From an uncultured Planctomycetota bacterium (GTDB lineage Bacteria; Planctomycetota; Phycisphaerae; Tepidisphaerales; Tepidisphaeraceae): 64,000 nucleotides of DNA. A program made the translations under genes and the position numbers. Below the pieces are notes generated by a model. That model was given only the letters and a program-made list of their open reading frames with translations, had not been told where the DNA came from and did no database searches. Shown here piece after piece: positions 1 to 64,000 of this stretch (positions are counted from its first letter, which is position 1; each line of letters starts with the position of its first letter). The stretch is from contig CAWJEN010000006.1 of assembly GCA_963841915.1 (NCBI GenBank), forward strand, positions 1,408,001-1,472,000, given 5' to 3'.

Positions 1-1356
1 CCGTACGGCAACATCCGCAAAGGCAAGATCGGCCGCGGGCAAGCGACGGCCCTCGCGCTGGCGGTGCCGACGGCGTCCCTCGAATTCTGGCAGCAGCGAC
101 TGGCCGAGGCGGCGGTCGAGGTCGATCGGTCAGACCGTGCCGGCGAGACGGTGCTGGCTTTCGTTGATCCCGACGGGCTGCCGGTCGAACTGGTCGGCGT
201 GGCCGATCTGCCGGCCGGGCCGAAGAACGGGTTGGTGCCGAGCGACCAGTCCATCGTCGGCGTCCACTCCGTCACGCTCCACATCAAGGCCATTGAGCAC
301 ACGAAACAGGTACTCGAAGCGGTCGGCTGGACCCCAGGGGGAACGGTCAACGAACGAACGCGAATGACAGCCGACAGCGGCCTTGGCTTCGGCGGAATCG
401 TCGACCTCATCGAAGGTGGCCCCGCCGGCAGCGGCGGCGCGGGAACTATTCACCACGTCGCCTTCCGCGTCGGTGATGATGACGACGAGCTGGCGGTCCG
501 GCAGAAGGTGATCGCCCTGGGCCTGCAGCCGACGCCGGTGATCGATCGGCAATATTTCCACAGCGTCTACTTTCGCGAGCCGGGCGGCGTGCTCTTCGAA
601 TTGGCGACCGACGGGCCGGGTTTCGCAGTCGACGAGGATCCGGACAAGTTGGGCCAGGCGCTCCGCCTGCCGCCGCAGTATGAGTCGGCACGTGATCAGA
701 TCCAGGCCGGCATTCGCCCGCTGGTCCCGCCGACCGAAGGGCCCACGTTCGTGCACGCCTGGACCCCCACCCCCGGCGCGCAAAGAACGCTGCTCGCCCT
801 GCACGGCACGGGCGGCGATGAGAACGACCTCGTCCCGCTCGCCAGAAAGATCGACGCGTCGGCGAATGTGCTCTCGCCCCGCGGTCGCGTCGACGAGCGC
901 GGAATGCCGCGATTCTTCAGGAGATTGGCAGAAGGCGTCTTTGACGAAACATCTATCGTGACGCAGGCCAATGCCCTGGCCGACTGGCTCGAACGGCAGG
1001 CCACGCGATACGGCTTCGACGCGTCCGCCGTCGATGCAATGGGTTACAGCAATGGCGCGAACATCGCCTCGGCCGCCCTGCTGCTTCGGCCGACGTCACT
1101 GCGGTCGCTGATTCTGCTTCGGCCGATGGTGCCGCTCGAGGGACAGTTGCCGGCGGAGCTGCCCGATCTGCAGGGCAAGCGCGTGCTGCTGTCGGCAGGC
1201 AAGACCGACATGATCGCCCCGCCGGACCATGTCGAGTGGCTGCGCGACCTCCTTGCCGGCGCGGGTGCCGACGTGACGCTCCAATGGCAAGACGCCGGTC
1301 ACGAACTCACCGGCGGCGACATTGACACGGCGAAGCGTTTCGTCGATTCAGCCTGA
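1..1356 (+). CDS. Ring-cleaving dioxygenase/glyoxalase (MhqO-like) fused to an alpha/beta-hydrolase (MhqD-like carboxylesterase); 5' end lies outside the window
   Basis: Frame is open from base 1. VOC motifs GTIHHVAFR, DRQYFHSVYFREPGGVLFELATDGPGF are followed by LHGTGGDE, GYSNGAN and GHEL of phospholipase/carboxylesterases. Confidence 0.85.
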   Translation, partial: PYGNIRKGKIGRGQATALALAVPTASLEFWQQRLAEAAVEVDRSDRAGETVLAFVDPDGLPVELVGVADLPAGPKNGLVPSDQSIVGVHSVTLHIKAIEHTKQVLEAVGWTPGGTVNERTRMTADSGLGFGGIVDLIEGGPAGSGGAGTIHHVAFRVGDDDDELAVRQKVIALGLQPTPVIDRQYFHSVYFREPGGVLFELATDGPGFAVDEDPDKLGQALRLPPQYESARDQIQAGIRPLVPPTEGPTFVHAWTPTPGAQRTLLALHGTGGDENDLVPLARKIDASANVLSPRGRVDERGMPRFFRRLAEGVFDETSIVTQANALADWLERQATRYGFDASAVDAMGYSNGANIASAALLLRPTSLRSLILLRPMVPLEGQLPAELPDLQGKRVLLSAGKTDMIAPPDHVEWLRDLLAGAGADVTLQWQDAGHELTGGDIDTAKRFVDSA

Positions 1357-1357
1357 G

Positions 1358-1475
1358 TAACGCGAAAGCGCGAAGGAGCGAAGGGCCGCGAAGAAGAGAG
1401 TGCAAGGTCAGAGCCTGCTTCTGAGTCGCTTCTGCCCTTCGCGGACCTTTGCCTCTTTGCCCCTTCGCATTCCTC
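1358..1475. repeat. Degenerate inverted repeat built from GCGAAG/CTTCGC units between convergent genes
   Basis: AACGCGAAAGCGCGAAGGAGCGAAGGGCCGCGAAG is followed by CTTCGCGGACCTTTGCCTCTTTGCCCTTCGC. Confidence 0.45.
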
Positions 1476-1488
1476 TGCGTCTGTTCGT

Positions 1489-1920
1489 TCACGCCGCTGC
1501 GCGGCCTTCGCGGTTGGCGAGCCATTCGTGCAACGCCTCGATGCCGATGTCGTTGATCGTCCGTGGGCCGTCGGTGTTGGCGATCTTGTTCTGAAACGCG
1601 ATCAGTTGCAGCCGATCGGCCAGCGTCTTGTCGACGCGGACGTAGACGACACGCTTACCGGTGCCGGGATCGAGCTTGATCGACATCGACACTTCGTCGT
1701 CGTCGGCCTTCCGCGGCTTGGACTTGGCGGGCTTGGGTGCGACTGCCTTTGGAGCGGGCGGCGGTGGAGGCGGGGGCAGTGCGGCCGGTTCGTCGTCGGG
1801 GTCGCGGGCCGGCGGAACGGTTACGGCCGCGGGGCCGGCGGCGGCGTTGCGCTTCAGGTTCGCCAGGAATTTGGCGGTCTTACTGGCGTCGCGATCGAGC
1901 GTCTGGGTGTCGTCTTGCAT
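1489..1920 (-). CDS. Small ParA partner with Pro-rich disordered N-terminus and putative C-terminal ribbon-helix-helix domain (ParG-like)
   Basis: Directly downstream of parA. The C-terminus KRVVYVRVDKTLADRLQLIA...TINDIGIEALHEWL fits the beta-alpha-alpha RHH pattern. Confidence 0.6.
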   Translation of the reverse strand: MQDDTQTLDRDASKTAKFLANLKRNAAAGPAAVTVPPARDPDDEPAALPPPPPPPAPKAVAPKPAKSKPRKADDDEVSMSIKLDPGTGKRVVYVRVDKTLADRLQLIAFQNKIANTDGPRTINDIGIEALHEWLANREGRAAA

Positions 1921-1960
1921 CGTTATCTACTGGAAAGAGTTCGGTTGGGAAGGATCAGAT

Positions 1961-2647
1961 TCACGCCGCCATCGCAAGCGGCTCCGCCACTTGCAGGGGC
2001 TCGGCTTGTCTCAGCTCGGCGAAAACGGCCTCAAGATCGGCCGCCGCCTGCTTGTGACCGCGGGATTTGCCGGCGTCACGCTCGACGCCCGTGTCGTCGA
2101 CGACCGCCTTGATGAACGCGTCGCGAAGCCCGATGCCCCGCCGGGCGACCGGCAGTCCCATCTCGCTGAGCACGCGACGCACGAGCTTGGCCTGTTCTCC
2201 GGTCGTCCTGACCTTGTTGAGCGCAATCAGCACGCAAGGCGGGGCCAATCCGTCGGCCTGTCTCGCCTCGGCGACGCGATCGATCGCCACCTTTGTCTCC
2301 AGCGTCGCGTGCACGTCCAACGCGCTGGGCAACACCGGAATCAGCACACGGTCGGCCAAATACATCAGCACATGCGTCTGATCGTTGAGTCGTGGCGATC
2401 CATCGCACACCACGTCGTCGTACTCCTCGGCAAGCGCTTCGGCTCGTTCCACGAGCGTGCCAGCGTCAGTAATCGATTCCAGTGGCATCGACGGCTCCGC
2501 CGCCGAGATCCACCGCGTCGCACTGGCCTGCGGGTCGTTGTCGAGGAAAGCAACTCGCCGACCCGCATCGTGCAGGTGAAGGGCCAGGTGCACTGCGAGC
2601 GTCGTTTTGCCGGCGCCGCCTTTTTGATTGATCACCGCGTAGATCAT
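1961..2647 (-). CDS. parA: ParA/ParF-family partition ATPase (short, type Ib-like)
   Basis: Deviant Walker A NQKGGAGKTT, DNDPQAS and VVCDGSP; 228 aa with no N-terminal HTH. Confidence 0.88.
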   Translation of the reverse strand: MIYAVINQKGGAGKTTLAVHLALHLHDAGRRVAFLDNDPQASATRWISAAEPSMPLESITDAGTLVERAEALAEEYDDVVCDGSPRLNDQTHVLMYLADRVLIPVLPSALDVHATLETKVAIDRVAEARQADGLAPPCVLIALNKVRTTGEQAKLVRRVLSEMGLPVARRGIGLRDAFIKAVVDDTGVERDAGKSRGHKQAAADLEAVFAELRQAEPLQVAEPLAMAA

Positions 2648-2717
2648 GACACCCCTTACATCGGCACAGTCGGCCGAGGGGCATCAGCGAAAAGTTCAAC
2701 CGCTTGGTGCCGTGTGT

Positions 2718-2767
2718 TGCTGCTCGCGTGCTAGCACGCTTGCAAGCCTGCTAGCACGCGAGCAGCA
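2718..2767. promoter_or_regulatory. 50-bp near-perfect palindrome upstream of parA (candidate operator/centromere)
   Basis: TGCTGCTCGCGTGCTAGCA-C-GCTTGCAAGC-C-TGCTAGCACGCGAGCAGCA; the 19-bp arms are exact reverse complements. Confidence 0.65.
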
Positions 2768-2777
2768 CAACGGGTCG

Positions 2778-3539
2778 TCACGCAGGCAGGCCGAACAGCC
2801 GCCTCGTGTTGTCGGTTGTGATTTGATCCGCTTGCTTTCCGCCCCAGCCGCGGACCTGCGCAAGACGCTTAAGCGTGTGAGCGACGTAAGCGGGTTCGCA
2901 AGGCCGCTTACCGCGAAGCGGTTCGGGCGACAAGTACGGTGCATCGGTTTCGACCAGCACGCGATTCTCAGGCACGAGCATCGCCGCGTCGCGGATGCCT
3001 TGGCTCTTCTTAAACGTCATCGGCCCGGTGAAGCCGACGTAGTGGCCCAACTCGATGATCTGCTCCACTTCGGCCGGACCGGCGGTAAAACAGTGGAATG
3101 TGGCTTCGATCTGCGGAAAATCACGCAGGATGGCCACGCAATCGCCGATCGACTCTCGGCTGTGGATCACGACCGGCAGGCCGACTTCACCGGCGACCGC
3201 CAACTGCTTCAGGAACGACGCCCGCTGGACGTTGCGCGGAATGTCGTCGTGAAAGTAATCGAGCCCGCACTCGCCGATAGCGACGACGCCCGGCTGCTGT
3301 GCCAGGTCGCGCAGCTCGCTCGAGAAGTCGCCCGCCGGCGGGTCGTAGCACGGATGGATTCCCACTGTGGTCGACACCTGCGGCAGGTCCGCGGCCAGTT
3401 CGACGCCGGCCCGGCTGTCCTCGAGCGTGACGCCGATGTTGACGAGGTGGCTCACACCCGCCGCCGCGGCACGCTGTAGGACGCCCGCCCGGTCGGCTGC
3501 GAGCTGCGGAAAGTTCAGGTGGCAGTGCGAATCAATCAC
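2778..3539 (-). CDS. tatD: TatD family DNase
   Basis: MIDSHCHL, GIHP, AIGECGLDY, HCFT and ETDAPYL motifs. Confidence 0.93.
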   Translation of the reverse strand: MIDSHCHLNFPQLAADRAGVLQRAAAAGVSHLVNIGVTLEDSRAGVELAADLPQVSTTVGIHPCYDPPAGDFSSELRDLAQQPGVVAIGECGLDYFHDDIPRNVQRASFLKQLAVAGEVGLPVVIHSRESIGDCVAILRDFPQIEATFHCFTAGPAEVEQIIELGHYVGFTGPMTFKKSQGIRDAAMLVPENRVLVETDAPYLSPEPLRGKRPCEPAYVAHTLKRLAQVRGWGGKQADQITTDNTRRLFGLPA

Positions 3540-3629
3540 GCCCGCACGGTAAGCGGGGCAGGGCGATCACCCGCTGGTGCCACACCTTGCCCTGCGAGAG
3601 AAGGTGTGGCATCAGGTTGGATCGGTGTT

Positions 3630-4706
3630 CTACTGAACCGCGGCGGCGGCGGTGGTGGCGACGGCTTGGGGATCGGTGGCCGATCCGTCGAGGTCGATCA
3701 ACTGCCACTTGACGCTGAGCGTCGACGTGCCGCCGACCGGGGCGGCGAATTCGAGCTCGCTCCACGGCGTCAGCTCGCCGGCGTCGGGTGAGGAGATGTA
3801 GACCTGGGCCAGCTCGCGGGGCGATGTCATGCGGTCGCCGCTTGTTTCAAGCACTTCCTGCACAAACACCATCGCCTGGTCCTGCAACGTCATGCCGGCG
3901 GCAAGAATGGGTGCGTCGAATCCCACCTTAGCGCCGGCCGACTGCGGCACGACGGCTGTGGCGGGGCGACCGTCGACATCCCTGATGCCGACAGCCATCG
4001 TGCCGAGCATCTGCGTCTTGTCGTCGTCGCCCATCCAGAGCGGGTCGAGGTCGCCACCGTTGTCACCCAGGGCGACGATCGTGCTGGCTGGCCGGCTGAT
4101 CTGAGTGATGTGCCAGGCACCGGCCTCCGCGCCATCGTCGCGAACCGGCGTGAACATTGTCGTGATGGTCAGGCCGGTGCCGCGCTCGTCAATGGTGATG
4201 GTGCGGACGGGTTCCACGCCATACGGCTCGGCTACGTCCTGCGTGAGCACAAGGCTCGACCCGGCAACCTCGACTTGCCACGGCACGCCGCGGAACGGAG
4301 CGGGCGGTGGCCACGGTGCGCCGAAGTGTTCGACCCAGCTTTCGAAGCCGTCCTTAGGGTTCTGCGGCCACGGCCAGACCTTGTCACCGCCGAAGTTCTG
4401 CCAGTCGTCACCGCCGTCAAAAATCTGCCCGGCCAGCTGAGGGTTGGTCCACAGCACGTTACCGGCCTCGCCCGATCCGGTCTTGCCGTAGTACATGATG
4501 CGGCCGATGTCGGGCACGACGACCGCATCGACGGTGCCGTTGCTGAGGCGGTAAGCGTCCCAGCCGCGGTAGGTTTCGCGGGAGATGAGGCCGTTCTCGC
4601 TCAACTCGCCACCAGACGGCTGCGTCGTGGGTGGCATCGAGTCGGACCGGCACCCGCCAAGGGCGAGCAGGGCGACGACTGAAACGGGCAGTATTGGCTT
4701 GAGCAT
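3630..4706 (-). CDS. Lipoprotein with aldose-epimerase-like/DUF4380-like domain
   Basis: Lipobox LGGC; YRGWDAYRLSNG..VVVPDIGRIM and NFGGDKVWPWPQ motifs; GGAGGA RBS upstream. Confidence 0.6.
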   Translation of the reverse strand: MLKPILPVSVVALLALGGCRSDSMPPTTQPSGGELSENGLISRETYRGWDAYRLSNGTVDAVVVPDIGRIMYYGKTGSGEAGNVLWTNPQLAGQIFDGGDDWQNFGGDKVWPWPQNPKDGFESWVEHFGAPWPPPAPFRGVPWQVEVAGSSLVLTQDVAEPYGVEPVRTITIDERGTGLTITTMFTPVRDDGAEAGAWHITQISRPASTIVALGDNGGDLDPLWMGDDDKTQMLGTMAVGIRDVDGRPATAVVPQSAGAKVGFDAPILAAGMTLQDQAMVFVQEVLETSGDRMTSPRELAQVYISSPDAGELTPWSELEFAAPVGGTSTLSVKWQLIDLDGSATDPQAVATTAAAAVQ

Positions 4707-4829
4707 GGCTTGGTCCTCCACGAGACTTCTCCACCTCCCGAACCCGGAAAGCGTTGTTGTGGTAGATTAGGGTATCTGGTCTCACGCCTGCGGCCCACTT
4801 ATTGCGGCTGACACTTCCAAAGGTTCGCC

Positions 4830-5774
4830 ATGCGTCTATCACTCAGCTTTGCCGTCATTGCCGTTTCTGCTGCAACCGCCAACGCCGGACTGCTGGCCGA
4901 CTACGACGCGTCGCGTCACGACCGTTTTCTCAGCGACAACGGCACCAGCCGGACGTTCAACCCGGACTTCCACATGGCCGGCTTCGACCTGTCAGGCCTG
5001 GGCGTCGGGGGCAACGGTGGCATCCTCATCAGCGATCGGCACGTCCTGGCGGCGACGCACTTTCGCGGCGGTTCGTACACGTTCGTCAATGCCGCCGGTG
5101 ACGAAGTTACGTTCAACGCCAGTCAGAACCGGACGATGAAAACGCGCGTGCCGAACGGCACGGGCGGGTTCAGCGAGCTCAACAGCGACGTGACGCTGGT
5201 CACGCTGGATCGTTCGGTGACAGGGGCCGACCTGTTGACGCCGATGGCCGTTGCCGATGTGCCGCTGGGCGACTTCGAGCCGCGTGACGTCTTCGTCTAC
5301 GACCAGAACAACCGGCTCGGCCGCAACCTGCTCGACGGCGGGAGCCTTGATCGTCCTGACGGCACCGTCGTCCTGCCACCGATCACGCGCCTGCAGGGCG
5401 ACAACAACGCCACCTGGGCCGTCACGTATGACTATGACACGTCGCTCAACGGCGGTGGGAACGGTGTCGGTGGGGACGAAATCGGCCTTGTCGGTGGCGA
5501 CAGCGGGCACGGTGCATTCATCCTGACCGACGCGGGCGATGTGGCCGTCATCGGCACCCACTACGCGGTGGTGACAGGCAACGGCGTTCTGCCACCAAAT
5601 CCGGGCGAAACGTACCTCAGCCTCACCAGCCTTGCCGCGGCCTATCGCACGCAGATCGAAGGCTTTGTCGCTGCCGACGGTGCGCAGGCGCGGTTCGTCA
5701 GCGTCATTCCCGAGCCCGGCACGGCGACGTTGCTGGCTGTTGGTGCGTTGGTTGCGTTGCGACGCAAGCGATAG
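4830..5774 (+). CDS. Secreted PEP-CTERM protein with trypsin-like serine protease motifs
   Basis: Signal peptide; HVLAATH, SDVTLVTLD and GGDSG; C-terminal IPEPG + TM + RRKR. Confidence 0.75.
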   Translation: MRLSLSFAVIAVSAATANAGLLADYDASRHDRFLSDNGTSRTFNPDFHMAGFDLSGLGVGGNGGILISDRHVLAATHFRGGSYTFVNAAGDEVTFNASQNRTMKTRVPNGTGGFSELNSDVTLVTLDRSVTGADLLTPMAVADVPLGDFEPRDVFVYDQNNRLGRNLLDGGSLDRPDGTVVLPPITRLQGDNNATWAVTYDYDTSLNGGGNGVGGDEIGLVGGDSGHGAFILTDAGDVAVIGTHYAVVTGNGVLPPNPGETYLSLTSLAAAYRTQIEGFVAADGAQARFVSVIPEPGTATLLAVGALVALRRKR

Positions 5775-5780
5775 AGCGTG

Positions 5781-7652
5781 TCAGCGTTGTCGCAGGCGCC
5801 ACAGCAGTCCGCTGCCCGCGAGGATGACCAGCGCGTTACCGACCCAGATGATGCTGAGGCCAATGTTTGAGGGCCGAAGCTTTGACGGGTCGGCCAGGTC
5901 GCCCTCGGTGATCTTGCCGATGTCTTCGACGATGCCCTGTCCGAGCATGATGAACGCGATACACACCGCGGCCGGGACCATGGAGACGGCAAAGGCGGTG
6001 AGGAAGTTGCCGCTTTTGAACATGAGTCCGAGCCCCGCACCCATCAACGGCAGGAACGTGCAGGCGACGACGAATGCCGCCCGGGCGTGAAGTTCACCGA
6101 CGACACCGGCCTCCTGCTTGAGCAGCTTGCCGAGCAGGTACGACCGGCCGCTGATGCCCATCGGCACGCCGCCCAGCGATTCGTTGGCCCGCTGCAGGTA
6201 GTCGGCGGCGTCGAGCTCGCTTAAGGCAAACACTTCGCCTGGCATCGGCACCCGCACGCGACGCTCCACGCCACGGCCCGTCGTCGTCCGGTCGCCCACC
6301 GCGACGGCAGCGTCGGCAAAGGTGAAGGTGACGAGCATCTCGCCCGCGTCACCCGAGCCGCCGAGCGGTTCGACCTCGACGCGAGCTTGTGTCGACTCGA
6401 TGAGCAGCGTCTCCGTGCCACCCTCTGCGGTGCGGGTGATCTGGCGCAGGCGGACGGGGATGCCGTCGAAGACGAGGGCCTTGTGGTCGACAATGCGGCC
6501 CGGAGCGTCGGCGGAAAAGCGGTAGTCGCGCCGGTCACCCTGGGCGGTGTCGGCGTCATCGGCATCGGGCACGTCCGGCGCCAGCGTGATGCCGCCACCG
6601 ACGGCCCGCTCGCTTAGGCGGCGAAGGTAGACGACCTGCTGGTCGAGGCGTGCCTGACCGTCGAGGATGCGGCTGATGCGGCTGGCCCGTTCGGGTTCGA
6701 CGAGCAGGCCACGCAGCTCACCGACGGCCATGAACTTCGGATTCGTACGCAGCGGCACCTCGCGGCGGATCGGGCCGAACTGGGCCGAACTGGCGGCGGC
6801 AATCATCGGGGCCGGTCCGTCACCGTCGGTCTTGGTGCCGATCGTGGGCGGAAACTTTGCCCCGTCTGCCAGGACGACGCTGATGATAAATTCGCTTCGG
6901 GTCAGGGCCGATTGTTCAAACCCGTCGCGGCCGTAACCGGGCGGCTCGATGAAGATCGTCGCCGACGCGGCGGCGTAATACTCCTCCGGCACGCGGGGCA
7001 ACGTTTCCTCCCGCTCGCCCCCGCGATATCGCACCACGGCGGCGTCTTCGAGGCGTACGACCTGCACGTTGTCGCTGGCAAAGGCGGTGAGGCGGCCTTC
7101 GTCGCGGGCGCGGGAAACGATCTGAGCGATCTCCTCGTCGCTGGGCAGGATGGCCCGGCGTGCAAACACCGTCACGCGGCCGCCCTGGCCGGTGAACGTC
7201 GCCCGGCTCGTGCGGTTGATCTGGCTGCTGACGAGTTGTGCGAGATTGCCCCAGACGGTCTGCTCGACCTTCAAGTTGGCGAACGGGACGACGGTGGTCA
7301 GCAGGCTGACGGTGGTGAGCCCGAGGAGCCCGCCGAGCACGAGGGCCGGAAGCAGCAGGCCGAATGGTGACACGGCGACCCCGGCGGCCTTGGCGGCTGT
7401 GGCTTCGTTGTCGGCCGCCATGCGGCCGTACACAAAGCTCGTCGCAAACAACGCCGCCACCGGTAGCGAATAGACCAGCATCGCCGGCATCAGCCACGCC
7501 AGCACCGTCACGGCCTGGACGGTGCCCAAACCCTGCTCGCCGAGCGGTTTGAGCAGGCCGGCGAAGCTCAACACGCCCGCCAGCGTGACCGTCGTCAACA
7601 CAAAGACCCGAAGCAGGTCGCGGAAGATGTAGCGGAACAGCGTGCTACCCAC
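5781..7652 (-). CDS. LptF/LptG family LPS-export permease
   Basis: N-terminal LFRYIFRDL and YGRMAADNEATAAKAAGV; 3 TM, large periplasmic region, 3 TM. Confidence 0.85.
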   Translation of the reverse strand: MGSTLFRYIFRDLLRVFVLTTVTLAGVLSFAGLLKPLGEQGLGTVQAVTVLAWLMPAMLVYSLPVAALFATSFVYGRMAADNEATAAKAAGVAVSPFGLLLPALVLGGLLGLTTVSLLTTVVPFANLKVEQTVWGNLAQLVSSQINRTSRATFTGQGGRVTVFARRAILPSDEEIAQIVSRARDEGRLTAFASDNVQVVRLEDAAVVRYRGGEREETLPRVPEEYYAAASATIFIEPPGYGRDGFEQSALTRSEFIISVVLADGAKFPPTIGTKTDGDGPAPMIAAASSAQFGPIRREVPLRTNPKFMAVGELRGLLVEPERASRISRILDGQARLDQQVVYLRRLSERAVGGGITLAPDVPDADDADTAQGDRRDYRFSADAPGRIVDHKALVFDGIPVRLRQITRTAEGGTETLLIESTQARVEVEPLGGSGDAGEMLVTFTFADAAVAVGDRTTTGRGVERRVRVPMPGEVFALSELDAADYLQRANESLGGVPMGISGRSYLLGKLLKQEAGVVGELHARAAFVVACTFLPLMGAGLGLMFKSGNFLTAFAVSMVPAAVCIAFIMLGQGIVEDIGKITEGDLADPSKLRPSNIGLSIIWVGNALVILAGSGLLWRLRQR

Positions 7653-7671
7653 GGCAACCTTTATTCTTCAG

Positions 7672-7745
7672 TCGGGATGACAGGATTCGAACCTGCGACA
7701 TCTTGCTCCCAAAGCAAGCACTCTACCAAGCTGAGCTACATCCCG
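7672..7745 (-). tRNA. tRNA-Pro (TGG), CCA not encoded
   Basis: Reverse complement CGGGATGTAGCTCAGCTTGGTAGAG...CTTGCTTTGGGAGCAAG...GGTTCGAATCC...ATCCCGA folds as a cloverleaf. Confidence 0.95.
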
Positions 7746-7845
7746 ATCGTCGGCCACAGTCTACACGCTCCGACGGCCGAGACGACAGGGCGATCCTGGA
7801 GGGCCGCTTGTGCGTTGCTCATGTCGAGAGGCTTACGCTCTTGCC

Positions 7846-8988
7846 ATGCGGATGCCGCTGATGATGTTGGGCCTGATTCTGGCCGGTTGTGCGTCGACCG
7901 AGCCGCCGGCGGAGCCTTCGCAGTGGGACGTTCGCGGCGGTACCAACGAGGTCGGGCCGGCCGTCTACGCGGGCGACACGATTCTGCTCGATTACCAGCC
8001 GACGCAGCAGCTTGTCACCGACCACACGCTGCCCGATGCCGCCAGGTTCCCGGCCATCGATGTGCATTGTCACTGGTCGCTCGAGCAGGACCCGCAGGCG
8101 ATGCTGGCGGCCATGGACACGCTCAACCTCACCCACGCCGTCAATCTCAGCGGCGGTGACACGATCGAAAAGATCGCGGCGATGAGGCAGCAGTTCGACA
8201 GCGAACGCTTCGTCATCCTCGCCAACCTCGACTACAACCGGCTTGGCGACGACGACTTTTACCGCCAGTACCTCATCGACGCCCAAGCGGCGGGGGCCAA
8301 GGGCCTGAAGATCTGGAAAAACCTCGGCCTGGGATTGAAAGACGCCGACGGCCGACGCGTGGCCGTCGATGACAAGCGGCTCGACGTCGTCTGGCAAACC
8401 TGCGGCGAGCTCGGCATGCCCGTGCTCGTCCACGTCGCCGACCCGGCAGCATTCTTCGAGCCGATCGACGCCCGCAACGAACGCTGGACGCAGCTCTACC
8501 GCCACCCCGATTGGTCGTTCTACGGCGACGAATTTCCGAGCCGGCGGCAGATACTGGCCGAGCGGGACCGCATGATCGCCCGGCATCCACAGACGCAGTT
8601 CATCGGTGCCCACGTCGCCAACGAGGCCGAAGATCTGGCGTCGCTGGCCGAGCGGATGCGGAAGCTGCCCAACTTGCACGCCGACATCAGCGGCCGCGTC
8701 GCGGAGTTGGGCCGCCAGCCGTACTCCGCCCGCAAGTTCTTTCTCGAGTTTCAGGACCGCGTCATGTTCGGCACCGACCGCTACCCCGGCCGCCCCGATC
8801 AACCGCGGTATCGCCGATACTTCGAGTTCCTCGAGACCGACGACGAGTCGTTCGACTACCACGAACACGCCTTCCCGCCGACGGGCGAGTGGAAGATCTA
8901 CGGCATCTTCCTGCCGGACGACGTGCTGAAGAAGATCTACCACGACAACGCCGCCAACTTGCTCGGCCTTTCCGCAAGCCGCCCATGA
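7846..8988 (+). CDS. Amidohydrolase family lipoprotein
   Basis: Lipobox LAGC; IDVHCH, GLKIWK, VHVADP, GAH and FGTD motifs. Confidence 0.85.
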   Translation: MRMPLMMLGLILAGCASTEPPAEPSQWDVRGGTNEVGPAVYAGDTILLDYQPTQQLVTDHTLPDAARFPAIDVHCHWSLEQDPQAMLAAMDTLNLTHAVNLSGGDTIEKIAAMRQQFDSERFVILANLDYNRLGDDDFYRQYLIDAQAAGAKGLKIWKNLGLGLKDADGRRVAVDDKRLDVVWQTCGELGMPVLVHVADPAAFFEPIDARNERWTQLYRHPDWSFYGDEFPSRRQILAERDRMIARHPQTQFIGAHVANEAEDLASLAERMRKLPNLHADISGRVAELGRQPYSARKFFLEFQDRVMFGTDRYPGRPDQPRYRRYFEFLETDDESFDYHEHAFPPTGEWKIYGIFLPDDVLKKIYHDNAANLLGLSASRP

Positions 8989-10382
8989 CACAACCGTTTG
9001 TCCTGTCGACGCTGTTCGTGCTCGGGCTGTTGCTCGTCGGCTTCGTCCTGCGGGCGGGCATCAAGCCGCTTCGCCTGCTGTTCGTGCCGGCCAGCGTCGT
9101 CGGCGGGATCGTCGGGCTGGGCGTGATTCAGGCGGTGCTCCGAACGGACGCGGCAGGCATCGCGGCTGACATCAGCAATGTCATCGCCGATTGGCCGGGC
9201 CTGCTGATCGCAGTCGTCTTCGCCGGCCTGCTCATGGAGCGGCCGGGCAAGAAGTTCAGCGAGGCCATCGTCGCCGCCAGTCGGCAGGGCATTGTCGTCT
9301 GGATCATCGTCTTCGGCGAGGCCTTCGTCGGGCTGCTGGCGTGTGCGCTCTTCATCCTGCCGTACTACGACGTGCCGGCGAGCTTCGGACAGCTCATCGA
9401 AACCGGCTTCGCCGGCGGGCACGGCACGGCGGCGGCGATGGGCGAGGTCTACGACGCCCTCGACTTCGCCCAGGGGCGCGACCTGGCGTTCCTCTTCGCC
9501 ACGGTCGGCCTGCTCTACGGCGTGGTCAGCGGCATCTTCTTCGTCAACCTCGGCGTGCGACGCGGCTGGCTCCGCGGCGGGCCGCACACGCAAGCCGTCG
9601 ACACGCCTAGTGACATCACCATCCCCGTCGTCTCCGGCCTCGAGGCGCGTCACGACCCCAAGCCGTCTGCCTTTGCACGCGTTCGGGCGGAAGTCATCGA
9701 TCCGTTGGCGTTTCAGCTGTGCCTGCTGGCCGTCGCCTTCGCGGTGGGATTCGCGTTGCAGCAGCTTTTCCTGCTCGTCGCCGGTGCCGTTGCGCCCGAA
9801 GATGCCCTCAAGTTCGTCGGCAAAATCCCGCTCTTCCTCTTCACGCTCCTCGGCGGCTGGGTCACGCGCGAGGCCATGCACCTGCTCGGCGTCGGCGACC
9901 TCATCGACGGCCCGTCCATCCACCGGCTCGGCGGCATCGCGATGGAGATCCTCATCGTCGCCGCCCTCGCCACGCTTCGCCTCGAGGCGGCGGCGGACTT
10001 CCTCGTGCCCGTGCTCATCCTGCTCGGCGTCGGCTTCGCGTGGGTCGCCTTCTGCCTGCTCTGGGTCGGCCGAAAGCTCTTGCCGCGGCAGCACTGGTTC
10101 GAGTTGGGCCTGCTGAACTACGGCATGAGCACCGCCACGACCGCCCAAGGCGTGCTGCTGCTCCGCATCGTCGACCGCGATCTCGATACCGACGCCGCCA
10201 GCGACTACGCGGCAGCGGCACCGCTATCGGCACCGTTCATCGGTGGCGGCGTCATCACGGTCCTTGGCTTGCCGCTGGCGCTTGCGAGCTTCAATGTCTG
10301 GACGGTGCTCTCCGTCATGGCGGTCGTGCTCATTGCACTCTTCATCGCCGGCTGGTTACTGAGGGACCGGCAAAAAGTTTAG
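8985..10382 (+). CDS. Sodium/glutamate symporter (GltS/ESS family)
   Basis: LFVPASVVGG and GFAGGHGTAAAM; many TM helices; ATGA overlap with the upstream stop. Confidence 0.85.
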   Translation: MTQPFVLSTLFVLGLLLVGFVLRAGIKPLRLLFVPASVVGGIVGLGVIQAVLRTDAAGIAADISNVIADWPGLLIAVVFAGLLMERPGKKFSEAIVAASRQGIVVWIIVFGEAFVGLLACALFILPYYDVPASFGQLIETGFAGGHGTAAAMGEVYDALDFAQGRDLAFLFATVGLLYGVVSGIFFVNLGVRRGWLRGGPHTQAVDTPSDITIPVVSGLEARHDPKPSAFARVRAEVIDPLAFQLCLLAVAFAVGFALQQLFLLVAGAVAPEDALKFVGKIPLFLFTLLGGWVTREAMHLLGVGDLIDGPSIHRLGGIAMEILIVAALATLRLEAAADFLVPVLILLGVGFAWVAFCLLWVGRKLLPRQHWFELGLLNYGMSTATTAQGVLLLRIVDRDLDTDAASDYAAAAPLSAPFIGGGVITVLGLPLALASFNVWTVLSVMAVVLIALFIAGWLLRDRQKV

Positions 10383-10423
10383 AACTGCTGGACAGGGTTG
10401 ACGTTGAATGCGACCTCTTGTTC

Positions 10424-10753
10424 ATGTCCCACGCCAGCACAAGTCAAGAGGCCGAACGCCGCCGCAGGCCGCGGGAGGCGTTCGTCGTCGATGCCCGCCT
10501 TGCCTGTCCCACGCCGAGGCCGCGTCCCAGAGATTTGCCCCCTGAGGCCGAATTCTGTCCCCACGAGTCGTGCCGTGCCACAATCGTCAATCGCAGCCGC
10601 GACGGCGTGCGGCTCGTGACCAACAAGGCTCTGCCCGTCGGTGCCTATCAGAAGGTTCAGGTCGAGGATGATCCCCGCGAACGCGAAGCCAAGGTGATTC
10701 GTTGCGTTGCCGTCGGCGACGGCACGTTCGACGTCGGTGCGGTGCTCTGCTGA
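10424..10753 (+). CDS. Stand-alone PilZ domain protein
   Basis: ERRRRPR (RxxxR) and NRSRDG (D/NxSxxG) motifs; ends in VIRC...FDVG. Confidence 0.7.
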   Translation: MSHASTSQEAERRRRPREAFVVDARLACPTPRPRPRDLPPEAEFCPHESCRATIVNRSRDGVRLVTNKALPVGAYQKVQVEDDPREREAKVIRCVAVGDGTFDVGAVLC

Positions 10754-10840
10754 AGCCAAAGCAGCTCCAGGTCAACGACAGCTCGTCGGCCCCTGATCCG
10801 GACGCATCATTTAGCGTTCGGCTGCTCTAACGTCGGCCCC

Positions 10841-12145
10841 ATGTCCGACGCGGCGACCTCATCTCCTGTCCTGATCATTGGTGCGGGCCTGGCCGGCCTG
10901 TGCTGTGCCAAACACCTTGGCGATGCAGGGCGGCCGACGATCCTGATCGACGCCGCCGACGCGCCCGGCGGGCGCGTTCGCACCGATCGGCACGCTGACG
11001 GCTTCCTGCTCGACCGCGGATTTCAGGTCTTCCTCGACAGCTACCCCGAGGCGGCCGACGTGCTCGACCTCGAGGCGCTGAATCTCAAGCCGTTCGAGCC
11101 GGGGTCGTACACGCGGCTGGGCAACATCGACCGCTGGCTACCGCTGAGCGATCCGTACCGCCGTCCGTCGCGAGCGCTGGCGACGGCACTTTCACCGGCG
11201 GCAACGCTGAAGGACAAGTGGCTGATCAGCAAGCTCCGCCGCGACGTGCGGCGGGGCGATCTCGAGCGACTGCTGGTCGACAGCGAGCCCCGCTCGACCC
11301 TCGATTATCTGCGGGCGTTCGGCTTCAGCGACCGGATCATCGAAACCTTTTTCCGCCCGTTCTTCGGGGGCGTCTTCCTCGATCGATCGCTGTCAACCAG
11401 CGCCAGGCTGTTCCGCTGGTTGTTCCGGCTGTTCGCCGACGGCAACGCGTGCGTCCCGGCGGCCGGCATGGAAGCCATTCCACGGCAACTGGCCGCCCGG
11501 CTCAAGCACTGCGAGATGCGAATGAACACGCGGGTCGCCTCGATCGGTGATGACTCTGTCACGCTTGAAAGCGGCGAAGTGCTCACCGGCTGTGCGGTCG
11601 TCGTGGCGACGAATGCGACCGTCGCACGGACACTGCTCGGCGACCGCCTGCAGGGGCCGACGGTGACGATGCGGCGGACGGCGACGCTCTATTTCGCGGC
11701 CGACAAGCCGGTGGTGCCGGACAACCTGTTGCTGCTGAGTGGCGCGACGGACAAAGCCGCCTCGCCGGTCAACACGATCGCCCAGCTGTCGGTCGCCGCC
11801 CCGTCGTACGCGCCGGCCGATCAGCAGCTACTGAGCGTGAGCGTGGTCGATGTGCCCAAGGCCGACGACGCGGAGCTGATCGAGATGGTCCGCCACGGGA
11901 TGGCCCACCTGGTCGGCGGCGACTACGCGGCAGCGTTGAGGCATCTGCGGACGTACCACATCGAAGAGGCTTTGCCGAGCCAACCACCGCCGACGTTGGC
12001 CCAGCCGCACAAGCCGGCGAAGATCGGCGATCGGTTGTTCGTCTGCGGCGATTACCGGGATACGGCGAGCATCAACGGCGCCATGCTGAGCGGTCGCCGC
12101 GCCGCCGAAGCCGTCGCGGCCACGGTGCAGGTCGACGATCAGTGA
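10841..12145 (+). CDS. FAD-dependent oxidoreductase (amine oxidase/phytoene dehydrogenase-like)
   Basis: IIGAGLAGL, GGRVRTD, LDRGFQV and CGDY...SINGAMLSGRRAA. Confidence 0.85.
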   Translation: MSDAATSSPVLIIGAGLAGLCCAKHLGDAGRPTILIDAADAPGGRVRTDRHADGFLLDRGFQVFLDSYPEAADVLDLEALNLKPFEPGSYTRLGNIDRWLPLSDPYRRPSRALATALSPAATLKDKWLISKLRRDVRRGDLERLLVDSEPRSTLDYLRAFGFSDRIIETFFRPFFGGVFLDRSLSTSARLFRWLFRLFADGNACVPAAGMEAIPRQLAARLKHCEMRMNTRVASIGDDSVTLESGEVLTGCAVVVATNATVARTLLGDRLQGPTVTMRRTATLYFAADKPVVPDNLLLLSGATDKAASPVNTIAQLSVAAPSYAPADQQLLSVSVVDVPKADDAELIEMVRHGMAHLVGGDYAAALRHLRTYHIEEALPSQPPPTLAQPHKPAKIGDRLFVCGDYRDTASINGAMLSGRRAAEAVAATVQVDDQ

Positions 12146-12155
12146 ACCGGTGCCG

Positions 12156-13379
12156 TCACGCGGGCGGAGTCACTTCAGCGGCATTGTGTGGCGCAGGGAC
12201 CTGTCGCATCACCAGCGTCCCTGCAACGACCACAACGACGCCCAGCAGTGCCCACGCCATGTTCCCGCCGAAGAAACCGACGGCAATCGGCCCCAGGGCG
12301 AGCAGGGCGACCACCACGCGTGACCTGGCCGTCGGCACGAGCAGGTAGACCGGGAACAACAGCCCGTAGAACGCCAGCAGCGAGCGATAGATGATTTCGC
12401 CGTAGCTGTAGCCGAGCAGTTCCAGCCGGAACAGCGAGGCGAGCGTCTCCGTCCCGTCGGCGACCACGATCGGCACCTTCACCGCCAGGCTCCAGCCCAG
12501 CAGGGCACAGGCGAGCGACGTGGCAACCCACGAAGTGCCGGGCTGCAGGCCCGGCCGCTCGGTCGCGTCGGCCAGCTTCGACAAGGCGTCGAGGTGGGCG
12601 ATGTTCGTGAAAGCGACCTGCAACGCCAGATGAACGGTTACGGCAATGGCGGCGACGCCTGCGGTGCTGCGGAGCGTGAACTCGGCGATCAGGAGGCCCG
12701 GCAGGACGGTGGCGTAGCCGAGCGTGAGCAGGATCATCGTCAGGAACATCACGCCGAACCCGACGCCGAACACGAGCTTGCCGCGGTCGCCGCTCATCTG
12801 GCGGGTCGACTGGAGCGAGACGTCGAGCAGCGGGCACGTCAGAAAGCCCAGGCCGCACACGGCGGCAAGGCCCAGGAGCGGCCAGAGTTCAGCCATGCGC
12901 AATGAGCCGACAGCTGGTAGGCCCAAGGCATCGACCGACCACATCACGCTGCCCGCCAGCAGCGACGCGAGCCAGATCCACGGGGCTAGGCGGTAAAGCG
13001 AAGGCCCGACCCGGCGGGCGACGAGCGGCAACAGCGAGACGGCCAGGCCCAGCGGCAGGCCGACACTGCCGCCGACGAGTCGTGTCGTCAGCCAGGTCAG
13101 CGTGAAGGTCTGCAGGACGATCGTGACGGCCGAGAAGACGCCGACGGCGGTGGCATGGCGGACGGTGAAGGCCGCCGACGCCCGGGCCGACGTCATGACC
13201 CACCCGACGGCGGCGGCGCCGATGACGTTGGGCACGGCAAAGGCGACCCACCCGAGCAGCCCGAAGTCGCGGACGAGCAGGACCGGCAGGAACATGCCGA
13301 TGACCCACGTCCAACTGACGGCCACGTGGCACGCAAGCAGAAAGCACGTCGAGAGTGGCAACCGCGTCGTTTCGGGCAT
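12156..13379 (-). CDS. Multi-pass membrane protein of unknown function
   Basis: 407-aa ORF with about ten or more hydrophobic segments; SWTWVIGMFLP...AVPNVIGAA. Confidence 0.65.
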   Translation of the reverse strand: MPETTRLPLSTCFLLACHVAVSWTWVIGMFLPVLLVRDFGLLGWVAFAVPNVIGAAAVGWVMTSARASAAFTVRHATAVGVFSAVTIVLQTFTLTWLTTRLVGGSVGLPLGLAVSLLPLVARRVGPSLYRLAPWIWLASLLAGSVMWSVDALGLPAVGSLRMAELWPLLGLAAVCGLGFLTCPLLDVSLQSTRQMSGDRGKLVFGVGFGVMFLTMILLTLGYATVLPGLLIAEFTLRSTAGVAAIAVTVHLALQVAFTNIAHLDALSKLADATERPGLQPGTSWVATSLACALLGWSLAVKVPIVVADGTETLASLFRLELLGYSYGEIIYRSLLAFYGLLFPVYLLVPTARSRVVVALLALGPIAVGFFGGNMAWALLGVVVVVAGTLVMRQVPAPHNAAEVTPPA

Positions 13380-13585
13380 GCGTGGGCGACGGTAGTCGCA
13401 AATCCGTTGTCACAAGTGCCCGGCCGCGCTGCGCCGCCGCGGCCGCCATGGCGCACGGTTCAAAAGGCGCAAGACGACCGCAAAGCAACGCGAACTGCTG
13501 CAGTTTTCAGGTCGAATCACGTTGTACGTACGCGAAAAATGCGTCACGGCCGACGACCCGCGGACGCACTGGCAGGTCCCGAAAG

Positions 13586-13601
13586 TGTTCCACGTGGAAC
13601 C
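13586..13601. promoter_or_regulatory. parS-like site
   Basis: TGTTCCACGTGGAACC, intergenic. Confidence 0.8.
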
Positions 13602-13659
13602 ATCGTCGACTCGGCCGTGCCCGCGAACCCTCGCCACGCAACGGCATCGAGGTCGGCAA

Positions 13660-13675
13660 TGTTCCACGTGGAACA
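13660..13675. promoter_or_regulatory. parS site
   Basis: Perfect palindrome TGTTCCACGTGGAACA, intergenic. Confidence 0.88.
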
Positions 13676-13727
13676 TTCTGACCGTTTCGCCCCCGCCCCG
13701 GCCCGATCGGCCGCCGCGGCGCAGCGC

Positions 13728-14336
13728 TTAATCGCTCGCCTCGCCGAAGGAACGTCGAAGCATGATCGCCTTTCGGAGTCGTTCGAGGTACAGCGGGGCG
13801 GGCAGCTCTTCGCAGCCGAAGGTCGAGAGGTGATTGGTGCGTGCCTGGGCGTCGAGGAGGACGAACTTTTGCGCTCTGAGCCGGTCGACGAGGCTCACAA
13901 GAGCGACTTTGCTGGCGTCGGTACGGCGATGGAACATGCTTTCGCCGAAAAACGCGCCGCCCAGGCTCACGCCGTACAAGCCACCCACGAGGCTGCCGTC
14001 GTCGACGGCGTAGGCCTCGACGCTGTGGGCAAAGCCTTCGTGATGCAGTCGGACGTAAGCGGCGACGAGTTCTTCACTGATCCACGTCCCGTCGTCGCGG
14101 CCGGTCATGCAGGCCCGCATGGTTTCTTCGAACTGCGTGTCGAACCGGACCTCGAACAATCGCTTTTTTAAGGTTTGCCTGAGCGATCTGCGGATGTGGA
14201 ACCGTTCGTCGAGCGGAATCACCCCCCGCGGGTCGGCTGTGTACCAACGGGTCTGACCGTCCGTGTCGGTCATGGGGAATGCGCCCTGCGCGTAAGCGCT
14301 GAGCATCACTTCGGGATCGAGCGACGCAGTCCTCAT
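13728..14336 (-). CDS. aat: Leucyl/phenylalanyl-tRNA--protein transferase
   Basis: AYAQGAFPM, DPRG, TWIS, AHSVE and LVGGLYGVSLGGAFFGESMF..DASK. Confidence 0.95.
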   Translation of the reverse strand: MRTASLDPEVMLSAYAQGAFPMTDTDGQTRWYTADPRGVIPLDERFHIRRSLRQTLKKRLFEVRFDTQFEETMRACMTGRDDGTWISEELVAAYVRLHHEGFAHSVEAYAVDDGSLVGGLYGVSLGGAFFGESMFHRRTDASKVALVSLVDRLRAQKFVLLDAQARTNHLSTFGCEELPAPLYLERLRKAIMLRRSFGEASD

Positions 14337-14369
14337 CCGTCGCCGAGTCTAGCGGAGGAAAAGTGACCT

Positions 14370-14385
14370 TGTTCTACGTGGAACT
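14370..14385. promoter_or_regulatory. Degenerate parS-like site
   Basis: TGTTCTACGTGGAACT (14/16 match to the perfect site) in a 55-bp intergenic gap. Confidence 0.55.
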
Positions 14386-14391
14386 CGGTTC

Positions 14392-15378
14392 TCACGAGTC
14401 CGGCAGCGAGCGTTTGAGAAAGTCGATGGCGTTACCGCCGAGGATGCCGCTGATCTCGGCGTCGTTGAAGCCGGCGGTCGAAAGGGCGTCGCCGAGCCTG
14501 GGCCAGTCGGCGGCGGATCGGAGTTCTGCGGGCAGGTGTTCGTGGCCGAACCCGCCATCGGCATCGCTGCCGAGGGCAACGCGGTGCGGGTTCCCGATCA
14601 CCTCGCAGGCGTGGCGGACGTGCTTGGTCCAGTCGTCGAGCGTGGCTTGCCGCTTGCCGAGCTCGCTGGGCGGCAGGAGGAACTTGTCGTAGAGGTTGAT
14701 CCCGATGATCCCGCCGTGCAGGGCGATGCGCTTGATCAGCTGATCCGGCAGGTGTCTGCCGCTCGGGTCGTCGCCCACGATTGCTCGGCAATTCGAATGG
14801 CTGGCGAACAGCGGGCAGTCGGTCAGTTCGGCGAGTTCGAAGACCGCGTCGTCGGCCAGGTGCGACACGTCGTGGATGAAGCCGGCTTCGTCAAGGTGCG
14901 GCACAAGCTTGCGACCGTCGTCGGTAAGTGGGCCGGGCTCAAAGGTGCCGCCGGTCCATCGGGTGCGTCGCCAGGCGAGTCCGACGATGCGAACGCCGCG
15001 ATCGAACCAGGCCTGTGGTGAGTTGGCATCGTCCTCACCGGGCAAGGCAATGGCGTCGGCCCCTTCCATCAGTACGACGATCTTGAGCCCTTTTTCCGTA
15101 AGATCAGCCGTGGTCTTGACCAGCGTCGCCGACCGCTCGACTTCGTATACGACAAGCTGCTCGGCACACATGGCCGCGGCAGTGGCGTGGTCGGCGTAAC
15201 CGTCGCGGTCGGAGCCTTCGAGCTTGGGCAAGGCGAAGAGCGTGCCACCGATCAGCTCGACACCGCCCGCCCCGAGGCGACTCCATGAGACGGCATGCTC
15301 GGTGTCAGCGACGTCCGCGTGTAAATCCCGCCCGCGGACCGCGTGCCAGGCCAGATCAAGGTGCAGGTCGACGATCAT
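14392..15378 (-). CDS. Membrane dipeptidase (peptidase M19)
   Basis: DLHLD, MEGAD, DVSHL, ASHSN, GSDADG and ILGGN motifs. Confidence 0.88.
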   Translation of the reverse strand: MIVDLHLDLAWHAVRGRDLHADVADTEHAVSWSRLGAGGVELIGGTLFALPKLEGSDRDGYADHATAAAMCAEQLVVYEVERSATLVKTTADLTEKGLKIVVLMEGADAIALPGEDDANSPQAWFDRGVRIVGLAWRRTRWTGGTFEPGPLTDDGRKLVPHLDEAGFIHDVSHLADDAVFELAELTDCPLFASHSNCRAIVGDDPSGRHLPDQLIKRIALHGGIIGINLYDKFLLPPSELGKRQATLDDWTKHVRHACEVIGNPHRVALGSDADGGFGHEHLPAELRSAADWPRLGDALSTAGFNDAEISGILGGNAIDFLKRSLPDS

Positions 15379-15386
15379 GCCGCACG

Positions 15387-16620
15387 TTAAAGCGCGTGGC
15401 CCATCTTTTCGCGTTTCGTCTTGAGGTACGACGCGTTGTGCGTGCCCGGCTCGACGACGACGGGCAGCTGCTCGACGACCTCCAGGCCGTGCCCCTCGAT
15501 GCCGTAGATCTTTTTGGGGTTGTTCGTGAGCACGCGCAGGCGACGCAGGCCGAGGTCCTTGAGCACCTGCACACCGATGCCGTACTCGCGGCGATCTGAC
15601 GGGAAGCCAAGCTTGAGGTTGGCCTCGACGGTGTCGAGCCCGCCGTCCTGCAGGCGGTAGGCGTGGAGCTTGTTGGTCAGCCCGATGCCGCGTCCTTCCT
15701 GACGGAGATAGAGCAGCACGCCACGACCCTCGGCCTCGATGCGACGCATGGCCAGATCGAGCTGATCGCCGCAGTCGCAGCGACCGCTGCCAAAGACGTC
15801 ACCCGTCAAACACTCGCTGTGGACGCGGACGAGCGTCGGCTCCTCGACCGGCACCGGCGCTGCCGTCGGGCTTGCGCTGGCCGATGTCGTCGCCCTTGAC
15901 GAGCGCCAGGTGCGGGTGCTGATCGACGGCCGACTCGTAGGCGTGGAGCTTGAAGTCGCCCCAGCGTGTGGGCAGATCGACCGTTTCAAGCCGTTTAACA
16001 AGGGTTTCCCGCTGGGTGCGATAACGGATGAGCTCGGCGACCGTGCACATCTTCAGGCCGTGTTTGGCGGCAAAGGCTTCGAGGTCGGGTCGCCGCGCCA
16101 TCTCGCCGTCGTCGCGCATGACCTCGATACCGACGCCCACCGGGTGAAGGCCTGCCAGGCGGCACAGGTCGGTCATGCCCTCGGTGTGGCCCGCTCGGAC
16201 GAGCGTGCCACCGTCACGGGCGCGGATCGGCTGGACGTGACCGGGCCGATCAAAGTCGTCGGCATGGGCGGCGGGGTCGGCCAGGCGACGCACGGTGGCC
16301 GCCCGCTCGCTCGTGCTGACGCCGGTCGTGATGCCGAAGTCAGCAGTCGCGTCGACGCTGACGGTGTAGGCCGTTCCACGCTGGGCGGTGTTGACGCCTG
16401 CCTGCGGGCTGAGCTTGAGCCGATCGGCCGTCTTGGCGTCGACGGCAACGAACAACATGCCGCGGCCTTCACGCAACATGAAGTTGATCATCGTCGGCGT
16501 CACGAACTCACCGGCGGCGATGACGTCGCCCTCGTTCTCGCGGTCCTCATCGTCGACCAGCACGATCATCTTGCCCTGACGCAAGTCCTCCAGACAGTCG
16601 GCAATCGAGTCGAACGGCAT
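15387..16620 (-). CDS. ribBA: Bifunctional DHBP synthase / GTP cyclohydrolase II with a frameshift at ~15860
   Basis: [10 protein letters not shown] and RAGHTEG lie in one frame; [23 protein letters not shown] and TNNPKK lie in another. Confidence 0.9.
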
Positions 16621-16700
16621 GGGGCATGGTAGCGGGACCTCCGCGTGCACCTTTCGCGAGTGCGAGCACGGCCGCCTGATGACCCTGACAACAGGTTGCA

Positions 16701-17327
16701 TCAGATGGGAACGCGGTACCGGCATTTGCGGATTTCACCCGTGGTATGAAGCGGGTGATTCCGCGGAACGTCGACTATCTCCATCAGCTCACCACCAAGC
16801 CGCTCGATCGTTCGGCGGCTGGGCTTGTTGTCGGGGTCGCAGGTGATCGACAGCTCCGTCAGACCGTGATGTCGCGCCAGCGGATAAAGCAAACGCGTCG
16901 CCCGCTCGGCCAAGCGCTGGCCACGGCAGGGCGGGAAGACGCCATAACCGACGTGGCCGACATAGCGGGCCATCGCCGGCCCGCCACCAATGCGAAGGTT
17001 GATCGAGCCGCCGAACCCGACGAACCCATTGGCCGGGTCGTTGACGTGCATCCAGAAGCGGTAGGCGTGCAGCCGCTTTCGCTCGTGGTCGAGCAGGTGC
17101 TCGTGTCCGCGAGGTGTCCGCAAGATCTCTGCCCTGAAGCGAGTCGCGTTGAATTGGCACACCGCGTCGCCCCGGCAGTCCGCTCTGGAGCAGGCCAGTA
17201 GGAACGCATCGACACCGGCCGGACTCGGCTCGGTCAGCGTTAGAATGCCGTCATGCGTGGGGCCGAGATCGTCCAGATCAGCGAAGCAGAAGGGTGTTGT
17301 GCGTCGCCAAAGTCGAGAAAGCAGCAC
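16701..17327 (-). CDS. GNAT family N-acetyltransferase (start uncertain)
   Basis: GSINLR, GHVGYGVFPPCRGQRLA and ITCDPDNKPSRRTIERLGG. Confidence 0.8.
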   Translation of the reverse strand: MLLSRLWRRTTPFCFADLDDLGPTHDGILTLTEPSPAGVDAFLLACSRADCRGDAVCQFNATRFRAEILRTPRGHEHLLDHERKRLHAYRFWMHVNDPANGFVGFGGSINLRIGGGPAMARYVGHVGYGVFPPCRGQRLAERATRLLYPLARHHGLTELSITCDPDNKPSRRTIERLGGELMEIVDVPRNHPLHTTGEIRKCRYRVPI

Positions 17328-17418
17328 GGCAAGCGACGGTAGGAACCTTTGAAGATCCCGAACGCGACGCAGCCCGCAGGGTGTGCCTGCGGGCTGCGTC
17401 GACTGTGACCTGGGTTGC

Positions 17419-17586
17419 TCAGAAGAACAAGAACAACGGCGTGCCGTCGGCACCGACGATGTTCTGCCACTTCAGCCAAAGGAAGGCCAGAGCAACGATG
17501 GCGGCGACACAGGCAACGCCTGTCAAGGCCGTGTAGATGTTGTTCGTCGGGCGGATGACGACCGTTTCGGTACGTGTGCGGGTCAT
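17419..17586 (-). CDS. 55-aa single-TM small protein (below the ORF-track cutoff)
   Basis: Hand translation MTRTRTETVVIRPTNNIYTALTGVACVAAIVALAFLWLKWQNIVGADGTPLFLFF*; fills the gap between co-oriented genes. Confidence 0.65.
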   Translation of the reverse strand: MTRTRTETVVIRPTNNIYTALTGVACVAAIVALAFLWLKWQNIVGADGTPLFLFF

Positions 17587-17621
17587 GGCAAGGCTCGTTG
17601 AGGCAGACGAAGGAAAGACGA

Positions 17622-18482
17622 TCAGTTCGACGCGGTGCGGACACGGTCGCTGCGGGCGATTTCGCCGACGCGGTCGCCGCGAAGGCTGCCGAAGGCGGTC
17701 TTGTTGTCGACCTCTTCGACCGTCATGAGGCCCAGCAGGGCACCGGTGCGGTCGTCGAAGACGGCCAATTCCATGCCGGTGCGGACATCATCTTCGCTGC
17801 CGATGCTGATCTGGGCGTAAGGGCCGTTTTCGAGCTCCGTGCGACCGGTGATGATGCCGTTGACGTCTTTGGCACCGAGATTCGCAGGAATGGCGTCGGA
17901 GTTCATGCCGAGCGAGCCAAGGGCACTCTTCATGCGGCCGTTCATCGCAGTGAGTTCGGCGATCTTTTCCTGCTCGGCCCGGAGGGCGCGGCGGGTGAAG
18001 GTCAACTCGTTCTGCACCTGATTGAGCTGGGCCTGCGTGGCACCGTACTGCTCAGTGATCTGGCTGGTCTCGCCGCGAAGACTGGCCAGCTGCTGCTGCA
18101 GGGCATCGTACTGTTGGGTCGTGACGGTGACGGCCTGGGCGGTCGCGCTGACGGTGGCCTGCTCGAGGGCGAGCTGGCTTTGCAGGCGGGCGGCTTCGGC
18201 GCGGGTTTCGTCGAGCTGGGCACGCAAGGAGCCGACATCGGTCTGAGCCGAGTTGAGCCGGTTGACGAGTTCGTCGACCTCGCGTCGGGCGTTGCTGACG
18301 CGGGTGTCTGCCGCGGTGGTGCTGCGGGCGGCAGTCGCATTAGCGATGGCGATGGCTTCCTTGGACGTCTCGAGATCCGCCTGGAGGCCTGGAATGGTGT
18401 TCAGGAACGTCACCGCCGCCGCCGACAACAGCAGCGAGAGTACGACGAGCACAACGACGAAGACTCGGGTCAACACGCTCAC
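17622..18482 (-). CDS. Membrane-anchored coiled-coil protein with C-terminal beta domain
   Basis: N-terminal TM, long heptad region and C-terminal QISIGSEDDVRTGM; GAGG RBS. Confidence 0.7.
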   Translation of the reverse strand: MSVLTRVFVVVLVVLSLLLSAAAVTFLNTIPGLQADLETSKEAIAIANATAARSTTAADTRVSNARREVDELVNRLNSAQTDVGSLRAQLDETRAEAARLQSQLALEQATVSATAQAVTVTTQQYDALQQQLASLRGETSQITEQYGATQAQLNQVQNELTFTRRALRAEQEKIAELTAMNGRMKSALGSLGMNSDAIPANLGAKDVNGIITGRTELENGPYAQISIGSEDDVRTGMELAVFDDRTGALLGLMTVEEVDNKTAFGSLRGDRVGEIARSDRVRTASN

Positions 18483-18823
18483 GGAAGCAGCCTCCTCAGA
18501 GGAACGGGCCCGATGGCAGGAAGCCGAAGGACCTTTGGGGTTCAGTGCCAGACTGTGCGGCCGAAGCCGGCACGGTGGCGGGGCGGGGTCACGTTCATCG
18601 GCATCGGCCGAGACGTGCGGTCTGTCATGCTAATGGCCGCCGCACCCGTGTCAACGCGTGGGGGTGACCAGAACCGACAAAGTTTGTTCTCGGACCCTCC
18701 AGGTGATGATCAAGTGGCCACGAGAGTCGCCGCCCAGGCGCTGCATGTGGTCGGCATGGCATGCTCGACAACGACCCAGAGCCGCGGTCCGTAGGACTGC
18801 AACTCTGGGTTGCACGTCCTTCT

Positions 18824-20026
18824 TTAGAAGCTCGTCACCGCTGCGGTCTTGGCTTCGCGGACGTTCTTGACGAACGTGCTGCTCTTGGCCTTCTCGGCCA
18901 GCATCTGGGCGTACTTCTCGTCCGTCGCGTCGTCAAAGGGCAGGTCGACCCAATCGTCGGTCCATGCGCTCAGGAGCATCGCGTTGGCGAGCATGACGCC
19001 GTTGAGGCCGTCGGTGCCGGGCGCTAGCAAGGGTTTCTTATCGAGGACGGCCTCGACGAAGTTGATGAAGATGCCACGGTGCTCAGGGCCGTGACCCCCC
19101 GGAATGTCTGTCTTCCACGTCTCGGGTCGTGCAAAGCCTGCATCGGTCTCTTTGAGGAAAGTCTGCACACTCTCTGGCGTCCGCCAGAAGGTGATGTCAC
19201 CGCCTTCCATGAGCACCTTGCCGCGGTCGCTGGCGATCTCTAGGAACTGCGTGCCTGGTGCTTCACCGGTGCTGGTGACGAACGTGCCTGTCCCGCCGTT
19301 CTCGTACTCGACGTAGCAGGTGACCTCGTCTTCGGTCTCGATGTGGTGGTGCTGACCCAACTTGCAAAACGCCCGCACCCGCTTGGGCATGCCGCAGATC
19401 CACTGGAAGAGGTCGAGATTGTGCGGGCTCTGGTTGAGCAGCACGGCCCCGCCTTCGCCCTCCCACGTGCCTTTCCAGTCGGCCGTATCGTAGTAGTACT
19501 GCGTCCGGAACCAGTCGGTCAGGACGTACATGGTCCGCTTGATGTCGCCGATCTCGCCACTTTGGACGAGCTTCCGCATCTGCTGGTGACTCTTACGAGT
19601 CCGCTGGTTGAACATGATGCCAAAGACCAGGCCCTTCTCGGCCTCGGCCTTGACCGCGGCGGCATTCATCTCCTTGACCTGCTTGGTATAGACACCCGCC
19701 GGTTTCTCGCTCAGCACGTGCAGGCCGTGCTCGAAGGCCATCATCGCCAGCGGTGGGTGGAAATAGTGGGGCGTCGCGATCAGTACAGCATCGACCGTGC
19801 CGCTCTTCATGAGCGACTCTGCGTCGGCAAAGATCTGGACCTCGTGTCCGGCATGTTCGCTGACCGCCGTCTCAAGCTTCTTGGCGTCCTTGTCAGCAAC
19901 GGCCGTCACACGAAGTCGGTCGACCGGCTTGTCGCGGGTGAGCATCTGCAGGTGGGTCGTACCCATGCCGCCGATACCGATGATGCCGAGTCGGAGTTCG
20001 TTCTTTTGTGCTTGTTGGTCGCTCAT
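18824..20026 (-). CDS. Gfo/Idh/MocA oxidoreductase
   Basis: GIIGIGGMG, ATPHYFH, HVLSEKP and GGAVLLNQSPHNLD. Confidence 0.92.
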   Translation of the reverse strand: MSDQQAQKNELRLGIIGIGGMGTTHLQMLTRDKPVDRLRVTAVADKDAKKLETAVSEHAGHEVQIFADAESLMKSGTVDAVLIATPHYFHPPLAMMAFEHGLHVLSEKPAGVYTKQVKEMNAAAVKAEAEKGLVFGIMFNQRTRKSHQQMRKLVQSGEIGDIKRTMYVLTDWFRTQYYYDTADWKGTWEGEGGAVLLNQSPHNLDLFQWICGMPKRVRAFCKLGQHHHIETEDEVTCYVEYENGGTGTFVTSTGEAPGTQFLEIASDRGKVLMEGGDITFWRTPESVQTFLKETDAGFARPETWKTDIPGGHGPEHRGIFINFVEAVLDKKPLLAPGTDGLNGVMLANAMLLSAWTDDWVDLPFDDATDEKYAQMLAEKAKSSTFVKNVREAKTAAVTSF

Positions 20027-20172
20027 GTGGCGCGGCATTGTCGAAGATTGGTTGCAGCACCGCAAGCAGAAGAAATTATGCGAAGGCCGCAACCCGATCG
20101 GCCTTAATGGGTACAGCAAGGGGCGACCGCCACCGGCCGCCCACCCCGTTTCCGCGGTATCGAGGAGCGACT

Positions 20173-20970
20173 ATGGGCACAGCGACGAGTCAGACGATCA
20201 GGCAGACGACACCGGCTACAGCCGAGCGAGGCCACCGTGTAGGCTCTGCCCAGCCGGTCAGGCCCTCGCTTCCTTCCCGCAGGCCAGTCGTCCGTCGCCA
20301 GATTGCCCCTCGCGTAGCCGTGCCGTCCGAACCCGTACCACCGACGCCGCCCGCTCGCCGCGCCTGGCCCGACGACGGCCGACCGGCTGTCCGTGCCGAC
20401 GACCGGATCAGCAAGGGCGGGCCGACCTATTTCGAGAAGGCAGTCGAAGACAACGCCCGTCGCCTGCTCGGCATCGCCCGCGGCATCGTCGGGTATCGAG
20501 CTAGCGGTGAAGACGTTGTTCAGCAAGCGCTGACGAACCTGTTTCGTCACCGCGATCGGTATGACTGGCGCGAGCCGGGGCCGTTGCTTAAGCGGGCGAC
20601 GGTTAATGAGGCACTTCGCCTGCTCAGGCCGCCGCGCATGAGCATGATTCCTGACGACTCCGCCGGTGCAGACGCTCGGCTGGGGCGAGACCGGCAGAAC
20701 GCCCCGGACGCGCCCCTTGAACGGGCTGAAACTGTCGACAAGGTGCGCGAAGCCATCGCCGACTTGCCCGAGCACTTCCGGGCGGCCTTGGTCTTGTGTG
20801 AGTACGAGGGCATGAGCTACCAGCAGATCAGCGAGACGCTCGACTGCTCTATTCCTCAGGTCAAGACGTGGCTGCACCGTGCCCGTCGTAAGCTTGCCAC
20901 AAAGCTCGGCGGCTACGTTGATGGCGAGCGGGCAGACGCAGAACCGACCAACACCCACGACGCCGCCTGA
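20173..20970 (+). CDS. ECF RNA polymerase sigma factor with Pro/Arg-rich N-terminal extension
   Basis: EDVVQQAL and LPEHFRAALVLCEYEGMSYQQISETLDCSIPQVKTWLHRARRKL; GAGGAG RBS. Confidence 0.88.
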   Translation: MGTATSQTIRQTTPATAERGHRVGSAQPVRPSLPSRRPVVRRQIAPRVAVPSEPVPPTPPARRAWPDDGRPAVRADDRISKGGPTYFEKAVEDNARRLLGIARGIVGYRASGEDVVQQALTNLFRHRDRYDWREPGPLLKRATVNEALRLLRPPRMSMIPDDSAGADARLGRDRQNAPDAPLERAETVDKVREAIADLPEHFRAALVLCEYEGMSYQQISETLDCSIPQVKTWLHRARRKLATKLGGYVDGERADAEPTNTHDAA

Positions 20971-21021
20971 CCACCGCAGTCGTCTGACGAACCACCAATC
21001 GCCCGCAACAGCCATTCCTCC

Positions 21022-21588
21022 ATGTCCACCAACGGCAACTTGCCAACACAACATCCACCCGCCGACGCCGGCGAGAGCGGCGTGTTTGACTTCTACGTCC
21101 AGCAACTTGAGACGTACCTCGATGGTGAACTCGACGCGGCCGAAGCGGCAGTCGTGCGTCAGCGGCTCAGCGAAGAACCGGCCTACGCGGCGTCGTTGGC
21201 ACGGCTTGAATCGTCCCGCCGGATGCGGATCGACGGGTTCTGCGCATTCGGTGACAACTGCAACGACGACGAAGCGGCTCAACGCCTCTGCAAGTCTGCC
21301 TCGGTCCTTACGACGCGAGAGACATCGACGGGGCAGCACGCCTCGCGACACAGCACCTGGTGGCTTGGCAGTGCCGCGGCGGCGTGTGTGACGGTCGGCC
21401 TCGGTATCGGCTTCATCGCCGGGGGCGGCGGCCTCGACTTTGGCACCTCACCAGCCGACCCGCAGGGCAACCCCTTGCCGTCGAATGTCACGCCCGGCCT
21501 CATCAGCGACAACGGCGACCGCACCGGTCCGCCTGCCGAGGTCGACCAAACGCCCGATCGTGAACAATCCCCGGCGTTGTCGGATTAG
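21022..21588 (+). CDS. Putative transmembrane anti-sigma factor
   Basis: Follows the ECF gene; LETYLDGELDAAE and a TM segment WWLGSAAAACV. Confidence 0.75.
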   Translation: MSTNGNLPTQHPPADAGESGVFDFYVQQLETYLDGELDAAEAAVVRQRLSEEPAYAASLARLESSRRMRIDGFCAFGDNCNDDEAAQRLCKSASVLTTRETSTGQHASRHSTWWLGSAAAACVTVGLGIGFIAGGGGLDFGTSPADPQGNPLPSNVTPGLISDNGDRTGPPAEVDQTPDREQSPALSD

Positions 21589-21689
21589 TTCTTCGTCGGT
21601 TGCGAGACATAGCCAGAGGCCGCGGCATATCGATGCCGCGGCCTTTCACATATGCCACCACGTCGCCCGCTGTGCTGCGTCGACGGCCG

Positions 21690-22733
21690 TTAAATTGGTG
21701 CCGGCTCTTCTTCCGGGGCGACGCCGACCTTCTCGCGAAGGCGTGCTTCCATGCCACTGACTTCTTTGGCGAGCGTGGAGTTCGGGTAGTCGCGGCGGAT
21801 AATTCCGCCCAGACGTAACGCTTCGCTGAAGTCACGAGAGTGGATTGCCTCGCTGTAACGCTCTTTGAGCTTCATGAGCTTGTCACGAAAGACCTCCCGG
21901 GCCTCATCCTGAAGCTGCCGTCCTTCGTCGGGCGTGAGGTAGGCGTCGAGTTGCTTGAGCAGATCAGAGCCTCTGTCGGCGTCGCCGCTGGAGTGGGCGT
22001 CGCGGAACTGGCTGACCAGATCGACCTTGCGCTGCTGGCGACGCTCTTCGATCTTCGTGCGAAGCAGCCGGACCCGCATGTCGTTGTCGTACTTGTTGAT
22101 GAGTCGATCTGCCTCGGCAAAGGCGTCGCTCCACCGCTCGGCGTCGCACAAGTCGTCGACCCGGCTCGTCGCGTCGCCAATCTCGTGCCCGCGGGCGTCA
22201 TCGAGTCGACGACGGATCTCCTCGCGGAACCGCTCAGCCTCGTTGCGATAGCCGAACGCCTTTTCGAACTCGTCGGCCAGCAGGCGAGCACTGGCGTAGT
22301 CGCCCTTGAGCAGGTCCTCCTCGATCGCCCGGCGAACAACTTCGCGGTCGCGATCGCGATAGGCGACCTGCTTGCCACGCTCGCTGATGCGGGTGTTTTC
22401 GGCCACTTTCTGAGCTGCCGAAACGACGGCGCCGACGCTGTTGCGAAGTTCGCGGGTCGTGTCGACAGCGCGCTCGCTGACCGCTGCCTGCTGCCTGGCC
22501 GCGTGCAAGACAGCCGAGACGACAGCCGACGCGGCCAAAGCGATGACGACCGCAAGCACACCCGCCGCCGCGATGGCGTAGTCGCCAAACTGGACGAGCC
22601 GGTAGATGCCGTACCCCAGCAACGCGAGTCCCAGCAGCAGGGCGAGCGTGCTGACCCAGGGCGCTGCCCCGCGGCCAGTGCCTTGGGCGTCGGAAGTCGT
22701 GGTTGAACCGTCGCTTGCGTTATCTTGGGTCAT
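21690..22733 (-). CDS. Membrane protein (2 TM) with helical C-terminal region, function unknown
   Basis: Two N-terminal TM helices followed by a charged helical domain. Confidence 0.65.
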   Translation of the reverse strand: MTQDNASDGSTTTSDAQGTGRGAAPWVSTLALLLGLALLGYGIYRLVQFGDYAIAAAGVLAVVIALAASAVVSAVLHAARQQAAVSERAVDTTRELRNSVGAVVSAAQKVAENTRISERGKQVAYRDRDREVVRRAIEEDLLKGDYASARLLADEFEKAFGYRNEAERFREEIRRRLDDARGHEIGDATSRVDDLCDAERWSDAFAEADRLINKYDNDMRVRLLRTKIEERRQQRKVDLVSQFRDAHSSGDADRGSDLLKQLDAYLTPDEGRQLQDEAREVFRDKLMKLKERYSEAIHSRDFSEALRLGGIIRRDYPNSTLAKEVSGMEARLREKVGVAPEEEPAPI

Positions 22734-22755
22734 GATCGGGCTCCGCGCCCTCATC

Positions 22756-23482
22756 TTACACGAAGTCCCACGCTTTGTGACCGTCGCAAGGGTCATGCGA
22801 ACGTGATGCTGCACGAGTGTCCGCCAGACGCTTCTCCTCGGCCTCCGGGCGGCGGACGTATTCGGGCAACAGTGCTACTGGTTCGACCGTCTGGCCACGC
22901 TTAAGTCGCCCGCGACCGAGTTCAGCCACCACCTCAACGTCCGGAAAAGGCTCGCCTTCCCATAGCCGACACCCCGCCAACTGCTCGCGGTGAAACTCGA
23001 CCCCTTCGCCCAATACCAAAGTGTCTGCAGTCAATGATGCGGCCAGCAACTTGGGCGAAAAGAGGCCGCCCGGACCGTCGGCTTGCCACACTCCATCCAC
23101 GGCCGTGAACGACGCTCGCCCAAACGGTGCCGCGGCGGGCATCGAACACCACACACGCCTGCCCTAGGGCCGGCAGGTGGTTCACCACAACCTCGGCGGT
23201 CGGAACAGCAACGACTTGTGCACCTGCCACGTGGGCCAGAAACTTGGTGAACGTGACGGCCACGCGGGTGCCTGTGAATGCGCCCGGGCCGTTGGACAGG
23301 TAAATCGCGTCGAGCTGTGTCGGCAAGAGGCCGTGCCGCTTCATCAGCTTGGCAGCGCGGTCGACGAGTTGCCCGCTGTTGCGGCGTCCCGGTGGCAGCA
23401 GGTCGACGTGGACGGTGTCATGGTGATCGACCAGCCCGAGTCCGGCCCGGCGGCTGGTGAGTTCGACGGCAAGGGCGATCAT
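22756..23482 (-). CDS. tsaB: tRNA t6A biosynthesis protein TsaB with a frameshift at ~23110
   Basis: GPGAFTGTRV and FDARRG lie in one frame; LVLGEG and LLPEYVRRPEAEE lie in another. Confidence 0.85.
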
Positions 23483-23991
23483 GCCGCCGACGGTACGTCC
23501 GGCTCGCTCCGCGTGCCGCCGGCGAGCAGGGCGATCAAACCGCAGCCCAGTCCGATGCCGATGACGGCCAATCGGCCTCTGGCGTCACGACACCACTCGG
23601 CAAGACGGCTTCCATCAGCTTCGGGTGCCGGGGCGGCCTCAACTGGCTCGGGCCGGAGCATTGCAAAAGGGCTCAGCGAGCCGTTGGCCATCGTCGAGGA
23701 AGCCAGCACCGCCACGTCGCCGTCCGGTTCAGGCGTCGTCTGACGACGTGACAAGCGATTGGCCAGTTGCTCATCACGGTGAAGCCGCGACAGGAACTCG
23801 TCGTTGAGGTCGGCTCGGCTGTGCAGGGCCTGCACCTGAGCTGCCAACTCAAGCCGCTGGGCTTCGATCAGGCGATTTGCCTCCGACGCCGGGATGAGCA
23901 CGCCGCAAGCGACGAGGCACAAGCCCAGCGCCAGCAACGGCAACGCCCACGCCGAGGCACGGTCAGGTGATGACTCGGACGCAACATCCAC
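23479..23991 (-). CDS. Hypothetical membrane protein (TM-coiled coil-TM)
   Basis: Two hydrophobic segments flank a coiled coil; ATGA overlap with tsaB. Confidence 0.6.
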   Translation of the reverse strand: MDVASESSPDRASAWALPLLALGLCLVACGVLIPASEANRLIEAQRLELAAQVQALHSRADLNDEFLSRLHRDEQLANRLSRRQTTPEPDGDVAVLASSTMANGSLSPFAMLRPEPVEAAPAPEADGSRLAEWCRDARGRLAVIGIGLGCGLIALLAGGTRSEPDVPSAA

Positions 23992-24047
23992 AGCCCGTGT
24001 TATCGGCCCAACCCCGCTGGCAGCCGCATGCGGCCGATGTTCGGGTG

Positions 24048-25232
24048 CTACGAAACGATGACGCCACTGAGCGATCCGCCGTCTCTGGAATCATAGGTGA
24101 CGCTCGAATCGCCGAAGAAGAACGTCTGTGGCTCGAAGACGCGACGGATCTCACCGACGAACAGCACCGCGTCCCGTACACTGCTCACGGCCGCCGCGCG
24201 GGCTTCGGTCAATAAGATCGCTTCGTCGCTGAACGCGTCGGCATCGACGACAAGTCGTCGTGCAAACATCTCACCGGTCGATTCGTCATCAACGTCGACA
24301 TCAACCGCGTCACCGAGAAGTTGGAGCTGATCGACAAGATCGTCGAAATCTTCACCTAATGTGGTTGAATCGATGCCGTCGGCAGGAACGGCAGCGATTG
24401 TAAGGGCAATCGCTGCGAGGCGAGTTGGGTCTGTCTCGCCCGCCCGCAGGTCCAGTTGCACCTGAGCCGCATCGGTGGTCGGCGTCAGCCGCGGCCCGTC
24501 GCGTCCGACGAAGATGTTCTCGGCCTCGCTGCCGACGAACAGGCGTCCGTGGTTGGCCACGCGGTCGGTGCCGTCGCCACCAAAGGTGATGTCAGTGTCG
24601 ATGAGGGAGGTGTTGGTGGTCTCGAAGGTCGTCTCGTCGCCGCCGTAGCGGACTTCGAGGTCGAAAGGCAGGGCGTCGATGACCCGCAGGCCCAGCAGGT
24701 ATCCACCTTCGCCGTCAATTTCGCCGCTATCGAAGACGACGCCTGCACCGTCGGCGAGCTTGCCGCCCAGGAGCAGGTCGTCGCCGTCCTCACCGTCGAG
24801 CAGGTCGCCGGCGGCGTTGCCGTCGAGCGTGTCGTTGCCGCTTCCGCCGAGCAGAATATCACCTTGCGGGCCCCCACCGAGCAGGTCGTTGCCGTCGCCG
24901 CCGTCGAGCACTGCTGGAACCGGAAGGTTCTGCCCCATGATGATGGTGTCGTCACCGCCGCGACCGTCGACCTCGACGCGTTCGAGGTCACCGTCGACGA
25001 CGATGGTTAGTCGTTCGACGCCGTTGACGCTGACGTCGAGCCGACTGATGCGTGACTCGGCATCGGCTGCCTCGCTGGCAAACTCGATGACATCGGCTGC
25101 GTCAGTCCCGACAAGCTTAACGAACCGATCTTCTCCGGCCGCGACCTCAGTAACGCCCGCCGGCAGATCGGCGAGCAGGACGGTCGTCAGCAGGCGGCGG
25201 GACTCGAGCGGCTCGGTGTGACGGTACATCAT
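24048..25232 (-). CDS. Secreted acidic protein with RTX/hemolysin-type Ca-binding repeats
   Basis: N-terminal EPLESRRLL motif and GGxGxD repeats (GRGGDD, GGDGND, GGSGND, GEDGDD). Confidence 0.8.
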   Translation of the reverse strand: MMYRHTEPLESRRLLTTVLLADLPAGVTEVAAGEDRFVKLVGTDAADVIEFASEAADAESRISRLDVSVNGVERLTIVVDGDLERVEVDGRGGDDTIIMGQNLPVPAVLDGGDGNDLLGGGPQGDILLGGSGNDTLDGNAAGDLLDGEDGDDLLLGGKLADGAGVVFDSGEIDGEGGYLLGLRVIDALPFDLEVRYGGDETTFETTNTSLIDTDITFGGDGTDRVANHGRLFVGSEAENIFVGRDGPRLTPTTDAAQVQLDLRAGETDPTRLAAIALTIAAVPADGIDSTTLGEDFDDLVDQLQLLGDAVDVDVDDESTGEMFARRLVVDADAFSDEAILLTEARAAAVSSVRDAVLFVGEIRRVFEPQTFFFGDSSVTYDSRDGGSLSGVIVS

Positions 25233-25309
25233 CTTAATGATCTATATGCAAACGATGGCCGCAGAGTTCGCAGCTTGCGTCTGCTGCGCGGCTGTCAGAA
25301 CATGCGTCG

Positions 25310-25789
25310 ATGACCGAAGTCTCAACGTGGCTCATGTTCAGTGACGCCGCAGAGGAGGCGGCAACCTTCTATGTGTCGCTGCTGCCCGACTCGCGGATCG
25401 ATCGCATCGTCCGTTCACCGTCCGAAGCTCCGAATACGAAGAAGGGCGATGTTCTCGTCGTCGAATTTACCCTCGCCGGTCGGTCCTACGCCGCCTTGCG
25501 GGCGCCGCAGGCGACGCCTTTTACCGAGGCCATGTCGCTGCAGGCGGTTTGCGACGACCAAGCAGAAGTCGATCGACTCTGGTCTGCCTTTCTTGACAAC
25601 GGCGGCAAAGCGTTGGCCTGTGGGTGGCTTAAGGACAAGTGGGGCGTCCCGTGGCAGATCGTTCCACGTCAGCTCGGCAAGCTGATGAGCGACCCGGACG
25701 CCGGGCGAGCTCAACGGGCGATGCAAGCCATGATGAAGCAGACGAAGATCGACATTGCTGCCATCGAGCAGGCTGCAGACGCAGTCTAA
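25310..25789 (+). CDS. VOC/PhnB family protein
   Basis: AEEAATFYVS, DQAEVDRLW and CGWLKDKWGVPWQIVP. Confidence 0.9.
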   Translation: MTEVSTWLMFSDAAEEAATFYVSLLPDSRIDRIVRSPSEAPNTKKGDVLVVEFTLAGRSYAALRAPQATPFTEAMSLQAVCDDQAEVDRLWSAFLDNGGKALACGWLKDKWGVPWQIVPRQLGKLMSDPDAGRAQRAMQAMMKQTKIDIAAIEQAADAV

Positions 25790-25805
25790 CCACAAGTGCA
25801 ACAAG

Positions 25806-25843
25806 ACAGCGGGGTCGCCGATGATCATCGGCGACCCCGCTGT
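25806..25843. terminator. Perfect 38-bp palindrome between convergent genes (probable bidirectional terminator)
   Basis: ACAGCGGGGTCGCCGATGATCATCGGCGACCCCGCTGT. Confidence 0.7.
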
Positions 25844-25862
25844 TCTGCACCGGTTGTGGGAT

Positions 25863-30914
<5,052 letters not shown>

Positions 30915-30941
30915 ACCTTAAGCTTCATTCACCAGTCACCC

Positions 30942-30979
30942 ACCGCCATCCGCGTCGAACGACGCGGATGGCGGTTTTT
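30942..30979 (+). terminator. Rho-independent terminator
   Basis: ACCGCCATCCGCGTCG-AA-CGACGCGGATGGCGGT followed by TTTT. Confidence 0.8.
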
Positions 30980-31043
30980 CACGTCCGAGTTGACGAAGAG
31001 CGGGGCAAAGCGCCCGAGTCGGTACGATGCAGAGACAGTCGTT

Positions 31044-31187
31044 ATGGAGCTCACTCTTGCCTGCATCGCCGCCGCCGTCCTGACGGCTTACCACCTCCTC
31101 GCCGCGATGGCAGGGGAGCGTTCAGCCGGTTGGTCGCAGATCATCGCAAGACACGAACGCGAGGTCAGCCGCATCATCGACGCGTGA
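31044..31187 (+). CDS. 47-aa small hydrophobic protein (tentative)
   Basis: MELTLACIAAAVLTAYHLLAAMAGER...; fills an intergenic gap. Confidence 0.4.
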   Translation: MELTLACIAAAVLTAYHLLAAMAGERSAGWSQIIARHEREVSRIIDA

Positions 31188-31201
31188 CTTGCATTGGCGT
31201 C

Positions 31202-32605
31202 TCACTCTGTCACCACGTCGTCGGCTGTGATTTCTAACCGAACCCGGTTCACCCGCTGCGGTTCTGCGCCGAGAATGGTGATGGCCACGCGTTTGCCGTT
31301 GTCGGTCTCACGCTCGAAGCTCGTGCCCTCGTCGGGGATACGGCCCAATGTGGTCGTGATGTATCCGCCGAGCGTTTCGTAGGCGTCGTTTTCTGTCAGG
31401 TGCAAGCCCATGAGGCGGTTGAGCTCCTCGACGCCGATCCGGGCGTCGACGTTGACCACATTGGGCGACTCGCGGTCGAACATGGCGTCTTCTGCATCCT
31501 CGTGCTCATCGGCGATGTCACCGACGAGCTCCTCGATGACGTCTTCAATGGTGACCAGCCCGCTCGTGCCGCCGTACTCGTCGAGCACGATCGCCATATG
31601 GATCTTTTGCAGCTGCATGTCGCGGAGCAGGTCGGCAAGGCGTTTGCTCTCGGGGACGACCAGCGGCTTTCGGAGCTGCTCATGGATGTCAAAGACGCGG
31701 GCCTCCGCCGCTTTCTCGCCGTTGCCGCCGTTCTTCTCGTCGAGCTGTTTGCCGACAAAGGGGAACAGGTCGCGGGCGTAGAGAACGCCGATGACGTGGT
31801 CGAGGGTGTCGCGGTAGACGGGGATTCGGCTGTAGCCGGACTTGTCGATGACTTCGAGAATGGTCTCGATCGAGGCCTCTTCGGGCAGGCCCACAACATC
31901 GCCGCGCGGCGTCATGGCTTGTTCTGCAATGACGTCCTGGAAGCGGAGCGTCCGCTCGATCATGACGCGTTCGCTCTCATCGATGACGCCTTCGTCGCGG
32001 CCTTCGTTGACGATGTCGAGGATCTCCTGTTCGATCTCCTGCTCGACGTGATGGGCATTTTCGCGGCTTCGCCCGGTCGCGCGGCGGACGAGCGTGTCGA
32101 TCGGGCCGTGCAGCTTGACGACCGGCCAGAGTGCCGCCCGCTTGATCCGTAGCAGCTTGGCGAACGTACCGATGGCCGACTCGGCGGCGTGGCTGCTCGT
32201 CGCCAGCGGTAGGACGACGCCGAAAACCGCCACCAGCATGAACGTCGTCAAAAACGTGACGGCGTAGATCAGGAACAAGCCGCTACCGCCCGGCAGCCAC
32301 GTGGCTACAAGGTGCAGCGTCGACAGCGAAATGATGAGCGTCGTGCCGATCCGCGCAAGACCCGCCGCCAGGGCAAGCTCATCTTCATTGTCAGCCACAG
32401 CGTCGGCCCGCGCCGCCGCCTCGTCGCCGACGGGCACGCGAGCGTTCAGGTCGGCTTTATCGCCCCGGCTCTTTCGTTGCTTCCGCTCGAACCACTCACC
32501 GAGGCCCGCCTTGGAATAGTCACGCAGCGCGTACGACAACGTCGAAAACAGGAACGATCCGGCCAACGCAAGGATCAACAGCGAAAGTGCGATAACCGCG
32601 CTCAT
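31202..32605 (-). CDS. HlyC/CorC family transporter (DUF21-CBS-CorC)
   Basis: MTPRGD, GYSRIPVY, MAIVLDEYGGTSGLVTIEDVIEELVGDI and YETLGG. Confidence 0.92.
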   Translation of the reverse strand: MSAVIALSLLILALAGSFLFSTLSYALRDYSKAGLGEWFERKQRKSRGDKADLNARVPVGDEAAARADAVADNEDELALAAGLARIGTTLIISLSTLHLVATWLPGGSGLFLIYAVTFLTTFMLVAVFGVVLPLATSSHAAESAIGTFAKLLRIKRAALWPVVKLHGPIDTLVRRATGRSRENAHHVEQEIEQEILDIVNEGRDEGVIDESERVMIERTLRFQDVIAEQAMTPRGDVVGLPEEASIETILEVIDKSGYSRIPVYRDTLDHVIGVLYARDLFPFVGKQLDEKNGGNGEKAAEARVFDIHEQLRKPLVVPESKRLADLLRDMQLQKIHMAIVLDEYGGTSGLVTIEDVIEELVGDIADEHEDAEDAMFDRESPNVVNVDARIGVEELNRLMGLHLTENDAYETLGGYITTTLGRIPDEGTSFERETDNGKRVAITILGAEPQRVNRVRLEITADDVVTE

Positions 32606-32659
32606 CGAAGAAGGGTCGGGTTGAAGTGAGGCATCAAGATCGGGACAGTAGAAGGGGCG

Positions 32660-33115
32660 TCAGCCGACCGCCGACCCTGAGGCGAAAGGCCGCCCGAAGC
32701 CCGCCTGGTCGAGCAGATTGTCTTCCAGAGCGTGCATCTGCCGGTAAAGCGTGTCGGTCGTGTCGTCGTAGCCGCACAGGTGTAACAGCCCGTGCAGGGC
32801 ATAGAGCAGTAACTCAGTGGCGACATCGTGCCCACGCTGGGCGGCCTGCCGGTGGGCGACGTCGAGGCAGATGATGACCTCGCCCTCGGTGACGCGGTCG
32901 CCGTCACGATCAAGTTCGTACGTCAAGGCGTCGGTCGTCGTCGCCAGGCCGTGACTGCGACGATGCAGTTCGATCATCGCTGCGTCGTCGACCACCGCGA
33001 CCGACAGCTCCCGCGGCAGCACAAGTTGCTTGGACGCCACATCGGCCACGCGAGCCAGTTCATCCGCCAGCCGTTCGGCGACGGCGTCATCGGCCGCTTG
33101 CACATCGATATTCAC
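32660..33115 (-). CDS. ybeY: rRNA maturation RNase YbeY
   Basis: TTDALTY, GEVIIC and HGLLHLCGYDD. Confidence 0.88.
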   Translation of the reverse strand: MNIDVQAADDAVAERLADELARVADVASKQLVLPRELSVAVVDDAAMIELHRRSHGLATTTDALTYELDRDGDRVTEGEVIICLDVAHRQAAQRGHDVATELLLYALHGLLHLCGYDDTTDTLYRQMHALEDNLLDQAGFGRPFASGSAVG

Positions 33116-33540
33116 GCCTTGGGCAGCTCGATCCACAAAAACCCGCCGTGATAGCTGGCGCTGATGGCAGCATGTTGCACGTCGTTGGGCAGCTCGATCT
33201 CGCGACGGAATGGACCGTGATCGAGCTCCATGCGGTGAACTTTGATGCGGCCGCCGTCCTGGTGACTAGTCACCGGAGAGCGTGGCACCGGCCGTTCACC
33301 CGTCAGCACGAGCCGCGGCGACTCACCGACGTCGGCCGGTGGCGTGACGCTGACGTTGATCGTCGCCTTGTCCACACCCGGCAGATCAACGCAAACGCGA
33401 TACGCCCGCTGCGCTTCGTAAAGGTTGACCGATGGAGCCCACGTCGCCTCACGGCCGGCAAAGCCGCAATACGTGCCCCCGCGAGTCTCCATATTGGTGA
33501 CAGGCCGGGCAAACTTCGAGAAGGGCGAATCGCTGGTCAC
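33112..33540 (-). CDS. Hsp20/alpha-crystallin protein
   Basis: WAPSVNLYE, VDLPGV, GPFRREIELP and ASYHGGFLWIELPK. Confidence 0.88.
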   Translation of the reverse strand: MTSDSPFSKFARPVTNMETRGGTYCGFAGREATWAPSVNLYEAQRAYRVCVDLPGVDKATINVSVTPPADVGESPRLVLTGERPVPRSPVTSHQDGGRIKVHRMELDHGPFRREIELPNDVQHAAISASYHGGFLWIELPKA

Positions 33541-33890
33541 AGGTGTCGCAAGGGAAAGCGGTCAGATAGCAAGGCACAGAGGCCGAAGGGCCCGGGAGCC
33601 ACACTAACGGCAGCAGCGGCTACACGGCAAGGCCGCCCGTCGTGACGGCAACTGCAGCCGGTCGCCTGCGCTCTTGATACCGCCGCCGATGCACGCTGGT
33701 TCGGCCGAGCCTTAAAGAACTTGTGTGCGACGTCAGTCGCAGAAGGCTTGCTGCGAGGTATCGGACGGTGTCGAGGGCACCTGGTCATTGACACAAGCGA
33801 CTCGTGCCCGGACAATCCGCGGCCCCACCCCCACCAGCGGCCCGCGCCCGTGGCGCCGCATTGACCGCACAGCAAGCCAAGGAGCCGCGG

Positions 33891-35759
33891 ATGAGCCGCC
33901 CAGCAGCCCCCATCGATCGTCGTAACCGTCTCCGTGCGCTCCGCCTCGCCGTTGCCGCCTCCGTGGTCGTCGCAGGTCTTGGCGTCGTTGCCGGCTGTGA
34001 CGACGAACCCGAAGACGCCGTCGCTCTGCGATCGCTCCGCAGCGTCGTCGACCGCCAAAGTGCCGGCGAGCCGGACCGCGCGTATCTGACCGACCTCGAG
34101 ACGCTCCGTGGTAATCCGAATCTGAGCGACTCGACCGCTGCGTTGGTCGATCGCGTCTCCGGTGACGCACGATTGGCCGAGGCCAATGACATCTTAATCG
34201 GTTCTCCCGCCGTTGAGCAGGGCGAGCAAGGTGTGCCGGGGCTGCTCGATCTGCATCTGCGTTCGGTGCGACTGGCCGAGGGGCTCAACGCCCAGGCCCG
34301 CACCCTGGCGACCATGGCATCGACGCAAAAGCAGCTTGGCGTGTCCAGCGAAGCGGCCGGCCGGGGCGTGCAGGCAATGAGCGACAAGGCCGAGCAAATT
34401 CGCACGGGCGACCGGTGGTCGCCGGCCGCCGGTGAAACCGACGGCAACGGCCCGTACGCCGGTCTCGATGGCGAACTCTCCGACCTCGACCGCCAGGGCT
34501 TCCAAGCGTACCGAGACGCGCGGGCGTCAATCGCCGAACTGCAAATGCTTGCCGTCAAGGGCGTCGAGGCGGAGCTGGCGACCCTGCAGGGCAAAGCCGG
34601 AGAGATCCAACAGCAGATTGATGACCTTGAGAGCCAGCGGCGTGAGAAGCTTGCCACCGCCGGTGGTCGGGAGCGAACATCGATGACCGATCAGGGCGAC
34701 GACGCCGTCGCCTCTGCCCGGGAAGTAGCTGACCTCAACATTGAGGCTGGCCAGTTCCAGCAAGAGATCATCGTGCTGACGCGTCAGCTCAATGCCACGC
34801 AGCGTGACATCACGCTGCTGGAAGCACGCGTCACCTCACTGCAGGCGGCGGCGACGATGCTCGAGGAACAGGCCGAATCCATCCGCCAGTCCTTCGACGG
34901 CGCCGACGGTCTGGCGACGGTAAGTCGCCAGGTGACGAGCGAGGCGCAGGTCGTGCTTGCCGGTCGCGGCGAGGCCGAGGCAGGTATGTCGGCGATGGCC
35001 CAGGAGCTGGCCGAGGTGCGTCAGGAAGCCGACGACGTGCGTGGCCAGGTGCTCGATGCTCTTGCTGCCGCCGAGAGTGCGTATGCGTCGGCGGCCGACC
35101 GTGCCGGAAAGTCGCGCGGCCGTGCCACGACGCCCGCCGCTCAGCTCGCCGCCGACAGCCTCACCGCAGCCAGCGCATCGGCGAAGCTGGCGCTGGCCGA
35201 CATTCGGCGGCAGGTCGGTGAACTCAAGATCGCCCAGGCGACGGTCGAACTGAGCCTGCTGCGCCTGTCGACGATGCTCGAGGCCGCCCCATCAGGTCTT
35301 GACGTCAGCGACGTGCAGGCCGTCACAGAAGACGCCGCCGACACGCTCGAGCGGGTGCTGTCCGAAGCCGCCACCGCCTTGCAGGAAGCTGGCGACGCCG
35401 CGGCGAGCGTCAGCAGCAGCGACGCCGATCTTCGGCGTGCGGCGACGGTCCAGCAAGCACTGGCCCTAGGTCACATGCTCGACATCGCAAACCTCGTCGA
35501 GGCGGCCCGTTCGATGAACGCGGGCACCGGCATCACCGTGTCACTGCCGGACACGAGCGAGCTGCAGAGCCGGCTAGCCACCTTGGCCAGCGACGCCGAG
35601 TCGTCGGGCATGTCGCTGCCGATCATCCGTGGGCTCAACGAGATCGCCGGCGACGCCGAGACCGAAGCCGCCGGCACGGAGCCGGCTGACGAAGGTCCGG
35701 CCGGTGAAGACGTCGACGCCGTCGGCCCAGAAGGCATGGGCGACGACGCGCCCGAGTGA
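33891..35759 (+). CDS. Large coiled-coil lipoprotein, function unknown
   Basis: Lipobox VAGC after a hydrophobic stretch; Ala/Glu-rich heptads; AGGAG RBS. Confidence 0.65.
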   Translation: MSRPAAPIDRRNRLRALRLAVAASVVVAGLGVVAGCDDEPEDAVALRSLRSVVDRQSAGEPDRAYLTDLETLRGNPNLSDSTAALVDRVSGDARLAEANDILIGSPAVEQGEQGVPGLLDLHLRSVRLAEGLNAQARTLATMASTQKQLGVSSEAAGRGVQAMSDKAEQIRTGDRWSPAAGETDGNGPYAGLDGELSDLDRQGFQAYRDARASIAELQMLAVKGVEAELATLQGKAGEIQQQIDDLESQRREKLATAGGRERTSMTDQGDDAVASAREVADLNIEAGQFQQEIIVLTRQLNATQRDITLLEARVTSLQAAATMLEEQAESIRQSFDGADGLATVSRQVTSEAQVVLAGRGEAEAGMSAMAQELAEVRQEADDVRGQVLDALAAAESAYASAADRAGKSRGRATTPAAQLAADSLTAASASAKLALADIRRQVGELKIAQATVELSLLRLSTMLEAAPSGLDVSDVQAVTEDAADTLERVLSEAATALQEAGDAAASVSSSDADLRRAATVQQALALGHMLDIANLVEAARSMNAGTGITVSLPDTSELQSRLATLASDAESSGMSLPIIRGLNEIAGDAETEAAGTEPADEGPAGEDVDAVGPEGMGDDAPE

Positions 35760-35775
35760 CGTCGTACGGTCGCTT

Positions 35776-36810
35776 GTGTCACCCACGCTGCCAGCAACTC
35801 CGACCGATTCGGCCGCCACCCGCGGGCGATTCGTCGGCGTCGTGACGTCGAACGAGCCGATGTGCCTCGAGCACAACCGACTCACGATTCGCGTCGACGG
35901 CCTGCCGCCGAGCAACCCGGGGCAGTTTCTGCAAGTGAAGTGTCGCGACGTCGACGACGCCCCGATCGGCAGCGTCGAGGAGATCGTCCGCGAGTGGCCA
36001 CCGACGTCGCCGCTCCAGACGCTTCAGCAGGACATCGTCTGCCCGACGCCGATCCTTCGGCGGCCGTTCAGCATTGCTGGTCGCACCGACGACGAGGTGC
36101 AGCTCGTCAATCGCGACGTCGGCGCGGGAACCGCCTGGCTGGCGAAGCTGCGGGCCGGTGACGCGGTCGATGTCATCGGCCCGCTAGGCGTCGGCTTCGA
36201 ACTGCCACGGCCCGGTGGCATTGCGTTGCTCGTCGGTGGTGGTGTCGGGATTCCACCGATGATGTATCTCGCCCAGGAGTTGGCGGCATTGAACGAGTCG
36301 GCCTCCGACGAAGAGCGCCGCAAGGCTGTCGCCTTTGCCGGTGCGACGACACGCGATCTGCTCAGCCTGACCATCACCGATGACGCGCCCGAACCACCTG
36401 CCGGCCGCATGACGCAAAGCATGGCCGGGCTGTACAACATCGCCGAATTCGGTCATCGCGGGTTCGCCACGATCGTCAGCACCGACGACGGTTCCTACGG
36501 CTGGCACGGCCGCGTGACCGAGCCTTTGGCGTTGTACCTCGATGCCTGGTTTGATGATTCATGGGAAGTCGGCAGCGTTCGCCCGACGATCTACACGTGC
36601 GGGCCCGAGCCGATGATGAAGGCCGTCGCCGCGGTGGCCGCCGAGCGTGGGTTAGCTTGCCAGGTGGCCGTCGAGCGGGCGATGGCGTGCGGCATGGGGA
36701 CGTGCCAATCCTGCGTCATCCGCCAGAAGGATGAAAGCGACCGCGGCTGGAGCTACCGCCTGGCGTGCACGCACGGCCCGGTCTTCGATTCGGCGTCGCT
36801 GTTGTGGTAG
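35776..36810 (+). CDS. pyrK: Dihydroorotate dehydrogenase electron transfer subunit
   Basis: PGQF, LRRPFSI, GGGVGIPP, CGPEPMM and MACGMGTCQSC...C (2Fe-2S). Confidence 0.88.
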   Translation: MSPTLPATPTDSAATRGRFVGVVTSNEPMCLEHNRLTIRVDGLPPSNPGQFLQVKCRDVDDAPIGSVEEIVREWPPTSPLQTLQQDIVCPTPILRRPFSIAGRTDDEVQLVNRDVGAGTAWLAKLRAGDAVDVIGPLGVGFELPRPGGIALLVGGGVGIPPMMYLAQELAALNESASDEERRKAVAFAGATTRDLLSLTITDDAPEPPAGRMTQSMAGLYNIAEFGHRGFATIVSTDDGSYGWHGRVTEPLALYLDAWFDDSWEVGSVRPTIYTCGPEPMMKAVAAVAAERGLACQVAVERAMACGMGTCQSCVIRQKDESDRGWSYRLACTHGPVFDSASLLW

Positions 36811-36835
36811 CAGGGCGTCGTCCGATAAAGACAGC

Positions 36836-37594
36836 GTGCGTCGCCTTGCGTTGTTGCTCAGCCTCTTGCTCGTGTCCCCGGCCTCGGCTGATGCGATTGA
36901 GGCATTGCGGTCAGGTAACGAGCGGCTGGTCGCCTCGACAACGCTCGCAGCGCCGGGTGACCTGCTTGCCGTCGTCGTGACAACGGGCGATCTGGACTTG
37001 GACTGGTTATTCGACGTCGGGCCGGGTCGGTTGATCCGCGTCGACGCAGACGCACCGGATCGGCTGGCCGTATTGGAAGCGGTGCTGGCAGAGGCCCATC
37101 CGCCAGCGCTGGTCGTGCTGGGTCGCGAGCAGGCAGACGCCGATGCGACGGCAACCGAGATCTCTCGTTCGCTCGGTGCGTTCAGCCGTCTCGACTCCGC
37201 TGTCGCAACCCTTGAGCCGGGGACGATTCGCGTGCGTTGGGGGACGACGCAACATGTTGTAGCTCGGGCCAAACCTGCGGAGGTCGTGCTTGAGACCGCT
37301 CTCACCGAGGCGCAGCCGCCGACGCTGGCAGTGGTGGCAACGCTTCCCGTGCCGACGGAACCTGCGTCGTGGCCCTGGACGCTGAGTGTGTTTGGATTCG
37401 TCGTACTGATCGGTGGCGGGGCGTTTCTGGCGACGCGGCGACCCGGCGACAGCACGGACACGCCGCTCATGCCGACGGCCGACGATCAGCGGCTGCAGGT
37501 TGCTGTCGAGGCGCTGTCGGTGAAGTTGCAGGCATGGCAGTCGAGTTTCGGCGGCTCAACCCCGCGGGCCACCGGGCCGATACGTCGCAAGTGA
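36836..37594 (+). CDS. Hypothetical exported/membrane protein upstream of cheR
   Basis: Signal peptide and C-terminal TM; GTGA overlap with cheR. Confidence 0.5.
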   Translation: MRRLALLLSLLLVSPASADAIEALRSGNERLVASTTLAAPGDLLAVVVTTGDLDLDWLFDVGPGRLIRVDADAPDRLAVLEAVLAEAHPPALVVLGREQADADATATEISRSLGAFSRLDSAVATLEPGTIRVRWGTTQHVVARAKPAEVVLETALTEAQPPTLAVVATLPVPTEPASWPWTLSVFGFVVLIGGGAFLATRRPGDSTDTPLMPTADDQRLQVAVEALSVKLQAWQSSFGGSTPRATGPIRRK

Positions 37595-38466
37595 ATGCTG
37601 CCGTCTCTCCCGCTCGTGGTCCGGCCTTGTCCGACCGCGACTTCAACCGCGTCGCTGAACTCATCAAGCGTCACGCCGGCATCAACCTGTCCAGCGATAA
37701 GCGGGATCTCGTTCGCTCTCGTCTGACCAAGCGCTTGCGTGCGGTGGGTGCCGACGATTTCTCGATCTACCTCGACACCTACATCCTGCCCAAAAGCGGC
37801 ACCGCCCACGCGGCAGAGTTCACGGCGTTCGTCGACGCACTCAGCACCAATCTGACGAGCTTTTTCCGCGAGCCGGCGCATTACGAGTACCTGCGGGACA
37901 AGGTCCTACCGGGCCTGATCGCAAAGGGTCGTGGGCGAATCAGGGCCTGGTGTGCCGCGGCGAGTACGGGTGAAGAGCCGTACTGCTTGGCCATGACGTG
38001 CCTCGAATCGATGCGCAAAGCCGGCATCAGTCGGCCCGATGTCAAGATCCTCTCGACCGACATCTGCACGAAGGTGCTCGGCGAAGCCAAGGCAGGCGTC
38101 TACAGCAACAAGCGTTCTGCGCAACTGCCGACCGACTTGCGCGGTCGGTACTTCGAGCCGCGCCGGATGACCGACGGCTCCGAAGCCATCGCGGCAGGGC
38201 GGATGATCAAGGACGCTTGCGTCTTTCGGCAGCTGAACCTCATGGAGCCGCCACCGTTTTCGGGGCCGCTGGACTTCATCTTTTGCCGCAACGTCATGAT
38301 CTATTTCGATCGGCCGACGCGTGACGCTCTGGTCGGGCGTCTTCTGAAGACGTTGGCACCAGGCGGTCACTTGTTCACAGGCCACAGCGAATCGCTGGCC
38401 AATACCTGCCACGTCGGACCGGCGCTCCGGCAGGTGATGGCGGCGGTGTACCAGAAAACGACGTAA
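37591..38466 (+). CDS. cheR: Chemotaxis methyltransferase CheR
   Basis: TNLTSFFRE, WCAAASTGEEPY, IFCRNVMIYFD and GHSES. Confidence 0.95.
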   Translation: MNAAVSPARGPALSDRDFNRVAELIKRHAGINLSSDKRDLVRSRLTKRLRAVGADDFSIYLDTYILPKSGTAHAAEFTAFVDALSTNLTSFFREPAHYEYLRDKVLPGLIAKGRGRIRAWCAAASTGEEPYCLAMTCLESMRKAGISRPDVKILSTDICTKVLGEAKAGVYSNKRSAQLPTDLRGRYFEPRRMTDGSEAIAAGRMIKDACVFRQLNLMEPPPFSGPLDFIFCRNVMIYFDRPTRDALVGRLLKTLAPGGHLFTGHSESLANTCHVGPALRQVMAAVYQKTT

Positions 38467-38609
38467 CCGATAGACGTCGCTGAGCAAACCCCGTCGCCGG
38501 CCAAAGTGCCCGTGCGACGGGCCCGATGTACTGATTGTTCCACGAGTTCGCAGGCACCATTCACTTGACGCAATTTGCCCACTCACATCATGCCTCGTCT
38601 TCGCCGGCT

Positions 38610-39119
38610 ATGGCGGCTGCGCCGAAACCGGTGGGCGCGGTCAGCGGTCAGCTGGTCGTCGGCATCTCCGACATGAAGGCGACGACGGACGTCAAGTCGA
38701 TGCTCGTCACGCACTCGCTGGGTTCCTGCGTCGCTATCGCAGCGTGGTGTCCCAAGACCAGAGCGTCGGGTCTGCTCCACTTCCAGCTGCCCGAAGCCCG
38801 CATGGATGCGGCTCGGGCGGCGGCACACCCGCTCATGTTCTGTGACACCGGCCTGACTCGCCTGCTGGCGGAAATGGCGATGCTCGGAGCTGACATCCGT
38901 GGACTGAAGGTCAAGCTTGCCGGCGGGGCCAAGATGCTTCAGCACGGCACGCTCGACATCGGCAACCGCAACCACCAAGCCGCCCGCAAGCAGCTGTGGA
39001 AGCACGGCCTGTTCGTCGCTGCAGAGGACTGCGGCGGCTCGACAGCCCGCACGCTTTACCTCCGCGGTGCCGACGGTGCCGTCCGCCTCCGCATTGCCGG
39101 CAAGGTCACCGAGCTCTAG
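38610..39119 (+). CDS. cheD: Chemoreceptor glutamine deamidase CheD
   Basis: LGSCVAI, GLLHFQLP, KLAGGA, IGNRN and EDCGG. Confidence 0.92.
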   Translation: MAAAPKPVGAVSGQLVVGISDMKATTDVKSMLVTHSLGSCVAIAAWCPKTRASGLLHFQLPEARMDAARAAAHPLMFCDTGLTRLLAEMAMLGADIRGLKVKLAGGAKMLQHGTLDIGNRNHQAARKQLWKHGLFVAAEDCGGSTARTLYLRGADGAVRLRIAGKVTEL

Positions 39120-39230
39120 CCCACGTCCGACAATCCGCCACGATCTTCCTGTAGCAGGCCGTCACCCGAAGCAATGCAACGGACGCGACTTGATGCACTG
39201 CCAGCGCCTGCCCCCGTTTACACGCTCCCG

Positions 39231-39683
39231 ATGATGCAAATCCCTTCAACAAGCAACGGCACGGATGGCGATGCGGCTCGATGCCGCGTGCTCATCGTCG
39301 ATGACTCTGCAGTCACCCGCGCCATGGTCCGCCGAAGCGTCATGCTCAGCGGTGTCGACGCCGACATTGAAGAGGCGGCCGACGGAATGGAAGCCTTGGC
39401 CGAGCTGCGTGCCGCACAAGAGGCCGGCCGCTCGTATGACGTTTGCTTTCTCGACCTCAACATGCCCCGTATGGGTGGCGTCGAGGTTGCCACCGAGGCC
39501 TGCGGGCAGGGCGGCGTGTCGACCCGCGTCGTCATCGTCTCCAGCGAATCGATGTCGGCCCGCATCAAGCAACTCCAGGAGGCCGGTGTCAGCGGCTACA
39601 TCAAGAAACCGTTCAAGCCCGAGGAAATTCGTGGTGTTCTGGCCCGCGTGCTCGAACCTAAGTCGGCGATCCGCGCCGCTTGA
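39231..39683 (+). CDS. CheY-like single-domain response regulator
   Basis: LIVDDS, DLNMPRMGG and YIKKPF. Confidence 0.88.
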   Translation: MMQIPSTSNGTDGDAARCRVLIVDDSAVTRAMVRRSVMLSGVDADIEEAADGMEALAELRAAQEAGRSYDVCFLDLNMPRMGGVEVATEACGQGGVSTRVVIVSSESMSARIKQLQEAGVSGYIKKPFKPEEIRGVLARVLEPKSAIRAA

Positions 39684-39733
39684 ACCTTTGCCGCTTTCCC
39701 CGTCACTGCCGCTTCAACTGCAAGTCCAACGCC

Positions 39734-40300
39734 ATGTCCTTTGATCCCTTTGCCGAAGACGTCGAGGCCGTCGCCACTGACGATCCCTTTGCGGCCGACC
39801 CCTTCGCGGTCGAACCGACGGCCGCCGCACCCGACGACGTCGCCGAGCCGTTGACGCCGCTGCAGATCGCCGTCCATGCCGTTCGTGACGCGATGGAGAA
39901 GAGTTCGTTCGTCACGGCCAACGAATCGTCGGAGGCAACGATGCCGTTGCAACTCAAGCGTGTGACGCTCACCTTCGGTGGACCGGCTGCCGGAACGCTG
40001 GCCATTGTCGTCGATGCGACTCTGGGGAACCTGCTCGTTGCCAACGTGCTCGGCATCGATGAGGACGACGAGATGGCGACCAGTGCGTGCGACGACTCGC
40101 TCCGCGAGCTCGTCAACGTCGCTGCCGGGGCGATGATGCCGCGACTGGTCGGCGACGTCGAGACGGCCTGCCCGCTGGGTCTGCCTGAAGTGTCGCCGGC
40201 GACAGCGTCGGATTGGCAGATCGCCTTGAACGACGGCCGCCATCAGTCACTCGACGCAGAAGGTCGACCGCTGCTCGTCGGCCTGCTCAAGGCGGCTTGA
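39734..40300 (+). CDS. cheX: CheX-like phosphatase
   Basis: DSLRELVNVAAG (ExxN motif) within a che operon. Confidence 0.75.
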   Translation: MSFDPFAEDVEAVATDDPFAADPFAVEPTAAAPDDVAEPLTPLQIAVHAVRDAMEKSSFVTANESSEATMPLQLKRVTLTFGGPAAGTLAIVVDATLGNLLVANVLGIDEDDEMATSACDDSLRELVNVAAGAMMPRLVGDVETACPLGLPEVSPATASDWQIALNDGRHQSLDAEGRPLLVGLLKAA

Positions 40301-40389
40301 AGCTGCGGTAGGGGCCACACCCGATCGCGTTGTGCCGAGAGGCCGAGCAGCGGCCGGTCCTGTTAAAGAACCACTTCAACCAGCTCAAG

Positions 40390-41463
40390 ATGTCCCCAGC
40401 AGCCAAGCATGCCGGCCCGATTCGCGTTCTCGTCGTCGACGATTCGGCCATCGTTCGTCGCGTTCTGACCCGCGAATTGTCAGCTGTTCCGGGAATTCAG
40501 GTCGTCGGCACGGCGCCCGACCCGTACGTCGCACGCGACCTGGTGTTGAAGCTCAAGCCCGACGTCATCACGCTCGATGTCGAAATGCCGCGGATGGACG
40601 GTCTGACGTTCTTGCGTCTGCTGATGCGGAGCAGGCCCACGCCGACGATCGTGGTCAGTTCACTGACGCCAAAGGGCAGTCGGTCGGCCATCGAAGCGCT
40701 GGAGTGTGGTGCGGTCGACGTGCTGTGCAAGCCAGACGGATCGATCAGCGTTGGGGATATGGCGACTGAACTCATCGACAAGGTGCGGATGGCCGCCCGG
40801 GCCCGGGTGTCGGCCAGAGCCATCGCGCCGCCCAAGGCCGCGTCCGCCGCGCCGCGAACGTCACTGGCCGAGACGACCGACCGCATCCTGGCCATCGGCG
40901 CCAGCACGGGCGGCGTGCAGGCATTGACCAACGTGCTGCCGCGACTGCCGGCCTCGGCGCCGGGCTGCGTGATCGTCCAGCACATGCCTGCCTCGTTTAC
41001 CGGCAGTTTTGCAAGAAGGCTCGACGACATGTGCCAGGTCACCGTTGTCGAAGCCAGGCACGGCGACACCGTTTTGCCGGGCCATGTTCTTCTGGCACCG
41101 GGTGACCAACACATGAAGCTCGCTCGCAGCGGTGCGCGGTACTACGTCGAGCTTGTCGGCGGTCCGCCCGTCCACCACCAGCGGCCGGCCGTCGATATCT
41201 TGTTCGACAGCGTCGCCAAGGTCGCAGGCCGCAACGCCGTCGGTGCCGTGCTGACCGGCATGGGCGCCGACGGTGCGGCCGGCTTGCTCGCGATGCGTCG
41301 CGCCGGCGCCCGAACGCTGGCCGAAGACGAATCGACGTGCGTCGTCTACGGCATGCCTCAGGAAGCCTTCAAGCAGGGCGGCGTTGAAGAAGTGGTCAAG
41401 CTCGATGACGTGGCAGACGCCATGCTTCGTTTGAGCAGCGCTCGTTCCCGTCTGGCCGCTTGA
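40390..41463 (+). CDS. cheB: Chemotaxis methylesterase CheB
   Basis: REC domain plus GASTGG, VQHMP, LTGMGADG and VVYGMP. Confidence 0.96.
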   Translation: MSPAAKHAGPIRVLVVDDSAIVRRVLTRELSAVPGIQVVGTAPDPYVARDLVLKLKPDVITLDVEMPRMDGLTFLRLLMRSRPTPTIVVSSLTPKGSRSAIEALECGAVDVLCKPDGSISVGDMATELIDKVRMAARARVSARAIAPPKAASAAPRTSLAETTDRILAIGASTGGVQALTNVLPRLPASAPGCVIVQHMPASFTGSFARRLDDMCQVTVVEARHGDTVLPGHVLLAPGDQHMKLARSGARYYVELVGGPPVHHQRPAVDILFDSVAKVAGRNAVGAVLTGMGADGAAGLLAMRRAGARTLAEDESTCVVYGMPQEAFKQGGVEEVVKLDDVADAMLRLSSARSRLAA

Positions 41464-41516
41464 CGCGCTGCGCGGCGGCGGCCGATCGGCGATTGGCGGC
41501 GAAGGATTTGCTCGAT

Positions 41517-41532
41517 TGTTCCACGTGGAACA
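41517..41532. promoter_or_regulatory. parS site
   Basis: Perfect TGTTCCACGTGGAACA, intergenic. Confidence 0.88.
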
Positions 41533-41589
41533 TCGGCCGACCCTCGCCAGAGGTCGCCACGCACGATTTTGCCGCCGTTGCGGAGCCAA

Positions 41590-41605
41590 TGTTCCACGTA
41601 GAACA
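41590..41605. promoter_or_regulatory. parS-like site
   Basis: TGTTCCACGTAGAACA. Confidence 0.8.
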
Positions 41606-41756
41606 GGTAAGCCCGCTTAAAAGTACGTCGGCGGGTCGTTCCTGCAGCATCACGATCCGACCGCACCAAGCACGCTGCTGCGTCCGCCGTCGCGTCTTTT
41701 GCAACAGGGTCCGTCCGCCGTACGACGCCAAACCTGTTGCGCCGCCGCGGCCGCCT

Positions 41757-43322
41757 TTACGGCGACGGCACGCGATAGATCGTCACGTGCTCAGAGCCAC
41801 GCCACGCGATGCGTTCGTCTTCACGTTCGTCACTTCCGAGTCGGACGACGAAGCGCGCCCCGTGCCGCCGGGCGACGTCCATGAGCTCGTCGATGGACCG
41901 CTCTGCGTACGCCGCGTCCATCTGTTCCTGTGCCACGACATATCCGCGCAAGCCGCCGGCAAAGGTCGACAGATCATCCTCGCCGGTGACGTCGCGCAGC
42001 CGATCGGCCCAGCCTTCGAGCTCGCCGGACAACTGAGGCACGAGCTTGAAGCTCACGACGTGCCCACGCCGCGCGTTGATCGGGAACGCCGACCCGACGC
42101 CCGGCGGCACGAGGAACAGCGTGTCCGGGGGCGTGTGCTTTTTCGCCCAATCCGCCGCCTGGATGATCGCCGTACTTGGCTGCGGCTGGCCGGGAGGGGA
42201 GACGGTGCCGCGGAGCAACAATGAGCCGAAGCTCAGCGAAAGCAGCAAGGCGACGCCCGTCGGAAGCAACCACGCTGCTCGCCGTTCCTGTGGCTGCTTA
42301 AGCCAATGGGCGGCCAGCGCCGTCACCGCCAGCAGCTTGGCGTGTGGGCCGAATCGCCAGAGGCTCAACTGCACAAAGGTCTCTCCGAGGTACCAGAGGC
42401 CTGCCGTCAGCAGGGCGAAGAGCTGCAGGCTCATCAGGAACAGCCACGCGACGGCCGCCACGCTCCACGCCGGCTCGGCCCGGTGTCGCCGCCACGCCAG
42501 CACTACGAACGGCGTCGGCAACACAAACGCCAGCCACAACCACCACGGCCACACCGAAGCGTTGTAATGGTGCGGATGACGCAGCTCGACGTACAGCTCG
42601 ATGAACGGTGCGAGCGGCAGCCCACCCTCGGCCGCGAGCTTCGCCGGCAGGGCCAGTCCGACATTCAACAACGCGGGGCCGATCGCCAGGAGTGAAGGGA
42701 AAAGGTGCCGTTTCCAGCGGGTTGGCGACCTGACGCGTCGCGGCTGCAGTAACGTCATCGCGACCCACAACGGCGGGCACACGACGGCGTAGTTCAAGTG
42801 AAACGCTCCTGCCACGCCGAAGGCGGCGCCGGCGGCGAGGAGCTTGTTCTCCATTCGCATCGCGATGCCGACCACCAACGCCACCGCCGCGACGTTGCCG
42901 GCGTTGAACTGGCCGTCCTGCAACAGCGAGTAGAAGCCCAGCGATCGGTCGCCGACGAGAACGTGGTACAGCAGCACGGCGGCCAGAAACGAAACGGAAT
43001 CGCCGCCGAGCGCACGGGCGATACGCCACCACGCCCAGGCGAGCGCCAGCACGAGGCCGAGGAAAATCAGCACAAAGCCGGTCTTTGCACACCGGATCTC
43101 GAACAGCCACCCCGCAATCACGCTGAAAAGGCCGTGATATTGCAGTGTGCCCGTCACGAATGGATCGCCCTCGAACGTTGCCAGCCCGGCCCGGCGGAGC
43201 GGTTCGAGCAGGTACACCTCGTGGTTTCCGGCGAGGAACGAATAGCCGGTGACCGCGATCATGAACGCCGCCGCTGCGACGATGGCGGCAAGGTCGGCAG
43301 GTGGTGGCAGTCGCCGCGGCAC
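41757..43322 (-). CDS. Multi-pass membrane protein (possible glycan-modifying GT-C-like protein)
   Basis: Many TM segments; GDPF, RHPHHY and a C-terminal FLVPP..F...ARR..VVSFK motif. Confidence 0.6.
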   Translation of the reverse strand: MPRRLPPPADLAAIVAAAAFMIAVTGYSFLAGNHEVYLLEPLRRAGLATFEGDPFVTGTLQYHGLFSVIAGWLFEIRCAKTGFVLIFLGLVLALAWAWWRIARALGGDSVSFLAAVLLYHVLVGDRSLGFYSLLQDGQFNAGNVAAVALVVGIAMRMENKLLAAGAAFGVAGAFHLNYAVVCPPLWVAMTLLQPRRVRSPTRWKRHLFPSLLAIGPALLNVGLALPAKLAAEGGLPLAPFIELYVELRHPHHYNASVWPWWLWLAFVLPTPFVVLAWRRHRAEPAWSVAAVAWLFLMSLQLFALLTAGLWYLGETFVQLSLWRFGPHAKLLAVTALAAHWLKQPQERRAAWLLPTGVALLLSLSFGSLLLRGTVSPPGQPQPSTAIIQAADWAKKHTPPDTLFLVPPGVGSAFPINARRGHVVSFKLVPQLSGELEGWADRLRDVTGEDDLSTFAGGLRGYVVAQEQMDAAYAERSIDELMDVARRHGARFVVRLGSDEREDERIAWRGSEHVTIYRVPSP

Positions 43323-43423
43323 GGTCGAGCACCCTAAGCCAGCTCATGTCACGACCGGTCCGGTGCGGATGAGGTGCGACAGCGACTGTGCGAACACCAA
43401 AGTCTGAGCCATCGCCTTCTCCA

Positions 43424-43511
43424 CCGTCCCGGGCGCAGCCGAGGGACCTTGCGGTGTAACGCGTCCGCCGGCGAAGGTCCTTCGTCTCCATGTCATCGCT
43501 CAGGATGACGG
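43424..43511. repeat. REP-like element (GTCATCCYGAGCG...GGACCT family) downstream of purE
   Basis: CCCGGGCGCAGCCGAGGGACCT ... AGGTCCTTCG...TCGCTCAGGATGACGG. Confidence 0.65.
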
Positions 43512-43524
43512 ATCGAAGCCGGAG

Positions 43525-44022
43525 TTATTCGTCAGGCAGCGTCGCGTTCAGCACATCGCTTGTTTGTCGCTCGCGGAATGCGATCAGCCGATCGCGTACG
43601 CCGGCGTCGGCAAGGGCGACAATGGATGCCGCCAGCAGGGCAGCGTTGATCGCGCCGGCCTTGCCGATCGCCAGCGTCGCCGTCGGCACGCCGGCCGGCA
43701 TCTGGACGATGCTCAGCAACGAATCGACGCCGCTCAGCACGCGCGACTGCACCGGCACGCCGAGCACGGGCACATGCGTCTTGCTCGCACACATGCCCGG
43801 CAGGTGAGCCGCGCCACCCGCGCCGGCGATGATGACCTTCAAGCCTCGCTCGGCCGCTCCGCCCGCATAGGTCATCAGCTTGTCCGGCGTCCGGTGGGCG
43901 CTGACGACGTCCTTTTCAAAGGGAACGCCCAATTGCTCGAGCATGTCGCAGGTGTGCCGCATCGTCTCCCAATCGGACGTGCTGCCCATGATGACGCCGA
44001 CAATGGGTGCGGGTTGGCTCAC
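43525..44022 (-). CDS. purE: N5-CAIR mutase
   Basis: [25 protein letters not shown] and [10 protein letters not shown]. Confidence 0.97.
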
Positions 44023-44096
44023 GCCGCACGGTAGGAGAAAGGTGTGCGTCCACGCCTCGAGGCTCCATCGGGGCATCTTGCTTGCCCGCTTGTCCG

Positions 44097-44228
44097 ACGC
44101 GTCACCCCGGCGAGGTCCCTCGGCTGCGCTCGGGATGACGGAGCGTGGCGACGGCCGAGGGCACCAAGGGACGATCGGCCGCTCCCCTTCGTCATCCTGA
44201 GCGACCGAAGGGCGTCGAAGGACCTCGT
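44097..44228. repeat. REP-like elements of the same family between proB and purE
   Basis: AGGTCCCTCGGCTGCGCTCGGGATGACGG and CGTCATCCTGAGCGA...CGAAGGACCT. Confidence 0.65.
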
Positions 44229-44244
44229 TCGGAAATCGATCAGC

Positions 44245-45336
44245 TCAGTCCATCACCAGGCTGTCGCGGTGGACGAGCTCGGCCTGGAAGCCGCCGCCGA
44301 GTTGGCTCGAGCGTTTGCCGGCCAGGGAGCGGCAGGTGTCGGCGTCGTGGTCGACGACGCCGCGACCGATGACGTGGCCGGTGTCGTCGCACAGTTCGAC
44401 CACGTCTCCGCGGGCAAAGGTGCCGTCGACTTTGGAGACGCCGGCTGGCAACAGCGACGCGGCCGAACCTTGGAGCGCCCGCACCGCACCGGCGTCGAGC
44501 GTCAGTCGACCGCAGGCGGCGGCGTGGGCGACCCAGCGCAGTCGGCCGCGAAGCCGATCGCCCGTCGCCGGCTCGAACCGCGTGCCGCCCGGCTTGCCGT
44601 GGACGGCGTTGAGCAGGGCGTCCTTCGATCGGCCGTCGGCAAGCACCATGGTCTCGCCCGCGGCGGTGACGAGTCGGGCCGCGGCGAGCTTGCTGGCCAT
44701 GCCGCCCGTGCCGCCGACGCTTGTGCCGTTGCGAACCAGCTTCGCCACATCGGCCACATCGGCCACGCATTCGACCACCCGGCCGTCGGCGTCGAGCAGG
44801 CCCGGCACCGTGCTCAGCAAGACCAGCATCTCGGCCGACAACGCGCTGGCGACGGCGGCGGCGAGGCGGTCGTTGTCGCCGAACGTCTCGGCACCGGCCG
44901 TCGGGCTCGCCAGCTCGGCGGTGCTGACGGTGTCGTTCTCGTTGATGACCGGCACCGCATCGGCCCGCCAGAGGGCGTCGACGGTATTTCGGACGTTCAG
45001 GAACCGCCCGCGATCGTCGATGTCTTCGCGGGTGACGAGGACCTGGCCGCACCGCAGTCCGACCGTTTGGAAGGCCGCCGACCACCGCGCCGCGAGGATC
45101 GGTTGCCCGACGGCGGCGGCGGCTTGAAGTCGCGGCAGGTCACGCGGCCTCGACTGCATGCCCAATAAGGCCGCTCCGGCACCAACAGCGCCGCTGCTGA
45201 CGACGGCAATTCGTCGTCCCTCGGACCACAATAAAGCAACTTGTCGCGCAATTGACGTCAGCACCTGCTCGTCGGCGCGACCCGAAGGTTCGGTAACAAG
45301 GGCCGTCCCAAGCTTGACGACGATGACGCGGGGCAT
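44245..45336 (-). CDS. proB: Glutamate 5-kinase
   Basis: VVKLGT, VSSGAV, INENDTV, FGDNDRL, GTGGMASK and a PUA domain. Confidence 0.96.
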   Translation of the reverse strand: MPRVIVVKLGTALVTEPSGRADEQVLTSIARQVALLWSEGRRIAVVSSGAVGAGAALLGMQSRPRDLPRLQAAAAVGQPILAARWSAAFQTVGLRCGQVLVTREDIDDRGRFLNVRNTVDALWRADAVPVINENDTVSTAELASPTAGAETFGDNDRLAAAVASALSAEMLVLLSTVPGLLDADGRVVECVADVADVAKLVRNGTSVGGTGGMASKLAAARLVTAAGETMVLADGRSKDALLNAVHGKPGGTRFEPATGDRLRGRLRWVAHAAACGRLTLDAGAVRALQGSAASLLPAGVSKVDGTFARGDVVELCDDTGHVIGRGVVDHDADTCRSLAGKRSSQLGGGFQAELVHRDSLVMD

Positions 45337-45564
45337 GAACCCCGCTTTATAGCCCCTTGGCGGCGGGCAGGTCCGAGAACCGTTCAGGCAGCTGGTGCGC
45401 CTACCGGACCCCGTCCGCGGCCAAAAGGTCGTGTTGGTGCGGCGGCGTGTCCGGCGATGAAAACAGTGTCGCCGACTCGCCCAGCGTCGCAGCAAGGGCC
45501 CGGCCGACACGGACACAGATTCATCCCGCAACGGAAGCACTCACCCTCAACGGACGGACCCACC

Positions 45565-46473
45565 ATGGACACCATCAACATCACCGACGCCCTGGACCTG
45601 ACGCACCTCGAAGAAGCCCGCCGCAACGCCCCCAAGATGCGCCTCGTCGGTGGCAGCCAGGACGACACCGACGCCTGCGAAGAACTCAGCAGCTCGGCCC
45701 CTTCGTCACGCCTCTGTGACACGCCCTTGTTCCAGCACTACATCGAAAGCCTGCTGAGCGGTGACCGCCCGGCGTGCCGTCGGCTCATCGACCAGGCCAG
45801 CGAGTGCGGCGTCGGAAGCGAGCGGATGCTGCTCGAGCTGTGCTGGCCCGCAATGGAGGCGATTCGTCAGCTTTACAAGGACACACGCATCAGCCTTGCC
45901 GCCGAGCACATGGCCACGCGGCTGAACCGTGCGACCGTCGACCGCATCACCGGCGAGCTGCCGGCCCAGCACATCAACGGCCGCAAGGCTCTGGTCCTGT
46001 GCGGCGACGCCCAGGGCGAAGAGCTCGGCGGGCAGATCGTCGCCGACCTGTTCGAGGCGAGCGGCTACGAGGTCAAGTTCCTCGGCGGTGGCATCCCGAA
46101 CGACGAGGTCAACCACCTTGTAGGGTTGTGGCAGCCGGAGCTGCTGGTGATGTTCGCCACGCTGCCGACTGAGATGCCGCTGGCCCGCCAGCTGATCGAT
46201 CACCTTCGCTCGCACAATTCGGCCCCGCAGATGCAGGTCATGTGCTGTGGCGGGATCTACAAGCGTGCCCCGGGTCTTGGCGAAGAGGTTGGTGCGGATC
46301 TGGTCGCCGGTGACGCCGCCGATGCGGTGTACGTGGCCGAGACGAACAAGACGAAGCGTGCGACGGCTCGTCAGCAGACGGTGGGCCGGAACCGTCGCGA
46401 GCGTGTGACGCAGGAGAAGAAGGCCGCCCGCGCCGAAGCCGCCGCCGCCCGTCAGGCCCGCAAGGCCGCCTGA
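45565..46473 (+). CDS. Cobalamin-binding-like domain protein (cap + Rossmann)
   Basis: ISLAAEHMAT cap motif; LGGQIVADLFEASGYEVKFLGGGIP and GADL; lacks the DxH His. Confidence 0.75.
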   Translation: MDTINITDALDLTHLEEARRNAPKMRLVGGSQDDTDACEELSSSAPSSRLCDTPLFQHYIESLLSGDRPACRRLIDQASECGVGSERMLLELCWPAMEAIRQLYKDTRISLAAEHMATRLNRATVDRITGELPAQHINGRKALVLCGDAQGEELGGQIVADLFEASGYEVKFLGGGIPNDEVNHLVGLWQPELLVMFATLPTEMPLARQLIDHLRSHNSAPQMQVMCCGGIYKRAPGLGEEVGADLVAGDAADAVYVAETNKTKRATARQQTVGRNRRERVTQEKKAARAEAAAARQARKAA

Positions 46474-46495
46474 GTTCCTTCAAGTCGAGTGGAGG

Positions 46496-46548
46496 AGCCA
46501 GAGGTGTGCGACGAGCCGGACTTGGGCCTTGTCGCACACCTCTGGCTG
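46496..46548. terminator. Long hairpin after the B12-like gene
   Basis: AGCCAGAGGTGTGCGAC ... GTCGCACACCTCTGGCT followed by a T-rich tail. Confidence 0.6.
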
Positions 46549-46618
46549 TTCGTTTTGCCCTTGAGGTTCTTTGGCCGTTGCCTGAAGCGGTTAACGTCGA
46601 CTAGCGTTAACTGGAACA

Positions 46619-47809
46619 ATGTCAGTCACCACAATTTCGCCAAAGAATGCCCTGCGGTCGCTAGATGACGCGGCTTTGCAGTCTCTGCTCAACGCACCGG
46701 CCGACGATGGGCCTTGCATCTCGATTTACCTGCCGACGCACCGTCGCGGCAGCGAGACGCGGGAGAACTCGATCCGTTACAAGGCGTTGCTCAAGCAAGT
46801 TCGCGAAGAGCTGTCGGGTGGTAATGGCAGTTCTGCCGAGGCCATGAGCCGCGTCGAGGCGCTCGAGCAGCTTGCCGAGGACAACGATTTCTGGCAGCAC
46901 CAGCTCGACGGCCTTGCGATCTTCAGCAGCAAGTCGACGAGCCGCATGTATCGCGTCGGCACGCCGTTCCGCGAGCGAGCGGCCGTGGCCGACAGCTTCC
47001 ACGTCAAGCCGATAATCCGCGTCCTGCAGACGGCCGGTCGGTACCACTTGCTGGCCCTGACGGCCAAGAGCGTCCGCCTCTACGAAGGCGGCATGAACGG
47101 CCTGGACGAAGTGCCGCTGAAGGACGAGGTGCCGCGCAGCGTCATCGAAGCCCTCGGCGGGCAGCTCGACGGCGAGCTCAACGTCAACTCCTACGGCGGC
47201 CTGTCCAACAGCGGCATGTTCCACGGCCACCACGACTCCAAGGACGAACGCTCCAAGGATCGCGAGCGCTATCTGCGGGCCGTCGACCGCGCAATCTACG
47301 ATTACCACCGTCGCGACAACCCGCTGCCGCTTTACCTCGCGGCAGACGTCGACTACCACGACACGTTCTTCGGCCTCACCCACGACCCGCGGGCGACCAA
47401 GAAGGGCATCCGTATCAACCCCGACGCCGTCGAAGTCGATCAGAAGCGGCTGCACGAAGAGATGAAGCAGGTCATGCTGCCTGACCTGGACAAAGAAGTC
47501 CACGAGCTTGTCGAGCAATTCGGCAACGCCAAGGCCAAGCAGCAGGGCAGCGACGACCTCAACGACGTTGCGTTGGCTGCACAGCAGGGGCGTGTGTTGA
47601 CGCTGCTCGTCAGTGACGATATGTCGGTCGGTGGCCGCATCGATCCGGCGACGGGCAAGGTCACCTTGATGGACGAGTCGGACCCCGACGCAGATGATCT
47701 ACTCGACGACTTGTGCGAAATGGCCATGAAGACCGGCGGCAACGTGCGGGTCATTCCCGGTGACAAACACCCTAGCGACAGCGGCGTCGCGGCCGTCTAC
47801 CGCTACTGA
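46619..47809 (+). CDS. Bacterial archaeo-eukaryotic release factor-like protein (baeRF3 family)
   Basis: PCISIYLPTHR, FWQHQLDGLAIF, VADSFHVKP, GRVLTLLV, DDLLDDL and AAVYRY. Confidence 0.78.
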   Translation: MSVTTISPKNALRSLDDAALQSLLNAPADDGPCISIYLPTHRRGSETRENSIRYKALLKQVREELSGGNGSSAEAMSRVEALEQLAEDNDFWQHQLDGLAIFSSKSTSRMYRVGTPFRERAAVADSFHVKPIIRVLQTAGRYHLLALTAKSVRLYEGGMNGLDEVPLKDEVPRSVIEALGGQLDGELNVNSYGGLSNSGMFHGHHDSKDERSKDRERYLRAVDRAIYDYHRRDNPLPLYLAADVDYHDTFFGLTHDPRATKKGIRINPDAVEVDQKRLHEEMKQVMLPDLDKEVHELVEQFGNAKAKQQGSDDLNDVALAAQQGRVLTLLVSDDMSVGGRIDPATGKVTLMDESDPDADDLLDDLCEMAMKTGGNVRVIPGDKHPSDSGVAAVYRY

Positions 47810-47814
47810 GCATC

Positions 47815-48171
47815 ATGTCCACCACGCCACGCACGCTCGACGTCAACGTCCCGCACAACCTCGGCAAAGCCGAGGCGCGGCGACGGCTGATGGCCGGTCT
47901 TAACAAGGCAACCGGCCTCGCCGCCGGTGCGGCCCAGGCTGTGCAGGTCGATGTCCGTGAGACGACAGGCGATCGGCTCGACATCTCGGCCAGCGCGATG
48001 GGTCAGTCCCTGACTGGCCACGTTGATGTCTTCGACGACAAGGTGTCGATCCACGTGACGTTGCCCTGGTTGCTGGCGAAGTTGGCTGAGAAGCTCAAGC
48101 CGATGATCCAGCAGCGCGCGTCTGACGCCCTCAAGCTGCCGGGCCCGAGCGGCCCGCCGGCGAAGAACTAG
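47815..48171 (+). CDS. Polyhydroxyalkanoic-acid-system family protein
   Basis: VPHNLGKAEARRRL ... VTLPWLLA. Confidence 0.7.
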   Translation: MSTTPRTLDVNVPHNLGKAEARRRLMAGLNKATGLAAGAAQAVQVDVRETTGDRLDISASAMGQSLTGHVDVFDDKVSIHVTLPWLLAKLAEKLKPMIQQRASDALKLPGPSGPPAKN

Positions 48172-48370
48172 CGTCGCGCGGTCGCGTCTGCCACAGCACA
48201 CCCGCCACGCCGCCCACGGAGACAAGGGCGGCGGTGACCATGAGCCAGATGGCACCGTTGAACGCCTGAGACTTGTCAACGGCATCGAGGGCGACCGTCT
48301 CCACGCACTGCGGACACGCCGCCGCTATGGCGGGGCACAGCAGGATCGTCGATAGCGTCAGTCGCTTCAC
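48131..48370 (-). CDS. Small CPxC membrane protein of the cytochrome oxidase assembly cluster
   Basis: VKRLTLSTILLCPAIAAACPQC...FNGAIWLM + TM; GTGA overlap with the DUF420 gene. Confidence 0.6.
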   Translation of the reverse strand: MKRLTLSTILLCPAIAAACPQCVETVALDAVDKSQAFNGAIWLMVTAALVSVGGVAGVLWQTRPRDASSSPAGRSGPAA

Positions 48371-48828
48371 GCAGCCGCCTCCGGCACGGCCATCATCGGC
48401 AGGACGTGGTAGAGCAGGAAGTAGACCATCACGCCCGTCACACTCACGTACAACCACATCCAAAAGGCCGGGCGGCTGTACCGCTTGTGCTTGGCCCATT
48501 GTCGCTGCGACGCGTGCCAGACGGCCATGCCGATGAACGGCAGGACGAGGATTGCCACGCCCACGTGGACGGCCAGGAACGTGAGGTAACCAAACTTCAC
48601 CCACGCCGGCATCACGCCGATCGACGCCGTCGTGCGGCTGCCGAACGTGAAGTTGCTGTAGAGGTAGCACGCGAGAAACACCGCCGACACGCACACCGCC
48701 GAGACCATCAGGATGCCGTGCCTGCGGTAGTGGCCGCGTCGCACATTGACGTACGCCGCCACCAGCAACACGCCGCTGACGGCGTTGAGGCAGGAGTTGA
48801 CGAGGGCAAACGTTTCTTTGGCGTCCAT
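48367..48828 (-). CDS. DUF420 family protein (CtaM-like)
   Basis: NSCLN, H..LM, FLACYL, HKR..R and WLYVSVTGV. Confidence 0.88.
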   Translation of the reverse strand: MDAKETFALVNSCLNAVSGVLLVAAYVNVRRGHYRRHGILMVSAVCVSAVFLACYLYSNFTFGSRTTASIGVMPAWVKFGYLTFLAVHVGVAILVLPFIGMAVWHASQRQWAKHKRYSRPAFWMWLYVSVTGVMVYFLLYHVLPMMAVPEAAA

Positions 48829-48843
48829 GAGGTGGTGCCGGCT

Positions 48844-49458
48844 CTATTCGGCCATCAACTTCTTCGCGTCGGCGGCGAGCTTGGTCATGCCGTCCGGGTC
48901 GTCGTTGCCGTACAGCCCGCGAACCGTGCCGCTTTCGTCGACGAGCAGAAACCGTGTGGTGTGCCCGAAATCGTCTGCGACGGCAAGCCCCATCTTGGCG
49001 GCCAGTGTCGTCATGCCCTCTCGGTCCAGACCGGTCAGCAGGTGCCAGCGGTCGCTGGGGGCGTCACCGGTGATCGTCTCGACGTAGTTCTTCATCGCCT
49101 CCGGCGTGTCGCGATCGGGGTCGACCGTGAAGCTGACGAACTCAACGCCTTCGGGCAGAGCGTCTTGAAGATCGCCCATCTTGCCGACCATCATCGGGCA
49201 CGCACCGGTCGGGCAGTGCGTCAGGAAGATGAAGCCGACCCACGGCTTGCCTTGGAGGTCCGCACTCGTGAACGGCTCGCTGTTCTGGTCAATGAGCTCG
49301 AACTCGGGCGTCGGAAAATACGCTTCGAGCGGCCCGTCCTCAGCCACATTCATCGACGCGTTGGCGGACGGCGTGCGAGACTGCTGCCACAAAAGCGCTG
49401 CAGCCGACGCGATGGCCAAAGCCCACAAAATTGTCCTCGCCACCTTGAGATAACGCAT
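48844..49458 (-). CDS. SCO family copper chaperone
   Basis: FELIDQ, CPTGAC, FTVDPDRDTPE and HTTRFLLVD. Confidence 0.9.
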   Translation of the reverse strand: MRYLKVARTILWALAIASAAALLWQQSRTPSANASMNVAEDGPLEAYFPTPEFELIDQNSEPFTSADLQGKPWVGFIFLTHCPTGACPMMVGKMGDLQDALPEGVEFVSFTVDPDRDTPEAMKNYVETITGDAPSDRWHLLTGLDREGMTTLAAKMGLAVADDFGHTTRFLLVDESGTVRGLYGNDDPDGMTKLAADAKKLMAE

Positions 49459-49459
49459 C

Positions 49460-50314
49460 TCAAGACTCTACGTCGGCGCGGCTCGGCTTGTTGGCCACAT
49501 AGCACGCTGCGGCGAACAGTCCCACCCCTGCCGCCGCCGTCACCACCCCGCACAACCACAACGGCGGCAGGCTCGACGCGTCACTGCCCAGCCCGCTTCG
49601 CAGCCCCGCCAACCCGTACGTCAGCGGGTTCGCGTAAGTCAGCCACCGCACCGGTGCGAATTCTGCCGCCCCGATCGGGAAGACCGCGCCGCTGAGGAAC
49701 CACAAGGGCATCAGCAGCAGGTTCATCGCCACGTGATACCCCTGCGTACTTGTCATCGGCCACGCCAGCAGCACGCCTAGGGACACGAGCGCGAAGCTCA
49801 GCCCGATCACGAAGAGGGCCGCGATCAGGAAGCCGACGATGCCGAACGAAACGCCCGCCAGTGGAGACAGGACGAGCAGCAGCAGCGCCTGCGCCGCCGC
49901 CAGCGAACCGCCGCCGAGCACCTTGCCCAGCACCACACTCCAACGCGGCACCGGGGCCGTCAGCACGCCCTGCATGAACCCCTCGCGGCGGTCCTCGATC
50001 AGGGTAATGGTCGCAAAAATGGCCGTAAACAGGACGACCATCAGCAACATGCCCGGGAAGAAGTAGGTCAGGTATGCCTCGTCGCTGCCGGGGGCCTTGA
50101 AGCTGTCACCCATGCCGCCGCCCAGGAGCAGCCAGAAGACGACGGGCGTCAGGATCGCCCCGATGACGCGGTTGCGTTGCCTTAAGAATCGGACCCACTC
50201 GCGCGACGCCAGCGCCATCGCCGCCGACAGAGGGGCGGCTGTGACCGCCGTCGGACGGCGAAGGGTCGACGCGGGTTCGACGACGGAAAGCGGAGCGGTC
50301 GCGGCTTGTGTCAA
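49460..50314 (-). CDS. ABC-2 type transporter permease
   Basis: REWVRFLRQ, YFFPG, EDRREGF, LGKVLG, FLSGAVFP and NPLTYG. Confidence 0.9.
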   Translation of the reverse strand: MTQAATAPLSVVEPASTLRRPTAVTAAPLSAAMALASREWVRFLRQRNRVIGAILTPVVFWLLLGGGMGDSFKAPGSDEAYLTYFFPGMLLMVVLFTAIFATITLIEDRREGFMQGVLTAPVPRWSVVLGKVLGGGSLAAAQALLLLVLSPLAGVSFGIVGFLIAALFVIGLSFALVSLGVLLAWPMTSTQGYHVAMNLLLMPLWFLSGAVFPIGAAEFAPVRWLTYANPLTYGLAGLRSGLGSDASSLPPLWLCGVVTAAAGVGLFAAACYVANKPSRADVES

Positions 50315-50365
50315 GGCAGCTCATCCTATTGCGACCGTCTTCGCCGCGTCAGCGACGCAACGCAG

Positions 50366-51355
50366 TCAGTCCAGCTTCACATCGACGTAGACCGGCAGGT
50401 GGTCGCTCGCCACCCGCGCCCAGGGCGTGTCGTACACGCCGATGACCTGCACCTGTGGTGCGAGGTCGGGCGTGGCGACGATGTGATCGATAAAGCTGCG
50501 ATACCGATCCCGCCAGTAACCGCTGAAGGTTTGGACGCCTGCGTCGGCAAGGCTTTGCGTGACGAGGACGAGATCGTTCGTCGCGTCGTCGTCATTGGTG
50601 CCGACAAGGTCGCCGATGACATCGCCGCCGGCTTCGAGCTCGAATTCCTGCACGCCGACCTCGTCGTTCATGTCGCCCAGCAGGAGGACGCCGGCCTCGC
50701 CCTTGGCGGCGAGATCACGGATGATGTCGTGCGTCGCCTTGGCTTCTGCGGCACGCCACCTGGTGACCTCAACGCTGTTGCCGCCTTTGGACTTCTGGTG
50801 CGTGACGCCGACCCAGACCCGCTTGCCGTCAGGCGTCTCGACCAACACGAACGCCGGCCCGCGGGCAAAGAGAAAGTCGCTCCTGGGATTCAGATCGCCT
50901 TCGTCGGGCATCTTGTAGAACTGGTCTTCGGTCTCGACGATGGTGAACCCGTCTCGCAAAAGGATGCCCAGCGTCTGCACGCGATCCGAGTTGCCGGCAA
51001 AGACGACCCGCGTCGGGTAGGTGCCTTCAAGCCACTGGTCGGCGAATGCATCGAGCGAGGCCTGGTCGCACCCTTCTTCGAACACGAGCACGTCGGGGGC
51101 AAATGCCGGATCAAGCAGGACCTGGGCGATTTCCCAGTTGTCTTCGTCGTTCTGATATCGCTCCTGGGTCCGCTGCTCGCGGCCTTCTTCGGTGGCAGGC
51201 TCGGGCAGACCCTTGTCGCGAAGGGACTGAAAGTGGTCGTTCCAGTTCTCGATGTTCCACGTCGCCACCCGCACGTTCCCGGGCATCGGCGGCGCGGCGA
51301 GCGCGGGCGACGCGACACACAGAAGGGCGGCAACGGCAAGGGCGGAACGGATCAC
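50366..51355 (-). CDS. Secreted endonuclease/exonuclease/phosphatase family protein
   Basis: Signal peptide; ATWNIEN, HQKSK, LGDMND, IDHI and ASDHLPV. Confidence 0.88.
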   Translation of the reverse strand: MIRSALAVAALLCVASPALAAPPMPGNVRVATWNIENWNDHFQSLRDKGLPEPATEEGREQRTQERYQNDEDNWEIAQVLLDPAFAPDVLVFEEGCDQASLDAFADQWLEGTYPTRVVFAGNSDRVQTLGILLRDGFTIVETEDQFYKMPDEGDLNPRSDFLFARGPAFVLVETPDGKRVWVGVTHQKSKGGNSVEVTRWRAAEAKATHDIIRDLAAKGEAGVLLLGDMNDEVGVQEFELEAGGDVIGDLVGTNDDDATNDLVLVTQSLADAGVQTFSGYWRDRYRSFIDHIVATPDLAPQVQVIGVYDTPWARVASDHLPVYVDVKLD

Positions 51356-51387
51356 GCCAAACCCTATCCAGCAACGCCAGCCGCCGC

Positions 51388-51558
51388 TTAAGCCTTGCGC
51401 ATTGGCGGTGGGGCGATCTGGCAAGCCTCGCCCAGGTGCGACGGAGCCACGTGCAACATCGGCGGCGTCTCCACCCCCGAGCCGTCCGCCGTCCGCACCC
51501 GGACCCGAAGAAACGACAGCCACCGCCGCAAGAAGCGCCTCCGCCGACGGTTCCTCAC
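51388..51558 (-). CDS. Possible 56-aa Arg-rich small protein
   Basis: GTG start after AGGGGG; VRNRRRRRFLRRWLSFLRV...; no family recognised. Confidence 0.3.
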   Translation of the reverse strand: MRNRRRRRFLRRWLSFLRVRVRTADGSGVETPPMLHVAPSHLGEACQIAPPPMRKA

Positions 51559-51979
51559 GTCCCCCCTGTGCGAGTCAGCCCCGGCCGCCGCCGAATCGCA
51601 CGACGCGGGTGGGTATGGATCTTGCCATGGCCAGCTCGCCCTTGTCGCCACCCCGGCCGATGCGGTACAACATGTGCGTGCGACGGCTGCGAACATCACG
51701 CTGTACTCAAGGGGTCGAAAAGGCTCGCGACCCCTTTATCTGCCTCACCGCGTGCAACGATTGCCGATCCCCCCAGGCAACAACGCGAGGAAAAGGCTCG
51801 CGACTCCTTTATCTGCCTCACCGCGTGCAACGATTGCCGATCCCCCCAGGCAACAACGCGAGGAAAAGGCTCGCGACCCCTTTATCTGCCTCCCGCGACC
51901 CCTTTATCTGCCTCAGTGGGTGTACGGACGAAGGCGTTACATACTTTCATTGAAAATACTCTACTGGAGATAGACGCAG

Positions 51980-52699
51980 ATGAAGTCATTACCACTCCTC
52001 ACACTGGCAGCCGCGATATCATGCGGCTTCATTATGTACCACGTGGTGAATGGCGGCTCGCAAGTTTTCACGATGATCAAGACGAGTTCTCTAGCAGACT
52101 TCGATAGTGTCTTTCACAAAATAGGAGCTCAATCGCTTCTTGCAGACAGTTTAGGCGAAGATATCTATACCGAGGCATATGATTTCGGATCAGAAAGGAT
52201 CTATTTCGTGAAAGTTAAGTTCCCTGATGACGAAGATCTCCAAAATTGGTTAGCCAGTACGCCAGCTATCACGTCCGGCGAAGTCAATGAATATCATCAA
52301 GTAGCTATCGCGAGACGATTTAGGAGCAATCTGAATGTGTTTCCGGGATGGTTTCCACCAGAAGCAATCGAGAGCGGGAGAACTTTCTTTGGCGAGAGCA
52401 TTAGTGGCAATTACATCGGGTGGATGGCGGCAAGCAGAGGTCGCTCGCAAACTGATGGGGCACACCTCTTTTTCCTCATGGTTCGAGAGCACAGGGAAGA
52501 TAAAGGGGGACGGCAGACAAAGGGGGCAGACAAAGGGGTCGCGAGCCTTTTCTGCCTCCGGATGTTTCATGGCCCGGTCTACCCTTGTCGCCACCCCGGC
52601 CGAAGCGGTATAACATGCGGGTGCGAACATCATGCTGTGCTCACGGTGTCGAAAAAGCTCGCGACCCCTTTACCTGCCTCCCGGAATCAATTAAGGTGA
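51980..52699 (+). CDS. Low-GC orphan cargo ORF 1 (N-terminal hydrophobic segment; reads through into the repeats)
   Basis: GGAGA RBS; AT-rich codon usage up to ~52500, then the frame continues through REP sequence. Confidence 0.6.
   Translation: MKSLPLLTLAAAISCGFIMYHVVNGGSQVFTMIKTSSLADFDSVFHKIGAQSLLADSLGEDIYTEAYDFGSERIYFVKVKFPDDEDLQNWLASTPAITSGEVNEYHQVAIARRFRSNLNVFPGWFPPEAIESGRTFFGESISGNYIGWMAASRGRSQTDGAHLFFLMVREHREDKGGRQTKGADKGVASLFCLRMFHGPVYPCRHPGRSGITCGCEHHAVLTVSKKLATPLPASRNQLR
52532..52671 (+). promoter_or_regulatory. REP doublet enclosing a sigma70-like promoter (TTGTCG-N18-TATAAC); related copies at ~51620-51737, 53409-53557 and truncated at 54650-54720
   Basis: Near-identical ~100-bp core CATGGCCCGGTCTACCCTTGTCGCCACCCCGGCCGAAGCGGTA(T/C)AACATG. 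Confidence 0.55.
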
Positions 52700-52944
52700 A
52701 CCGCGTGCGGCAGCCCTCCACCATGCCTGATGTCCGCCCGCTAATGCCGGGTGAGCCACAACAAAGGCTCGCGACCCCTTTATCCGCCCTAAGGTGAACC
52801 GCGTGCGGCAGCCCTCCACCATGCCTGATGTCCGCCCGCTAATGCCGGGTGAGCCACAACAAAGGCTCGCGACCCCTTTATCCGCCCTAGCAGAGTGTTT
52901 CGGTCAATGTGGCGGGTTCGCCTCATGTGGAGGAGGTGGTTCCT

Positions 52945-53394
52945 TTGCTTAGTAGATTTAAGATTGTTACATGGATCATGCAATGGCGAGTCTTGCTAGT
53001 CGCGGTGCCTGCATTGTTTGTGTTCCTATGCCTTGATGTTGAGCATGTGAGGATTAGGGAGACACCGGATCGAGATGCCTCCACAATACATAGAATCGAT
53101 GTCGACTCGGGAAGGTTCAAATATACTCAGACCATCATGGGGACAGAGGATTTTGTCAGGTTTGAGCAGTCAGAGCTAAGATCAGCTGAGACGGGTGTAA
53201 ACGTAAAGCTCCCATCGCTTAATCGCGTGCTGGTGCTCCAGCCGGAGCTGGTACACTTTGCCCGAATCTCAGGTGACAAAATGGTTGTATCGACCGTCAG
53301 TATCATCGTACCTGCCGCACTGACTGTAGGTGCAGGCTTGCTATTTGTTTTGATTAGCAAGACCCTGTTTCTGCGGAAGTGGAGGGGGAGATAG
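52945..53394 (+). CDS. Low-GC orphan cargo ORF 2 (two TM segments)
   Basis: GGAGGAGG RBS 8 nt before TTG; hydrophobic N- and C-terminal segments. Confidence 0.6.
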   Translation: MLSRFKIVTWIMQWRVLLVAVPALFVFLCLDVEHVRIRETPDRDASTIHRIDVDSGRFKYTQTIMGTEDFVRFEQSELRSAETGVNVKLPSLNRVLVLQPELVHFARISGDKMVVSTVSIIVPAALTVGAGLLFVLISKTLFLRKWRGR

Positions 53395-53640
53395 AAAGGG
53401 GCGGAGATAAAGGGGTCGCGAGCCTTTTCTGCCTCCGGATGGTTCATGGCCCGGTCTACCCTTGTCGCCACCCCGGCCGAAGCGGTACAACATGCGGGTG
53501 CGACGGCTGCGAACATCAAGCTGTACTCAAGGTGTCGAAAAGGCTCGCGACCCTTTTACCTGCCCCCCTTTTATCTGCCCTCAAGGTGTCGAAAAGGCTC
53601 GCGACCCCTTTATCTGCCCCGAAAGAAAAGAATCACGAGA

Positions 53641-54303
53641 ATGTACCACCTCGAGCTGGGGTGCCGTATCCGACGACTGGTGAAATGCCGTGGAACATGT
53701 TTGGCTGAAACCGCTTCCCGACCCACTTCAACAGCCATGCTCCTTTTCCTCGCAACAACCATCTTCGGAGCTCTCTCAACTGCATTGCCAGGATCTTCAT
53801 GTTCTGAAGGATCGACTACAGCCGTGTTCGTCGTGAGACAGTCTGCTCACCTTTCGTTCTACGATCTAGATGGAACGGCATCGCCATCACATGTAAAGAT
53901 AGTGCGACATGCAGTCGTCATCCAGGATGTGTGGGTTGACATCGCAATCTCTAAAACCGCTTTATCCGGTGGTCTATGCCCGTGTAGTCAGGAAGTTTGC
54001 ATTTGGGCTGTCGACGATTCAGAGCCGAAGCAAGAGTGGCGGCAGGTGCACGCGGTCGGCCTAGAACTTCTTAAACCTCAAGAAGCTGTTAGATGGTCGG
54101 AGAACGGCGGGAACAGGGTTCTGCTTGCTTCTGCTGATGCGGAAGTTCGTCGTGTCAAAGGACATGTGATTAACGAGTACATGTCTAGGTTATCAGATGT
54201 TGTGTCTGGAGCTGATAATGATGACACTGATCGAGAGTTACTCACCACCACAGTTGAGACGGTTGCTGTGCTTCCGAGGGAGCAATCGCGATTGGAGGAA
54301 TGA
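53641..54303 (+). CDS. Low-GC orphan cargo ORF 3 (possibly exported; alternative start 53737)
   Basis: Open frame across the low-GC tract; MLLFLATTIFGALSTA is signal-like. Confidence 0.55.
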   Translation: MYHLELGCRIRRLVKCRGTCLAETASRPTSTAMLLFLATTIFGALSTALPGSSCSEGSTTAVFVVRQSAHLSFYDLDGTASPSHVKIVRHAVVIQDVWVDIAISKTALSGGLCPCSQEVCIWAVDDSEPKQEWRQVHAVGLELLKPQEAVRWSENGGNRVLLASADAEVRRVKGHVINEYMSRLSDVVSGADNDDTDRELLTTTVETVAVLPREQSRLEE

Positions 54304-54342
54304 CGGTACCTCGGTGGAGATCAGCAGATAAAGGGTCGCGAG

Positions 54343-54552
54343 GGCTCTGTCTCGACCCTCTTCTTCGCCTGAGGACCATCGTGTTGTGGACGACGCTCTT
54401 GAGCAGCATCTCCATCTCCCGGCCGCGACGCGTGCGGCCCCGCAGCGTGTCGCCCAGGTTCCGCTTCATCATCGAGTTCACGCACTCGACGCCCGAGCGC
54501 CGCCGGTAGGCCACGCCCCCGCCGTCGCGGCGGAACTTCTTGTGCATCCGCC
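54343..54552 (-). mobile_element. 3' fragment of a DDE transposase (IS5/IS4-like) with probable terminal repeat
   Basis: YRRRSGVECVNSMMKRNLG...LLKSVVHN (Y-R-E-K signature); ends in GGCTCTGTCTCGACCC, abutting a truncated REP. Confidence 0.7.
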
Positions 54553-54749
54553 GAGAGAATAAAGGGGTCGCGGAGAGAATAAAGGGGTCGCGAGCCTTTT
54601 CTCCGTGCCTAGCCTGCTGCCATGCCTCGCACCTCGCGAGGCGGCAGACAAAGGGGTCGCGAGCCTTTTCTGCCTCCGGATGTTTCATGGCCCGGTCTAC
54701 CCTTGTCGCCACCCCGGCCGGGGGCAGATAAAGGGGTCGCGAGCCTTTT

Positions 54750-54855
54750 TTGCCGCGCCTAGCGTGCTCCCATGCCTCGTACCCCGCGTGACGCCCCCGG
54801 CGGACTCGTCTACCACGTCCTCAACCGGGCCGTCGCCCCCCTGGCCATCTTCGAG
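54750..54855 (+). pseudogene. Truncated duplicate of the RAYT leader and first ~28 codons (shorter variant at 54601-54640)
   Basis: Matches 54916-55021 except GTCGCCCCC versus GTTGCACGT. Confidence 0.85.
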
Positions 54856-54937
54856 AGGGAGATAAAGGGGTCGCGAGCCTTTTCCAAGCGGAGACAAAGG
54901 GGTCGCGAGCCTTTTTTGCCGCGCCTAGCGTGCTCCC

Positions 54938-55678
54938 ATGCCTCGTACCCCGCGTGACGCCCCCGGCGGACTCGTCTACCACGTCCTCAACCGGGCCGTT
55001 GCACGTCTGGCCATCTTCGAGACGGACGGCGACTATGCGGCGTTCGTCAAGGTGTTCCGCCAGGCGGTCGAGCGGCAGGATCGGCTGGCGAAGGAGGGCC
55101 GTGCCAAGCGGGTTGACGTGCTGGCGTGGTGTCTGATGCCGAATCACTGGCACCTCGTCCTGCGGCCGCGAGGCGACGGCGAGCTGTCGACCTTCATGCG
55201 GTGGCTGACGATGACCCACACGCAGCGGTGGCACGCCAACCGGCGGTCGGCGGGGACCGGGCCGTTGTACCAGGGGCGGTTCAAGAGCTTTCCCATTGAT
55301 CCGCATCACGATGGGCACCATCTGACGGGTGTGCTGGCCTACGTGGAGCAGAACGCCCGGCGGGCGGGACTGGCCCAGACGGCGGCGGCGTGGCCTTGGG
55401 GCAGCCTCGGGCGGCGGCCAGGCGGCGAGTATGAGCGGCACGAAGAGCCGGGGCCACGCCTGCTGCCGATCGAGCGGCTGCCGGGCGGGCACGCGTGGAC
55501 GGCGGACGCGTGGCAGAAACACGTCGAGCAGGAATTTGACGCCGAAGTCGAGCGGGAGCTGGAGGCGAGCTTCAAGCGTGGCCGCCCGTACGGCAGCGAG
55601 CGGTGGACGAAGCGGATTGCAGGGCGGCTGAACCTCGACAGCACCCTGCGGCCGCGAGGTCGGCCACGGCTCACGTGA
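54938..55678 (+). mobile_element. REP-associated tyrosine transposase (RAYT/TnpA-REP, HUH Y1 family), apparently intact
   Basis: MPR..R, YHVLNR, CLMPNHWH (HUH), LYQGRFKSFP, YVEQNARRAGL..WPWGS and C-terminal RPRGRP. Confidence 0.92.
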
Positions 55679-55790
55679 AACAACGACAAGCAGCCGGCAA
55701 GAACAGGATGACACCTTGATCGCACCTGAGCGATTGTGTCTTCTTCGCCGCTGAGGGCATCACTGCGTCCGATCCGCTTTTGACTGCTGA

Positions 55791-55872
55791 TAGCGACCGT
55801 GGGACTCGAACCCACACTCCGTGAGGAACTCGATTTTGAATCGAGCGCGTCTGCCAATTCCGCCAGGCCGCC
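55791..55872 (-). tRNA. tRNA-Leu (CAA), CCA not encoded
   Basis: Reverse complement GGCGGCCTGGCGGAATTGGCAGACGCG CTCGATTCAAAATCGAG ... GTGGGTTCGAGTCCCAC GGTCGCTA, with a long variable arm. Confidence 0.95.
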
Positions 55873-55905
55873 GGCTTGAAGGTGGGCATCGTAGCCTAGC
55901 TGTCC

Positions 55906-57012
55906 ATGGCTTGTCGCGTTGCGATTCTCGGCTCCACCGGTTCGATCGGGTCGCAAACGCTCGACGCCATTGATGCGCTCAACGCCGACGGCTTTGACTT
56001 TGAGATCGTGGCGATGGTGGCCGGCAAGAACCGCAAGACGCTCGACCGGCAGGCCAGGCGGTGGCCCAATGCGACGGCGAAGCTGGCCATCGACGAAGGG
56101 CCGGGCGCGTTGGTCGAGGCGGCCGAGCGGGGCGATGTGGATGTCGTGGTGCACGCGGTGGTTGGGGCTGCCGGGCTGCCGGCTGCATTTGCTGCGTGCG
56201 AGGCCGGTCATCGCAGGCTGTGCCTGGCCAACAAAGAGTCGCTCGTCGTCGGGGGGTCGCTGCTCATGGCGACGGCTAAGGCGAATGGCGTCGACCTCGT
56301 GCCAATCGACTCGGAGCACACGGCCATTTTCCAGGCGATGGCGTGCGGGAGACGCGAGGAAGTCCGTCGCGTGCTCCTGACGGCCAGCGGCGGGCCATTT
56401 CGTGACGCTGCCGAGTGGCCGACACACAAGCTCGAGCGGGCGACGATCAAGCAGGCCCTTGACCACCCGACGTGGACCATGGGCGGCAAGATCACGGTCG
56501 ATTCGGCTACGTTGTTTAACAAGGGTTTCGAGCTTATCGAGGCGGTTCACCTTTACGGACTCAAGGCCGACGACGTGCAGGTCGTGGTTCATCCGCAGAG
56601 CATCGTTCATTCGATGGTCGAGTACGTTGACGGCAGCACGATCGCCCATCTGTCGCCGGTCGATATGAAGCTGCCGATCGCGTACGCGTTGACGCATCCG
56701 CGGCGTGGGGCGTCGGGCAGCGGGACGCTTGACTGGTCGCAGGCGATGACGCTCGACTTCGAGCCACCCGACGAGGAGCGATTTGCAGCGTTGCGGCTGT
56801 GTCGTGAAGCGGTCACGCGGGGCGGCGTTGTGCCGACGTACCTGAATGCGGCCAACGAGGTGGCGGTGAACGCATTTCTTGCCGGCGACTTGCGTTTCGG
56901 CGACATCAGCCGCGTGGTCGAGCGGGTGACGCGTCAGGCGCCGCAGCAAGAGCCGACGTCGCTGGCGGAGTTGCTTGAAGCCGACACCGCAGCACGAGTG
57001 CTGGCGGCGTGA
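55906..57012 (+). CDS. dxr: 1-deoxy-D-xylulose-5-phosphate reductoisomerase
   Basis: LGSTGSIG, LANKESL, PIDSEH, TASGGPF and HPTWTMGGKITVDSAT. Confidence 0.97.
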   Translation: MACRVAILGSTGSIGSQTLDAIDALNADGFDFEIVAMVAGKNRKTLDRQARRWPNATAKLAIDEGPGALVEAAERGDVDVVVHAVVGAAGLPAAFAACEAGHRRLCLANKESLVVGGSLLMATAKANGVDLVPIDSEHTAIFQAMACGRREEVRRVLLTASGGPFRDAAEWPTHKLERATIKQALDHPTWTMGGKITVDSATLFNKGFELIEAVHLYGLKADDVQVVVHPQSIVHSMVEYVDGSTIAHLSPVDMKLPIAYALTHPRRGASGSGTLDWSQAMTLDFEPPDEERFAALRLCREAVTRGGVVPTYLNAANEVAVNAFLAGDLRFGDISRVVERVTRQAPQQEPTSLAELLEADTAARVLAA

Positions 57013-57098
57013 CGCGTTGGGCCCACCGATGAAACCCGGTGGGTCGCTGCGCGTTCCTAGAGTCGCCGCCACCTGTCGCTGACCGACGCCGACTCATC

Positions 57099-59153
57099 AT
57101 GGACCTGATCTCGCTTTTCAACCTGCTCCTGCTCGGTATCGGGTTCGGTTTCGTGATCTTCTGGCACGAACTGGGCCACTTTCTTGCCGCCAAGTGGGCG
57201 GGCGTGCGCGTCGAGCAATTCGCCGTCGGCTTCGGCAACGCGATCTTTAGCTTCCGCAAGGGCCTGGGTATTCGGCGTGGGACCAGCGCGCCTGAGTATC
57301 AGCGACGGCTCGAGGCCGACCCGAACGTCGCGATGTCGCCGACGGAGTACCGGCTCAATTGGCTGCCGCTGGGCGGCTACGTGAAGATGCTCGGTCAGGA
57401 AGATCTGGCCGTCGTCGACAAGCAGCACGAGCCCGACAGCTATCAGGCCAAGAGCGTCGGCAAGCGGATGATCATCATCTCGGCAGGCGTCGTCATGAAC
57501 GTCATTCTGGCGGCGGTGCTCTTTACGGTCGTCTACTTCTGGGGCTTCTCGGCCGAGGCGGCCAAGGTCGGGCAAGTGCTGCCAGGCACGCCGGCGGCGC
57601 AGATCAACCTGCAGCCCGGTGACACGATCATCAGCGTCAACGGGCGGGCGGCGCACGACTTTGCGAAGCTGCGGCTTGGCATCGCGCTGGCCGATCCGGA
57701 CGAGGAGACGTCGCTCGTCGTGCAGCCGAACGGGTCAACTGAGTTGGAAACGCGGACGCTCAAGCCCGAGGTCGGCGAGGAAGGCGCGGGCATGCTGACG
57801 ATCGGCGTGCTACCGATGCCGACGCTCGACCTGCGGAACGCGCCGGGCGAGACAAGCGAGCTTGAGAACCTCCGCAAGACGACCGCGGCGGACGTGCTGG
57901 CGGTGCTGCCGGGCGAGCGGGTGCTGAGTGTCGATAACATGGAAGTCGATGCCGACGACTTCCCGGTTTACGCGGCGGCGTTCGATCGGGCGGGCGACGA
58001 AGGCCGGGCGGTGATTCTGCAGAAGGAAGAGGCCGGCGGCACGAAGCGGGTCGAGAAGGTGATGCCGACCGTGCTCATGCTGAGCGATGCGTATCAACCA
58101 TTCGCCGGCGTGCAGCCGTTGCTCAAGGCTCAGTCAGTGCCTGCGGACTCGAAGATGCAGCCGGGCGACATCTTTCTGGCGTTGAAGGTGCCTGATACGG
58201 GCGACACGCTGAGGCGGCCGACGATGAAAACGCTGGGCGAGTGGCTTGCCAAGGCCGGTGAACGCGGTCAGGCGGTGTCGCTGACGGTCGATCGCGGTGG
58301 CGAGGTCATCGAGCTCGAAGACGTGCCGTTGCGGGTCGTATCGGGTGGACTTGTAAGCCGTCTGATGGGCTCGGCACGGTATGGCCTGGGCGTCTTGATG
58401 ACGCAGGACCTGCAGTCGTCACGCGTGGCTGCCGAGGCCGTCAAAGATTCGGCGGCAGCTTCGATGGACGGCCTCGTTGCCGAGGCGGCAGACGTCCAGA
58501 TCACCGCCGTCAACGGCCAAGCCGTGGCCAACTACTACGACTTCAGCCGCCTACTGCGGACGGCGATAGAGGGAGCAGACGAAGAGGCGACGGTGCCTGT
58601 GACGCTCTTTGTCGACGGCGAGGTGAAGGAGTCGGCCCTGGTGCTGAACGACAAGGCCATGGCGGCAATCAACGGTGTCGACTGGATGGGTCCGGTTGCG
58701 ACGCTGAGCCCGTTCGGAGGCGTTCCCGTAGAGGCCGTCCGCCGCACACGCAACCCGCTGACGGCCATGGGCTGGGGCGTCCTCGAGACACGCGACCAGA
58801 TCGCCAACCTTTACCTGACGCTGAGGCGCGTGACGGTCGACCAGACAGTCTCGGCCAGCAACCTCAGCGGCCCGGTCGGCATCATCCACTTCGGCACGAT
58901 CGTCGCTGCCAAGGGCTACGACTGGCTCTTGTGGTTCCTGGCGATGCTGTCGGCCAACTTGGCGGTCGTGAACTTCCTGCCGATCCCGATCCTCGACGGC
59001 GGACACATGGTGTTCCTGCTATGGGAAAAGATCCGCGGCAAAGCCCCGCCGCGTGCGGTACAGGAAGGCGCGTTGTGGGTCGGTCTGGCGGCGCTGGGTT
59101 GCTTCGTGATCTTCGTCACGATCAACGACATCGGGCGGCTGATTCCGTTCTAG
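57099..59153 (+). CDS. rseP: Site-2 (RseP-like) metalloprotease with PDZ domains
   Basis: HELGH, LPLGGYVKM, AGVVMN and NFLPIPILDGGH; follows dxr. Confidence 0.93.
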   Translation: MDLISLFNLLLLGIGFGFVIFWHELGHFLAAKWAGVRVEQFAVGFGNAIFSFRKGLGIRRGTSAPEYQRRLEADPNVAMSPTEYRLNWLPLGGYVKMLGQEDLAVVDKQHEPDSYQAKSVGKRMIIISAGVVMNVILAAVLFTVVYFWGFSAEAAKVGQVLPGTPAAQINLQPGDTIISVNGRAAHDFAKLRLGIALADPDEETSLVVQPNGSTELETRTLKPEVGEEGAGMLTIGVLPMPTLDLRNAPGETSELENLRKTTAADVLAVLPGERVLSVDNMEVDADDFPVYAAAFDRAGDEGRAVILQKEEAGGTKRVEKVMPTVLMLSDAYQPFAGVQPLLKAQSVPADSKMQPGDIFLALKVPDTGDTLRRPTMKTLGEWLAKAGERGQAVSLTVDRGGEVIELEDVPLRVVSGGLVSRLMGSARYGLGVLMTQDLQSSRVAAEAVKDSAAASMDGLVAEAADVQITAVNGQAVANYYDFSRLLRTAIEGADEEATVPVTLFVDGEVKESALVLNDKAMAAINGVDWMGPVATLSPFGGVPVEAVRRTRNPLTAMGWGVLETRDQIANLYLTLRRVTVDQTVSASNLSGPVGIIHFGTIVAAKGYDWLLWFLAMLSANLAVVNFLPIPILDGGHMVFLLWEKIRGKAPPRAVQEGALWVGLAALGCFVIFVTINDIGRLIPF

Positions 59154-59178
59154 GTTGGGACGTTTAACCGTCAACAGA

Positions 59179-59208
59179 AAGACGCCGCGACTCCCGTCGC
59201 GGCGTCTT
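59179..59208. terminator. Hairpin between convergent genes
   Basis: AAGACGCCGCGAC-TCCC-GTCGCGGCGTCTT. Confidence 0.7.
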
Positions 59209-59230
59209 CGTCTGGCAATTGCAGTTCTGC

Positions 59231-59980
59231 CTACTTGCGGCGACGCAGCAGCAGCCCGCCAGCCATGAGGGCAACGGCAGCCGTGGTCGGCTCGGGAACA
59301 ACCGTGATTGTCGGGTTGTCGATCGCCACGTTGTAGTCGTTGAACGAGAAGAAGAAGCCCGGCGTAATCGTCGTCAGGACCACCTCGTCGACCTCGGCAA
59401 GCACATTGGCGAATGTGCGGCCGTCCGGCAGGATGGGCTCGAAGGTCACGGGATCTTCAGCACCATAGCCGCCCCAGCCGGCAGGCAAGGCTTCTTGCGT
59501 CGGGTCTTCGACGGCAACGGACAGGTTCACAAACCCGCTCGATGCCGTGCCGCCGGTCGGTGTGACGGTGCCGGTAGCAATGTCGGCCAGGTCGTAGAAG
59601 ACGCTCGTGTAAGGCAAGCCATTCTGCGGGTTATCGAGGTCGCGAAACTCGACGACCATGTCGCGAATCACCGGGAAGAAGCCGCCGACAAGCTCGCTCT
59701 GAACATCGACGCTGAAGGTGAAGGGGGCCGTCGTGTAATCGCCTGCCCAATCGGCCGAGTCGTTGCGGAACGAAATGCCGAAGTTGTTGAAGACGGTGCG
59801 GAACGAGGGGGCGGGCGTGCCGGTGGTGCCGTCAATACCCGTCGAACCGCCCAGGCCTTGCGGGCCGATCCAGCCCTCGACGCCGTTGTCGAAGGTCGTC
59901 GTGACGTTGTCGATCGCCAGCGTCGGCGCGGCGGCAAGGGCAAGGGCGGCGAGGGTTGTGCTGAGGTGAGTCGTGTTCAT
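59231..59980 (-). CDS. Secreted PEP-CTERM protein
   Basis: Signal peptide; C-terminal VPEP + TM + RRRK. Confidence 0.85.
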   Translation of the reverse strand: MNTTHLSTTLAALALAAAPTLAIDNVTTTFDNGVEGWIGPQGLGGSTGIDGTTGTPAPSFRTVFNNFGISFRNDSADWAGDYTTAPFTFSVDVQSELVGGFFPVIRDMVVEFRDLDNPQNGLPYTSVFYDLADIATGTVTPTGGTASSGFVNLSVAVEDPTQEALPAGWGGYGAEDPVTFEPILPDGRTFANVLAEVDEVVLTTITPGFFFSFNDYNVAIDNPTITVVPEPTTAAVALMAGGLLLRRRK

Positions 59981-60126
59981 GGTTCTCCCGGAGTTTGAAG
60001 TGCGCCGTCGAAACGCCGACGCGATGGCGGAGGTTGTACCGGAGGCGTCGCCGAGCGTCAAGAGTTTCCCGGAAACTTTCTACGGCCCCTCGACGCCGTA
60101 CCGCCGATCGACTACAACCGGCCGTC

Positions 60127-61365
60127 GTGTCCGATGACGCCGGTCAACCTGCCTTTGAAACGCGCGTGCGGCAGGTCGGTGATCGACTGGCCAAGCGTGT
60201 TCGCGGTCTTGTCAAAGACATTCCGGGCCAGCCCAAGGGGCCGGTGGAACTAGCTCGCAGCGTCGGCGTCAACAAGGTACTGACCAGCCGCCTGCTCCGC
60301 GCCGCCGCCGCCAAAGAGCCAGCAGCCGTCCTGCGTCAGATGCCTGGGCCCGAGCCTTTGCGACAGTTCGCCAAGAAGGCCGGCGACGCGGGCGCGTCCA
60401 GCCGCACCGTCGGCGAAGTTCAGCGGGCGGTCGAGGCATTTGCCGCGCTGATCCGCGCCGAGGCAGGTGATCGCAGCGGCTTTGACGCGATGCTGTCTGC
60501 GTGGCTGCCCGATGACCGGGCCGAGTTCGAGCTGCGGCGTAAGCAGGCGGTTTTCAAGAGCCTGAGCCAGTTGCACGGCCGCCAGTGCGACACCTATTCG
60601 ACGGCCGTGCTGGTCAACGTCTCGCCTCAGCGGCCCGACCGGCTCGACGTGGTGTGGGTTGTGAGCCTGCTGGGCCTGCAGCGGCTGCGGCCGGACGTGA
60701 CGCTTCGCTTCGCCACCCGCCGCATCGCGGGCGGCAAGCAGCCGCGGCGGATTGAGGCATTAGGCGGCGAACGGGCGAGTGCGTTTGACCAGCTGATCGT
60801 GCCGTCGTTCTGTAGCAAGCCATCGCCGACGCTGGAGGCCAGGCGAGTCGGCGAGGTGTCGCATTACCTTGTCGCCGGCGAGGCCTTTGGAGCACGGTCG
60901 ACGGTTGACCTCACCTTTGCCGAGGCGAACCGCGACGAGATGGATCGCACGGTCTCGCCCGAGCAGGCCGGCCGCCGGCGGCACTTCTTCGCCGAGATCA
61001 ACGTGCCCGCCAAGCAATTGGTCTTCGACGTCCACGTCGCCAAGTCCGCCGCCGGCGGGGCGGCCCTGCCGGAGCTGTTCATCTACGACACCTCATTCGA
61101 GGGCGTGGCCAACGTCAACGACCCGACGCGGGACCTCGACCGGTTGCAGACGAGCGAGACGGTGACGCGGCTGTGCGATCCTGCCGAGCCGGTGCCCGAG
61201 GCCCCACGGCACGCGCCGATGCTGCAGCACGTGTTCGCCGCCCTCGGCTGGGAGGCGAGCGAATTCGCCGGCTACCGCACGCGGATCGACTACCCGGTCT
61301 ACGGCACGCAGGTCACGATGGCCTTCCCGGCCCCGGTGGCCGATGGTCCGACGGGCGCGAGGTAG
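60127..61365 (+). CDS. Hypothetical protein with putative N-terminal HTH (candidate regulator)
   Basis: PVELARSVGVNKVLTSRLL HTH-like segment; divergent from the PEP-CTERM gene. Confidence 0.6.
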   Translation: MSDDAGQPAFETRVRQVGDRLAKRVRGLVKDIPGQPKGPVELARSVGVNKVLTSRLLRAAAAKEPAAVLRQMPGPEPLRQFAKKAGDAGASSRTVGEVQRAVEAFAALIRAEAGDRSGFDAMLSAWLPDDRAEFELRRKQAVFKSLSQLHGRQCDTYSTAVLVNVSPQRPDRLDVVWVVSLLGLQRLRPDVTLRFATRRIAGGKQPRRIEALGGERASAFDQLIVPSFCSKPSPTLEARRVGEVSHYLVAGEAFGARSTVDLTFAEANRDEMDRTVSPEQAGRRRHFFAEINVPAKQLVFDVHVAKSAAGGAALPELFIYDTSFEGVANVNDPTRDLDRLQTSETVTRLCDPAEPVPEAPRHAPMLQHVFAALGWEASEFAGYRTRIDYPVYGTQVTMAFPAPVADGPTGAR

Positions 61366-61374
61366 CCTAGTTCG

Positions 61375-61857
61375 TCACGCCTCGGCCTTCGCCTCATCCT
61401 CCCGAAGCCGCCCGCATTCGGGGCAGACGCCGCTGGTGTTGCCGGTGAGGTCGTAGCCGCAGGCGGAGCAGACACGCGGCAGTCGCTCCGCAACGGCTCT
61501 TGGAAGGTTGAACCACGCACCAGCAACCTGCCCGAAAGCTGCTGCTAAAGCTGGTAAACTGATCAACGGCAACAGGAAACACAGGTTACTCAAGAGGCGG
61601 GTCATTGTTGAGGAACGAGATGACGCCATCAGGACGATCAACAAAGCCACTTGAATTGCTAGCCCAATCGCACCGCCCGTTACAGTCCAAGACTTCGCGA
61701 GTTCGACGGCGCGTCGCACGGCACGAGTGACCTCGTCATCCCCGATATCCGACGGTAGTGCCCAACGACGTCTGACCCGGCCAGTCAAAGCACGCTGAAG
61801 TGGATCGGTTGGCAGCGGTGTGGCGACGACGCGTCGGATGAAGCTACGAAGCGTCAC
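61375..61857 (-). CDS. Membrane protein with C-terminal zinc ribbon
   Basis: Two TM helices then CSACGYDLTGNTSGVCPECG; start uncertain. Confidence 0.7.
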   Translation of the reverse strand: MTLRSFIRRVVATPLPTDPLQRALTGRVRRRWALPSDIGDDEVTRAVRRAVELAKSWTVTGGAIGLAIQVALLIVLMASSRSSTMTRLLSNLCFLLPLISLPALAAAFGQVAGAWFNLPRAVAERLPRVCSACGYDLTGNTSGVCPECGRLREDEAKAEA

Positions 61858-61868
61858 TATAATGTTGT

Positions 61869-64000
61869 ATGGCCGGCCTCCTCGCGACGCTGTTCGGCCG
61901 GAACGGTTCAACCACCTCCAACGGTTCCTCCGCTACCGACCTCACCCGATTTGACGACGCGTTCGAACGCCGCGTCTTCGACATCGGCCGAGACTTCCTC
62001 GCCGACGCTCGGGCGAATCAGGATGGCCTGCTGTCGCGGCGATTCTGGAATGACAAGCTGATGGACTGGTCGATGAAGGACGACGCCTTCAAAGTCCAGC
62101 TCTTTCGCTTCGTCGACGCGTTCCCGAACTTTAAGACGCCGAACGAGATCTACGAGCACCTGATCGACTTTATGAGCCAGCCGGGCGTCAAGCCGCCGCC
62201 GGGGATGCAGCTCGGACTCAAGGCCGGCGGGGCGATGAAGGGCACGGTCGCCAAGACGATGGCCGGGCAGATCACCGGGATGGCTGAGAAGTTCATCGCA
62301 GGCACGGACGCCGCCGACGCCAAGGACAAGCTGCGCCAGATGTGGGAAAAGGGGTTGTGCTTCAGCGTCGACCTCTTGGGCGAGGCGTGCATCAGCGACG
62401 TCGAGGCCGACGCGTATCAGCAGAAGTACCTGGATCTCGTCGAAAACCTGCCGCAGTGGGTGAACGACTGGCCGGCGAACGAGCGATTGGAGCGCGACCA
62501 CCTCGGCCCGATCCCGCGGACGAACGTCAGCATCAAGTGCAGCAGCCTTGTCGCGCGGTTCGACCCGATTGCGTTCGACGCGTGCATCGACGCGGCGATG
62601 AAGCGGATCGTGCCGATCCTCGAAGCGGCGAAGGCGAAGAACGTCTTCATCAACTTCGACATGGAGTCGTTCGCGACGAAGGACCTGACGATCGAGCTGT
62701 TCAAGCGGTGCTGCGAGACCGTCGACTTCGAGGCCGGCATTGCCATGCAGGCTTACCTGCGGTCGGGTGATGATGATGCGAAGCACGTCATCGAGTGGTC
62801 GCAACGGACCGGCCGCGTCGTGACGGTTCGGCTGGTGAAGGGGGCGTACTGGGACTACGAGACGATCCACGCCGAGCAGATGGGCTGGCCGCAGCCGGTG
62901 TGGCCGGCGAAGGCGCAGACGGACGCGTGCTTCGAGCGGATGACGCGCGCGTTCATCGAGAGCACGCCTGCGTTAGCGACAAACCCCCTGCGAGCCCCGA
63001 CCGTGAGGGAGGGGTTCCAGGGAGTCGTGCAGAACCAGAACCTGAACCCCTCCCTGACGGTTGGGGCTCGCAACGGGGAAGCGACGACGCACACTCGAGC
63101 TGGCGGGGCAAGCTCGCGCTCGGGTCGCACAACGTCCGCTCCATCGCCGTCGCCCTGGCGGCGTTGGAGGAACGAGGCCTGCCGCCGTCGGCGATCGAGC
63201 TGCAGATGCTCTACGGCATGGCCGACCCGCTGAAAGTCGCTGCCGGCAAACGAAACCTTAGGGTCCGCGAGTACGTGCCTGTCGGCGAGATGGTGCCGGG
63301 CATGGCTTACCTCGTGCGGCGGCTGCTGGAGAACACGAGCAACGAGTCGTGGCTCAAAGCCGGCTTTGCCAGCGATGCGCCGGCGGAGGAACTGTTGGCG
63401 AAGCCGACGGGTTTCGAGAGTGAGAATTGGCGTCAAATGTCGCCGGCGTGGGACCTGAGGACGCGAATATATCACGATCTGGCGAGCAGCAGCTGGCCTG
63501 AACAGCGAGCGCCGCTTCCGTTCTTCACGGAGTCGCTACGTGATTTCGCGGATGCAGAGCAACGCCAAGCCTTTGCCAAGAGCGTGTCCTCCGCGACGAG
63601 CCCTGAGCGTGAGCGAGGGGATTCGGGAAGTCGCGCAGAACCCCTCGCTCACGCTCGGGGCTCGTCCGACGAGGAAGTCGATAGCGTTGTCGTTCAAGCT
63701 CAAAATGCTGTACACACTTGGCGCGATACGCCGACCGTCGACCGCGCCCGCTGTCTGATCCGCGCCGCCGACCTGATGCGTGAGCGACGCGACGAGCTTG
63801 CCGGCGTCATCATCAAAGAGTCGGGCAAGTCCTGGCGAGAGGCCGACGCCGACGTGTGCAAGGCGATCGACTTCTGCGAGTTCTACGCCCGCGAGGCCGT
63901 CGCACTGTTCGAGCCCGAACGTTTGGGCCGCTTTGTCGGCGAGCACAACGAGCTGCGTCACGAGCCGCGTGGCGTGTGCGTCGTCATCAGCCCGTGGAAC
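61869..64000 (+). CDS. putA: Bifunctional proline dehydrogenase/P5C dehydrogenase; frameshift at ~63108, runs off the window end
   Basis: FKVQLFRFVD, DLLGE and RLVKGAYWD. In the shifted frame: KLALGSHN, QMLYGM, AYLVRRLLENTSN, AIDFCEFY and GVCVVISPWN. Confidence 0.93.
62989..63072. repeat. REP-like palindrome inside the putA coding sequence
   Basis: TGCGAGCCCCGACCGTGAGGGAGGGGTTC ... GAACCCCTCCCTGACGGTTGGGGCTCGCA. Confidence 0.85.
63595..63666. repeat. Second REP-like palindrome inside the putA coding sequence
   Basis: GACGAGCCCTGAGCGTGAGCGAGGGG ... CCCCTCGCTCACGCTCGGGGCTCGTC. Confidence 0.85.

Follow-up and report, generated by a model that had tools for sequence, protein, structure and literature searches.

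The locus is best read as a RAYT gene accompanied by its own REP/REPIN family, in which the REPs act as borders of single-gene cassettes. In the window (the 64,000-nt stretch that we analyzed, from a host genome termed here G000, with 3.63 Mb, a GC content of 0.64 and six contigs; genomes of relatives are labeled G001 and so on), REP copies precede an intact HUH/Y1 RAYT gene, and three ORFs, all on the plus strand, each lie between a reverse and a forward REP copy. The original prediction had counted about 15 copies of a 20-mer upstream of the RAYT gene, and this number was recovered: searching the window at up to three mismatches returned 16 matches, which correspond to 15 sites because 53538-53557 scored on both strands. 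All of them fall within 51718-54915, with none in the rest of the window, and 0 are expected by chance (0 of 100 shuffles contained any match). The array reads - - - / ORF1 / + - - - / ORF2 / + - - / ORF3 / + + + + + / RAYT, with the following features:

50366-51523, minus: EEP family gene (endonuclease/exonuclease/phosphatase; PF03372, E 2.6e-6; GC ~0.64), the left neighbor; host DNA, outside the array
51576-51717, plus: partial REPIN spacer (S module, from repeat families) without its left REP; leftmost piece of the array
51708-51915, minus: block of 73-bp tandem units with REP(-) at 51718-51737, 51791-51810 and 51864-51883, and a head half-copy at 51894-51915
51916-52496, plus: cargo 1, low-GC segment (0.475) with orphan ORF1 (51980-52699)
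52522-52681, plus: REPIN 1, with REP(+) 52532-52551, a 98-nt spacer and REP(-) 52652-52671; 89% identical to REPIN 2
52692-52887, minus: two identical 98-bp tandem units (100% identity), with REP(-) 52762-52781 and 52860-52879 at the unit ends
52888-53384, plus: cargo 2, low-GC segment (0.493) with orphan ORF2 (52909-53394)
53395-53620, plus: REPIN 2, with REP(+) 53409-53428, spacer and REP(-) 53538-53557, and an extra REP(-) 53592-53611
53621-54320, plus: cargo 3, low-GC segment (0.513) with orphan ORF3 (53641-54303)
54322-54548, minus: degenerate REP(+) head and core (54322-54339), then an IS remnant (54340-54548)
54549-54937, plus: five REP(+) (54581, 54650, 54730, 54864, 54896) and a half-copy (54549-54568)
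54938-55678, plus: RAYT-type HUH/Y1 transposase, 246 aa, from profile, sequence and structure matches
55791-55872, minus: tRNA-Leu(CAA), right boundary of the locus
55906-57012: dxr, beyond tRNA-Leu(CAA)

The array had been predicted to start at 51617, a position inside the partial REPIN spacer that begins near 51576; positions 46-165 of the REPIN unit match window positions 51626-51744 at 90.8%.

The RAYT gene and its repeats

The RAYT ORF is intact and passes the Pfam Y1_Tnp cut-off (32.5 bits versus 23), aligning 37 sequences shows its residues H70, H72 and Y135 to be conserved, and G000 has no other intact copy of this type. Both by sequence and by structure (predicted model, pLDDT 93), the best match is E. 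coli TnpAREP (4er8; chain 4er8_A, E 2e-7). The protein scores 52.2 bits against the NCBIfam RAYT profile, below the cut-off of 80, and carries an extra C-terminal region of ~90 aa; its predicted fold and its motifs mark it as a RAYT. The RAYT ATG lies 22 nt beyond the end of the last REP, a REP(+) lies directly upstream of RAYT in G000, G001, G021 and G051, and the REP is tied to a RAYT gene in at least four genera; on the 3' side of the window RAYT there is no REP. That the repeat is the cognate REP of this RAYT-type HUH/Y1 enzyme is a supported conclusion.

The conserved unit is not the 20 bp originally described but 28 nt (GGCAGATAAAGGGGTCGCGAGCCTTTTC; 51 copies aligned, conserved from position -10 to +17). 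It is asymmetric, with a 5' head (GGCAGAT) followed by a short hairpin (AAAGG, a 9-nt loop, CCTTT) and then a tail. Among the 51 copies, tails fall into a few conserved classes, and what borders the heads is either unique DNA or head half-copies. The DNA on the tail side is conserved, being the 98-nt REPIN spacer or the RAYT gene, and that on the head side is variable, with one low-GC orphan ORF per interval; cargo always joins the same face of the repeat, as predicted. A tail-to-tail pair forms a 130-bp REPIN hairpin (REPIN 2 folds with a 22-bp stem at -43 kcal/mol, z -3.85), and a head-to-head pair encloses cargo; what had been taken for single repeat copies between the ORFs are such inverted pairs. 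The REP(-) copies of the 98-bp units have a second tail type, common to a cluster at C5:405.5 kb of G000. Head half-copies stutter at 52497-52531, after cargo 1, and their end positions vary, which replication slippage at the hairpin would explain without any enzyme.

Upstream of RAYT (54549-54937), REPs alternate with a partial spacer and two shortened duplicates of the RAYT leader and 5' end (54597-54643, 81% identity; 54747-54860, 96% identity); the fragment at 54772-54864 matches RAYT aa 1-31 at 87%. The IS remnant has an inverted-repeat end, GGCTCTGTCTCGACCCTC, and encodes on its minus strand a C-terminal piece of an IS5/IS1182-like DDE transposase (PF01609, E 1.1e-4). It interrupts the degenerate REP that forms the right border of ORF3 and is in turn truncated by the following REP head; the predicted bracketing of each ORF by a reverse copy on the left and a forward copy on the right holds for all three, with the reservation that the right copy of ORF3 is degenerate and IS-cut. 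An end of the GGCTCTGTCTCGACCCTC type also bounds ~1-kb IS copies inserted in REP cores of G073. REP heads are joined directly to truncated genes three times in the window (twice to the RAYT 5' end, once to the IS transposase gene), showing that the joining of arbitrary DNA to REP heads happens here.

Low-GC cargo between REP heads

The three ORFs are co-oriented, low in GC (0.475, 0.493 and 0.513 versus 0.64) and orphan, as had been claimed: Pfam, NCBIfam, PHROG and PADLOC yield no family for them, and only self-matches come back from 5.8 billion proteins. GC as low as that of cargo 1 occurs in only 0.00001 of same-length genome windows. Conservation of the cargo in relatives, which the original prediction had named as evidence against itself, was not what we found, as none of the three ORFs turned up in the 40 relatives searched (only noise at E ~1e-3). 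Among 19 cargo segments there are neither paralogs nor mutual similarity, and no cargo is present twice. ORF1 has an N-terminal hydrophobic segment and runs ~200 nt into REPIN 1 because no stop precedes the REP, and ORF2 has two hydrophobic segments and a TAG stop inside a head-like half-copy; overall, stops lie 0-22 nt from a REP head, lie inside the head or are missing.

When the genome and its relatives were searched for the repeat, the layout recurred far beyond chance. G000 contains ~50 REPs in 12 clusters, six of which touch low-GC segments (n = 36, totaling 24.5 kb in 3.63 Mb), compared with a mean of 0.24 under random placement (0 of 5000 placements reached six). Eight of its ten head-to-head intervals rank in the lowest 5% of GC among same-length genome windows, and five in the lowest 0.1%; the two that are not low-GC are C5b (0.619) and C5d (0.661). 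Sharp GC steps fall at REPs: the outer and inner 200 nt differ at both borders of the window array (0.71/0.475 and 0.68/0.495), of the C3 unit (0.635/0.46 and 0.595/0.48) and of the C6:1.19 Mb unit (0.675/0.53 and 0.585/0.47). Across the whole G000 genome and 14 loci selected for holding REPs, head-to-head gaps measure 531-3196 bp in 25 of 27 cases and tail-to-tail gaps at most 242 bp in 16 of 20, with three of the four longer ones containing a RAYT gene (G051, G021, G001). Of the 26 head-to-head intervals analyzed, 22 have one open frame over at least 69% of their length, 22 are equaled by no more than 3 of 200 shuffles, and 17, across genomes, have a GC at or below 0.56.

The sister species G001 and G002 show the same REP-cargo architecture, as do three other genera, where the REP loops are variants: G021 and G051 (beside their own RAYT), G045 and G054. 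Two genes that are 78 bp apart in G000 have a 2.1-kb block (REP - cargo - REPIN - cargo - REP - RAYT) between them in G001, and a lipoprotein gene that runs unbroken in G000 is split there by a second block (degenerate REPIN - low-GC cargo - REPIN - PEP-CTERM gene). A neighboring ychF-like gene is also inverted at the first site, the relatives have only ~70-74% DNA identity to G000 and their synteny is scrambled, such that insertion is not cleanly separable from rearrangement; the EEP and tRNA-Leu flanks are not adjacent in the four sister species.

Possible capture at REP heads and its parallels

Our leading explanation, offered tentatively, is that recombination at the REP head, probably by RAYT acting on single-stranded hairpins, inserts and stacks cargo. 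At the head side, cargo would be added, excised or swapped by REP-specific single-strand cleavage and strand transfer, with RAYT as the most likely enzyme because it is the only REP-specific one encoded. In E. coli, TnpAREP cuts REP/BIME DNA in single-stranded form and recombines it, and the authors of that work proposed the excision of circles and their integration at resident REPs (PMC3333891). Following that model, a single-stranded circle, once excised, would recombine with a REP already in place and so become integrated. If [cargo + REPIN] units kept entering beside such REPs, an array would build up next to RAYT, isolated REP - cargo - REPIN units would arise elsewhere, and the REPIN would take the role of attC in an integron or of a pdif site in a dif module. 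RAYT as the catalyst, the circular intermediate and the origin of the cargo are what we infer. The idea of gene capture is not wholly new, given that Ton-Hoang et al. (2012) proposed that TnpAREP/BIME units can sequester flanking genes or gene fragments (PMC3333891). If true, a REP system may insert or stack foreign genes much like an integron. The original RAYT-driven, integron-like reading is partly supported: the cognate REP, the head-side cargo, its recurrence and lack of conservation, and the G001 blocks at sites empty in G000 stand, and RAYT catalysis and cassette movement are proposals. The polarity of cargo ORFs relative to the REPIN spacer, as read from REP tails and ORFs, is inconstant, which counts against capture because integron-like one-way insertion predicts constant polarity. 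Also against it stand the single occurrence of every cargo, the two G000 intervals that are not low-GC, the dispersed REP doublets of G047, the REP-free 3' side of the window RAYT, its sub-cut-off NCBIfam score and the variable ends of the head half-copies.

Like the REPtron/BIME/REPIN systems of E. coli, Pseudomonas and Stenotrophomonas, the locus pairs an HUH/Y1 enzyme, with one intact copy per genome, with a cognate REP directly beside the gene, asymmetric and built of a conserved 5' head and a bulged hairpin; inverted doublets (REPINs) fold as long hairpins, and duplicated RAYT gene fragments lie between REPs, as the literature mentions for other species. It differs from these systems, with their hundreds of dispersed REPs, in having only ~50, grouped into 12 clusters, a GGCAGAT rather than a GTAG head, head-to-head "linkers" that are whole low-GC orphan genes rather than short, and a RAYT that has the C-terminal extension and falls below the NCBIfam cut-off. 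Its REPs are also associated with DNA of atypical composition, whereas Pseudomonas REPs avoid such regions, described as "REP deserts" (PMC3390384).

With integron arrays (IntI, attI, attC, the last being species-specific in chromosomal arrays) the locus shares stacked, co-oriented, mostly orphan and compositionally atypical single ORFs, their ends packed tightly against similar, lineage-specific 130-bp imperfect palindromes that can fold as single-strand hairpins. Unlike in integrons, an HUH nuclease is the neighboring enzyme, single units are found elsewhere on the chromosome too, and cargo orientation relative to the palindrome is not fixed. As predicted, neither IntI nor attC is involved: the genome encodes four tyrosine recombinases, all of which score below the integron-integrase cut-offs, and the REPINs are without attC core motifs.

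IS91/ISCR/Helitron transposases belong to a different HUH class, move with their cargo as one element and are not known to build arrays of hairpin-bounded one-gene units. These elements likewise use an HUH enzyme and acquire variable-length neighboring DNA beside one end, to which the truncated RAYT 5' copies of 47 and ~110 nt after REP(+) in the window are a parallel; a parallel with this type of capture is drawn in PMC3333891.

Alternative explanations

The alternative that survives best, to which we assign a real but smaller chance, is passive co-localization: low-GC genes would have arrived by unrelated routes (e.g., islands at tRNA genes), and RAYT-spread REPs and REPINs would preferentially land or persist in newly acquired, dispensable DNA and near RAYT, with the fencing of genes as a by-product and no capture. 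Mobile repeats commonly accumulate in dispensable DNA; in G000, no REP comes within 300 bp of 28 of the 36 low-GC segments, and four of the 12 REP clusters have a tRNA gene at 2 kb or less, against 0.8 on average under random placement (four was reached in 30 of 5000 placements). In G047, REP doublets are dispersed between ordinary-GC genes, like classical REPINs, and new REPs arise preferentially near the rayt gene (Nunvar et al., 2010; PMC2817692). However, passive co-localization fits poorly with the isolated one-gene units at C3:201 kb and C6:1.19 Mb, which lie far from RAYT, have GC steps at both flanking REP heads and show no low-GC DNA outside their REPs, with head-to-head gaps that are nearly all one gene long, and with a genome in which only 12 clusters are spread over ~3.6 Mb, yet all borders and intergenic gaps of the three-gene array are occupied. 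The tendency of Pseudomonas REPs is, moreover, the opposite (PMC3390384).

Improbable, in our estimation, is that REPINs serve as portable homology, with RecA-type recombination between 130-170-bp REPINs swapping in REPIN - gene - REPIN from related strains and thereby producing cassette turnover with repeat-fixed junctions but no dedicated recombinase. REPIN copies within the genome are 89-94% identical over ~160 bp, which is enough for homologous recombination, the perfect tandem duplications of 73-bp and 98-bp units show repeat-mediated recombination or slippage at the locus, G001 contains an inverted gene between inverted REPs, and the REP core is common to the genus. Such exchange leaves unexplained how out-of-genus low-GC DNA was first joined exactly to REP heads; the REPIN spacers of G000 have no match in the sister species' loci, such that exchange between species would rest on the 28-nt REP alone, and in several isolated units one side carries just a single REP.

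It is very unlikely that another site-specific recombinase acts on the palindrome, either XerC/XerD at dif-like sites or an unrecognized integron-like tyrosine recombinase. XerC and XerD are encoded, and the geometry is that of the XerC/XerD-dependent dif modules of Acinetobacter plasmids, in which 28-bp imperfect palindromes of alternating orientation delimit discrete gene modules, the modules fall into two classes by inward face, and the sites are targeted by an IS family (PMC13141974, PMC10132070). But no tyrosine recombinase gene lies near a REP cluster, the only dif-like site (C5:30437, by a loose motif) is unlike the REP beyond GATAA, REP arms are 9 nt apart rather than 6, and the REPs here are RAYT-linked and chromosomal.

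Less plausible still are mobile insertion cassettes or MITE-like elements, with the inverted REPs as terminal inverted repeats recognized in trans by a DDE transposase. Inverted 28-nt ends do surround a passenger gene without a transposase, and DDE IS elements are present and interact with REPs; yet isolated units have no visible target-site duplication outside their REPs, no unit occurs in more than one copy, most tails face conserved spacer rather than host DNA, and the only IS seen at REPs has ends unrelated to the REP and, on inserting in the REP core, duplicates 9 bp. Misassembly is a known hazard of repeat-rich regions, but that repeats misjoined unrelated low-GC fragments is barely credible for an array within a 1.75-Mb contig whose architecture recurs at ~10 G000 sites and in independent assemblies of other species and genera.

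Repeats, cargo and enzyme of the window array

The imperfect palindrome AAAGGGGTCGCGAGCCTTTT, a 20-mer of which about 15 copies had been predicted, occurs at 15 sites between positions 51718 and 54915 when as many as 3 mismatches are allowed, is found nowhere else in the 64-kb window, and gave 0 matches in 100 shuffles. As also predicted, the repeats lie upstream of an intact RAYT, the gene for a REP-associated transposase of the HUH/Y1 type, whose 246-aa ORF (54938-55678) begins with an ATG 22 nt after the final copy. Across 51 copies, the conserved REP is a 28-nt unit, GGCAGATAAAGGGGTCGCGAGCCTTTTC, made up of a 5' head (GGCAGAT), a hairpin (AAAGG, a 9-nt loop and CCTTT) and a tail, with the stem reaching 11 bp with one bulge for some tails. 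The tails join a few conserved sequences, i.e., both ends of a 98-nt spacer, the RAYT leader, and a second tail type common to the window and to a cluster at 405 kb on contig C5 of G000 (the genome that holds the window); the heads join unique DNA or tandem head half-copies.

Elements of the window array, in order (REP(+), forward copy; REP(-), reverse copy; REPIN, inverted REP pair; cargo, ORF segment between two REP heads)
1: partial REPIN, then three REP(-) in 73-bp tandem units
2: cargo 1
3: REPIN 1, then two identical 98-bp units
4: cargo 2
5: REPIN 2, then an additional REP(-)
6: cargo 3
7: degenerate REP(+) interrupted by an IS remnant
8: five REP(+) with two truncated RAYT 5'-end copies interspersed
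9: RAYT gene, then tRNA-Leu

The inverted pairs are REPINs in the established sense: REP(+), spacer and REP(-) together span 130 bp and form a 22-bp stem (-43 kcal/mol, z -3.85) that none of 200 shuffles equaled in stability. Five full-length REPINs, 89-100% identical, are present (two in the window and one each at C5:572359, C5:622424 and C6:1190506), in addition to two partial copies in the window and one on C3 with 76% identity; the three full-length copies outside the window match at 89-94%. A derivation of the spacer from an internally deleted RAYT gene found no support, its alignments to the RAYT 5' and 3' ends being matched by 274 and 214 of 500 shuffles. A consensus scan found no promoter in the spacer (the region has 2 sites against 1.5 expected, both inside cargo), and the only structured RNA recognized by Rfam was tRNA. 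REP heads together with the left hairpin arm also occur in tandem, up to six in a row and always on the cargo side, stopping at variable loop positions (C3:201800-201926; window 52497-52531, 53385-53402 and 54549-54580); candidate causes of these stutters are hairpin-induced slippage or repeated cleavage and rejoining.

The description of the cargo as three co-oriented, low-GC orphan ORFs, each bracketed in the same way, was confirmed. All three are on the + strand (starting at 51980, and at 52909-53394 and 53641-54303), in segments with GC contents of 0.475, 0.493 and 0.513 versus 0.64 for the genome, and each has a reverse REP copy on its left and a forward copy on its right. They belong to no Pfam, NCBIfam, PHROGs or PADLOC family, and searches of 5.8 billion proteins and of 40 related genomes found no relative; an Atlas search for function also returned nothing. 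ORF1 has no stop codon of its own and reads on into REPIN 1, and the stop of ORF2 sits within a head-like half-copy. In the window, REP heads abut truncated genes in three places (twice the 5' end of the RAYT, and in one case an IS transposase gene), so that arbitrary DNA does become joined to REP heads. Among 19 cargo segments, none resembles another or any other part of G000, and 12 of 20 cargo ORFs from several genomes lack a Pfam family, the others being ankyrin/Sel1, DUF1559, PEP-CTERM, PT-HINT, HNH and zinc-ribbon proteins. Ankyrin or Sel1 proteins serve as cargo at C5:554 kb of G000 and in G021, a relative. A single REP-bracketed cargo in the sister species G002 (contig C14, locus L132, 4942-6223, minus strand) combines an HNH/colicin-DNase-like ORF, a family-less 177-aa ORF and a PT-HINT fragment, laid out like an orphan polymorphic-toxin tip plus a possible immunity gene.

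The locus resembles an integron in layout only, in that its co-oriented ORFs are separated by similar imperfect palindromes; unlike an integron, it has neither IntI nor attC core motifs, both of which the original prediction had stated to be missing. Four tyrosine recombinases are encoded in G000 (93.8% complete), one XerC-like, one XerD-like and two others; all lie away from REP clusters and score short of the integron-integrase thresholds (126-135 versus 265 bits, and 82-98 versus 435 bits). The four repeat blocks of the window contain 0 matches to the consensus of either attC core motif.

The RAYT passes Pfam Y1_Tnp (32.5 bits, cut-off 23) and scores 52.2 bits against NCBIfam REP_Tyr_transpos (cut-off 80), which suggests a distant member of the RAYT family. 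In an alignment of 37 sequences, H72 of its H-W-H motif is invariant and H70 and Y135 are at least 90% conserved. The best PDB match by sequence is E. coli TnpAREP (4er8), with whose HMH histidines and Tyr region the RAYT aligns, and its structure model (pLDDT 93.2, pTM 0.91) likewise has 4er8_A as its best structural match (E 2e-7), ahead of the ISDra2, IS200 and IS608 transposases. Judged by sequence and model, the enzyme is of RAYT type, with an HUH motif, a single predicted catalytic Tyr, and a predicted Y1 fold closest to TnpAREP. The window RAYT has five REP(+) upstream and none downstream; in G021 and G051, another relative, inverted REPs lie on both sides of the gene, with tails toward it and heads outward.

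G000 carries one intact copy of this RAYT, three fragments, and one paralog at 32% identity. The paralog (C5:936036-936749; locus L160, 1498-2349, minus strand) lies inside a low-GC segment (C5:936101-937100), has no nearby copy of the window-type REP, and may be a recently acquired Y1 element. Two further sites look like decayed former RAYT loci: C5:405492-406006, with a RAYT fragment (89% over aa 53-80) and seven REPs in forward orientation that have the second tail type, and C5:416839-417088, where a separate REP precedes a RAYT N-terminal pseudogene (71% identity, 2 TAG stops).

REPs and low-GC segments in G000 and its relatives

Extending the repeat search beyond the window, as had been proposed, recovered REP clusters in G000, in its sister species and in other genera, and with them the layout. 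In G000 (3.63 Mb, 6 contigs), about 50 REPs form 12 clusters, including several head-to-head units.

Head-to-head units in G000
C3:201.3 kb, GC 0.46-0.50, 137-aa ORF
C6:1.19 Mb, GC 0.50, 183-aa ORF
C5:554 kb, GC 0.57, ankyrin protein
C5:571-573 kb, two adjacent units, GC 0.58-0.62, DUF1559 ORF and IS remnant
C6:105 kb, GC 0.60, 208-aa ORF

When ranked by GC against genome windows of the same length, eight of ten head-to-head intervals in G000 fall within the lowest 5% and five within the lowest 0.1%, the exceptions being two intervals of ordinary GC (0.62 and 0.66). Segments below GC 0.53 number only 36 in the genome (24.5 kb), of which 8 lie no more than 300 bp from a REP; viewed from the repeats, 6 of the 12 clusters touch a low-GC segment, as compared to a random mean of 0.24 and a value of 6 that was reached in none of 5000 placements. 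The step in GC coincides with the REPs on both sides: at the left edge of the window array, for example, GC is 0.71 outside and 0.475 inside. A 1.1-kb low-GC segment (C5:1137195-1138300, GC 0.48-0.56) terminates in a REP-like head that is degenerate and contains indels, GGGCAGATAAA...GGTCGGGAGC; the pattern searches had missed it, and the tally of REP-associated low-GC segments is thus a minimum. A tRNA gene (Arg, Ile, Ser or Leu) lies within 2 kb of 4 of the 12 clusters (C3:199471, C5:406678, C6:1189291 and window 55791-55872; random mean 0.8, with 4 reached in 30 of 5000 placements).

Spacing was tallied over G000 and 14 loci of relatives that were picked because they bear REPs. Head-to-head gaps measure 531-3196 bp in 25 of 27 cases, and a single open frame covers at least 69% of the interval in 22 of 26; tail-to-tail gaps are at most 242 bp in 16 of 20, with the RAYT gene inside three of the remaining four.

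The exact REP is confined to the genus (all four sister genomes), and other genera have only variants with at least 2 mismatches. Of 61 genomes in the taxonomic family, 27 contain the degenerate pattern AAAGGGGTC-RNR-AGYC (against a total of 6 control hits) and 44 have RAYT homologs; both counts include G006, an unpublished genome that no individual claim relies on. Low-GC cargo recurs along with the repeats: GC is at most 0.54 in five of six head-to-head intervals of the sister species G001, one-gene units between REP heads have GC 0.50-0.58 in G002, and such low-GC units are also seen in the relatives G045 (0.555 versus 0.665) and G054 (0.49 versus 0.59). Among seven RAYT loci from other genera, arrays occur at G021 and G051 only, with low-GC one-gene units immediately next to the RAYT; a third, in G073, has IS copies at its REPs, and those of G060, G053, G066 and G014 contain no 14-mer repeated four or more times. 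G047 is an exception, its REP doublets being scattered between genes of ordinary GC. A metagenome scan with a 23-nt REP pattern returned 0 stretches, and a 16-mer scan of genome contigs yielded mostly chance matches in unrelated taxa, with several copies together only in Planctomycetota/Tepidisphaerales loci.

Differences between sister species

Gene order is scrambled relative to the sister species, and DNA identity to them is about 70-74%. The EEP and tRNA-Leu genes that flank the window array are non-adjacent in G001, G003 and G004, where they lie far apart or on separate contigs, leaving no counterpart of the interval for the proposed strain comparison, and the array sits at a synteny breakpoint relative to all three; amid this scrambling, no empty sites were identifiable for the isolated units on C3 and at C6:1.19 Mb.

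Two differences between G001 and G000 show that REP-cargo blocks and the RAYT sit at different places in the two species. The RAYT region of G001 maps to C5:1136-1149 kb of G000, and some 2.1 kb of it, in the order REP(-), cargo, REPIN, cargo, REP(+), RAYT, lie between two genes that in G000 are separated by 78 bp. At a second site, a 2.4-kb block (a degenerate REP head, then REPIN, low-GC cargo, REPIN and a PEP-CTERM gene) splits a G001 lipoprotein gene, the remainder of which bears a different signal peptide; the direction of change is clearest here, where the gene is continuous in G000. Downstream of the first block, a ychF-like gene lies together with the RAYT between inverted REPs in G001 (contig C1, locus L128, 5927-8172), in inverted orientation relative to C5:1143370-1144535 of G000, which suggests a REP-mediated inversion.

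Proposed recombination at REP heads and alternative explanations

Ton-Hoang et al. (2012; PMC3333891) showed that the E. coli enzyme TnpAREP cuts and recombines single-stranded REP/BIME DNA, and proposed the excision of single-stranded circles, their integration by recombination with a resident REP, and a sequestration of genes; the REP 5' motif is described as a guide to the choice of cleavage site (Corneloup et al., 2021; PMC8266576). In the best-supported, though tentative, explanation, one-gene cargo is inserted, removed and stacked through recombination at REP heads, for which the RAYT, acting on hairpins of single-stranded DNA, is the most likely enzyme. The REPIN would serve as the recombination module, and the layout would be integron-like or dif-module-like, built on HUH chemistry. 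Beyond the architecture, the statistics, the phylogenetic spread and the presence/absence differences between species, all of which were observed directly, we infer the RAYT as catalyst, the intermediate, and where the cargo originated. It is doubtful, if conceivable, that RAYT and REPINs constitute a true gene-cassette platform in this planctomycete lineage, one that does the work of an integron with an HUH single-strand nuclease: REPINs would then fill the role of attC, the RAYT would excise and integrate single-stranded circles of an ORF and a REPIN at REP heads, and foreign genes would be stacked beside the RAYT and single cassettes seeded around the chromosome.

RAYTs have been characterized as "domesticated" transposases that are maintained vertically in single copy, with a host benefit still under question (PMC8266576), and a cassette platform, if real, would give them a concrete function. 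REPs are usually taken to mark old and stable parts of the genome, away from foreign DNA, and in Pseudomonas, mobile elements and regions of atypical composition are reported to be REP deserts (Loper et al., 2012; PMC3390384). Here the reverse applies: a small REP family borders atypical DNA and is concentrated, in several species and genera, at the edges of the lowest-GC one-gene segments. The literature searched yielded no description of REP-bracketed arrays of foreign ORFs, a novelty that Supplementary Figure S7 of PMC3333891 and the additional files of PMC2817692, with their sequestered genes and REP maps, could narrow. If the RAYT makes the junctions, integron-like stacking would have a second route with an unrelated mechanism, through single-strand HUH chemistry rather than a tyrosine recombinase, and the proposal of Ton-Hoang et al. 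on gene sequestration would gain a testable system; if it does not, REPs are still markers of where this lineage has gained genes.

Among alternative explanations, a passive accumulation of REPINs around foreign DNA is unlikely, and RecA-mediated exchange, with REPINs supplying the homology, is improbable. Another recombinase is very unlikely to be responsible: the geometry of dif modules, as described, is strikingly alike, but the REP arms are 9 nt apart, and the sole good dif-like site that a loose motif finds in G000 (C5:30437) shares only GATAA with the REP, a weak test, as this lineage has no established dif. That site reads …CGATAA-6 nt-TTATGTGAAAT and may be the chromosome dimer resolution site. 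Mobilization of the cassettes by a DDE transposase, as mobile insertion cassettes or MITEs, is highly improbable, as the isolated units show no target-site duplication, no unit has a second copy, and the IS seen at REPs has unrelated ends. An assembly artefact is scarcely credible, and CRISPR is ruled out by the inverted copies and intervals of 0.5-1 kb.

The IS itself, about 1 kb long with ends GGCTCTGTCTCGACCCTC, encodes a 316-aa IS5/IS1182-like DDE transposase and targets the REP core. Its sites include L150 on contig C1 of G073 (6463-7466 and 8472-9475), L132 (~6425), L135 (~6518), and C5:572783 and C5:961380 of G000, and IS/REP junctions end two G002 contigs. One G073 copy lies inside a REP with a 9-bp duplication, GGTCGGGAG, and the IS remnant of the window, 220 bp long, is located within 54322-54548.
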